This document shows positions 1 to 34,906 of a stretch of 34,906 bases of DNA, piece by piece. The stretch is taken from positions 1 through 34,906 of the forward strand of contig JAHLWZ010000975.1 of NCBI GenBank assembly GCA_020536535.1. The letters are read 5' to 3'. The position numbers were made by a program, and so were the translations under genes. The stretch comes from Pelomyxa schiedti. Its lineage: Eukaryota > Protista > Evosea. Below the pieces are notes generated by a model. That model was not told where the DNA came from. It worked only from the letters and a program-made list of their open reading frames with translations, and searched no databases. How positions within the stretch are numbered: position 1 is the stretch's first letter; each line of letters opens with the position of its first letter.

Positions 1-183
1 GGCCGAGGACTGTGATGCGCGTGACCACGGACCGGGATGACACCAATCCCTTGTGTTCGTGGCGCGACGCGACGCGGACCGCGGTTGTGGGATGCTGGGA
101 GCCTGCGTTGGGTGGGTCCGGCCGGACCACCCGATGGGTTCCCGGTGAACTCCTCCCATCTTTTTTTGGTTTTTTTTTTTCAC
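1..183 (+). repeat. Copy 1 of a ~170-bp GC-rich dispersed repeat ending in a T-run (candidate Pol III small RNA or SINE). It is truncated or extended at the window edge.
   Basis: Positions 14-180 match 34193-34342 on the same strand and 32346-32540 as reverse complement. This is visible as shared ORF peptides MRVTTDRDDTNPLCSWRDATRTAVVGCWEP and MTPIPCVRGATRRGPRLWDAG. The copy ends in tttttttggttttttttttt at 161-180. A second shared module, cgtaatgccaacacacc..cgtcaacaa, lies at 238-270 and matches 34345-34372. Confidence 0.7.
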
Positions 184-574
184 TTGTGGGTCCTCATTCG
201 ATTGTTTGTTGGCTATCTCCACAGTGGACCAGATTACCGTAATGCCAACACACCTCCGTCAACAATGGAGCATTCCCACAGGTGGAGGTGGGTGTAGTTG
301 CTGTTTGATTGACGAGATTGTGATGGCACCGCCATCAAAGAAGTCCAGTTGAAATACCGCCGCCCATACCACGCCGTTGCTTCCCACAATCAAAACACCC
401 CCTACGGGAGCTTTCAGTAGATCATGGTGGCACATCCCTCCCCAAAGTACATTCGGGGAATGTCGTTGCAGAAGAATCACACTTCCGAGTTTACAGGAGA
501 AATACATTGGCACGACGAAAAAACCAAACGCGTTTTTTGGAAACGTAGAAAAACCAACAACAAAACCCCAGGGG

Positions 575-2835
575 ATGTCGACGAGCAGCAGCACCGCGAC
601 GCCCAGCGCGCCAGCGACGCCGGCCAGCACCCGCCGGCGCGATTCGCACTCCCCCAAGCCCTCCATGGACTCCTCGTCGCTCAGGTCCGCGTCGGCGTCC
701 ACCGACCGCGGCGGAGACCTCAAGGACGTGTCGCCGGCGCCCCCGGGCACCCCGGGCGTGCACTCCTCGTCCTCGTCGTACCACACGACGACGTCGTCGT
801 CGTCGCACACGCACCACTCGACGGCGTCGTCGTCCTCGAGGGCGCACGGGCACGGGCACTCGCCCCACCACGCGCACCACTCCTCGGGCGCGGAGAAGGC
901 CGCCGTCCCCGCCACCTCGACCTCGCCGGCCACCACCGACAGCGTCTCCGGCCTCGCCGCGCTGTCGGCCTCGGCCTCGGCGTCGGCGACGGCCGGCGCC
1001 ACGCCGTCCAGGGCGTCGTCCGCATCTTCCGGCGTCGCTGCTGCTTCGGTGCCAGCTAGTACTACTGCATCTACAAGTGTTGTCACCCGAGACCCTACTC
1101 CTGAGCTGGACTCTTCCATTTCGACGGCGGTCTCCACGCCAGTTACCGGCACGGCTCTGGGTAGTTTTTCCGGGCACACGACGGCTTCTTCCGTCTCGGG
1201 GGCACAGTCTCCAGGAGGCAGCAAGGTGGTCCAGCACCGCTTCAACATCACGTTGAACACCGCGTCTCCTCTTAAACCGGCTGCTACTGTGTTTGTGCGA
1301 TGGCGCCGCGGCCTCTCCAAGAACAAAGGTTGCTCAGCGCAGAAAGTTGTGCAGCCAAACGGCGTTGCCGAGTGGAATGAGTCAATTCCTCCTTTCGCCG
1401 TACCACTCACAAAGCTGAAAGAGGGAGGTTATGAGGAAAAGCTGTTGAAGTTCACTCTTTGCCAGGTATGTGGTATTAAACAAGTGCCAACCGAACCTAA
1501 TCGCGTCTTGCAGAAAGGTAAAATTGGTAGTATTGGCAAAGGCACCATTAACCTTTCTGATTATGCGGACCTTGGTGGCCTAACACAGACAAAAGCGGTC
1601 AAAACAGGAAAATCTCTGCTGAATGTAATGGCTCTTTTCACACACGTTTCTTAACATTTCCTTTACAGATAACATTCAACTCCATCAACATGGGATCCAC
1701 TATAATTTGGTATGAATATGCCTTTACCGATATCCGTATGAGATCCTTTTAGTGATGATGATACTGAAGATAGCAGTGATAGTGATGATTCTTCAGATGG
1801 CTTTAGCAGTGATAGCAGTGATTACAAACATAAAAAGCCCAAGGACAAAGAGTATGAGGAAGTTTCTTCCACCTATAACTCAGTTATTCTAGTCACAGTA
1901 CACCTCGCAAGCCCGAACCACCTCTCGCACTTGTGGACAAAGGTTTTTGTACCGACTAGTTTTTTGTTTTTTTTTAACTTCAATACAGATAGAGAAAAAA
2001 TTGTCAAGACTTTAACATCTGAGGTATGCAATCTCACAAAACTACAAAAAAAAAAAAAATTAATAAATACCAGAAAGAGAAACAGATCAAGCCAGGAACA
2101 CAACCTCCAAATTTCCGTGAGGCAGTACTCGAAGAGCTAAAAATCGCATCAGCCAAAGCCGAATTATCATCTTCACTTGAAGATAGAATGGAGAAACTTG
2201 AAACTGAGTTAAAACAAGCAAAGCAACGAGAAATAGAAGCAAATGTGAGAATTGAGTACCTAACAAATGAAGTGCAAAGGTTAGGTGGGAATATTTTCCC
2301 AGAATCAACACCTGAAGGAGAGGCAATGCGCAAAAAAGCTGAGGAAGAAAGGAAGAAAGGAGAAAAGGATCTTAAAAGAGCTCAGGCTGAAGCAAAGCAC
2401 TATAAGAAAAAACTTCACCATGTTCTAGACAAAAGACAAAAAGAAGAAGAAGAGCGCAAGCGTAATGTTGCTCAATTTGAGCAGATGCAGAATAGTGAAC
2501 TTGCTGCAAAGGAGCAAGTAAGAAAACTACAAGAAGAATGCATCAACCTTCGTGGTCCTGGTTCTGGCTCAAAACCTGAAGAGGCTAAGACCCTTGCAGC
2601 GAAATTTGTATGTCCAAAGCACGCCCAAAGGACTTACTCAGCAGTAACATTATCACAGATTGACCTTGAACGCCAACTGCTTGTGGCCAACACACTCCAA
2701 AAAGCCTTTTTCCTTACAGACACTCCTTGCTTTGACCCCTATAACATCCCTCTGCCATGTGTTGCTGCAGTAGATTTAATTCGAAATTCTCACTCTTTCA
2801 CTTCGAAACCTGACGAGTATGCACTCATTTCTTAA
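575..2835 (+). CDS. Multi-exon gene with three parts. First a Ser/Thr/Ala/His-rich low-complexity N-terminus. Then an NT-type C2 (NT-C2) domain. Then an acidic/Ser-rich exon and a long coiled-coil exon (2026-2835).
   Basis: The ATG at 575 sits in an A-rich context. The NT-C2-like block reads VVQHRFNITLNTASPLKPAATVFVRWRRGLSKNKGCSAQKVVQPNGVAEWNESIPPFAVPLTKLKEGGYEEKLLKFTL, then KGKIGSIGKGTINLSDYADL. Candidate introns are 1466-1513 (48 nt, in-frame) and 1625-1669. The DDDTEDSSDSDDSSDGF exon is around 1744-1870. The 2026-2835 ORF is heptad-rich (EELKIASAKAELSSSLEDRMEKLETELKQAKQREIEANVRIEYL...). The minus-strand ORF 259-1410 is an antisense artefact of the GC-rich repeat coding. Confidence 0.5.
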
Positions 2836-3289
2836 AAACATCACCCATTTGGAAAAAAAGATTTCTCTTCCGCTCTCTGTGCACTGCCATAACAGCAACT
2901 GTAAAAGTGTGTCGTTCACTTGTTTATCCCACAAAAATCTCATGTCCCCAAAGTTGTATAGTCAAAATACAACCATGTCCATGTTTTGGTTTGTAAACAC
3001 ATGGCATATTTTGCAAGGGGTCTATCAAAACATGCGTGAAGTGCATTATGTCTTGTATTATCCGCCATTACTACAACGAATTCATTGACTTTTTCAAGCC
3101 CTATTTCAGAATCAGACATGCGGTTTGTTGTAAAGCCTCCTACCGCTGAGTCAAGCAACCCAATTCATGTATTTGTATCTGATCTGAAAACTATCCTTGT
3201 TAATCAATTTTTCTCGATCGTATCTACGGCAACAACGGTATTAAATTTTATATTAATTAATTAATTTTCCCCTTCTTAACACAACGCAG

Positions 3290-4055
3290 CAATTAGAGCC
3301 CATTATCATTCATGCTCTCCTAGAACAACAGACCGCTGTATTTGATAAATCATCTGCAAGCCAGTTTGTAAGTATAGACAAATACTGGCATTAATTATTT
3401 CCTAGAGGGAAAAAACAAAGCATAGATATTGTCGTCGGTGTTTTGTCTGAGCTTCTCCAGCGTACTCAAGCAGCCAAGCTTCCCGATTCATTATGCCATC
3501 AGGTGTTCTCCCAAGTTTATTTCTGGATCAATGCTATCGTTTTCAACCATATTTTGACCCACCCGACTACTTGTGAGTGTTGTATCTTCCCTTAGAACAT
3601 ACTACCCCTCATGGCAGGTACCTGCAGCACCGGGTTCCAAATAAGGTTATCACTTTCTGCTCTGGATGACTTCTTAAACCAGCACACAAATACGAGAAAA
3701 GCGAGGTGTCCTTGCCAACAGATTATTCTATTTGCCCCCGTATTCACACTTCTGCAGATCTTTCCTCAATCACACCAAACAAGCTGCCAACCTTATGGTT
3801 ATCGATAAGGCTGTACTTCAGTCCGCGATGGAGTGTTCACTCTTTGGCTCTCTCACTCAAGCACATATTGCCACCATTGTTCTATCTCTTAGACCCGATA
3901 AGTATGTGCAAAATCCTTCTGAAAACTCCTTACCAGCGCATAGAAATTTCCCCGATTCCCCTATGCCAGAGTCCCTTCTCGCCGAAATGCAAAAAGTTGA
4001 CTGTAGCGCACTGCAGCAACTGGACCCCAAGGAATTAAAAATTCCCGAAGCTTAG
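3290..4055 (+). CDS. DIL (dilute / myosin-V cargo-binding tail type) domain exons. This is probably the 3' part of the NT-C2/coiled-coil gene upstream (not proven).
   Basis: The spliced translation is QLEPIIIHALLEQQTAVFDKSSASQF | RGKKQSIDIVVGVLSELLQRTQAAKLPDSLCHQVFSQVYFWINAIVFNHILTHPTTC | NILPLMAGTCSTGFQIRLSLSALDDFLNQHTNTRKAR | SFLNHTKQAANLMVIDKAVLQSAMECSLFGSLTQAHIATIVLSLRPDKYVQNP...stop at 4055. It matches the DIL consensus (FsQlfyyINa.lfN.Ll, G.qIr.NLs.LeeW, iQAa.lLqv.K....d...i...C..L...Qi.kiL..Y). Introns are about 3368-3405, 3570-3592, and about 3703-3753 (frame shift between ORFs 3611 and 3732). Confidence 0.55.
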
Positions 4056-4141
4056 TTCTGTGTTGGCCGTTTTTCTCATTCCTCAGGGAAGGAATCTTTA
4101 ACTTATAAGGAAAAAATTGTTTTTATTATAAAGAGGGTCTA

Positions 4142-5771
4142 TTACATCCAAACAAATGCCAAAACAACAGCCAAAGAAACAACCCAAAGAGCCACAGTCA
4201 TGTGGAGACCCCACAATGACTGTCTTGGTACTGATAATCCCGTTGGGGTCTGGTTGTATCCCAACAGCTCAAATAGATACACTAGAGGCAGAAGCAGTAA
4301 CCTGACACAATACCTAGCCAGTGGGTGATGTGTAAGCCATAGTGCAAATGGTGGTGATGTGGCATAGTAGAGGTCTATGAATTTACGGCCCAGATAGTGG
4401 TTGTGTAGAGTTGTATCCCTGTTTGTTTTGTTTGTTATATGAAAAGACATGATTGATATAATTGAACCTGAAACGGCGAAGTGTGTTGATTCTTGGGTCT
4501 AGGGGTGACCCATAAGCAGCAGTGGCAATGAAGCAACCACCTCTTTTGGCTTTTTTCGCACTACATTTGTAGCTCATAGCCTGGGTGTGAAGAGAAAGTG
4601 ATTCCGGTGAATAATAAGAATCCTGCCCAAAGAGTAAGGAACGGATAGCGTAAGTATGTACTAACCTCAATTGTGGGGTCATATTCATCACAAAAAAGTG
4701 CTGCCCTCCTAAAAAAAAAAAAGGTAAGCAATGGCAGACAACATGGATGCAAGTACTTTGAAATACTCTCTATCTTCGCTGATTGTTCTTGCAGATCATC
4801 CATCACCGAGGAAGACGACGAAGTAGTGGTAGAACATTGTGGTGGAGGTGGAGGTGGAGCTGCTGCTGCAGAGCCAGATGGAGGCGGCGGCGGAGCGGAT
4901 TCAGATGGAGGAGGCATGTGTGAAGGTGTTGGTGTAGGTTGAGCTTGAGGTTTAGGTTGAGGTTGGGATTGAGGTGCAGGTGAAGGCTTGGGTGGAGCGG
5001 GGCTGGCAGCGGCACATGCCGCGGGGACTGGGATTGATCTCGCCATGTCCTTCTTTTGGTTCATGGCGCTTCCTGCTTTTCCTCTGCCTTTGGCATTCGA
5101 TTTCGGTGCTTCCTCACATTTAATGTCGCATTTCATGTCACATTTCATGTCACATTTTGGGGAATAGTCACATTTTTCCTCGCATTTCGATTTTTTCTTG
5201 GCTTTGTATTCGCGTTTAACGTCACACATCCCTGCTTCTTCTTTCATCTTGCTCAACCCTCTTGGAGCACCAGGAGCGCGACGGAACTCCATGTAATCAT
5301 CCTCCTCTTCACATTCTGAGTCAGAGCTGTCACTGGCACTGCCACTGCTGCTGCTACTCGACTTGCGTCTTTGCTTATATTTTTTTTTGCCACCACCCCA
5401 CGAGGAGCTTCTTGTATCAGCAGTTGTAGAGCCGCTGATTTGCCAATCTTTTTCCCATTGAGTGGTATTTTAGAATTCAAGGCCATACGAGGATTAGATG
5501 TGGACACTTTTCTAGATTTTTTGGTTTTTTTCCCTGGAGCCCAGTAATCAAACTCAGTGTGGTGGTAAGCCTTTGGGTACATTTTCCTAAGTCCATAATT
5601 AAAATGTGAATTTCCAGGCCGACCGTAGTACTACATTTCTCACCTGGATGAGACCACACTGACGGTGGTATTATAATGAACCTTCTTTATTTCCTTCCAG
5701 TTTGTGCAAAATGGAATTTCATCCACGCTTTCTGCTTTGTCTAACGTGGCAATAGGAGGTGTGGGTTTCAT
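4142..5771 (-). CDS. Low-complexity protein ending in a CFI-box-like C-terminal module plus a terminal hydrophobic helix. Regions are Ser-rich, acidic, KCDMKCDMKCDIKCEE repeats, and Pro-rich.
   Basis: The minus-strand model starts at ATG 5771. Exons are MKPTPPIATLDKAESVDEIPFCTNWKEIKKVHYNTTVSVVSSR | KMYPKAYHHTEFDYWAPGKKTKKSRKVSTSNP | HWQISGSTTADTRSSSWGGGKKKYKQRRKSSSSSSGSASDSSDSECEEEDDYMEFRRAPG...KCDMKCDMKCDIKCEE...PPPPPP...DDLQEQSAKIESISK...DEYDPTIE | DSYYSPESLSLHTQAMSYKCSAKKAKRGGCFIATAAYGSPLDPRINTLRRFR | DTTLHNHYLGRKFIDLYYATSPPFALWLTHHPLARYCVRLLLLPLVYLFELLGYNQTPT...ALWVVSLAVVLAFVWM stop (4142). Minus-strand introns are about 5617-5673, 5481-5522, 4623-4675 and 4419-4467. Confidence 0.55.
5124..5160. 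repeat. Tandem 12-bp coding repeat (gtcacatttcat, about 3 copies) encoding KCDMKCDMKCD on the minus strand.
   Basis: The sequence gtcgcatttcatgtcacatttcatgtcacattt lies within the CFI-box-protein gene. Confidence 0.8.
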
Positions 5772-6094
5772 CTGTACTTCCCTAGTTCATGTTTTAAAAT
5801 AAAAAAAATAGTAATCATAAAAAAGACCTACCCTCTTTTCTCTGCTTCAGTTCTTTCCTGGATGCCATTAGGGTAATGTAGGATGATTCTTTTGGAATAC
5901 CTCAACGGCAATGAAACTTGTCAACGTGGTTGCTAAAGAATACCTCACACCAAGATCTATTATTTCACCTTTGCGCTACTGTGTGGTTACAAAGAGGTAT
6001 TCTGTCTCCCTAATACCTTTTCCCGTGCAAGTTCACTTGAGACATTGTCCTCAGCAAGGCTACTTTCCTCCCAGTCTCTGTGCAGAAAGAATTC

Positions 6095-9000
6095 TCAGTT
6101 TAATGTAATAATGCTGGAGATAACAGACCGAACAATAGCTCGGGCGCATAGCCTGTGAAGAGTGAGTCCATTTACAGTGTCACCAATGCTTGATGTTACA
6201 GTAGTGAGAAACTGAGCCCCAGTGTCACTTTCTTTGCCTTGGAGAGTAACCTTTGGGAGAAAGAAGTTTGTAATCACCAAATATAGGCGGAGACATACGC
6301 CATGGCAGTCAGCGTTAATAAAAGAATAAACAATGACTCTATCTCCAGAGAAAAGAGACATGACCTTTTGGGGGGCCTGTCTCGCTACAGAAGGAAATAT
6401 GGTAGCAGAAGAGGCACTCCCGCTTCCCCATTTTATTGCTATATCTTTCAAACAAGCTTGCTTACTTCTAGATATTTGACTTTGTACCTATGCAGTTAAA
6501 TTAGCAGAAAACGTTTTTAAGTCCAAGTTTACCTGTCCTCGGAGTGGATTTGATTTCGAAACAAATTCACAGGCACCACCTCCTAAACGGGCAAAGGACA
6601 TGAGGTTGTGTCGGTGTACTTCAGTACCAACACCAAGGGAGAAAACCCGGGTTTTACTGTGGGGATCCTGACAGTGATCAAGAATACTCTACAAAGTATT
6701 TAGCAGATAATTCAAGAGAATGATTACCAACCTTCATCACTTGTAGATCGTTGGCAATATCACCATCAGATATGATGAACAAGTTATAATTTGTTGAGCG
6801 TTGTTGAGCATCATTACTGTCCCGGGTGCACTCAATTTCTAGAAGAACACTTTTTAAAGCGGGCCAGAGCATACTCCCTCCCCAATTCGCTTGTAATTGC
6901 TTCAGGTCATTACTTAAATAAATAGCGTGGGGTGCATTGGTACCATGATATGGTTATGAGCTATGGACTGGGTTTCAGAGGTTTTTACAACGGAGGTGAG
7001 GAAGAGTGCTTCAAATGTGGATCCAAATGTTATTACATTGAATCGAGACATCATTGGTACCCCCCAAACTAGGCCGGTTATTAAGGAAGATGATATGAGA
7101 AGACACACGTAAGTTGAGGGAGACCTGTTTGCATTCGAGCAGACATGGCCCCATACTAGCAGATTGATCAATAAGTAGTATATCTAAGTTTTGGTTTAGA
7201 AAATATTGAATAAGTTAAAATTTTACACTCGGTATTGGAATCCACAGATTCACTGAGAGTTGGATAGAGCGCAACCATGGCAACATACTCCTCATTGGGA
7301 GGTATTGTGTTGTTGGATTTCGTTGGGGTTAAGGCATCAAGTTGAGGTGCCTTTTCCACCCACATGAATGGTGTGTGGCTATCACACATACGAACAAGGA
7401 GTATGAAGTCACTTGAAGGAGGTTCTGAAGGTATATCAACAAAGGGAATTCAAAGCAAGGAAAAACCATCAATCCAGAACAGTGTAGCTTTTCTTGGGGT
7501 TTGCTTGAATCTTATAGAATGTGTCGGACTCTCAATTTCGTGTATCACATGTGGCATATTGATGGCAATCTCCATTGAAAATGGACCCTGCATTGCGGGA
7601 AGGTGAAAATGCATATGTAAATAAAGCCATATAAACCCGATGCTCTGTCACACTAATGGTGCTTGTATTGTGCTGTGTGATGGGAGCAAGTGCACTGTGT
7701 TTTAACTGTCCGACAAGGTTCACGGGGCAAAGAAACTTCCTAGCCATGGCTTCGATTCCCAGTTCAGTAATGTCTAGTATTTCAATTGAAGGTAAGCGTA
7801 TTCTTAATATGGAGGCTGATACATGAGATCTTAATCACAACTTTCGTGTGTGGGGGGAGATTGCCCACTGAAACTGTGAAAACATTGGATTTGGCCTCAT
7901 CGAGTAGGTAGGCCCCATCGCCTCTCTTGATTGCTTCCTTGTATTCCTTATGAGCTTGTTCTTTCTCCTTTACTACTCCAATGACATGTTTGTCTGGATG
8001 CAGGTGAATGGGAAAGAAAAGTGCTCAATAATGCATACGGTTTATGAACGCCTCAAAGCCCACAACAGCTGATTTTTCGTCTAAAGGAAAAACATATTTT
8101 GCTTCTATTGGCGTTGCACTTGTGTTATGAAATTCTTGGAGGATGACGACTTCACCCACAAGATCTACACACATCAGTTGATTGAAACGCTAAGCATGCA
8201 TACCAATCAGCTTTGCGTGGATGCTAATAGCTTCCAGTGGTATGGGTTGCCCTGTGCTAGATACTAATCCACCTTTTTCTTTGGACTGGCGAACTAGTAA
8301 AATAATGTTTTGAACAAAAAAAAACATACAGCTGGCAATTCCGGCTTTGCTGCAGGGATGTTTGAAGAATCAACAATGACACGTTTTTTTATTCCAGAGA
8401 GTATACTCGAAAGTAAGGTGTTATCCTGCTGTTTTGGGTTCTCTGGCTTAAATCCAGAAATTTCCAGAAGGTACTGCACATGTTGTTGTGCAGTGGTATA
8501 GATCACATATCTTTGAGAATCAGTTTCCATTAGAAGAATAGAACTTGACACACTCATCGTCATCAAACTCGCTTTTTACTCCTGGTATTGCTTTTACACC
8601 GCGACAACTGTTAAAACTAGGAGGAGGCGCTGTCAAGGAGAAATCGTATTTATGTAAGTCCTTCACATTCCCAAGTGCGACCCGCGATAATAACAAGTAT
8701 CTACAGAGTAAAAAGGAAGGAAAGCTATTATGAGGGATGTCCACCAACATATAAGGTACCTGTTCCCATTTTCGTCTCCAGTGGTATATTTCAAGGCTGT
8801 TAGAGGATCATCACTGAAGTAAAGGCCGGCACCAAGGTTCCCCGCATTTGTCCGCTTTACACCAAGTGTTGTGGTAACAGTATGTGGAAGTAGCATTCCT
8901 CGTGAAAGAATTCCCAGCCAATTACCTTATGATATTAAGTTCCCGGCATTACATCTCCTATTTGAGTTAACCTATGGCAGAGCCGTGAAATAGGAGCCTT

Positions 9001-10631
9001 TCGTTACCGATGTCTGAATTAAAATTGGACAAGTCCATTTGCCTTGAAACTTTGAATACATTCGAAACACTCAAGTGAGGTGCGTGTTGTGCCACAAGAT
9101 CTAGAACATTTGAATATTCCAGAGTTTCGGATGGGAGAAGCTCAATTGTTGCTCCAAGGGAATAATAACTTGGGAGACAGTAAGGAATGTGTAAAAGGTG
9201 GAATTACAGTACAGCAAATCAACATCTCCAAGGTTGCCTGTTAGGTTGAATGAGCCTTCTCCTATACAGGACACATCCCGCATATCCTGAAGAGTGTCCA
9301 TCCAAGATAGTACCTGCTCGATAGTAGAGATATCCTGCATTGAAAATATCAAACGAAGGAAAATGTTCTATGTGAAAATATCTACATTTTGCATGTTTGA
9401 AGCTGTAGGAACAAAGGAAAAAAATTCAGTTGTAAGTTGATGTGCAACTGTGGGGTCCAGTTCACCATTTTCTATCGCCTTTGTAGAGTTTTAGTAGTCT
9501 TTCTAAAAGGCACAAACCAACCTGCTGAATCTTCCTCAGGACCACGGCAGCTTTTTCTATTTGAGGGGAAGAGAGCTGCTTCAAGGAGATATTCTTAGAG
9601 CAAAGTTGGATTGCTGATTCCTTCCAAAGTCCAATTAAGAGCTTTCTGACAGCAGCAGGCACAATGGAGGCACTTGCTGCATCCAATAAACCATCACGTT
9701 CAAAGTTAACATAACAAACAAATAAACAAACGAGTACCAGTGGTGTTTCCTATGTTGGCAGAAGATAGAAGGACCTTTTGGTATTTATTTTTGGTTGTCT
9801 AGGAATAGTAGTTTAGAAGAAAAGAAGGTGAACTGTACTTTAAGGTACTTTTTCTCTGAAGAGTGAACCGTAAACAGCCACGGCATCAGTCCATGAATGA
9901 ACATACATGTGATAGGGTTTTGAAATGTTTTTATCTAGTTGTTCCATTGTGCCCTTAAGTGTTACGATGCGAAAGAAGCGTGCTTGTCCATCCACTGTGC
10001 AATGTTATCTAAGAATGATGAAAGATGATAACCTCCAATGTGCAGTTCCATTAGCAATAAAGATGACCTCTTAACAAAGAACTTGGAGAGTAAATCTCTT
10101 CTCACAACAAAGTATGTCTGAGGGAAGTACGGTGCATCAATTGAATTTGCCTCATATTCCTACCAAAAAGGAGAAAGATAATGGTGAGCCTCCAGTTTAC
10201 AAGGAAATAAGATAGAAATATTCTCCGGTCAATATCCAAGCATAACGTCTGCACACCCTCACAACTCTATGTGCCCAAGTCCCAAGGCTAGCATTGCCTT
10301 CGAATTCAGAAATTTGGTGCATGTCATCGCGAATGACGTGGGCAGTGGGGTCCAATGGCACTGACACAGGCGGTGGCCCAACTGGGCCCGGCTCGACCAC
10401 CGGTGGGTCACACACCACGTCCTGCAACTCCGGGGGCGGCGGCAAGTTGGTGTCCCACGCCGCAGCCTCGTTGCACGACAACTTGGCGCGCTGGACCAGG
10501 TGGTCCCTCAGTCCCCCGCCCGGAGGAGCAAGTTGGGGTCGGGGCCTGGGCGGCGGCTTGTTCCACAGGGTCCTGGGCTGAAATCTTTTGACGACCACTA
10601 CCGGCCTGTTGGGCTTCAACCTCGACGGCAT
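6095..10631 (-). CDS. PARP4-like: Vault poly(ADP-ribose) polymerase-like protein (PARP4/vPARP architecture: BRCT-like N-terminus, PARP regulatory helical plus catalytic domain, VIT, VWA). Multi-exon.
   Basis: - The GC-rich first exon runs 10631-10200 (MPSRLKPNRPVVVVKRFQPR...TAHVIRDDMHQISEFEGNASLGTWAHRVVRVC, BRCT-like).
- The PARP helical region is at 9686-9462 (SKNISLKQLSSPQIEKAAVVLRKIQQ).
- The catalytic domain has ERLLFHGS (about 8960), then NWLGILSRG / LGVKRTNAGNLGAGLYFSDDPLTALKYTTGDENGNRY, then LLLSRVALGNVKDLHKYDF.
- The VIT domain reads IPLEAISIHAKLI | DLVGEVVILQEFHNTSATPIEAKYVFPLDEKSAVVGFEAFIN | HKHVIGVVKEKEQAHKEYKEAIKRGDGAYLLDEAKSNVFTVSVGNLPPHTKVVIKIS.
- The VWA domain has FNVITFGSTFEALF, ...NYNLFIISDGDIANDLQ and RVFSLGVGTEVHRHNLMSFARLGGGACEFV.
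- The C-terminal exon ends at 6095.
Introns are 39-49 nt, for example 8186-8224 and 7998-8042. Confidence 0.7.
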
Positions 10632-10694
10632 TCTCGGTTTATTTGAATTGTTTTTTGTTTTGCTTTTCGTTTGTTCGGTTGGGTCGGTTTTTAA

Positions 10695-11632
10695 TCAGTT
10701 CAAGCGAATGAGATTTCCGAATTCAGAAGATGTTTGTGGCTGAAGAAGTCCAACGTGTGGCAATGTAGACACATGAAGAAAACATAGAGGACTTGGGTTG
10801 TTCAGGGGAAGACCTACAGTTGTTGTGAATTCGTTTGTTGGTGTTGTTACAGCTAGAACCTTTTTGTAGATAATATCTAGAATATGGGCTACTCCTTGTT
10901 CAAGGAATTGCTGGTTCTGTTTGCCTGGAATGTGTACAAACCCGGCAAGGGGAATCATAATGTTCTGTAGTGTTCCGACTTCTTTAATTAACCACTTAGA
11001 ACGAACAGTCATCCATTATAACAGCAGAAGCTACCTTGAAGCTGCATTTTTCTAGAATGAGCTCTCCACAACGTTGAATACAAAGCCAAGTTACAGAAAT
11101 AAGTTCCTGCATGCCACGACACAGAAGCAGATATTCCCCTATGGCCCAGCTGCTCAGCCAACCAGCTTGACCCGAGTGTGGATTGCAGTGCCAAAGGGCC
11201 CCCATTGACCAGAGCCACTCCATCCCCAGGCCTTGTGATTCCATTAGCGTCAGGCCTTATGTGTTGCAAAACATTAAGTCCAATGCACTCAATGTGGAAC
11301 TCAGTGGCCTCAGGGTCCACACCAAGGTGGATAAATGCAAAGGCTGAGTCACTTACATCGCCGTGTTGGTCCCACAGTGTATTGATACCCATCTGTGCTT
11401 CGGTTGTCCTATTTGTTGCTCTTAGTTGATGTATTGGCAGCCAGAACTCTATCCAAATTTTAAGTGGAGCTCTTTACACAGGAAGAATTTGCGTGATAAT
11501 TCTACATGGGGGCAATAGAGCCAAGGCCTCAGGGCACACAGTTCGATTCTCTATTGCCCTCACTACCATCTCTGAGGGATTGGTTGGGGCCGATATGTAG
11601 GGCCCGTACCCTGTCAACACAACTTTCGGCAT
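10695..11632 (-). CDS. PGPEP1-like: Pyroglutamyl-peptidase I (pyrrolidone-carboxylate peptidase, peptidase family C15), with at least one intron.
   Basis: - Exon 1 (from ATG 11632) reads MPKVVLTGYGPYISAPTNPSEMVVRAIENRTVCPEALA.
- Exon 2 reads INTLWDQHGDVSDSAFAFIHLGVDPEATEFHIECIGLNVLQHIRPDANGITRPGDGVALVNGGPLALQSTLGSSWLAEQLGHRGISASVSWHAGTYFCNLALYSTLW.
- The C-terminus has IPLAGFVHIPGKQNQQFLEQGVAHILDIIYKKVLAV.
These match PCP motifs (TGFePF, GxAxgR..i..E.vA.N, AGtYvCN, aGFiHvP). Confidence 0.7.
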
Positions 11633-11790
11633 CGGCAATTAAACAACTTTTCTAAAGCCAACTCTGCAGCCCGTCGTCCCACAATCCACTCCTCGAGCTC
11701 TCTGCAACCAGAAGTACCCCCTCGTTTTCGTTTTGCTGTTCTAACCATTCCAAGTCACTTTTTCATCAAAGCCAAAAGGTACCAACCTTT

Positions 11791-12701
11791 TCACTCTGTG
11801 AGAAGAGGTAGAACTTGTCTGAGGTCACCTGTAATTGTGTGGCGCGCAGCTGCGGACACGGATTCTGACATCACATTGACGGCGATTGGAAGGCCCACAA
11901 TGCCAAATGCTGCTATGTCATTCGGTCCATCACCAATAAAAGCAACATCCTCCAGGTCAACCCCAAGCCCTTGGGCAATTTCTCGCAGCTTTATTGTTTT
12001 GTCCCATGGTACAATCACCTGAAAATGGGAGATTAGAAATCCGGCAGTGTCATCTTGTGGGAGGGAAAAACCACACTTTGACATCCCCTGTTACTGCACC
12101 ATTTTCACAAACAAGCTCATTGACAGCCACATGCTTTATGCCTAGAATTGAGGCAAAGTGGTTTGCAAGTACATCCAATCCAGCTGAGAGAATAGCTGTG
12201 GCAATTCCATGCCTGTGAAGTGCATCTAATAATTCAACAGCACCAGCAGCAATTTCTGTGGCCCTTGCCTGGAAGTGAAACAGAATTCATGAACGTAAGA
12301 AACACAAAGCAATACCAACCTCTTCAAGCACAACAGAGAGAGGGGTTCCTTTCCACAAAATTGTATCAGCTTTGGCCCTGATGTTAGTCATAAAAGCAAA
12401 ACACCAAATACAAAACTCCACCATTCTTCATATCCTATTTCCCCAGCAAAGAATCTCTCAGCGTTATGAGCAGCCTGTGCCTCGCAGCCTATTAGCAAAG
12501 GGGGGTTTTCCCCGTGTTGGTTTTCCACTAAAAACCGCGAGAGTTGCACGACCTAGCCTGATATGTAACCTCTTCCATATACTATTCCTCTCTGCTGATA
12601 AAGTACCATCCTACTTGCCAAAACAACAGACACTTAGCGGTGCAAAAAGCAACAGCACTGTTCAAACCAGGTCAAAAACCGCCAGTTTTATCTTCCGAGA
12701 T
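11791..12701 (-). CDS. serB-like: Phosphoserine phosphatase-like HAD-superfamily hydrolase (SerB-like), multi-exon. The 5' end is uncertain.
   Basis: - The start exon reads MSSSSRKIKLAVFD (candidate HAD motif I).
- Next is ...LIGCEAQAAHNAERFFAGEIGYEEW | AKADTILWKGTPLSVVLEEV.
- Then | ARATEIAAGAVELLDALHRHGIATAILSAGLDVLANHFASILGIKHVAVNELVCENGAVTGDVK.
- The last exon reads | VIVPWDKTIKLREIAQGLGVDLEDVAFIGDGPNDIAAFGIVGLPIAVNVMSESVSAAARHTITGDLRQVLPLLTE stop at 11791.
Introns are 44-58 nt. Confidence 0.6.
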
Positions 12702-12984
12702 GATGACGACATTGGCACCACACACCAACCTCAATACTTAAAGAAACAAAACCAATCACAAGAGCAGAACCCCAACCAACTCTTTTTTTTTTCCATTGTG
12801 GGATTTCGTGGTGGCACCGCAGCTCAAAGCTGGATCAGAATGAGTTGAGGCTGATCCCACTCTCTTTCCTGAAGTGCAAAGATCTGTAACTGCAACTTCT
12901 ATGGGATGTGCCGGTTCCATAATGGTTCGGCGGAAATTTTTTTGGCATTTTCTTCCTTTGGGGCTAAACAAGCTTGTTGACTTC
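12702..12984. promoter_or_regulatory. Candidate bidirectional promoter region between divergently oriented serB-like (minus) and ACD-GNAT (plus) genes.
   Basis: This is inferred only from divergent gene starts roughly 170-280 bp apart. It contains a T-run at about 12784-12795. No motif is claimed. Confidence 0.2.
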
Positions 12985-15900
12985 ATGGAAGGGTACGACG
13001 ACGTCTTCTTGCTTGAAAAGCACCTTGTCGAGCCTCTGTTGGGTTCCTGCGACGTAGCCGCCGTGTATGGAAAAAATCTTTCTTGTAAACCTCTCTTGTT
13101 GGTTCTTGGCGTCGTTGCTTTACTTTTGTTTCCTTGTGGCTGTTTCGGTTTTTTTTGTTGTTGTTGTTGCTTTGTTGAAAGATCTCGCCAGGCGCACTTA
13201 CGACGGGAATAACCGACCGGTTTTTTACGACGAGTGCATTGCCTCGCTCTTCAGCCCAAAGTCAATAGCGGTTGTTGGTGCTACTGATCGTCCCGGCATT
13301 GGGAGGATTACACTTGCCAATATCAAGGGAGCCGTATGTCACCATTAGTTTCTATATTCATAAAATAAAATAAAATAAAAAGGGTACAAAGGCGGCAGTA
13401 TGGGGTATAAATCCTGGACGTAAAGTGGTTCTGGGACAACCATGTTTCCCTTCTGTCAAAGATTGCCCAAGCGTGCCAGACCTAGTAGTCATAGTTACAC
13501 CTGCTCCTACTGTTCCTGCCATTGTCCAACAGTGTGTTGACATTAGGGTCAAGGTAGTGTTGTTTTTTTTCCGTGGATACTTCCTGTTGACTCGCTTTAG
13601 GCAATTATTGTTATAAGCTCTGGATTCAAAGAAGTTGGGCCAGCAGGAAAGTTGTTGGAAGATCAAATCTCTGCTTCTCTACATTCCACAAGATATACAA
13701 GACTTGTAGGGCCAAACTGCCTCGGAATACACTGCTCTTACACCAATTTGAATACAACATTTGGGTCTTCCGAATGTACCCCTGTATGCCACCGTCCAAA
13801 ACACACACTGGCTTAAAATATTAGGGAAACTGTGCAGTTGCAAGCCAAAGTGGTGCTGTAATTTGTACGATTCTTGATTGGGCACTTCAAAATGGTATCG
13901 GGTTCAGCAGCATGGTCTCTGTTGGATCCATGTTAGATGTTACCTGGTATCTCTTGCTTTATCATTCATTGTGCCTAACTTTTCGAAGGGCTGAACTTTT
14001 GTTGTACTTTGGAAATGACCCAAACACTAAGTTCATTGTAATTTATATGGAATCTATTGGCAATGCAGAAGCTTTCATGGCAGCAGCTCAGCAAGTCACA
14101 CTTCGTAAGCCCGTTATTGTACTGAAAGCTGGACGTACTGATGTAAATTGCACCATATATTGTCTTGTATCTAATTCTTGTTCTTTTAGGAAGCTGCAAA
14201 GGCAGCAATGTCTCATACAGGAACACTAGCCGGATCTGATCATATTCTTGACGTTGCATTCAAGCGTGTTGGTGTGATTCGAGTAGACTCGATTACTGAG
14301 ATTTACTCTGTATGTTTGTATTTCCTCAGCACTGGCACATATCCCAACCAAAACAGAATATTATGATGTTTTCGTTTTCTCCCATTCCCAGAGGGCCCAA
14401 TGTTGCTGTAGTTACTCACGCTGGTGGTCCTGGCGTTATTTCTACTGATACCATTGCACAAGTTACTGGGTGAGTTCCACTAAACAAATATAGTAATACA
14501 CTTCAGTGTGGGGGAAAGCTTGCTACAATTCCAAAATCCGTCATAGATTCGTTGAATCCTCTTCTTCCCAAAAATTGGTCCATGGTACCTGGCAACCTAC
14601 CACCGATACTTCCCATTAACTCCATTTCTAGACAAATCCTCTGGACCTTAGTGGTGGTGCTTCTCCGGAGTGCTATCAGTATGTTCTTGACGCCCTGTCG
14701 CAATTAGAAGATGTCCACAGTGTAATGGCCATAGTTGCTCCTCTTTCAGGAATTTGTCCTGGGACACCAGTAGCTCAATACCTGAAGCAATTCAAAGATA
14801 GATGCCCCGATAAAACGTTAGTAGTGGGAATGCTGGGTGGTGATGAGTTACTATGTGCAAGAAAGGCATTAATCAGAAATCGTAAGATTAAATAGCTTTG
14901 GAAGAAAACTCACTCTATGTAGACATTGCCGCATTTAATGTTACGGACATAACGGCCAGGACTATCACTGCGTAATTGACTCTGATTTTTTCTTACTGAG
15001 AATGACATCTCCTCCTTAGTGCCTGGAATTACCGAAAAACTGTCATGGACTTGCATCAGCCCCCCAAAGCGCTTCCGCGATTACATGATCATTGGAAAGC
15101 GACGTCTACTGTGAACGAACTTTTGTCCACTGTACTACCGCTCTTTCGTGTTCTCTTTTAACAAGAATACGTCTATGTAGGTACAAGCAACAGGCAGAAC
15201 AATTCTTACTGAAGCAGAATCGAAAACCGTGCTAGAGGCGTATGGTATTCCGATTACCAAGACTATTCCCACTCGCTCTGTAGAGGAAGCACTTTCTGCA
15301 GCTAACTCAATCGGGTATCCGGTATGTGATTTCAGTGTTGGAGCAGGAATCTTACACAGATAAAGGTCGTGCTGAAGCTTCTTAGTGAAACAATTACCCA
15401 CAAATCTGATGTTGGTGGTGTTTTGCTCAACATAGACTCGGACGAGGCCGTGCGACTTGGCTTCGAAACAATCAAGGTAAATCAACATCATTTCAATCAC
15501 AAGGAATCAATGGATCCCAGATGAATCTTCAAAAATGTCATCCTGATACGTGGCAAACCCACTTCCTCGGTGTAACAGTCCAACCAATGATAAATGCAAG
15601 CGAATCACTGGAACTTCTCCTTGGAAGTAGGCCTTGTTCTTCTTTATTCAGTTCTAAACATCCACAGGCCATACCGATGCTCAACTAGGACCTGTTGTTG
15701 TTTTTGGTACTGGAGGAAAGTTGGTGGAAGTCTTTAAAGACACTGCAGTTGGGCTTCCACCTCTTGACGCCACATTAGTTGAAATGATGATGAAGCAGGT
15801 TCTTAGTGCAATTAGTGTGGTGTCGGTAGTTAATACAAATAGACGAAAATATTTAAAGCCCTGGGTGGCGTTAGAGGGAGCAAGCCTGTTGACTTGGACA

Positions 15901-16860
15901 AACTCATGGCAATAATTATCTCTTTTGGTGATATGATTTCCAATCATCCCCTTATCAAGGTTTCTCAATCCCTTTGTTTCTTGGCTTAATCTGCTCAGGA
16001 ATGTGACATCAATCCTCTTTTGGCTTCCTCTCAAAGAATAACTGCCGTAGATGGACGTATAGTCTTGTGGCCACAGAGTACATCCATACAATCAATCCCT
16101 AAGGCAACTGCCCTTTCACTTCCTTCATAGCCTCTAACATTTCTGGTTAGGCGGTGATAAAGCCGTATGCTTATGAGTTTGTGCGAGATATTACTATGAC
16201 CAATGGGGCACAAATAACTGTGCGCATGCTAAGGTACTGTACAATGAATTGAGGTTTTAGCCGACTCGTACTTCAAGAGTGGATGACTGTGCTGCATGGC
16301 AAGCATGGGGAAAGTTAGCCACCGAGGACACAGCGTACACATCACTGGCAATGGAATCCACCAAAGCCCAGCGCTTCAATTTTGCTCGCACTACGAGGAT
16401 CCTTTTCTCTTGCATGGATTCCTTTGGCATTGTTGCATTGGATACCCCCGGCCACATTCTGGCTGGTATAAGGTATTTGACCCCGTTCCACGGCTTTTCT
16501 CAGTCACATGAAATAGGATAATCAAATACTCCCATGCACAGTGCGTGTGCAGCCCGGTTTTCAGCATGGAGCAAATAGGCACCGAGCTGTTCAAACACAT
16601 CCTGCAACACACATGCCACGTGGCTTCCCACTATACACGCTGCTCCGAGATATCAGGTTCCTTCCCAACATACACATGAAAACCAAAATCAAAATTCACC
16701 AAACTAACCAACACAAACAGCGGTGGTACCTCTCACAAGGCACAATGCACCATGGGCTCACGGCGCCGCGATGGCCGCAGCCTTTGAGGCCTTTGGGTTC
16801 AAGGCAGACCCGAAATCCACAAGCGAATTGAGAATCCTGCACTTCCCACTTTCGCCCTGA
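12985..16860 (+). CDS. NDP-forming acyl-CoA synthetase (ADP-forming acetyl-CoA synthetase type: CoA-binding, succinyl-CoA-synthetase-like, ATP-grasp) fused to a C-terminal GNAT acetyltransferase domain (bacterial Pat/YfiQ-like architecture). About 14 exons.
   Basis: - The N-terminal exon reads [19 protein letters not shown], followed by an intron of roughly 140 nt with a strong polypyrimidine tract.
- Next is [51 protein letters not shown] | [57 protein letters not shown] | [45 protein letters not shown] | [34 protein letters not shown].
- Then [42 protein letters not shown] | [39 protein letters not shown] | [26 protein letters not shown].
- The ATP-grasp region is [46 protein letters not shown] | [37 protein letters not shown] ... 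[43 protein letters not shown] ... [26 protein letters not shown].
- GNAT exons read [14 protein letters not shown], then [66 protein letters not shown], then [22 protein letters not shown] (motif A-like), then [38 protein letters not shown] stop (16858-16860).
The catalytic His is retained (SHTG). Confidence 0.65.
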
Positions 16861-16984
16861 AGAAAATCACTTGTTCAAATATTTCCTTTGCAAGGAATGC
16901 CCCGCAGATCTTAGTTCCACACTTTGTTTAGCGAAATAATAAATTAATTTTAATTTCTTAAAAAAAAAACCAAACGAATCTGCG

Positions 16985-18451
16985 ATGCATCAACGAACAG
17001 AAACGCCATCACGCCCCCGTCCGTTATCGGTGAGGCTTTTTTTTGTTGTTTCTCTCTCGTCGCTCTATATTATTCCTACCTGTCATTAGTGTTTCCTTGT
17101 TTTTTGTTTTTTTTTTATCAGCATAATTTTTTTCCCCCCCTATAGGGTGTTATCATTGGTGCTAAGGGAAACCTGCAGCAATGCGTTAATTGTACTACAC
17201 AACCATCAAGCACACCAACATCACCATCTTTGACACCCATTTCCGCGCTGCCTTGTAGCGAATCACCGTTGCTGCCACTGTCACCGTCACCATCACAGTC
17301 ACTGACACAGGAGGATGCTTTTGCTTTTACTTTGGCACCACCACCATCTACACCAGCACCACTCCCACCATCCACACCTCGGATCACGCTATCATCTCTG
17401 CCACCCCTGCCCCCTCTGTCATCACTTTCGCTTCCTTCTGCGCCTCCTCCACCCCCTCCCTCTGTGTCTGCAATGCCACTGTCATCATCATCGCTTTCTT
17501 TGCCGCCACTGCCACTACCACCTTCTCCTTCAACCTCGAAAATGCCAGCATATCCGGCACCTTCTCCTCCCCTGGGAGTTTTGACTGTACCACTAAGCAC
17601 TACTGTGTGTAATTCTACACCACCAACTGGAATGAGCCCAAGTACTCTTCCAAGTGAATCCACTTCCACACCCCGAACTACATCTTCACCAACACTATCC
17701 TCATTTATTCCTGCTGTGCCATATTCGCACACAACTCTTCCACAGGCAAAGCATGTACCTCGGGCAACATCCACTCCTCTGGCACTTTCTTCTCCCCAAG
17801 TCCCAACAGCTGACATAACACCATTCCCCACGGCCATACCCGATGATGCCAAGCAAGTCGAGGTTCTCGTAGTAGGGATTCACGACCTCTGTGCTAAATC
17901 TCTTGCTACTCAATTTGTAGAGAGTATTTATCTCCCAGAAGAGCATGGTATCTAAGGCTCAACACCTTCCTTCTGACCTATTACCGGCAGAATTCACTCC
18001 TGGTTGTAAAATTGTAATGGCTGGCCTGTTTCCTGCAAAAGTTCATGTAACTCACATTTCATGGAACAATGTGGAACCTGGTCTTCTACAACTCGCTCCC
18101 AGTTCCAGTTTAGTGGTCTATGTGCAAAGTAGGACTGATTGTGTGTCATTTGGGCGACTTGAAGAAGCACTCGGGACACTGCATAAGAAATGCAAAGCAC
18201 GCACAGTCATGTGTGTGATTGATTCTAGAAAGGACATCACTGAAGAGTCAGCTCCAAATACAAAACGTTATGTTCGTGGTGCTGAATTTCTCTCTGTGCT
18301 GACAAAACTTGAACACATGGTGTGGATGCTGGGTTGTGCGGATGTTCGTGACACAGGTTCTGTCTGGTTTTTTTTCCAAGAAGTATTGTCAAATTTTCTT
18401 TCCAAGACACCAAGTAAGAAAATGTATGTTTCCATAGAAGAAATATTTTAA
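16985..18451 (+). CDS. Pro/Ser-rich protein with a conserved C-terminal globular region of unknown function (3 exons).
   Basis: - Exon 1 (16985-17029) reads MHQRTETPSRPRPLS.
- An intron of roughly 116 nt ends in tttttttccccccctatag at 17145.
- Exon 2 (17146-17945) reads GVIIGAKGNLQQCVNCTTQPSSTPTSPSLTPISALP..PPPSTPAPLPPSTP...DDAKQVEVLVVGIHDLCAKSLATQFVESIYLPEEH.
- A 43-nt intron (17946-17988) restores the frame.
- Exon 3 reads EFTPGCKIVMAGLFPAKVHVTHISWNNVEPGLLQLAPSSSLVVYVQSRTDCVSFGRLEEALGTLHKKCKARTVMCVIDSRKD...SIEEIF stop at 18451.
The minus-strand Gly-rich ORF 17118-17852 is rejected as antisense. Confidence 0.45.
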
Positions 18452-18588
18452 ATGCAAACCTGAGCAACAGACAACATTGGTCACACTCTCTTCCTGAGCC
18501 ACAGCATTCACTCCCACGTGATCTTATAGAAAAAGTCTGCACAGGTCTCCAGCGAACCAAAACTGGAATACCTTCTTCAGAAGAGGAG

Positions 18589-21500
18589 ATGACTCTGGAC
18601 ACTTTGATACATTCTTTGGTCGAGTTCCCTGGGGTAACTCTCCGCGATTTACTGTGCTTTAGATTAAGTGTGGTCTCTTTTTCCATACCGAAAATCTGAT
18701 CCGTTGCAGAAAAAAAACTTCTGTTTTTGGAAGAAAAGAGTTTTTTTGGTCTAATGTCACATTACCAACAGTTCCAAAACAATTTTGTTGAACAAGTTCA
18801 TCCAACTTACCAACTTCTCTACGAAGACACCCTAAAGCATCTCTCATCTAAAATTGTGGAAAGTATGGACTGTATTTTCTATTTTCTGGTCTCTAACAAA
18901 CAAAAAACACACAAAAAAAGAACCCCTTCGCGATGTGGCACCCAATTCCACTACAGTTTCCCTGGATTTCCTGTTTCTTTCAAAATTTCCGGGTACTTCT
19001 AACTCCCCATCAGTCTTTATTAATCTTGTATAAAAGAGAAACCTCTATCAGGGGTATCTTCCTCACTCACGGCACTCAATTTGTCTCACAACTGTCTTGT
19101 GGAAATTCCTTCTTCAATATCTTTTTTACGCAATCTTCTAAACCTTAACTTGTCCTGTAAGTCTTCCCCCTTAAAAAAAATCTTCTTTTCTTTTTTTTTT
19201 TTTTGTAACAATAGACCAAAACAAGGGAATAACCTCACTTGTCTGCCAGCCTCACTATCATTGCTATTCAACTTGACCACACTCAACGTTGGTTCCAATT
19301 CTTTTCCAGAGTTAATACTTTCCAGATAGAGCACAATCAACTGGCCTCCTTGCCAGAGTCTCTTGGAAATTGCCTGTTAATGGAACTCAGATGTGGATAC
19401 AACAACGTATTTTTATGATATCCTTAGTCGATTTATCTAAATCTCCCCAGCTACAAATGCTACCACTGAGCTTGACGCACCATTTGGCACACAAGCAGTT
19501 GTCATGTGACCCTAATCCCTTCCATGAGCTGCCTCCCTCACGCGATCTCCTACACTACTTACAGCAATGTTCGAAAACTCAGAGTTCTCGTTGGCCCAGA
19601 GTGAAGCTTGTTCTTGTTGGGCCTGTATGTTGTATAGATAACATTATTTGGCTAATCACACCATAAATACAAAGGAAAATGTCGGAAAAACAACTATTGC
19701 CAACCGGTTGCAATCCAAAACACATGATGGGATTTCTACAGGTGATGAGAATTATCGAGGCATGCATAAGTAAACAATCTTTCTAGATGGCATAGATATT
19801 CAGTTCCTGACTATTAAAACGATTGATTTTAGTCTCTGGGGTATTTCTTCTCTCTCCTTCATTACTTTTTGATCCCCAACAAGACTTCGGTGGACAGGTA
19901 TGCCTTAATGCCAAATTGTTATTATCCTAACACGAAGTTTCTAAAGGCAACTTTCCTGCCAACACATCAGGTAAGGTTTCTGTATGTTGTTGTAAATATG
20001 GCCTTAGTGAATACAGTTTTTCTTGACTGGGCGCGCCTTATACCTTGTTGTATACGATCTGCAAAACCCAAATTTCGCTCGAAATGAATATTGGATCAGG
20101 TGCTTGCATCGTCCACATCTGGATGTGAACTGATCCTCGTAATAGGCAAATTTTGCACACTTCCAGATCTGGGCCAGTCCCACCTGTTATTCTTGTTGGT
20201 ACACGAGCAGATAGACTCGCCTCACTTGAACAAGCTTCTCAGATTAGTGAAGCTGTGACTACACAACTTCGTTGCATATGTAAATCAATGGTAGCCAGTG
20301 TCGTCGTTTCAGGAAAGGATGGAGATCTGTCTCCTCTAGAAGATGCAATTTTGAGAGCAACTTCACAGAAGCAGAGTGTTCTGTGTCCAATGGTTAAGAT
20401 TACACTCAATTTTAAAAAGTGGTTACTTCTGCTAGGTACCCACAGGGTACATTTTATTGGACGAACTTATACAAGAAAAAAAGAAGTCCTTGCCTTATGT
20501 GAACTGGACAGTTTTCAGTCAGTGGGCATCAGAACCTTCAGTTGATCTGGGTTCTGAACACTTAAAAGAGGTAGAACAGTTATTTGTATTTACACTCAGT
20601 AACTCAGGTGACCTCTTTTCTGCATTCAGTCGGGTCCATTGTGCACTACGACTCCAATAGCTCTCAACTTGGAGATTATGTTGTTCTCCAACCTAAGTTT
20701 TTAGCTGGTCATTCCTCTCTATCTTACTTTTTCCTTATATTTATCTTAGATCTGATGTCAACTACAGTCACGTTTAAGACTAATATTGGCAGTGGGTTCT
20801 TGGGCCGGGAGACTCTTACTCAACTTTGGCAGCACTACAACGCAGAAACACACCCGATGCTGATCGAACTGTTATCTTTATTTTTGGTTCTGCTCCCTAT
20901 TTGTATAAACAGAAAAGAGGGCTTTCTAGTCCCTTGGTAAAATATAAGAAGCAATACCAGTATTACTTACTATGCTGCAGTGCTTTACCCGAAAAACCTC
21001 CCCCAGAGGCAGAAACATTTGGAACTGCAACCGAATATCAGACTTATAAAAAATACGGTACTTGGCTTTCACTGGACTGCACAGAAAAAGTAACTTTGTT
21101 AAGACAGGATTTATAGCTTTCCAGGTTTACCTATTGGTCTCTTTGGTAGACTACTAGTACGAATTATGCACCTACCAAACATCACAAATTTCTTATTTTG
21201 GCGGGACAATTTGCAAATTGAAGTTCTTCCTGAGGGTGGTATGTTTCCCTCTCAATTTGATTACCTGAATAACATGAATTAGATGCACGGAAGCAGTTGG
21301 GTTCTGTCGTTTTTGATTCTGCGGCTGGATTAACTCAATTTTTGATTATTTCCGTGAAACTACCACCTCACGCTGTGTGAAGTCACTTCCCTTACCACCT
21401 CCAATCTGATATTTCCATAGAAGCCTTATCTGATGTCCAAGGTTCTTTTATGTGTAGACACTACTATAGAATGCTTTTATAAGTATGGTTTCCGCTTTCT

Positions 21501-24500
21501 TTCCTGCTGCTTCCATCCCTTTTTTAGGGGGCTACAAGTTGATTTGCATCAATTTGTTACATGCACACACTGTCCTGAACCATCTGCCAATTCACCTTTA
21601 GCACACCAGTTTCCCCTGGAGGAGGTATTTTCTGCTTTGACTAACAAGACCACTTTGCTATGCCCTGTAAGTCAAATGAGTGTATGTTAGTCTGTGACAT
21701 CCCCTAGGTAGAGAAAATTAATGTCCGTCCTCATTTATTGGCACCAGACTTGATGATTCCAAATTGCAACCAAATCAGTGAACAGGAGATTCAAGACTTA
21801 ATACCGATAGGACAAGGTTTTCCTTTGTAGAATTTTAAATTTGCCAAATCCTAACGTGCAACAGGAGGCTTCGGAAAGATATACAAGGGTTTGTAGCAAA
21901 GTTTGATAATGGATCCACCGACAAATCAATAAGGTATTTGGGATGGCAAAGAGGTTGCAGTTAAGGAAATGCTCGTTGGGTCTGATGAAGAGACTGGTCT
22001 CGAAAAATTCAACGAATTTCAAAGGGAAGTCGAGTTAATGAGGTAATGGAAGAAATGATACTCTCACCTTCTCACTTTTTGTAGCATGTTAAATTCCCCC
22101 TATATTGTCAAGCTCTTTGGGATTTCGTCTCCCAGTACAATAGGAAAAATGCCAATGATGGTCATGGAATTTGTGACAATGGGAGACCTAATGAAAGTTC
22201 TCCAAAAGAAGTCTGTCACTCCAGAAGTTTCAAGTATAAAGCCACGTTTCATATAAGTGGCTCATTTTTTACAGCGTCTATGCCTCTGGGGGATGGCCTG
22301 AATCAGTACCCCGAAGAAGACCCAACATACCTTTTTAAAATGAGGTTTAGTTCCTTTTATTTCCAAATGAGGTGCTTTTTTTTTTTCTAAGCCTAACATA
22401 GTTGGAGACTACGACTTCTTTTGGCTCTGGATATTGCAAAAGGGTTGTCTTACCTTCACTCCTTACATCCTCCTGTTATACACAGGTTGCTTGAGGCTTA
22501 ATTTTGGTACTAATACTCTCTACAGAGATCTTCGTAGCCCTAATATCTTTGTGCGTTATTGTATCTATTAACATCTCACACCAATTGATTTCAGATTAAA
22601 ACATTGGACCCAGAGGCACCAGTTCGAGCCAAAGTGGCTGACTGTAACTCTCACCCAGTCATTCTCCTCACTAATTTCTTCCTTTTTTAACACAGTCGGC
22701 CTCAGCATAACTGCAGCTGGAGGTGTCAAAGGAAACCTGAATACGTGGCAGGTACCTTTTTAGACAAACTGTTCTGATAATGACTAAATGAATAAAAGTG
22801 GTTAGCTCCAGAGGTAATTGATTCTGATACGGAGAAATACGATTGCCAGTCGGATATCTTCAGCCTTGGGGTATTCTACATAACTTGATTTCATTTTTTA
22901 ATGCCTCTAGATTGTTATCTTTGAAATTTTAACTCGATCCTTCCCCTATGATGGTGCTCATCCTCAATTCCTCCCCCTTACGAACTTTTAACTCCTCCAG
23001 AATATGCCACCCGTGACCTATACACTGTCACCGTTGGTGGAAATAAAGAGTGGCGAATACAAACAGTGAAACAAGCTATTATAACTGACAATCTACGACC
23101 CACCATTCCACCAACTTTAAATTGTCCACGGTGGAATTGCTCATCTTAGAGAGATTTTTTAACACTCCTTAGTCTCTTACGACCATTCGTTGAGAGCTGC
23201 TGGCGAAAGATACCCTCAGAAAGACCAACCGCCTCTCATTCTGTAACTTTTCTGCAAAAAGTCCTTGGAATATCAGAACCTCTCGTGACAGCAACCGCAG
23301 CAGGTGTGGTGCCACCTTTATTTTTGCATCACGTAATTTTTTTTGAAGAACTCCTTCCTCTTCCCTCGGAAATCCCGCTACTTTGGAAGAAAGAACCTAG
23401 TTTTAAAGTAACAGCATCCGTCATGTCTGACCAAGGAGGCACAACTTCCTTTGTGAGTTTGTTCCTTTTTATATTATCTTACGGTAACGGAAACCAGATT
23501 GGTTGCAACGACGGAGCAGTGAGGCAACTTTCCGCTAATGGTGATATCGTCGAGTTGGCTTCTGGTCCAACCAAATATACGAAAATTTACTGCGTTTTGT
23601 GTGTTGGGGCAGAGTTATGGGTTGGAGCCAATGGTGGCAGAATCAGTGTTTATGATGCCCTGGTATTTCATAGCTCCATTGCGTACTTCTTACTTTTCTA
23701 TCTCAGACACTCCAATTTAAAACTGAAATCACTGTTCATGGGGACTCCCATTTCACAACCCATCTAATTGCTATATATGATAATTCAAATCTGACTGCAG
23801 TCTGGTCTGTATCCTCCACGGAAGAAACTGTTGTTAGTGTAAATCCACAAGTGTGGCAACAACCTGTTAAAAATTTTTTTTTCTAATTTTTCTTTCCAGG
23901 AAAAGGAGGTTATGAATAAGGTCTATCTCGGAGAAAAGACACAAATAGGATGCTTATGTCAGCATTCTAACTTTGTCTGGGTTGGCTGCTTTCATAAAAT
24001 TATCATCATGAATTCCAATACTATGCAAACTTATAGAATTCTTACGCGAGGTCAAAATCTTGCAAGTGAAGTTTTTCTTTAATGTGGAAACTAGGCGTGC
24101 CAATACATAAGCATGGATGTGTGATTATCTCTGAAGATACAATATGGTTTGGCACTCACAACAGCATAAGAGTGTATGACGCCAACTTCTTGGTATTACG
24201 CCTCCTCTTTAAATTTCAATTTCCTAAGATATTTTGAAGAATTGCACACAGACCCTTATTGGACATCAAGGAGAGGTTACTTCATTCTGCCGAGCTCTTG
24301 GGTTTTTTAACCCCTTATCCTCCATATCCTTATTCCAACTGCCAATTAGTTACATATGGTCATCTGACAGTGAAGGAGTAATTTTTGCATGGAACTCAAG
24401 ATCATTCACTCCGGCACACAAAATATCTCTTCCGGGAGTATTTATCACTTCACTATTTTCCTTTTCACAGTAAGTGCTCCACAACAATTACACATTTTCA

Positions 24501-24574
24501 TCACTGCATTACAGTCTTCTTGTTTATTCCGCCATGTTCCCCACAGGGCAAGTTGGAGCCTATTCCCTTCGTAA
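18589..24574 (+). CDS. ROCO-family protein kinase (LRRK/Dictyostelium Roco-like): LRR repeats, Roc GTPase, COR, Ser/Thr kinase, WD40. More than 25 exons. The start (18589) and end (24574) are uncertain.
   Basis: - LRR: LSGVSSSLTALNLSHNCLVEIPSSISFLRNLLNLNLS W NNLTCLPASLSLLFNLTTLNVGSNSF (intron 19157-19225), then further LRRs to LHYLQQC.
- Roc: PRVKLVLVGP | ENVGKTTIANRLQSK (G1 P-loop), DFGGQ (G3, about 19900), VPPVILVGTRADRL (G4, about 20170).
- COR: DYVVLQPKFLAGH, MLIELLSLF.
- Kinase: GGFGKIYKG | GIWDGKEVAVKEMLVGSDEETGLEKFNEFQREVELMS (45-nt intron at 21889-21933), MLNSPYIVKLFGISSP..MMVMEFVTMGDLMKVLQKK, RLLLALDIAKGLSYLHSLHPPVIHRDLRSPNIFV, KVADFGLSITAAGGVKGNLNTWQ (DFG recovered after splicing), APEVIDSDTEKYDCQSDIFSLGV, ILYEILTRSFPYDGAHPQF, LLRPFVESCWRKIPSERPTASHSV.
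- WD40: NGNQIGCNDGAVRQLSANGDIVELAS, ELWVGANGGRISVYDAL, TLIGHQGEVTSFCRA, IWSSDSEGVIFAWNS.
The model stop is at 24572-24574. Confidence 0.65.
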
Positions 24575-25208
24575 GTAGTTCTCCTTCTCCCTCAATTCGA
24601 CTTCTTACATTTCCCATGATAAAGCCAAATCACCAGCGAAGCCACCATCGACTCCACCACAGCCAATGCGTTGGTCAACGCCCACCAAGACCAAAAAACA
24701 TTAACTCCCCATCACCACAAACCCCTAGTCAGACACATAACAATCTGCAGAGGTTTTTCTTTGTGGAAAAGAAAACCTTTCACTCTATCAAGCCAACTTC
24801 TTCTCTTCTTTTACGCCGAGACACAGCGCAAAATCCATTCAATATGGTTGATCCGATTGCGTGTTGTTAGAATCACCACCCGCACAAAAAATATCCAAAC
24901 ACGTCGGGAAAACTTCCCCTTTTGGTGTTTTTCGCCAAAGCCACGTAATTTCGAAATTCACTTCACTTCAATGTCGACCAACACGACCGTGAGCACGAAT
25001 GCGTTGGGAGTCGAGCACATGAACGTGGTTCAACAAAGGCTGGCGACCACGTCTCCTTGTTCATCAGAAATGTCGTTCACAACCTGCCACGCAAATAGGC
25101 TGCACCGCCCAATCCACATCCTCAATGTGTGTGCTATTTTCGGGGAAAACCGAGTTTGGAGTTGGAGCTTCAGTGTCACTCAGAACCTCACCTTAACACT
25201 GATGTAGA

Positions 25209-26331
25209 TTGGTGCAGTTGTTGTGGCCTTTGTTAGAGTTCTTGGCGACGGGAGATTGCTTGTTTTTGGGGATCCATTTGTTCCGGTTGAAGAGGTGCCT
25301 CTGCATTTTTGGTTACAGCAACAATTTGGCTAATTTCGAATCATTGCAGATAGTATCTGCTCTGGGCTCCAGACTAGCAGGGTTTGAAAGGATAACTGTT
25401 GGCATTGCAAAGCAGCTTGAGGCCTTGGGTTTTCCGCCTAGTCGTGACCGTGACTCTGATGACTACGTGTACCAATGCTCTGACCTTGCTGAGTTGCCAG
25501 GAAATAAGTATAGCAAAAAGAGAGCATGGGCAAGTATACTTTTAATTCCCCCTCATTTTCATTTTTGACAGCAAAATTTATCATAGGTTAAGAAGGCTCT
25601 TGATACATATCGAGGAAGAATTGAAACAGAGGACCTGAGTATCAGTAACATCGCTGGATGCATTGAGTTATTAAACTCCTGGTGTGACAAGAAGAATTGT
25701 GCTACTGGTGATTAGATTACTTTTGAATAAGCCCATTAGTCTAAACATGATTCAGACAGGAGTATGTGTGGCGAATACCACGCAACACTTGACACACTTA
25801 CAAACTGGGAACTATTTGCACCAGCTTTATTTGGAACAGTAATTCGGATAGATGGCAAAGTACAGTTCCAGGTCTCCTCATTGAGTTCTAATGCTGCCCA
25901 GGTTGAGGCTTTTTGTGTTGGGGAACGCCTCAATCCTACAATGGCTATTTGCCATTTTGAAAAAGCAAATGTTGATCTAGTGGTATTAACTCTTCCGCAT
26001 CCATTTTTCTACCACTTCCATGGAATTAATTGCAACAAGGGCATGGCCCAGCTGATCAACAAAATGTTTGCTGATAAACTGAAAAGTATGGGAATCACTT
26101 TCATCAACCGTGAAGAAGACTGTGGCTCTGAGGGCCTCAGACAGGTTTCTGTACCTTACTCTTGTCCTTCATTCTAATGTGGTTTTGTTTTGTGCAGGCA
26201 AAACAGAGCTACCACCCTCACCACATGGTGGAAAAATTCAAAGTGAACATAACACCAGAAACACCTTGTGCCTTCACCTGCCAATCAAAGAAGTGCTTTG
26301 TCACGTCTTCAGAAGACATTGAGGACTTGTA
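25209..26331 (+). CDS. Hypothetical multi-exon gene of unknown function (weak model).
   Basis: Contiguous ORF pieces are 25209-25568 (..SALGSRLAGFERITVGIAKQLEALGFPPSRDRDSDDYVYQCSDLAELPGNKYSKKRAW), then 25764-26153 (..VIRIDGKVQFQVSSLSSNAAQVEAFCVGERLNPTMAICHFEKANVDLVVLTLPHPFFYHFHGINCNKGMAQLINKMFADKLKSMGITFINREEDCGSEGLRQ). After an intron at 26154-26206 comes AKQSYHPHHMVEKFKVNITPETPCAFTCQSKKCFVTSSEDIEDL stop. No domain recognised. Confidence 0.3.
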
Positions 26332-26429
26332 GACTCTTCCACTCAAACCATTGTGGTGGGACTGAACAAATTTCCCAATCTAATTTTGCACCAAGATATT
26401 AAGCTGAAAGAACAAGCAGAGCTTTCAAC

Positions 26430-26567
26430 AAGCTCGTTGTCAACAAACAAAGTTGAAGCACAGGAGGGGAGATAGTGGGGAGGAGGGGGAGGGGGAGGGG
26501 GGGGGAGGGAGTACCTCCTCCTTTACCCTCCTCCCCCTCCTCCCCAACCAAGCTCGTTGTCAACAAA
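26430..26567. repeat. Perfect G-rich/C-rich inverted repeat (hairpin with stems of about 33 nt centred on gtac at about 26510). It is flanked by 19-bp direct repeats caagctcgttgtcaacaaa (26430-26448 and 26549-26567).
   Basis: The sequence is ggggaggagggggagggggaggggggggaggga gtac ctcctcctttaccctcctccccctcctcccc. The G arm has 4 or more G-runs (G-quadruplex-capable). It lies 17 bp upstream of the proposed ATG of the NHL gene. Confidence 0.8.
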
Positions 26568-26584
26568 AATATTTGTATTGGCAG

Positions 26585-27993
26585 ATGACAACCAAGTTGG
26601 GGCGCGGACGGGGAGGGGGACGCGTTGCACCAGGTCGGCGGGACGGCCCTTCCTTCGAGGTGCCGTACGACGTGTGCGTCGATGCGCCCAGGAATCGAGT
26701 TGTGGTTGTGGACTGGCAGATGAACGCGGTGTGGATACTAAAAGGCCTTCCCGACACCAGCTCCGTGTCGCGGCGCTCCTGGCAGGATTGTGGGACGCGA
26801 CACAAGATGGCTTCCGTGGAGCTGGGCGACGTCGAAGTGCTTCTCGTCGGGGGGAGAGGTAGGCAGGGGCTCGAGGACGGGCCAGCGAAAGCCGCTTCTT
26901 TTAAGTGGCCTATAGCGTTGGTGGTGGCCAATGATGGGACAATTTACGTGACCGAGCAGGGGAATAGCTGCATTAGGAAGGTGTCACTGAATGGTGTGTG
27001 TTACTAGGGAAAAGCTCACTCATGCTGGCGATTTTTCCTCTATTGTGGGGTTATGTAATAATCTTTAGGGGACGTTACTCTTGTGGCTGGAAGGGGAGGA
27101 AACGGATTTTCTGATGGAAGAGGTGCTGAAGCTTATTTCTCTTCGCCATGGGGAATTACTATTGAGCCTGGAAGTGGAGACCTTATTGTGTGTGATGTAG
27201 AAAATCATAGGATCAGAAGAGTTACAACCGATGGTTAGTTACCCTTTGGATTACAGCCTTTTGCAATAACTAGGCTTTTCCTGTACTAATCCAGGTATGG
27301 TCACAACTCTTGCAGGGACGGGTGAGAAAGGGTCAACTGATGGCCCGTGCTTACTGGCCAAATTTTCAGCTCCTCGTGGACTTGTATTTGACTCACATGG
27401 AAACCTCTTTATTACCGATTGTGGCTCTTCCTCCATCCGTAAGATTTCACAAGGTTCGTACCACCCCTAATTCTTGTCCTACAACTAATTGGCAATAAAA
27501 AATAATTACCCTTTCGTTGGTATGATCAATCTATCAAAGGGCAAGTTTCCACTTTACATAGATTCAGCTTTGAAGGAATGGATAACAATATTTTAACTGC
27601 AATCAAACTTACACCTGATGAACGGCAATTTGTTATCTCTGACCCAAGAAACAAGATAATACTATTTTATTGCATTGGTTTTGACTTTGATCTCTCGTCT
27701 CCTTTACTACTAAAATCTTTTCCACAGAAACAGGAGCCTGTGAGCTTGTTAACAACTTGCCCATTCTTCACCCCATGGGCTTTTTTGTGAGTAGGGATGG
27801 CGTCTATCTGGCACAGGGAAAATCAAAAGCCTTGGTTTGCATTAAACTGGGGCTCCCCACTTTCAAGGAACTGAAACCGCTTCTGATTGGGTGGAAAGAC
27901 AACAACAGCCTGCTCAATTGTCTTCCCCTTCCCCTGCTTCAGATGATTATCGAATATGCATGGACATGCTCTCTTCCTGCTCTTAAATTGTAG
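26585..27993 (+). CDS. NHL-repeat (six-bladed beta-propeller type) protein, multi-exon, with a GC-rich first exon.
   Basis: - MTTKLGRGRGGGRVAPGRRDGPSFEVPYDVCVDAPRNRVVVVDWQMNAVWILKG...FKWPIALVVANDGTIYVTEQGNSCIRKV.
- DVTLVAGRGGNGFSDGRGAEAYFSSPWGITIEPGSGDLIVCDVENHRIRRVTTDG.
- MVTTLAGTGEKGSTDGPCLLAKFSAPRGLVFDSHGNLFITDCGSSSIRKISQG.
- ...ETGACELVNNLPILHPMGFFVSRDGVYLAQ...stop at 27991-27993.
Introns are roughly 27004-27060, 27237-27295, 27461-27539 and 27729-27737 (uncertain). Confidence 0.6.
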
Positions 27994-28061
27994 AATTTAG
28001 CAGACAATAACTTGCAACTTCTTGAAAACAACTGAAATGGTTTTTCTTCCCTTTTTTTTCC

Positions 28062-29398
28062 CTAGTACAGTGAGAGGGTGCTCTCTGATGTTGTACCACT
28101 TTTTGGTGCTTCTACCTTGGGTGTTTCCACCTCCTCAGATGGGGTACCTTTTGAAGGCACCGTTGCTGAAGGGGTTGTGGATTCCACTGCAGGCTCTGGG
28201 TCATTGATGTACCTCGGGACAGACTCAACAATCTGTAACAGCACATCATTCGATAAGGATGTGGAAGGAATCTCCATCCACTCATTGCGGGATTCTGTGG
28301 GATTTGCAGGGCATATGGAGAACTGGATGGACATAAGAATTTGGTTAATGATTGTGCTGACGACTAACCATCCATCTCAAATCGGGGCCAATTTCCCCAG
28401 TGTGAGGGTTGCGCCTTGAATACCAGATTACTTGTCCATTGTGAATCAAATCCTTTGGGTCTTTAGACAGATACAACTTGGTGAAATCTCGTTGCATTAT
28501 TTTCTCAATCCTTGATCTGAACACCCACATAACCTAGAGAGGGTTTCTACCTTGTTGTTGTGTACGGCCTTCTTACCTCACCATGGCATACAATCACAAC
28601 TTGTTTGCCAGACAACTCACGCCGGAGTGTATTATAAGTATGGTCAATCCTCTGCAGTACATGTGCAAGAGACTCTCCTGATTGAGGAGACCAGAAGAAA
28701 CTTTGAACAGGATTAATTGTGCAGAGTTATCATCCCCTGTTAAAATTTACCAATCACGCGCTCGCCTCTCCAGTTCTGCGGCGTATTTCGCCCTCTGTTA
28801 CAACCACCACACGAGATTAGTATGATCACAAAGGAAAAACTGGCTTCACCTGTTCCACAATAGACGTATTATCAAGAACGCCCTTATCTCTCTCCCTCAA
28901 TAGAACCTCTGTTCTCCAAACAGCCCCAGGCAGGTCAAGCAATGCAGCAGTCTCCATGGCCCTCGTGTATTCGCTCGTGTAGTATCTATCAAAGTGTGTG
29001 GTGATGTTTTTCTTTATCCAGGCTCCAGCAGCCTGAGCCTCTTGTCTCCCGCGGTCTGTGAGCCTGAGTGACGACGATTATGTTAGTTGACGAACCCAAA
29101 TTACTTCCATAGTGTTAGAGTGGAGATTGTCAATACGAATTCAAAAGCAAGCATAAGGAGCAAGGATAGAATTGAAATAGAAAAGAACTGGAGATGCCGG
29201 GCACCTGTAGAGGCTCGAGTGCTTTGCGGCAAAGCCCTCGACGGCGTAGCCACTGAGATCGCCCTTTTTTGCGCGGCTCTGGGCCTCGTTGCCCTCGGAT
29301 CGGCCGTGCCTCACAAACACCAGATCAATTGGTGGCAACCCGTGGGACACGTGCGGTGCCGTTGGCGGTTCACTGCAAGTTGCTGTTGTCGATGCCAT
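28062..29398 (-). CDS. Histidine phosphatase superfamily (phosphoglycerate-mutase-like branch) protein, multi-exon. The first exon is GC-rich.
   Basis: - Exon 1 (29398-~29200) reads MASTTATCSEPPTAPHVSHGLPPIDLVFVRHGRSEGNEAQSRAKKGDLSGYAVEGF (RHG catalytic motif).
- Next is SLRLTDRGRQEAQAAGAWIKKNITTHFDRYYTSEYTRAMETAALLDLPGAVWRTEVLLRERDKGVLDNTSIVEQ.
- Then ...VIVCHGEV... and ...YSRRNPHTGEIGPDLRWMVSRQHNH.
- The C-terminal exon IVESVPRYINDPEPAVESTT...STLSLY ends at 28062. Confidence 0.55.
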
Positions 29399-29602
29399 TT
29401 TTCGTCTGTTCTTGTAAATCCCGAATCAAAAACCTGTTCAAGGGGCGTTTCCTGTTTGTTCGAGAATATCACCCTTTTCACCTGCACCTCCGCTGTTCCT
29501 TTCCAACATCCACTGCGTGTTGTGCTCGGAAAATTCTAAACTATTCTACAGTTTCGAGGTCACAATTGCATTGCAATCAATCGAAACACTGACACTGATT
29601 AG

Positions 29603-30821
29603 ATGGCGGCAACCTCTGTTGGCACATACAGGCCGTGCAGTGTCCCAGAGGCCATCGAGGCAATCCGAGACCTCCACGAGAAGCAGCGCACCTACTACCC
29701 CTGGACCCCCAACACGGCCCAGCTGGGCCCCCGCGACCTCCTCCTCATCGGCTCCCGCGCCCTGGCCTACCTCTCCCAGTGGGGCGCCTTCTCCCCCCCC
29801 GCGAGCCCCAGCCCCTTCCGCCCCGTGGACGCCCGCACCGACTGGGACCTCGTGGGCAGCAAGGCCTCGGTGGCGGCGTGGCTGGAGCGCTGCGCGGCCC
29901 GCGTGGACCAGCTGCACATCAGCAAGGGGGCCCCGCGTCTAGTCGACGAGGGCGACTTCGAGGGGGTGCTGCTGGTCTCGTGCAGGCTGGACGGCGTCCA
30001 CGACGTCGAGGTGCTCGTGTGCACGTTGCTGAGGGAGCAATTGGAGTGTGAGGCGGTGCCCACGGGATTTGATTGCTGCTTGCCTGATGTATCTATATGC
30101 ATATTATCTGATATCCTCTCATCTTGTTTTATTGGCTAATACATTTGGTTTCTTTGGTTTGATTTACATTTGGTTTTCGTTTTTGGTTGTTTTATTATGT
30201 ACATTTGGCGGTTTTACACTTGAGTTTCTTCTCCCTTAAACTATTTAAGGTAAAAATGTTAACCCTTTTTAGGGCACCCCATTTTCTGTGGCGAGTTTGT
30301 TGGCCCTCTGTAAGATAAAGCTCAGTCACTTGGTTTACAATGTCAACTGGAAAAAGCACATGCTGCATTTTGAGGCTATTAAACGCCATTTGTCAGACAG
30401 AAGGCTTCTTGATTCATATCTATTTCAAGTGCTTAACGATTATTCCTGGGAATATAATCCACTGTGCCTCGTGAATAAGCTCATATACGGGTATGCACCA
30501 ACGCAGAGACACTGGATGAGCACCAATCAGCTCATCTCCGAATCCGACTTACCTGCCTTAGAGAGCAAACTTTTGGCCTGCCCTCCTGACTCCCAGAACG
30601 GGTCTGAGACAGGAAATGACCTCAAAGTGAGAGATGTAATACGTACTTTATCACAAGGAGCACTGGATCAACAGTCCTTTTTTTCGCTTTCCGGGAATCA
30701 ACAGAAGGCAGTGGCACTCGAGATAGCCAACCAATTTAGTGCAAGATCCAGAGTCTCTTTTGTGGAGGCAGTGAAAGCGGTCTGTACTTCCACCTTCACC
30801 ACCTTCATTCCTTCCATCTGA
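29603..30821 (+). CDS. Two-exon gene of unknown function. Exon 1 is GC-rich (about 70% GC) and exon 2 is AT-moderate. Weak nucleotidyltransferase-like (GS...DxD...D.E.) and F-box-like motif patterns are present.
   Basis: Exon 1 (29603-30088) reads MAATSVGTYRPCSVPEAIEAIRDLHEKQRTYYPWTPNTAQLGPRDLLLIGSRALAYLSQWGAFSPPASPSPFRPVDARTDWDLVGSKASVAAWLERCAARVDQLHISKGAPRLVDEGDFEGVLLVSCRLDGVHDVEVLVCTLLREQLECEAVPTGFDCCLPD. The donor GT at 30089 is in phase 0. The intron is 30089-30272 (184 nt) and its acceptor ttttag is in phase 0. Exon 2 (30273-30821) reads GTPFSVASLLALCKIKLSHLVYNVNWKKHMLHFEAIKRHLSDRRLLDSYLFQVLNDYSWEYNPLCLVNKLIYGYAPTQRHWM...FIPSI stop. The ORF is long in both exons and the splice phases are consistent. 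Confidence 0.45.
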
Positions 30822-31086
30822 CACCCATAATAGTTATGCACAAACAAGTCGTTTCCTCCCTGGTTCATTGCCACTGTTATTTTTTCTTGTAGTAGATTGG
30901 TTTCTGACGCAATTCTGTTGGCGCCATTGACTGATGAACCAAGACACGTTTTAAAGAGTGTGCCCCTCCCATCACCATCTCCCACGAGGGAAGAAGAACT
31001 GTTGCTTTTCACACAGCTCCCTCTCGAGGTAGCTGCTTTGACATTTACTTTCACTCCACTAAATGCGTATATATTAGACAAACTGG

Positions 31087-31581
31087 ATGATTTTGTCATT
31101 TCTGGGATACAAAGACATACTTGTCTGTAAACAGATCTGCAGGAGATGGAGAGTTCCATTCTGTAACAACGGGACCTGGCATCGCTTGTATACTAACCGC
31201 TGGGAGATTCCGCACTTTCCTTATCAGAACGCAACTGACTGGATGTTCTTATACGGAGTGCGCTGCTCAGTATACGAAATGAACCCGATAGAAGGGGTGT
31301 CTCCCTCCCAGTCCCTAGTGACTCAATGTCGGGAAGCAACACGCAACCTTCGCACTAGCACTGCAAGCAGTATTGCCAAGTTGTGGCATAGCCTCATGGA
31401 ACTTTGTACCCCTGCAGACCAGGTTCTTCCTCAAAGTGAACTGGAAAAGTTTATCCCGGATTGGTTGGTTCTCTCGTTGCAATCTGCAAACGTGTTTGAT
31501 ATTAAAACCGATGGTCACATCGAAGGCCTGCAGTGCAGTATAGCAATGTACGGAACCAAAGGTATTATCGTGCCCCCTTAA
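31087..31581 (+). CDS. F-box domain protein. It may have an upstream exon within 30897-31076.
   Basis: The sequence MILSFLGYKDILVCKQICRRWRVPFCNNGTWHRLYTNRWEI matches the F-box consensus (Il.~L...dl.~c~~VCk.W..l..d..lW). The 164-aa ORF ends at 31581. The upstream ORF 30897-31130 overlaps out of frame, which suggests a splice. Confidence 0.45.
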   Translation: MILSFLGYKDILVCKQICRRWRVPFCNNGTWHRLYTNRWEIPHFPYQNATDWMFLYGVRCSVYEMNPIEGVSPSQSLVTQCREATRNLRTSTASSIAKLWHSLMELCTPADQVLPQSELEKFIPDWLVLSLQSANVFDIKTDGHIEGLQCSIAMYGTKGIIVPP

Positions 31582-31620
31582 TGCAACCCTGAATAACCTA
31601 AACTAGAGAATGATAAAACT

Positions 31621-32211
31621 GTGGAACACACTGAGCTCCTTTTATTCCTCTTGTGCGATAGAAATGGCACATCATACTATGATTTGATTGAGTGGACCCT
31701 TACAGTCACAGTAAGTTCATTTATCTCTTCACCCCCCCCAAAACTCCTGTATCTCATCTCATTTCAAACGACAACACGCGAAAAACCCATCTTGCACACA
31801 CAACTGAAAACCAACAGCAAACAACAAACAACAAACAACAAACAAACAAACAAACAAGCTAACCAACCACAACACAAGCACCCGGAGACTGGCTCCACGC
31901 TGGCTCAACTGGACAGCATGTCACTGCGCCGGTTCGGCTCCAACAAGGTGTCTGTGTACTCTGACCCTGCGCTGCCCAACCTGCTCACCACCGCGACTTC
32001 GGCGGAGCTCCGGCCGTTCACGAGGCGTGACCACCGGGGATCGAGCAGGGACCTGTTCTGGGGTGTGTTCTCCAGGCTGCCGCAGGGCCTCGTGGTGTCT
32101 GCTGTGATACACATGCTGCCCCGCCCAGAGAGGGACAACTTGGTGGAGTTCCTGCACGCGTCACCTCACACCTGGACTGACGCTTTTGACGACGCGTATG
32201 GTGCACACTGA
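31621..32211 (+). CDS. Hypothetical small gene with a GC-rich terminal exon containing an F-box-like segment. It probably has 2 exons, with an intron holding a (CAAA)n microsatellite.
   Basis: The 5' exon reads MEHTELLLFLLCDRNGTSYYDLIEWTLTV (donor gtaagt at 31708). The GC-rich terminal exon reads ...HPETGSTLAQLDSMSLRRFGSNKVSVYSDPALPNLLTTATSAELRPFTRRDHRGSSRDLFWGVFSRLPQGLVVSAVIHMLPRPERDNLVEFLHASPHTWTDAFDDAYGAH stop at 32211. Confidence 0.3.
   Translation: MEHTELLLFLLCDRNGTSYYDLIEWTLTVTVSSFISSPPPKLLYLISFQTTTREKPILHTQLKTNSKQQTTNNKQTNKQANQPQHKHPETGSTLAQLDSMSLRRFGSNKVSVYSDPALPNLLTTATSAELRPFTRRDHRGSSRDLFWGVFSRLPQGLVVSAVIHMLPRPERDNLVEFLHASPHTWTDAFDDAYGAH
31815..31858. repeat. (CAAA)n / (ACAA)n microsatellite.
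   Basis: The sequence is caaacaacaaacaacaaacaacaaacaaacaaacaaacaa. Confidence 0.9.
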
Positions 32212-32345
32212 TGTGTTGGTGAATGTGAATCGACTTCAAAAGAAAAAGAGATTGGTTGTGGCTAAAAAACAACAGGAAATTGGAGCAAGATAGAGTGATA
32301 CGGCCGGACAAACAGTACAACATGCGTAGCGCGGTGCAGGGGAAA

Positions 32346-32540
32346 CAACATGGGTTGAAAAAAAAAAAAACCAAAAAAAGATGGGAGGTGTTCACCGGGA
32401 ACCCAGGGTGGTCCGGCCGGACCCACCAACACAGGCTCCCAGCATCCCACAACCGCGGTCCGCGTCGCGTCGCGCCACGAACACAAGGGATTGGTGTCAT
32501 CCCGGTCCGTGGTCACGCGCATCACAGTCCTCGGCCCCAA
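32346..32540 (-). repeat. Copy 2 (inverted orientation) of the ~170-bp GC-rich T-run-terminated dispersed repeat.
   Basis: The A-run at 32346-32368 is the complement of the T-run. 32372-32537 is the reverse complement of window positions 1-160 (cccggtccgtggtcacgcgcatcacagtcctcggcc = reverse complement of ggccgaggactgtgatgcgcgtgaccacggaccggg). It accounts for ORFs 32262-32558(-) and 32018-32500(-). Confidence 0.75.
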
Positions 32541-32687
32541 ATCCGCGTCGCGTCTCAATTCTCATTGAGCGCATCACAATTTCGGGGAAGCAGGATGTCA
32601 GTAAGTCATTCCAGGAATGAACGGTCAGGAGCCTCTTTTTGGTAATGGATCTTTCCATTTAATTGGCGCCCGGTCGGTTTTGTTGGG

Positions 32688-33016
32688 ATGTGCACTCAGT
32701 GCTGTTTTCTCCCATTTGGGAAATGCCGCCGGGGAGTGTTTTGGGAGAGTTCCCCGATGGGAGGGTTTGGGAGAATTTTGGGAGTGATTTGGGAGATCTA
32801 CTACCAGGCTCTGTCTGACTCAGCCGTTTGATCGTTCCCGAAATTGTTCTTGATTCTTTTGATAAGAAGTCAGTGCTGAGAAACGGGCAGACTGGGGATT
32901 GATGATCAAAAAGACTGAGGGAATCATTCTCCCCGAATTCTCCCCTCCCCTCCCAAAAACCTCCCATCGGGGAAAATCCCCGATGGTCGGGTTTTTTACA
33001 GCACTGTGTGCACTTC
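32688..33016. mobile_element. Foldback / MITE-like non-autonomous element. It has roughly 100-bp imperfect terminal inverted repeats, full of TGGGAG / CTCCCA motifs, around a roughly 110-bp core.
   Basis: The left terminus gtgcactcagtgctg (32688-) is the inverted complement of the right terminus cagcactgtgtgcac (-33016). The inner arm ttccccgatgggagggtttgggagaattttgggag (about 32745-32790) pairs with ctcccaaaaacctcccatcggggaaaatcccc (about 32950-32985). No ORF is present. Confidence 0.6.
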
Positions 33017-34192
33017 CCTCAACCAACCTGGTATCGCGTGCTCTATTTTTCTGCCGTGAATCTTACTGAGAACGCTAGATCCAACTCACGTTCCCCGATA
33101 TGGTTGTCCATTTCGGGCAGGTCCGATCTATGCCTCTCATCGAATGTACATGGATTTTCTCTCATTTTTTCCCCCCGTTTCGGTCCCGGCACCGGTTATG
33201 GGTTAAAAAAAGAAAGAAAGAAAGAAAAAAACACACAAACGAAAGTATGGGGTTGTGGTGCATGAAGTTATCCATGTCAATTTAGTCACAAATGGAGGAT
33301 GATCATAGAGGGAGGGGTCCTCTGTGCTCCCCTGGAAGCCCTTCACATTGCATTGCATACATGATGAACTGAGCAATATTAATTGCAGGGGGCAAGTTAG
33401 ACCTAGAAGCGAGTTTATGGTGTCTGCTGTGAGATTCCGGTTCTGTACCGCCAAGTTGCAGCAGCATCAATTGTTTCGGCGATGGTTAATTGCTTGCTCC
33501 TATCTGGCCTGAGACGGCTGTCAGTAGGAGGTAGGACGGATTGTTGTTGCTCGGTCGTAATGGCTTGAGGCATGTTAGACTTGGTATTGATTTTTATGTT
33601 GGCTAACCAAGAAGGTTTTGCTGACGACAACTTGTTGATCTTGAACCTACTATCAAGTGTGAGACTTGGTTTACAAATGAAAACCTACTTGGGGTGCACA
33701 GGCTCTGGAACAAAAGCTCACAAAAGTGTGGTCGCGCGTGGTCTCGTCCTGAGTAGTTACATGAACCCTGTGCCCAGTGTGACTCATTCCATTTCCCACT
33801 GAGCTCCATATTTCTTTCGCGTTGCTGGCATCGAATATTCCTCCTGATACTTGATATCTTCTTGATAATAAATCAGATTGCTGTGTCAAAGAATTGAAAT
33901 CTTACCAGCCAGCTGACAATCAGTCTTGTCAAAACGAACATTGGCATAATGTCAATCACCAGCAGAGGACCTAACTGTTGGGTGTCCCCAGATAACTGAA
34001 CCAAGAAGAAGGATCGATAATGCAACACCCAGCACTGGATTTTGCAAGTGAATTGAAACCAGTGTCATTCAACAACCTAGGGCCCTCATTTTTATGCACC
34101 GATGGCGACGACGATGGCGACGCCGACGTTGAGCAAGTTGTAGCAGGAATTAGAGTAGACGTCCCCAGCGGTGGCACTTCAGAAAACGCCAT

Positions 34193-34372
34193 GCACGTGA
34201 CCACGGACCGGATGACACCAATCCCTTGTGTTCGTGGCGCGACGCGACGCGACGCGGACCGCGGTTGTGGGATGCTGGGCGCCCGAGTTGGGTGGGTCCG
34301 GCCGCACCACCCCAATGGGTTCCATCTTTTTTTGGTTTTTTTATTCGTAATGCCAACACACCGTCAACAAGG
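34193..34372 (+). repeat. Copy 3 of the ~170-bp GC-rich repeat (with an internal 14-bp deletion) plus the shared downstream module.
   Basis: The sequence atgcacgtgaccacggaccggatgacaccaatcccttgtgttcgtggcgcgacgcgacgcgacgcggaccgcggttgtgggatgctggg...ccatctttttttggtttttttatt covers 34193-34343. The shared module cgtaatgccaacacaccgtcaacaa at 34345-34372 matches 238-270. Confidence 0.75.
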
Positions 34373-34595
34373 GAGCACGTAACCTCCAAAAGGAACTGCG
34401 CTGGCCTCCGCACACCACATAAGTCCTTAGTCAAGTCTGAGAGTTTTTGGTCTCAGTCAGTGAAAAACTCCAAAAACATGAAAATCTCTTTGTTTGTCTT
34501 TTGCCCGTTGATGGCACGTTGATTACGGGGAAAGAAAAGGGCCAAAGGTTTTTTTTTCCCCGGAGTTATGGAACATAAAGGTTGATTTGGTGGGG

Positions 34596-34906
34596 TTAAT
34601 CCTCGTCATCCCAGGCGTCGTCATCGTCCTCGTCGTCACTATCGGCGACGGCTATACGCCTGGCGAGAATTGCAGCAACACTGTTGGTTTGGGTATCCAC
34701 TTTCTTTTCAGGAAGGTTGCGTTCCGTTACGGATTTCAGCTGGATACCTTTACTGTAACAGAGTTAGGAAACGGAAAGACTGAAGGAACGAGGGCTTACG
34801 TGATGGAAGACAAAAGATCAGGAGGGACCGTGCTGCCAGGCGTGGACCTCGCACAAGGGGACCTGTATGCTCCCACTACCTTATTTTCAACTCTTAACCC
34901 CACTTA
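34596..34906 (-). CDS. 3' end (last two exons) of a gene running off the window. The C-terminus is ...AILARRIAVADSDDEDDDDAWDDED (acidic tail). Product not identified.
   Basis: The minus-strand translation is ...RSPCARSTPGSTVPPDLLSSI | (intron gtaagccc...tgttacag, about 34757-34803) | TKGIQLKSVTERNLPEKKVDTQTNSVAAILARRIAVADSDDEDDDDAWDDED. The stop codon is at 34596-34598, so coding ends at 34599. Confidence 0.35.

Follow-up and report, generated by a model that had tools for sequence, protein, structure and literature searches.

A GC-rich, non-coding repeat unit of approximately 165-180 bp was found in three copies, and in both orientations, on a 34,906-bp scaffold of Pelomyxa schiedti, an anaerobic amoeba; this complete scaffold is the window analyzed here. 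As it stands, the unit is an ordinary though unclassified dispersed repeat, for which "unclassified interspersed repeat" is the most fitting name. With a confidence a little short of even, it is read here as an uncharacterized interspersed non-coding family of P. schiedti, a short non-autonomous mobile element that would be copied via a structured RNA of the strand that carries its T-tract.

The repeat unit and its copies

The repeat was called by reading both ends of the window, by repeat detection, by short-word blastn, and by an nhmmer profile built from the three copies, and all of these approaches were concordant (Table 1). Only these three places in the window scored above noise with the profile (E-values of 1e-61, 6e-62, and 4e-52). 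Three copies of ~170 bp in two orientations had been described in a first-pass annotation of this DNA, and they were recovered with slightly shifted limits, at nhmmer E-values on the order of 1e-52 to 1e-62. Pairwise alignment of copies 1 and 2 revealed 2 substitutions and 3 gap columns (98.8% identity over aligned bases, 97.0% with gaps counted), and that of copies 1 and 3 revealed 7 substitutions and 23 gap columns (95.3% and 82.6%, respectively). Copies 2 and 3 are 81% identical when gaps are counted. The previously given figure of ~90% identity among the copies is a fair average, and the self-complementary, palindromic pieces ascribed to the unit are indeed present. Divergence is graded, amounting to 1.2% between copies 1 and 2, and to 4.7% plus indels between copies 1 and 3.

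Table 1. Positions of the repeat copies and of the associated sequence elements in the window
Feature	Position	Strand	Remarks
Copy 1	1-180	+	5′ side cut by the scaffold start; 3′ tract T7GGT11
Copy 2	32358-32536	-	T7GGT13 tract on its own strand
Copy 3	34191-34345	+	Five indels; T7GGT7ATT tract; 3′ hairpin damaged
Spacer, 57 nt	181-237	+	Between T-tract and module 2; copy 1 only
Module 2, copy 1 version	238-272	+	CGTAATGCCAACACACCTCCGTCAACAATGGAGCA; found by blastn, nhmmer, and alignment
Module 2, copy 3 version	34346-34377	+	Directly abuts the T-tract
Candidate partial unit pieces	32537-32590	-	Immediately upstream of copy 2: TGTGATGCGC, and GACGCGACGCGGA followed by TTTGGGG

Copy 3 is separated from copy 1 by three deletions, of 1 nt, of 15 nt, and of 1 nt in the T-tract, and by two insertions, a CGCGA slippage of 5 nt and a single nucleotide. 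Relative to copies 1 and 2, homology of copy 3 begins ~14 nt deeper into the unit, as though its 5′ side had been shortened. The substitutions between copies 1 and 3 were found to be unevenly distributed, with 0 of 78 at positions 20-98 and 5 of 47 at positions 99-160 (Fisher p = 0.0065). This distribution suggests that the copies did not diverge by simple neutral decay, and that the 5′ half of the unit may have been under constraint, or may have undergone gene conversion from the nearby copy 2. The unit is compositionally foreign to its surroundings, with a GC content of 68%, compared to 45-50% in the flanks, and a CpG observed/expected ratio of ~1.0, compared to 0.64 for the window.

Four of the six reading frames are open through the unit, and the translations of these four matched no Pfam family. 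An exhaustive search with the ATG-containing frame against 1.84 billion representative proteins found no Pelomyxa protein; its four chance matches were tandem-repeat ORFs from Mycena (a fungus) and from ENA metagenome records. The unit is non-coding, since none of the five indels of copy 3 was counted as a multiple of three, and since its translations match neither a Pfam family nor a Pelomyxa protein. A coding unit was rejected on the same grounds, and the coding conservation that had been raised as a possible objection to an RNA or SINE identity gave way, upon inspection, to out-of-frame indels and open frames free of Pfam matches. The conserved 21-25-mers of the unit had no match in metagenome contigs or in viral contigs; in prokaryotic genomes, they gave a single 21-mer match, in a Pyrinomonadaceae MAG with unrelated flanks, which was attributed to chance (~0.3 matches expected).

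The T-tract and the downstream module

Every copy carries a T7GGT(7-13) tract on its own strand, in which the last run consists of 11, 13, and 7 T residues in copies 1, 2, and 3, respectively, with ATT following in copy 3. Runs of at least seven T or A residues are common in the window (n = 39); nonetheless, the T7GG...T tract belongs to the conserved unit. The homology between copies 1 and 2 stops exactly at this tract of variable length.

A second conserved element, module 2, lies downstream of the tract in copies 1 and 3. Its two versions are identical in 31 of 35 aligned columns (88.6%, including one 3-nt gap), were matched by blastn with an E-value of 3e-5 and by nhmmer with an E-value of 1e-3, and are collinear with the unit in identical orientation. 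Module 2 ends with ...CGTCAACAAGGGAGCA, and it is missing after copy 2. The downstream module common to copies 1 and 3 had been noticed in the first-pass annotation, and the blastn match bears this out. The insertion of 55 bp that was said to precede it in copy 1 only was measured as 57 nt. This spacer, to which nothing else in the window is similar, is either an insertion in copy 1 or a deletion in copy 3.

The description of the unit as terminated by a T-run holds to the extent that a long T-tract is conserved in all copies, but homology resumes past the tract in two of the three. Since the homology of copies 1 and 3 continues beyond the T-tract into the 32-35 bp of module 2, the tract does not clearly mark where the element ends. 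It may instead be internal to a longer element.

Predicted RNA folding and Rfam searches

RNA folding was found to be strand-specific in two of the three copies. The T-tract strand of copy 1 (positions 14-167) was predicted to fold with an energy of −79.6 kcal/mol (z = −4.1), and 0 of 200 shuffled sequences were as good; the T-tract strand of copy 2 gave −71.1 kcal/mol (z = −2.6). In the same intervals, the opposite strands gave z-scores of +0.2 (copy 1) and +0.1 (copy 2). The T-tract strand of copy 3 folded no better than its shuffles (z = +0.6), and the differences among the copies shorten or break the 3′ hairpin. For the structured RNA proposed for the unit, the evidence is mixed: the folding potential is strong and strand-specific in copies 1 and 2, and no better than that of shuffles in copy 3.

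The predicted fold of copy 1 consists of 55 base pairs (36 G-C, 10 A-U, and 9 G·U), and contains no 1×1 mismatch. On the other strand, each of the nine G·U pairs is an A·C mismatch. Such strand asymmetry, as modeled, would be expected from selection acting on an RNA and not from selection acting on a DNA palindrome. RNAalifold identified no doubly changed pair among 43 consensus pairs, and gave a covariation term of +1.33, a result that has almost no power with three near-identical sequences. The strand asymmetry of the folding is the sole positive sign of a functional RNA.

A search of the whole window against Rfam 15 gave no match at the gathering score. When positions 1-400 and 32200-34600 were searched on both strands at E ≤ 10, only unrelated matches far below their gathering scores were obtained (E-values of 0.7-4.8). 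The sole sub-threshold match that touches a copy, Vax2os1_3, lies at the edge of copy 2 and scores 16.1 bits, where its gathering score is 50 (E = 2.8). The Rfam comparison recommended in the first-pass annotation was thereby carried out, and it assigned no family to the unit. Resemblances to the 3′ parts of U6/U6atac, to 5S, and to 7SL/Alu, seen by eye, were dismissed because the corresponding Rfam models do not score.

Pol III and SINE features

Neither an A box (TRGCNNAGTGG) nor a B box (GGTTCGANNCC), which would be spaced 25-60 nt apart in the 5′ head of a tRNA-derived SINE, was found within 2 mismatches in any copy, on either strand, in agreement with the earlier failure to find tRNA A/B boxes by eye. 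The SINE-Finder pattern RVTGG-N25-50-GTTCRA was missing from both strands, and ARAGORN detected no tRNA, tmRNA, or tRNA-like structure. No TATAWAW motif occurs within 60 nt upstream of the copies. The regions upstream of copies 2 and 3 have no motif in common, their local alignment score being 9, compared to a shuffle mean of 9.5.

Target-site duplications were looked for at copies 2 and 3, with either 3′ boundary, and none was found; the 5′ end of copy 1 lies off the contig. The longest word common to both flanks of copy 2 was 6 nt, a length equaled in 230 of 500 shuffles, and the flanks of copy 3 have no word of at least 6 nt in common. The unit is not filed as a SINE, because the tested defining features of SINEs fail. 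The first-pass annotation had proposed a Pol III small-RNA gene or a SINE: of this proposal, a non-coding dispersed repeat in both orientations with a T-tract and a strand-specific fold was retained, and the promoter boxes, target-site duplications, Rfam matches, and covariation were not. On the sequence of this single contig, the unit may or may not be a Pol III gene or SINE.

Genomic context

Copy 1 is positioned at the first base of the scaffold. The P. schiedti genome of 52.4 Mb is distributed over 5,337 scaffolds, obtained by SPAdes assembly of MDA-amplified single cells (PMC8887013), and a repeat analysis is absent from the paper that describes it (PMC8887013). The break at copy 1 is as expected of an assembler that fails to pass a multi-copy repeat, from which we infer that the copy number in the genome is high.

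All three copies fall outside recognizable exons. Copy 1 has the same orientation as an NT-C2 gene whose likely ATG (575) is found ~395 nt downstream of it. Copy 2 lies 147 nt past the stop codon (32209-32211) of a plus-strand gene, and copy 3 lies ~250 nt past the stop codon (34596-34598) of a minus-strand gene; each points towards the gene it follows. Copies 2 and 3 are inverted relative to each other and 1,654 bp apart, with their T/A-tracts facing outward. Within the scaffold, the flanks of the copies are unrelated, module 2 excepted.

The genes of the scaffold are ordinary, intron-containing, eukaryotic genes, among which NT-C2, NHL, F-box-like, and Peptidase_C15 (pyroglutamyl peptidase) domains were identified with Pfam. 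The pyroglutamyl-peptidase exon is 96% identical to the hypothetical protein Pelo_14976 [Pelomyxa schiedti]. The introns are very short (~45-50 nt, GT..AG), and exon-rich stretches reach 58-63% GC in 1-kb windows, compared to ~40% elsewhere. Long antisense ORFs (259-1410 on the minus strand and 377-1654 on the plus strand) overlap at the GC-rich first exon of the NT-C2 gene, where domain support is found on the plus strand only (NT-C2, E = 7e-13); the 383-aa minus-strand ORF over this exon is probably an artifact of a repetitive GC-rich codon structure. Where the NHL-repeat gene region begins (26476-26546), (GGGGAGG)n is followed after 5 nt by its complement, which makes a mirror-like purine/pyrimidine inverted repeat. 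The last exon of the minus-strand gene near copy 3 (34596-34760) ends with ...KGIQLKSVTERNLPEKK...SVAAILARRIAVADSDDEDDDDAWDDED*, and by eye it resembles the WH2-central-acidic (VCA) tail found in WASP/SCAR-family actin regulators; a 52-aa piece of this exon had no Pfam match.

The zone bracketed by copies 2 and 3 had been described as intergenic and 2.4 kb long. The latter value corresponds to the distance between the flanking stop codons, the gap between the copies being the 1,654 bp given above, and the zone is not purely intergenic, for it contains a minus-strand exon relic resembling oxysterol-binding proteins (OSBP). The exon-like ORFs of this relic span 33250-33900, the best of them 33418-33684, and contain the motif LPPTDSRLRPD, identical to that of yeast Osh3 (PDB 4ic4). 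Pfam Oxysterol_BP was matched with an E-value of 1.1e-4 at profile positions 284-320 of 368, so that seemingly just the C-terminal third of the domain is present, and the relic is probably a truncated gene or pseudogene. The zone also harbors a foldback, MITE-like inverted repeat (32685-33018), whose arms at ~32685-32800 and ~32897-33018 show piecewise complementarity of 81-91%. GGGAG/CTCCC motifs abound in it, a perfect hairpin of 10 bp is present (CCATCGGGGA/TCCCCGATGG), and just the 9-mer GATGGGAGG is common to it and the repeat unit.

The pieces immediately upstream of copy 2 (Table 1) may represent an internally deleted partial unit in tandem; a 13-mer blastn match between 66-78 and 32554-32542 supports their relationship to the unit, and is weak alone. 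About 50 nt downstream of the copy 2 T-tract (32292-32309), an 18-mer matches the central palindrome of the unit to 83%. Partial units may accordingly form a small cluster around copy 2; no single match is long enough to be significant by itself. A possible fourth relic (5500-5531) was non-significant, and is located in minus-strand coding-like sequence.

Origin of the repeat

The proposed mechanism for a mobile element is as follows. The element would be copied through an RNA from the T-tract strand, for which two hairpins are predicted, one at the 5′ side (unit positions ~17-70) and a long one at the 3′ side (~87-160). This RNA would end, at least sometimes, at the T7GGTn tract, and such termination is the proposed reason why the homology between copies 1 and 2 stops at a tract of variable length. 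Copy 3 would be an older member, 5′-shortened and indel-ridden, and the source locus or the element itself would, in some members, continue past the T-tract into module 2. An RNA-mediated, T-tract-terminated element fits the data because the copy 1-copy 2 homology ends sharply at the tract, because the tract varies in length, and because copy 3 looks shortened at its 5′ side. Also in favor of a mobile element are the occurrence of three copies in both orientations outside exons, the scaffold break at copy 1, the foreign base composition, the strand-asymmetric folding of copies 1 and 2, and the graded divergence. The presence of module 2 past the tract in copies 1 and 3 counts against independent insertions of such an element. 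Mobility is also argued against by the missing target-site duplications at copies 2 and 3, and by the missing A/B boxes, SINE-Finder pattern, upstream TATA, and common upstream motif. A tail that is T-rich rather than A-rich, and the uneven substitutions between copies 1 and 3 (p = 0.0065), likewise count against the mobile-element reading.

The main rival is a small gene family for a structured, ~150-nt non-coding RNA whose Pol III transcripts end at the T-tract. Copies 1 and 2 would then be functional or nearly so, copy 3 would be a pseudogene, and module 2 would derive from duplication of the locus at the DNA level. We consider this unlikely, even though several observations agree with it: the long T-tract is kept in all copies, the T-tract strand outperforms shuffles in copies 1 and 2 whereas the opposite strand does not, the copy 1 fold has 9 G·U pairs and no 1×1 mismatch, the 5′ 80 nt are substitution-free even in the damaged copy 3, and module 2 downstream of copies 1 and 3 fits duplicated loci. 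It is opposed by the lack of an Rfam match at E ≤ 10 on either strand, apart from the unrelated ones above, and by the lack of an internal A/B box, a TATA element, or an upstream motif common to copies 2 and 3. There are also 0 compensatory pairs, and the fold z-score worsens from −4.1 to −2.6 to +0.6 through copies 1, 2, and 3, while the contig break at copy 1 and the occurrence of three copies within 35 kb look more like a high-copy repeat. A related reading, which takes the unit for the gene of an undescribed, Archamoebae-specific structured Pol III RNA that has no canonical A/B or TATA elements, or for a retroposed derivative of that gene, is regarded as decidedly unlikely. Were it true, the unit would represent a new class of Pol III-dependent RNA or SINE head, derived from none of tRNA, 5S, or 7SL.

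The inverted arrangement of copies 2 and 3, 1,654 bp apart and with outward tracts, invites the view that the unit is the long terminal inverted repeat (TIR) of a DNA transposon. The two copies would bound a ~2-kb non-autonomous element (32358-34345) with captured host fragments inside (the foldback and the OSBP-like exon), and copy 1 would be the terminus of a second element with its body off the contig. The interior, which contains a host-gene relic (LPPTDSRLRPD, oxysterol-binding proteins) and no transposase, agrees with this view; so does the T-tract of copy 1, which likewise points away from the off-contig part of the unit, and the sharp copy 1-copy 2 boundary at the tract would be the element terminus. 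We nevertheless hold it to be improbable: direct reading shows no target-site duplication at 32357/34346, the supposed arms are 81% alike with gaps, compared to 97% for copy 2 and the distant copy 1, both copy 1 and copy 3 have module 2 beyond the supposed terminus, and strand-asymmetric G·U pairing is unexpected for a DNA-level inverted repeat. Repeat detection found no terminal inverted repeat in the unit itself. It is also very doubtful that the copies, with neither mobility nor RNA function, are leftovers of local segmental or inverted duplication with gene conversion, or are partly an artifact of MDA or assembly. MDA creates inverted chimeras. The assembly derives from MDA-amplified single cells (PMC8887013), copy 1 is an inverted near-copy of copy 2 at a contig end, and the substitution-free 5′ 80 nt of copy 3 could be a conversion tract from the nearby copy 2. 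The substitutions and indels between copies 1 and 2, however, argue that copy 1 is not a chimeric copy of the copy 2 molecule, and its order of unit, T-tract, and module 2 is mirrored independently by copy 3, which points to a natural arrangement; an MDA or assembly artifact is unlikely for copy 1. The homology blocks, moreover, are short (~180 bp) and have sharp ends, unlike those of segmental duplications.

Other elements were considered and rejected. A giant 32-kb TIR element spanning copies 1 and 2 was dismissed on account of its interior, which consists of the ordinary intron-containing NT-C2, pyroglutamyl peptidase, NHL, and F-box genes. By eye, no CTRR end of a Helitron was seen, and no TG...CA of a solo LTR with a target-site duplication consistent across the copies.

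Significance and comparison with known systems

To our knowledge, no repeats of Pelomyxa, or of free-living Archamoebae generally, have been described. A defined high-copy element would aid repeat-masking and gene prediction in a fragmented single-cell assembly whose scaffolds it appears to break, and, on the lineage that led to Entamoeba, the unit could act as a marker of genome dynamics. Should the RNA-gene or novel-SINE interpretation prove right, it would add a Pol III-type transcript that has none of the usual promoter boxes.

Like the Pol III RNAs (U6, 7SL, RNase P/MRP, vault, and Y), the unit has a predicted compact, GC-rich, structured product of ~150 nt, followed by a long T-tract. 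Unlike them, it has no Rfam match, no conserved TATA/PSE-like element, and no internal boxes, and its copies differ by structure-damaging indels. The inverted pair formed by copies 2 and 3 around a ~1.65-kb interior with a host-gene fragment is reminiscent of MITEs and Pack-MULE-like long-TIR elements, from which it differs in that there is no target-site duplication, that the arms are less alike than copies 2 and 1, and that terminal inverted repeats are missing from the unit itself.

SINEs with T-rich, Pol III terminator-like tails exist, such as the plant Au-type SINEs. The unit is like these T-tailed SINEs in its ~170-bp length, its occurrence in both orientations, its variable T-rich 3′ tract, its one 5′-shortened copy, and its GC-rich structured 5′ part. 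It is unlike them in having no A/B boxes, SINE-Finder pattern, or target-site duplications, and in its homology past the tail in two of the three copies. By analogy, T-tailed SINEs may be taken as the nearest functional counterpart of the unit.

The nearest phylogenetic relatives with described repeats are found in Entamoeba. EhSINE1-3 of Entamoeba histolytica are the only well-studied non-autonomous repeats in Archamoebae (PMC2996970). EhSINE1 is 450-680 bp long, contains internal repeats of 26-27 bp, is flanked by target-site duplications, and gives rise to polyadenylated transcripts; it inserts preferentially next to T-rich stretches of 15-20 nt (PMC2996970). The P. schiedti unit differs from the EhSINEs in its ~170-bp length, in a T-tract that lies within the repeat at the 3′ side, and in that no target-site duplications were seen; in anatomy, the two are clearly distinct. 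They are alike in being non-coding and interspersed, in belonging to the same major lineage, in their unclear promoter boxes, and in their association with T-rich tracts.

Follow-up and report, generated by a model that had tools for sequence, protein, structure and literature searches.

The CFI-box-CTERM family (a prokaryotic naming family at NCBI) and the eukaryotic vault PARP are each known, and their combination in one protein is new. Across GTDB, the CFI-box was present in at least 553 prokaryotic loci from Nitrospirota, Delta- and Gammaproteobacteria, Chloroflexota, CPR bacteria and several archaeal groups, where its passengers are varied surface domains (FN3, PKD, Big, RHS and DUF11-type). 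A hydrophobic helix follows the core in 122 of 185 prokaryotic members and is lacking in the remaining 63, while a Lys/Arg tail follows the helix in 117 of the 122 helix-bearing members. Bacteria and archaea also use tripartite C-terminal sorting signals (LPXTG, PEP-CTERM, PGF-CTERM and similar), and by a general-knowledge comparison many secreted prokaryotic CFI-box proteins have the same order of motif, hydrophobic helix and basic tail at their extreme C-terminus. The CFI-box differs from such signals in being a predicted helical domain of ~70 aa, in doing without the helix in a third of its members and in showing no linked processing-enzyme gene. We found no paper that mentions the CFI-box domain. 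The PARP4 proteins of metazoans and Balamuthia have PARP regulatory and catalytic domains, with VIT and VWA domains after them, and carry a BRCT domain (PF00533); those of animals also carry PF26156/PF26166, and the C-terminal region of PARP4 binds the major vault protein.

The window, by which we mean the whole 34,906-bp Pelomyxa schiedti nuclear contig analysed here, contains an entire PARP4 homologue on its minus strand, annotated in GenBank as "PARP4" (1667 aa; PARP_reg, PARP catalytic, VIT and VWA domains). Feature coordinates are collected in Table 1. The public protein P0240 ('protein mono-ADP-ribosyltransferase PARP4 [Pelomyxa schiedti]') shares 99% identity with the 1647-aa gene model that we made, and threads through the window exactly. 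The introns of the gene measure 38-97 nt (median 45), its neighbours in the window are split genes of eukaryotic type, and no tRNA genes or Rfam matches were found across the 34,906 bp. In a Pfam scan, the VIT domain and then the VWA domain lay downstream of the PARP catalytic domain. The catalytic domain contains the motifs LLFHGS, GLYFSD and DDDEYVIY, whose H421, Y461 and E530 would form the His-Tyr-Glu catalytic triad, judging by motif likeness to PARP1. Identity to metazoan and Balamuthia PARP4 is ~32-34% over ~60-70% of the length, with the same domain order. Unlike those proteins, the three P. schiedti paralogues (P0240, P0169 and P0241) have no BRCT domain by Pfam scan and no reported PF26156/PF26166, and low-complexity sequence, the CFI-box and a transmembrane helix take the place of the usual C-terminus. 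An earlier note, made from the nucleotide sequence alone, had described everything upstream of the CFI-box as low complexity; the Ser tract, acidic run, KCDMKCDMKCDIKCEE repeat and poly-Pro stretch are indeed there, but by Pfam the gene encodes a vault-type PARP, a 1667-aa PARP4 homologue that is not mainly low complexity. Upstream of the CFI-box, an alternative in-frame acceptor at 4581 would lengthen the 43-nt intron of the public model to 85 nt, at the cost of 14 codons. The P. schiedti genome paper was found to make no mention of PARP or vaults.

Table 1. Features of the PARP4-like gene and of its CFI-box tail, in positions of the 34,906-bp window
Feature	Position	Strand	Details or basis
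Complete PARP4-like gene	4142..10631	-	32 exons, 31 GT-AG introns, 1667 codons + TAA
Exons for PARP regulatory domain (aa 262-340) and PARP catalytic domain (aa 377-547)	8459..9602	-	Pfam PF02877, E 5e-7; PF00644, E 3e-25
Exons for VIT domain (aa 607-717) and VWA domain (aa 870-1033)	6563..8237	-	Pfam PF08487, E 1.5e-34; PF13768, E 2e-10
Long exon, low-complexity linker (Ser tract, acidic run, KCDMKCDMKCDIKCEE repeat, Pro-rich tract)	4757..5447	-	Translation and exon map
Short exon (..KRAALFCDEYDPTIE)	4666..4708	-	Sequence and exon map
43-nt intron of the public model	4623..4665	-	Public gene model
Exon with first third of CFI-box	4468..4622	-	Local HMM positions 2-31
49-nt phase-2 spliceosomal intron inside the CFI-box (GTTCAATT...AAACAG)	4419..4467	-	Sequence and exon map
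Rest of CFI-box core (RDTTLH...LLLLPLV), predicted helices 2 to 4	4280..4418	-	NF041770 match; AlphaFold2
21-aa linker, core to terminal helix	4279..4217	-	Sequence
C-terminal hydrophobic helix LWGLHMTVALWVVSLAVVLAFVWM	4145..4216	-	Hydropathy; AlphaFold2 helix 107-131
Stop codon TAA	4144..4142	-	Sequence

Judged from its sequence, the C-terminus of this protein is, to near-certainty, a genuine CFI-box-CTERM domain, with a likeness far beyond chance. The profile search that the earlier note had proposed gave 85-90 bits for NCBIfam NF041770 (CFI-box-CTERM), against a curated cut-off of 40 bits; the spliced tail itself scored 89.7 bits (E 8e-26) over profile positions 1-69 of 69, and the full-length proteins 84.9 (P0240), 75.6 (P0169) and 89.5 (P0241). 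The match occupies aa 1554-1622 of 1667, so placed that only the linker and the terminal helix come after it. Against a local HMM made solely from 118 prokaryotic matches, the spliced tail reached 112 bits (E 1e-36), and a scan of the window with this model returned one CFI-box. No Pfam family covers the C-terminal tail. All four elements named in the earlier note are real; the signature residues present are CFIATAAYG (within CFIATAAYGS, encoded at 4535..4506 on the minus strand), LRxFRD, G, YY, SPPxA, R and LxP. An alignment of 50 sequences that includes the window protein has 14 invariant columns. At positions conserved in ≥80% of 180 prokaryotic sequences, the window protein keeps all residues except for two or three conservative changes (V to I and I to L among them), and 7/7 eukaryotic sequences keep the same positions too, with one R to V and three conservative substitutions (Y/F, V/I/T, I/L) as the exceptions. 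Prokaryotic family members such as WP_149082481.1 of Natrialba swarupiae, and proteins of an MSBL1 archaeon and of Thermodesulfobacteriota, likewise match all 69 positions and have the conserved residues in common with the window protein, and in them too the domain lies at the C-terminal end of a large protein with several domains. The window protein and about two thirds of the prokaryotic ones also have a hydrophobic helix after the domain. The differences are that the host is a eukaryote and a spliceosomal intron interrupts the coding sequence, that the passengers are PARP, VIT and VWA domains of cytosolic type without a signal peptide rather than surface domains, that the linker from core to transmembrane helix is longer, and that a eukaryote-specific E-x-x-G-Y follows the core.

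The intron inside the CFI-box is supported by the public gene model, by homology and by positional conservation. The public P. schiedti model (Augustus, PASA and EVM with transcriptome; PMC8887013) has as its last intron 4467..4419, identical to the 49-nt minus-strand intron that the earlier note had placed at about 4419-4467. The upstream exon ends ...CGC CGT TTC AG at 4468, that is, on the Phe of F-R-D and the first two bases of its Arg codon, and the final exon (4418..4142) begins G GAT ACA ACT, which splits that codon AG/G. The FRD tripeptide accordingly exists only in the spliced message, as the note had said, and translation confirmed its further claim that retention runs into a stop at 4383, the product reading ...RRFRFNYINH... 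and ending 12 codons on. After splicing, the C-terminus reads ...KRGGCFIATAAYGSPLDPRINTLRRFRDTTLHNHYLGRKFIDLYYATSPPFALWLTHHPLARYCVRLLLLPLVYLFELLGYNQTPTGLSVPRQSLWGLHMTVALWVVSLAVVLAFVWM followed by the stop codon. The two halves of the CFI-box, read in different frames, reach 46 and 56 bits with the local HMM and abut in profile coordinates at the junction, and the alignment to the family profile is ungapped over it. In an environmental eukaryote, the genes L001 and L004 have an intron (34 and 35 nt, respectively) at the same site and in the same phase, splitting the same F-R-D Arg codon. Chaining exons ab initio so as to have the fewest or the shortest introns was rejected, since it spliced the C-terminus wrongly with respect to homology and the public model; the open reading frame alone is thus insufficient to fix the 49-nt intron, and homology and the public model fix it.

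All three PARP4 paralogues of P. schiedti end in the same CFI-box tail, as do four environmental sequences of eukaryotes. The two other paralogues, KAH3768093.1 (P0169, 1617 aa) and P0241 (1465 aa), sit on contigs of 466,869 and 115,595 bp, are colinear with the window gene, and have the same CFI-box and terminal helix; they are 55-56% identical to the window protein in the enzyme body and 42-72% in the tail. P0169 differs in having a significant match to Synaptobrevin (R-SNARE; PF00957, E 3e-11) just before the CFI-box, and the last 191 aa of the window protein gave no Pfam match to a SNARE motif even at E up to 10. In the related archamoeba Mastigamoeba balamuthi, the VIT protein P0134 ('putative C-tail anchored protein') ends in a SNARE and a transmembrane helix and, unlike Pelomyxa PARP4, has no CFI-box. 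L001 and L004 are both colinear genes for PARP, VIT and VWA domains; their contigs measure 115 kb and 34 kb, and the neighbouring genes include those for histone, cyclin, importin and Nup96. Among eukaryotes, the only proteins seen to have the CFI-box were those of PARP4/VIT-VWA type from Pelomyxa and from a few environmental relatives, and it was not found in the PARP4 of Balamuthia, the mollusc Lymnaea, the rotifers Rotaria or Lemur. This survey, in which the last exon was searched against protein cluster representatives, is indirect, so the domain could be more widespread in eukaryotes than was seen.

A hydropathy scan of the window protein found a single segment of transmembrane grade, namely its last 19-24 residues, in agreement with the C-terminal hydrophobic anchor of the earlier note: aa 1649-1667 average 2.38 on the Kyte-Doolittle (KD) scale in a 19-aa window, and elsewhere in the protein no window reaches 1.6. 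The N-terminus is non-hydrophobic, with a maximum KD of 0.39. The protein ends ...LAFVWM with no residues beyond the helix, and neither it nor the other eukaryotic members have the Lys/Arg-rich tail. With tail-anchored proteins, it has in common the single hydrophobic helix at the very C-terminus and the lack of a signal peptide, a combination which suggests tail-anchored insertion with the body in the cytosol. An AlphaFold2 model of the tail (mean pLDDT 81.7; core 86-94) has helices at 20-26, 32-45, 49-70, 73-95 and 107-131 in model numbering, and the CFI-box is predicted to be a compact four-helix unit; no solved structural homologue was found. Self-cleavage at a Gly-Cys of the Hedgehog/intein kind was set aside, the predicted fold being all-helical and the residue before the Cys unconserved in eukaryotic members.

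As to origin, we consider it very likely that a CFI-box of bacterial or archaeal source would have entered the lineage by lateral transfer, become fused to PARP4 in an ancestor of the Pelomyxa lineage, ameliorated in composition and gained the phase-2 intron in the F-R-D Arg codon, with duplication of the fused gene coming afterwards. Horizontal transfer with later intron gain was one of two explanations put forward in the earlier note, and it fits the broad prokaryotic spread of the domain, its narrow eukaryotic one and its absence from other PARP4. The other, an undescribed eukaryotic membrane-anchor motif, does not hold as a separate origin, although it may describe the present use of the module. 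No donor lineage stood out in the GTDB scan, where the best prokaryotic identity was 59% and the matches were spread over many phyla, and a scan of JGI metagenomes gave one distant match only. In a neighbour-joining tree of the domain (76-column alignment), the five intron-bearing sequences form a clade with a bootstrap of only 15/200 and the seven eukaryotic sequences are not monophyletic (13/200), support too low for the tree to test a single acquisition. An assembly chimera or mis-binned contig, in which prokaryotic DNA, for instance from an endosymbiont, was joined to or mistaken for amoeba sequence, had to be weighed because P. schiedti cells are full of prokaryotic endosymbionts, the assembly came from amplified single cells and needed decontamination, and Syntrophaceae and Syntrophales are among the prokaryotes with CFI-box proteins. 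It is effectively refuted by the spliceosomal intron that interrupts the domain, by the in-frame position of the domain as the last part of a gene with 32 exons, by the GC and GC3 of the CFI exons (0.475/0.44), which equal those of the gene (0.459/0.42), and by the recurrence of the same fusion in the two paralogues on other contigs and in the four environmental sequences. The converse history, in which the CFI-box is old in eukaryotes (perhaps of LECA age) and was kept only here, or arose in eukaryotes and then moved to prokaryotes, is improbable: the domain has a very wide distribution across bacteria and archaea, with many different passengers, its eukaryotic occurrences are confined to one protein family of one narrow lineage, and the amoebozoan Balamuthia and animals have PARP4 without it, even if the direction of transfer cannot be read from so poorly supported a tree and the search of eukaryotic proteomes was non-exhaustive. 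More improbable still is a decaying relic, spliced poorly so that the CFI-box and transmembrane part are not made or not needed. The donor GTTCAA is far from GTRAGT, and retention soon meets a stop codon, but the donors of the gene are loose in general (GTTAAC, GTTTTT, GTACCA, GTCTGT), L004 uses a similar GTTCCA at the same site, and the downstream exon keeps its conserved residues at 57-72% identity across the three paralogues and four environmental homologues while the intron varies in length and sequence.

On the mechanism, our judgement is evenly divided. PARP4 would enter the membrane by a tail anchor and keep both its PARP/VIT/VWA body and the CFI-box on the cytosolic side, and the CFI-box would act as a juxtamembrane module whose docking to the bilayer surface or self-association could hold the enzyme at the membrane. 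The cytosolic face of the CFI-box in Pelomyxa is probably on the opposite side of the membrane from its usual secreted prokaryotic context. Since residues highly conserved in prokaryotes survive in this eukaryotic cytosolic setting, the function is most likely intrinsic to the fold and independent of recognition by a sorting enzyme specific to prokaryotes. Less likely by some way is that the tail is a processed sorting signal, cleaved or covalently modified at the invariant Cys-Phe-Ile, whose Cys is residue 1554, by a dedicated enzyme, co-transferred or endogenous, with the PARP4 body handed elsewhere. The family name and the layout of about two thirds of prokaryotic members (motif, transmembrane helix, Lys/Arg tail) resemble C-terminal sorting signals, and CFIATAAYG is conserved almost absolutely, as recognition or reaction sites typically are; yet no conserved neighbour gene that could be a partner was found within 3 kb on each side of 80 prokaryotic CFI-box loci, a third of members have no transmembrane helix, the motif is part of a domain that is confidently predicted to fold and not a short linear signal, the basic cytoplasmic part is missing from the eukaryotic tails, and the Pelomyxa module would face the cytosol whereas prokaryotic sorting enzymes act extracytoplasmically. 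With no transmembrane helix after the domain in about a third of prokaryotic members, 'sorting signal', on which the 'sorting-signal-like' of the earlier note draws, is itself an unproven label. Equally doubtful is a hairpin, in which helix 4 would join the terminal helix in crossing or dipping into the membrane, leaving the 21-aa linker on the opposite side. Helix 4 (YCVRLLLLPLVYLFELL) is fairly hydrophobic (KD 1.96 over 15 residues), its equivalent in P0169 exceeds 1.6 over 19 residues, and in prokaryotic members helix 4 leads almost directly into the transmembrane helix. On the other hand, P0240, P0241 and P0187 pass the hydropathy threshold with the terminal helix alone, helix 4 contains conserved Arg and Pro residues and packs in the predicted bundle, and where members have no transmembrane helix their helix 4 is amphipathic and charged. 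Taken with the tail-anchored, juxtamembrane arrangement, the account as a whole (identity and homology, origin and mechanism combined) appears probable to us.

This is apparently the first documented eukaryotic CFI-box, a domain otherwise known only from bacteria and archaea, and it very likely represents the lateral transfer of a single domain that was joined to an enzyme already present in the eukaryote. The intron within the CFI-box must postdate the transfer and so dates it. The locus also offers a natural experiment, in that the conserved CFI-box residues are kept in what would be a cytosol-facing eukaryotic context without a basic tail or an obvious partner enzyme, which argues for an activity intrinsic to the fold. 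A further prediction is that the PARP4 enzymes of Pelomyxa are bound to membranes, which would be unusual among vault-type PARPs. The wider impact is moderate; lateral transfers are already known in Archamoebae. A more far-reaching reading, which we put forward tentatively and think rather unlikely, is that the CFI-box is a self-sufficient membrane-interface module that works on either membrane face in prokaryotes and eukaryotes, not a tag for a sorting enzyme, and that amoebae of the Pelomyxa lineage captured it to make a family of membrane-tethered ADP-ribosyltransferases from the normally soluble, vault-associated PARP4, one paralogue having an R-SNARE as well. Examples of what such a module might do are bilayer docking, self-association and chemistry at the invariant Cys. 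The tethered enzymes might, on the same reading, occupy endomembranes that face the cytosolic prokaryotic symbionts of the amoeba.

The spliced C-terminal part of the protein (the tail: CFI-box, linker and hydrophobic helix) was compared with the CFI-box-CTERM profile NF041770 (CFI_box_CTERM, NCBIfam), scoring 89.7 bits (E = 8e-26; 69 of 69 profile positions covered) against a curated cut-off of 40 bits, which confirms the membership proposed in the earlier note. No Pfam family matched the tail. A protein database search with the tail gave 378 matches; the 120 listed (41-58% identity) were short and prokaryotic or metagenomic, several carried the name CFI-box-CTERM, and their passengers included FN3, PKD, RHS, DUF11 and Big. 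A local HMM built from 118 tail matches, with the window sequence excluded, gave the spliced tail 112 bits (E = 1e-36) and found no second CFI-box in the window. Judged by sequence, the resemblance is real and the tail is a member of NF041770. Positions conserved in ≥80% of prokaryotic members were retained in 7/7 eukaryotic sequences, the exceptions being three conservative substitutions and one R-to-V change.

In the unspliced DNA the halves of the CFI-box lie in different frames and match local-HMM positions 2-31 and 23-79, so that the last intron joins them precisely, dividing the Arg codon of F-R-D between two exons. Splicing gives a peptide identical to that reported in the earlier note; translation with the intron retained continues as RRFRFNYINH... 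to a stop at 4383, also as stated there. Three-frame translation upstream of the tail gave fragments of PARP catalytic, VIT and VWA domains, and a search with those exons returned PARP4-type proteins (~43% identity). In an exhaustive HMMER search that used just the last exon, the best long match was P0169 (KAH3768093.1; ‘protein mono-ADP-ribosyltransferase PARP4 [Pelomyxa schiedti]’), which is colinear with the window between the start codon (ATG, 10631) and the stop codon (4142). With P0169 as guide we assembled a 1647-aa gene model, and a search with this model returned P0240 (1667 aa, 99% identity, same name and organism); the window gene is already present in GenBank, as P0240. This protein fits the window exactly in 32 exons separated by 31 GT-AG introns (38-97 nt, median 45), the last being the 49-nt intron that had been proposed.

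Features of the window and environmental eukaryote-type sequences with the same tail
Feature	Location	Strand	Description
Exon upstream of last intron	3' end at 4468	minus	...CGC CGT TTC AG (minus-strand reading of 3800-6500)
Last intron	4467..4419	minus	49 nt, GTTCAATT...AAACAG
Last exon	4418..4142	minus	starts G GAT ACA ACT; TAA at 4144..4142
Intron preceding CFI exon, public model	4665..4623	minus	43 nt
Intron preceding CFI exon, 1647-aa model	4581-4665	minus	85 nt
Overlapping open frames	~5380-5490	minus	meet near an A9 homopolymer
Intron joining these frames, public model	5488..5448	minus	41 nt
Split neighbour genes	11012-12290; 13825-14226	minus; plus	pyroglutamyl peptidase (Peptidase_C15), HAD-family hydrolase, Succ_CoA_lig domain protein
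NHL-repeat protein	near 26.9 kb		
Inverted repeat	32426-32502 / 34210-34291		short; arms ~1.7 kb apart, near contig end
GC-rich segments	1-1000; 29001-30000		GC 0.63; 0.58 (0.45 overall)
L001	115-kb contig, ENA assembly ERZ21831265		GC 37%
L004	34-kb contig, ERZ21831265		neighbours histone, cyclin, importin-alpha, Nup96
L006/P0187	JGI contig		GC 60%; uninterrupted ORF, VWA end to CFI-box to helix
L007/P0171	Logan contig		PARP4/VWA5A-type ‘...SYTSFIAVEER’ region upstream

P. schiedti gene models come from Augustus predictions that PASA/EVM then improved using the transcriptome, at 7.4 introns per gene (PMC8887013); PARP and vaults are not discussed in that genome paper. The public and 1647-aa models differ at three junctions, including the intron preceding the CFI exon, for which both versions are in frame. 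Donor 4665 has two in-frame acceptors, and the longer version would omit 14 codons (DSYYSPESLSLHTQ); the second acceptor reflects either alternative splicing or merely a cryptic site. A one-base length error in the A9 homopolymer would likewise join the two overlapping frames, in a reading closer to the paralogue (…RGVVAKKKYKQRRKSS…).

Pfam domains on P0240 were PARP_reg, PARP, VIT and VWA_3, and the motifs LLFHGS, GLYFSD and DDDEYVIY suggest, by analogy with other PARPs, an intact H-Y-E triad. The protein is a PARP4 homologue; compared with PARP4 it lacks a BRCT domain and its C-terminus is replaced, which makes vault association uncertain.

All three P. schiedti PARP4 paralogues passed NF041770 (P0240, 84.9 bits; P0169, 75.6; P0241, 89.5), and each terminates in a hydrophobic helix. 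No CFI-box was found in PARP4 of Balamuthia, Lymnaea, Rotaria or Lemur. Environmental data contributed four more eukaryote-type members (see table), 4/4 on PARP4/VIT-VWA-type proteins. After the eukaryotic CFI-box come E-x-x-G-Y, a linker and the terminal helix, with no basic tail. The introns of L001 (34 nt) and L004 (35 nt) are identical in position and phase to that of the window gene, past base 2 of the F-R-D Arg codon; their sequences are unrelated in length and the flanking codons are conserved. No intron occurs at this site in L006 or L007.

P0169 carries a significant Synaptobrevin (R-SNARE) domain (aa 1424-1475) immediately upstream of its CFI-box, and the Mastigamoeba balamuthi VIT-domain protein P0134 has a SNARE domain (aa 555-605) and a terminal transmembrane helix without a CFI-box, so membrane anchoring and a SNARE link may predate the CFI-box in Archamoebae PARP4/VIT proteins. 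No SNARE motif was detectable in the window protein.

When one genome was scanned for each prokaryotic species, at least 553 CFI-box loci appeared, in bacteria including Nitrospirota, many Deltaproteobacteria (Syntrophaceae and Syntrophales among them), Gammaproteobacteria, Dehalococcoidia and CPR bacteria, and in archaea including Methanophagales, Hadarchaeota, Bathyarchaeota and haloarchaea; the matches listed reached at most 59% identity to the amoeba domain. Because this range is broad, the eukaryotic range is narrow and limited to one family, and other PARP4s lack the domain, the economical reading is that a prokaryote passed the domain to a eukaryote, where it was fused to PARP4, in keeping with the transfer that the earlier note gave as one candidate explanation. 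By composition the CFI exons cannot be told apart from the remaining gene (GC 0.475 vs 0.459), and they contain an intron, so the transfer was not recent. Contamination or chimerism was ruled out on the same two grounds. The shared architecture speaks for a single acquisition and the domain tree (76 columns, no resolution, bootstrap 13-15/200) does not, and no donor lineage can be named from the at least 553 loci. Syntrophus is a symbiont of P. schiedti (PMC10579272), and only through it are the Syntrophales CFI-boxes noteworthy; their identities to the amoeba domain are not above those elsewhere.

The last 132 residues were modeled with AlphaFold2 from a 50-sequence alignment. The resulting model of the tail is confident and all-helical (mean pLDDT 81.7, core 86-94), with a short CFIATAA helix and three longer helices forming the core, then a lower-confidence linker and the terminal helix. 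The last 19-24 residues of P0240 are its one transmembrane-grade segment, in agreement with the anchor noted earlier, and its N-terminus is non-hydrophobic; such a layout is characteristic of tail-anchored proteins, and the enzyme body and CFI-box would then be cytosolic. In a prokaryotic sample (n = 185), a helix followed the core in 122 members, 117 of these with a Lys/Arg tail, and 63 terminated directly after the core. Many prokaryotic members have surface-type passengers and some have signal peptides; no conserved neighbouring gene was found at 80 prokaryotic CFI-box loci.

The predicted fold, the topology of P0240, the 63/185 members without a helix, the lack of a conserved neighbour and the retained residues together argue for a folded, self-sufficient juxtamembrane domain and against a linear signal read by a lineage-specific sorting enzyme. 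Rival explanations are cleavage or modification at the CFI-box Cys and a two-helix hairpin topology. As a juxtamembrane domain, the Pelomyxa CFI-box would act on the cytosolic face, opposite to the prokaryotic one. The tail is atypical for NF041770 in its host, its passenger and its topology, and has no basic stretch at its end.

Roughly one in three of the prokaryotic CFI-box proteins sampled (e.g., P0022, P0034, P0035, P0097, P0107) stop after the core without a transmembrane helix, and several such members carry a DUF559/Vsr-like endonuclease domain (PF04480), itself not obviously a surface passenger, which calls the ‘sorting signal’ label into question. The long prokaryotic proteins P0167, P0192 and P0199 have two CFI-boxes, one internal and followed by hydrophobic helices, the other C-terminal, and look like two CFI-box proteins fused.

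A literature search found no mention of the CFI-box. The finding is real, the interpretation given in the earlier note holds, and the gene combines known kinds in a new form; it is of moderate significance, both because the domain-level transfer is dated and because it offers a clue to a prokaryotic domain that is still uncharacterised.

Elsewhere in the window, the Succ_CoA_lig neighbour is of the ADP-forming acyl-CoA synthetase type. The inverted repeat comprises two overlapping arm pairs (54 nt, 91% complementarity; 42 nt, 100%) and may delimit a repeat or a mobile element. In the two GC-rich segments several phases are open over long, overlapping stretches that abound in Ala/Ser/Pro/Arg; these are low-complexity coding or repeat sequence.

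Follow-up and report, generated by a model that had tools for sequence, protein, structure and literature searches.

The gene at positions 12985 to 16860 of the Pelomyxa schiedti contig JAHLWZ010000975.1 quite probably encodes an ADP-forming acetyl-CoA synthetase, which is derived from a bacterial synthetase-GNAT fusion, most likely resides in the cytosol and carries its GNAT moiety as a non-catalytic vestige. Organised in this way, the protein would be the mirror image of the acetyltransferases Pat/PatZ, in which it is the GNAT half that works and the synthetase half that has lost its activity. The whole stretch of DNA analysed, 34,906 nt in length, is termed here the window, and all features described below lie on its plus strand.

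A spliced model of 22 exons and 21 introns gives an open coding sequence of 2835 nt, extending from the ATG at 12985 to the stop codon at 16858-16860, and its 944-aa product is identical (100% identity over 100% of the length) to the GenBank protein P0001, named 'acetyl-coenzym A synthetase [Pelomyxa schiedti]' and corresponding to Pelo_14978 in Zahonova et al. 2022, an annotation based solely on homology (PMC8887013). This agreement bears out the single spliced eukaryotic gene proposed in the first-pass annotation, the exon count of which (about 12 plus 3) was too low. The synthetase is encoded by 18 exons (12985-13064, 13192-13333, 13383-13553, 13601-13783, 13825-13946, 13989-14142, 14190-14309, 14357-14461, 14507-14584, 14632-14881, 14923-14971, 15020-15131, 15181-15321, 15366-15476, 15521-15626, 15668-15798, 15843-15959 and 15999-16103) and the GNAT-like part by four, exons 19-22 (16151-16233, 16278-16472, 16517-16656 and 16721-16860). 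The peptides quoted earlier from the GNAT region are all found in the product; two of the quoted strings, GIRY and RYCTMN, extend a few codons into introns. With the exception of intron 1 (127 nt), the introns measure 39-64 nt; 20 of the 21 have GT-AG ends and one, the 47-nt intron at 16104-16150 where the synthetase meets the GNAT-like part, has GC-AG ends, this being the sole junction which preserves a 14-residue peptide conserved in the paralogue P0002 and also present in the GenBank protein. The GT donor at 16062, defining an 89-nt intron, was rejected as it would remove this peptide, and for a GTGAGT donor at 14470 there is no acceptor in phase at a distance of 30 nt or more; other donors for exon 1 are possible, and the pair 13065/13191 agrees with GenBank.

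The 21 introns with GT/GC-AG ends, together with neighbouring open reading frames on the same contig that encode the eukaryote-type domains NT-C2, NHL and Peptidase_C15, characterise a eukaryotic nuclear gene; scanning the window for tRNAs and Rfam families gave no match. That bacterial DNA, from an endosymbiont or from prey, was mis-assembled into the amoeba genome might be suggested by the bacterial affiliation of the nearest non-eukaryotic relatives and by the prokaryotic symbionts that Pelomyxa hosts (PMC10579272), but given the spliceosomal-type introns within the coding sequence, the nature of the neighbours and an identity of 40-44% to bacterial proteins against 45-71% to archamoebal relatives, we regard this as extremely improbable. 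No uninterrupted bacterial copy nearly identical to the Pelomyxa coding sequence was found among 8000 scored candidates.

The joining of the two parts hinges on the non-canonical GC-AG intron, and read-through of this intron at 16104 meets a stop at 16128, while exon 19 has an in-frame ATG. These features are those expected if two adjacent genes had been misjoined, a synthetase ending at the TAG at 16128-16130 or near 16250 and a small GNAT gene starting from the Met in DITMTNG. Such an arrangement is nevertheless very improbable: only 47 nt separate the parts, the sequence ...RIVL...IPK/AVIKPYAYE... (the slash marking the junction) matches the continuous ...RVVL...LPxPAIRPYPxQY... of intronless bacterial genes, the junction ITVRMLR/VDD similarly matches bacterial VTIRPIRPEDE, and P0002, a Rhizomastix transcript ORF and environmental single-ORF contigs are all fused. 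The Rhizomastix libera ORF, assembled with Trinity (P0005), is complete at 890 aa, and the environmental contigs, of 2.7-2.9 kb, carry uninterrupted ORFs of 867 and 883 aa with short flanks. By comparison with these fused homologues, the Rhizomastix transcript ORF included, one transcript would span both the synthetase and the GNAT-like exons.

The three synthetase modules read previously, namely the CoA-binding, the SCS-like (with SHTGTLAGS) and the ATP-grasp module, are all recognised by Pfam. [quoted passage not shown] The SHTG motif (14211..14222) contains the predicted phosphohistidine His293 (codon 14214-14216), and the HKSD motif with His581 (15399-15410) lies within the ATP-grasp domain. 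Invariant in 42 aligned homologues are E254, S292-H293-T294-G295 and H581-K582-D584, and SHTG is present in 229/229 family members examined. Alignments with archaeal ADP-forming CoA ligases confirm retention of the catalytic His: His293 aligns with the SHTG of 8wzu, and THKSDVGGV, conforming to HK[ST]D.GGV, with VHKSDVGGV of 4xyl_B.

The best sequence relatives in the PDB are active ADP-forming CoA ligases, the Nitrosopumilus 4-hydroxybutyryl-CoA synthetase (8wzu, 6.6e-118) and the alpha (4.5e-82) and beta (4xyl_B, E about 3.6e-43 to 8.3e-43) subunits of ACD1 from Ca. Korarchaeum cryptofilum (4xyl and related entries). These archaeal enzymes share the same catalytic core, their SHTG and HKSD histidines aligning with those of Pelomyxa, and superpose on the predicted Pelomyxa structure with TM 0.92-0.95 and rmsd 1.5-2.4 Å per subunit (TM 0.92-0.94 for the Succ_CoA_lig domain and the ACD1 alpha subunit). 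In contrast to the Pelomyxa protein, however, they end after the ATP-grasp domain without a GNAT, the alpha and beta parts of ACD1 are separate subunits, and the archaeal sequence scores below the bacterial fusion family (398 vs about 730 bits). The full-length AF2 model has a pLDDT of 89.5, and its confidence drops in two places only, residues 22-38 and the vicinity of the His loop, the latter as is to be expected of a swinging loop.

The predicted reaction is acetyl-CoA + ADP + Pi -> acetate + CoA + ATP. Acetyl-CoA would be bound at the CoA-binding and ligase domains, and the acyl phosphate would then phosphorylate His293, which lies on the mobile SHTG loop; in the ATP-grasp domain, His581 of the HKSD motif would help to pass the phosphate on to ADP, so that the enzyme would serve substrate-level ATP synthesis. 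The nature of the acyl substrate can only be inferred, since the protein scores below both relevant NCBIfam equivalog cut-offs (acetate-CoA ligase, 429 vs 567 bits; 4-hydroxybutyrate-CoA ligase, 487 vs 1300); likewise, the alpha-subunit domain model TIGR02717 matches at 1.3e-128, yet under its equivalog cut-off.

As for the site of this activity, the first-pass annotation saw a possible targeting peptide in the 5' exon. We reject this assignment because the first 43 residues contain nine acidic and three basic residues, because the start M-[DE]-G-[YF] is common to most paralogues and orthologues, and because in the published table Pelo_14978 is scored as not organelle-targeted and cytosolic. 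The enzyme, and with it the ATP synthesis, is thus most likely cytosolic.

The domain order, synthetase followed by GNAT, is that of Pat/PatZ, as had been proposed, and the best structural match of the full-length model is indeed E. coli PatZ. PatZ and Salmonella Pat (YfiQ; PDB 9it0, 9isq) have the same domain order and three-dimensional arrangement, PatZ 9it0_A matching the predicted structure with TM 0.81/0.86 over 923 columns; sequence homology to PatZ covers residues 45-848, from the CoA-binding domain to the N-terminal half of the GNAT (E 5e-96), at an overall identity of only about 27%. In the ATP-grasp domain, the HKSD/HKSE histidine is common to both proteins. At the SHTG site, however, the place of the Pelomyxa His293 is taken in PatZ by a Leu, accompanied by a deletion of four residues, consistent with the statement in the first-pass annotation that Pat has lost this residue, and with descriptions of type I GNAT proteins in which the critical His is missing and the synthetase-like domain is catalytically inactive (PMC3195501, PMC8556138). 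The PatZ GNAT is by contrast active, with its P-loop at G822-G824 and E809 (bioRxiv 10.1101/2024.11.12.623305), so that the Pelomyxa protein, having the His and lacking the GNAT motifs, reverses PatZ.

Outside the eukaryotes, the closest relatives are proteins of about 910 aa from bacteria, namely cyanobacteria, Acidobacteriota, Chloroflexota and others, named by NCBI 'bifunctional acetate--CoA ligase family protein/GNAT family N-acetyltransferase', which resemble the Pelomyxa protein in length and domain order (40-44% identity, about 730 bits) and are encoded by genes without introns, as against the 21 of the Pelomyxa gene. All 220 of the 220 examined have SHTG and HKSD, and retention of the His is therefore not the distinguishing trait for which it was first taken. 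The nine eukaryote-type sequences form one clan in 100/100 neighbour-joining bootstraps, in a tree containing the top-scoring bacterial sequences only and no outgroup, and identity to the archamoebal relatives is about 44-71%. It would appear that the archamoebal lineage made a single acquisition of a type-I-GNAT-like bacterial fusion belonging to a subgroup still possessing the catalytic His.

The archamoebal synthetases Pelo_14578 (P0002), Pelo_10869 (P0004, annotated as mitochondrial), Mastigamoeba balamuthi m51a1_g369 and those of Rhizomastix libera and Entamoeba marina share with Pelo_14978 the clade, the architecture and a degenerate C-terminal domain without a Pfam GNAT match, with the difference that in m51a1_g369 the remnant is cut short, as it also is in the environmental sequence P0003. 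Shorter synthetase copies of a different type, e.g. Pelo_5299 and Pelo_14030, also occur in P. schiedti. With the E. marina homologue as query, no E. histolytica protein appeared among the best 120 matches, and for this reason EhACD, the biochemically characterised ACD of that species, which may belong to another synthetase lineage, cannot be used as experimental support; a literature search returned nothing relevant on a GNAT domain in protist ADP-forming acetyl-CoA synthetases or on EhACD.

The C-terminal 185 residues (760-944; exons 19-22, 16151..16857) constitute a degenerate GNAT-fold domain. Compared by hhalign with bacterial Pat-type GNAT domains they give a probability of 99.6% (E 1.4e-23), and PDB profiles match PatZ (1.3e-6) and the SlPatA GNAT domain (0.003). 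The AF2 model of the domain (pLDDT 87.7) displays the mixed beta-sheet/helix GNAT fold, with 9it0, 4u5y and 4nxy as best Foldseek matches (4u5y_A: E 4e-11, TM 0.72/0.89, rmsd 2.3 Å) followed by hundreds of GNAT entries, a fold assignment which depends in part on the homology itself, as bacterial GNAT sequences were included in the AF2 alignments. Pfam GNAT models (Acetyltransf_1/3/7 and others), on the other hand, find nothing in these 185 residues at E<=1, and match only one of eight eukaryote-type homologues at E<=10 (Acetyltransf_3, E 0.01). The absence of a GNAT HMM hit, which the first-pass annotation had named as grounds for abandoning its reading, is thus what Pfam returns; the GNAT claim stands for ancestry and fold, shown by the more sensitive methods, and falls for recognition by curated profiles.

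The domain includes an 18-residue remnant of strand beta4/motif A (16536..16589), delineated by alignments and a regular-expression census. Active relatives have ..AE[FC]A.LV.D.[FY]Q.xG[LI]G[TS]ELL at this site, and the acetyl-CoA P-loop [QR]xxGx[GA] occurs in 213/220 bacterial fusions, the remaining seven having H instead of Q/R. The Pelomyxa segment aligned to the P-loop reads SMEQIGTEL or IGTELF, and the loop Q/RxxGxG/A is found in none of the nine eukaryote-type (archamoebal-clade) sequences anywhere in the C-terminal region. Similarly, the 11-residue segment matching the beta4 strand with the catalytic Glu809 of PatZ contains no Asp or Glu in the alignments, PatZ E809 aligning with Ser (HMMER) and its counterpart in the bacterial fusions, likewise a Glu, with Val (hhalign). 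The GNATs of the bacterial fusions, which match Pfam PF00583/PF13302 and keep both the [QRH]xxGxG loop and the AE[FC]A.LV strand, are only 23-24% identical to the Pelomyxa domain; overall, the GNAT-like part shares 17-24% identity with relatives and the synthetase part 42-56%, the values for the paralogue being 51% and 73-80%. Mastigamoeba P0008 and the environmental P0003 have a shortened C-terminal domain.

The GNAT-like domain, diverging far faster than the synthetase part, is probably an inactive vestige, its lost motif A glycines and Glu making acetyltransfer unlikely without thereby disproving binding of acetyl-CoA. The first-pass annotation envisaged a bifunctional acetyl-CoA enzyme and acetyltransferase, which would require the GNAT half to acetylate protein lysines through a non-canonical active site. 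The GNAT fold is kept (Foldseek), the closest bacterial relatives carry both sets of catalytic motifs, as their NCBI name implies, and some GNATs operate without a dedicated general base; but since a Pfam match, the P-loop (its glycines and Q/R lost in 9/9 eukaryote-type sequences) and an acidic residue at Glu809 are all missing from a fast-diverging domain, truncated in some lineages, bifunctionality is unlikely, and we would rate it as improbable.

Decay alone may not be the whole account, as most lineages maintain the domain as an open reading frame able to fold, and the two Pelomyxa paralogues agree in it at 51% of residues, which argues for some kept function. In an 'inverse Pat' regulation, a tentative possibility that overlaps with the vestige reading rather than excluding it, the remnant, though unable to transfer acetyl groups, would bind acetyl-CoA/CoA or make tetramer contacts and so tune or assemble the active synthetase allosterically. 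In keeping with this, the reading frame is intact in 7/9 eukaryote-type sequences, the domain is modelled confidently (pLDDT about 85-95 within the full-length model) and docked as in liganded PatZ, and PatZ itself is a tetramer with functionally interdependent halves (bioRxiv 10.1101/2024.11.12.623305). Less easily reconciled with such a role are the single invariant column across eight eukaryote-type C-terminal domains (mean column identity 38%), the difference in the pyrophosphate loop between Pelomyxa paralogues (SMEQIGT vs LGTQIQT) and the truncation of the domain in two lineages. The more specific proposal of an archamoebal 'inverse Pat', in which the halves of a bacterial acetyl-CoA-sensing acetyltransferase scaffold would have exchanged roles, with a working synthetase whose acetate/ATP output is gated in step with the acetyl-CoA supply by the dead GNAT as an acetyl-CoA/CoA-sensing or tetramer-organising module, is rather unlikely. 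We favour the non-catalytic vestige, in which the synthetase would have remained under strong constraint throughout the eukaryotic clade, while the GNAT domain would have kept its fold and docking position but given up both the loop for the pyrophosphate of acetyl-CoA and the catalytic Glu, any role left to it being structural or regulatory.

For annotation little changes in practice: the existing name, acetyl-CoA synthetase, is correct, a 185-residue appendage to this enzyme has now been identified, and the label of lysine acetyltransferase should not be used. More generally, at least one clade of ATP-yielding acetyl-CoA synthetases in anaerobic amoebae appears to derive from a Pat-like fusion and not from a plain archaeal-type ACD, and the vestigial GNAT tail provides a clear marker for tracing the bacterial transfer. 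The large bacterial sister family keeps the catalytic His and an intact GNAT (220/220 examined), and should these proteins be truly bifunctional, they would be at odds with reviews, which describe type I GNATs as having an inactive synthetase domain. The family as a whole spans three states, one with the His present and the GNAT dead, one with the His present and the GNAT intact, and that of Pat, the mirror image of the first, and might serve to study the regulation of either half by its partner.

[quoted passage not shown] Listing the in-phase GT..AG junctions between open stretches in all three forward frames, and then assembling these, yielded an intron-rich model of 22 exons with a CDS of 2835 nt and a product of 944 aa. 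The 21 introns measure 39-64 nt each, intron 1 (127 nt) excepted, and 20 of them have GT-AG ends; the one GC-AG intron (16104-16150, 47 nt) is located exactly at the junction of the synthetase and GNAT-like domains, and reading through it meets a TAG at 16128-16130. The product is identical (100%, full length) to the GenBank protein P0001, 'acetyl-coenzym A synthetase [Pelomyxa schiedti]', and is listed as Pelo_14978, among eight ACS copies, in the supplementary table that accompanies the published P. schiedti genome (PMC8887013). Since the product belongs to this genome, the window is a contig from the nuclear genome of an anaerobic archamoeba.

Other ORFs in the window encode NT-C2, NHL and pyroglutamyl-peptidase domains. 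A pyroglutamyl peptidase fragment on the reverse strand (11009-11392; Peptidase_C15, E 3.7e-9) is probably an exon of an upstream, divergently oriented neighbour, while an NT-C2 domain of the EEIG1/EHBP1 type (377-1654; E 7e-13) and an NHL-repeat ORF (26453-27007; E 5.5e-8) are both on the forward strand. Positions 1-1000 have 63% G+C, compared with about 42% over most of the window, and contain long ORFs overlapping on both strands; in a second G+C-rich block (29000-30000, 58%) several ORFs likewise overlap on both strands, and these had no Pfam match. Directly 3' of Pelo_14978 lies a Pro/Ser/Thr-rich low-complexity stretch open on both strands (17230-17955 forward, 17118-17852 reverse), with a strong C-over-G skew (-0.39) and no match in Pfam.

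Comparison with homologues argues that 12985-16860 would be one gene and not two. The splice junction after '...IPK' recreates a sequence continuous in intronless bacterial homologues ('...LPxPAIRPYPxQYV'), and likewise the junction ITVRMLR/VDD corresponds to their 'VTIRPIRPEDE'. The fused structure is shared by the paralogue Pelo_14578 (P0002; 71% identical), by a Trinity transcript of Rhizomastix libera with a complete fused ORF of 890 aa, and by environmental relatives (46-56% identity) having single uninterrupted ORFs of 867 and 883 aa on contigs of 2.7-2.9 kb, whose short UTR-like flanks are consistent with mRNA-derived assemblies.

The synthetase modules were all matched by Pfam domain models, as the first reading had anticipated, with E-values as low as 6e-76: CoA_binding_2 (residues 50-175), Succ_CoA_lig (192-325), Ligase_CoA_2 (340-481) and ATP-grasp_5 (523-747), all encoded on the forward strand. 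Pelo_14978 scores under the NCBIfam equivalog cut-offs. Its nearest solved relatives by sequence are active ADP-forming CoA ligases, among them the Nitrosopumilus 4-hydroxybutyryl-CoA synthetase (8wzu, 6.6e-118) and the alpha and beta subunits of Ca. Korarchaeum ACD1. The SHTG loop (His293), E254 in YMES and the ATP-grasp HKSD (His581) are invariant across a 42-sequence family alignment and line up with their counterparts in the enzymes of known structure. The full-length AlphaFold2 model (pLDDT 89.5, pTM 0.88) gives TM 0.92-0.95 when superposed on the ACD1 alpha and beta subunits, and a local drop in confidence at about residues 290-300 would fit a mobile phosphohistidine loop. On everything that sequence can reveal, the synthetase half is predicted to be catalytically competent.

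A Pfam search of the C-terminal domain (residues 760-944) returned no GNAT family match, the very outcome the first-pass annotation had named as speaking against its reading, and across eight homologous C-terminal domains there was a single marginal GNAT match; four further findings nevertheless establish the domain as a GNAT in both ancestry and fold. With phmmer, Pelo_14978 aligns continuously over residues 45-848 with E. coli/Salmonella PatZ/Pat (9isq, 9it0), extending well inside the PatZ GNAT domain. In hhalign, a profile of the eight eukaryote-type C-terminal domains matches the GNAT profile of the bacterial sister family with a probability of 99.6% (E 1.4e-23, 166 columns). Against the PDB, the same eukaryote-type profile finds the GNAT of PatZ (E 1.3e-6) and the crystal structures of the Streptomyces PatA GNAT (4nxy/4u5y, E 0.003-0.008). 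Finally, a Foldseek comparison with an AF2 model of the domain alone (pLDDT 87.7) ranks PatZ, the SlPatA GNAT (TM 0.72/0.89, rmsd 2.3 Å) and Rv0998 highest, ahead of hundreds of further GNAT entries. Since the PDB-wide best match of the full-length model is liganded PatZ (923 columns, TM 0.81/0.86), the proposed Pat-like architecture is real, including the docking of the GNAT on the synthetase.

This GNAT has decayed. In the acetyl-CoA-binding strand-loop-helix the Pelomyxa sequence differs from that of the bacterial sister proteins (...AE[FC]A.LV.D.[FY]Q.xG[LI]G[TS]ELL...), and the P-loop [QR]xxGx[GA], which 213 of the 220 bacterial family members carry in their C-terminal region (with H for Q/R in the other seven), was found there in none of the nine eukaryote-type members. 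E809, the catalytic Glu of PatZ (bioRxiv 10.1101/2024.11.12.623305), pairs with a Ser of the Pelomyxa protein in the HMMER alignment, in hhalign a Val stands opposite the corresponding Glu of the bacterial fusions, and neither alignment places any acidic residue in the matching Pelomyxa strand. The remnant also diverges far more quickly than the rest of the protein, being 17-24% identical to other lineages as against 42-56% for the synthetase domains, and 51% as against 73-80% in the close paralogue. A single column is invariant among eight eukaryote-type C-terminal domains, and two sequences, one from Mastigamoeba and the other environmental, break off after helix alpha3. Given this loss of the P-loop and catalytic Glu, fast divergence, low conservation and truncation, acetyltransferase activity of Pelo_14978 would be unlikely, and the bifunctionality earlier suggested for it finds no support. 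Because a foldable domain is still maintained in most lineages, it could still act structurally or in regulation.

Pat does lack the catalytic His, as the first-pass annotation stated (PMC3195501, PMC8556138): in a sequence alignment PatZ has a Leu and a four-residue deletion at the SHTG position, where Pelo_14978 has the His. The nearest relatives of Pelo_14978, however, are not of the PatZ type (326 bits) but bacterial proteins of about 910 aa (about 730 bits, 40-44% identity) from cyanobacteria, Acidobacteriota, Chloroflexota and others, named by NCBI 'bifunctional acetate--CoA ligase family protein/GNAT family N-acetyltransferase'. With SHTG kept in all 220 closest bacterial fusions examined, the His, although indeed retained, is ancestral to the subgroup and no peculiarity of the eukaryotic gene. 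Neighbour-joining on the synthetase columns placed the nine eukaryote-type sequences (three Pelomyxa paralogues, Mastigamoeba, Rhizomastix, Entamoeba marina and three environmental) in one clan against 74 sampled bacterial sequences in 100/100 bootstraps; this tree, with its biased choice of bacterial sequences and no outgroup, fits a single acquisition with subsequent decay of the GNAT.

Several further observations concern the wider family. All 220 of the closest bacterial fusions (P0009-P0229) combine the catalytic SHTG His with an intact GNAT P-loop (H for Q/R in 7/220). Reviews describe type I GNATs as having a synthetase domain that is inactive for want of the catalytic His (PMC3195501, PMC8556138), a general statement apparently based on the enterobacterial Pat/PatZ subgroup. 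The Entamoeba marina homologue (P0042) is a 919-aa member of the archamoebal clade; as a query it retrieved no Entamoeba histolytica protein among its top 120 matches, and the ACD characterised from E. histolytica may come from another ACS lineage or be strongly diverged. The eight P. schiedti ACS copies (PMC8887013) include a long type that derives from the fusion (Pelo_14978, 14578, 10869) and a different one beginning 'M..IF.P.SIA(V/I)IGA(G/S)..PG(T/S)IGN' (Pelo_5299, 14030), and given at least these two types the ACS genes of this genome are probably of more than one origin.

A targeting peptide, also proposed earlier, is not supported. Residues 1-43 contain nine acidic and three basic residues, most paralogues and orthologues share an M-[DE]-G-[YF] start, and published predictors class Pelo_14978 as non-organellar (supplementary table, PMC8887013); a later study did not confirm that ACS proteins of P. 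schiedti are generally targeted to the organelle (PMC10711303). In the full-length model a disordered linker (residues 22-38) comes after a short N-terminal helix, and the C-terminal residues, -LSP, do not resemble SKL. Two upstream in-frame ATGs (12901, 12922), with no stop before the annotated start, would add 21-28 basic, hydrophobic residues (MGCAGSIMVRRKFFWHFLPLGLNKLVDF); the conserved start motif of the homologues argues for initiation at 12985. The extension begins with an MGC motif, like N-acylated proteins.

Thus the initial interpretation stands for the Pat-like architecture and for retention of the His, but not for bifunctionality or a targeting peptide. A search of the accessible literature found no description of the archamoebal ACS clade as a Pat-type fusion whose GNAT is vestigial, which, as judged from sequence, it would appear to be. 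With 'His present, GNAT dead', the clade would be the mirror image of Pat; this is no new kind of system, but a modest point of evolution and annotation.
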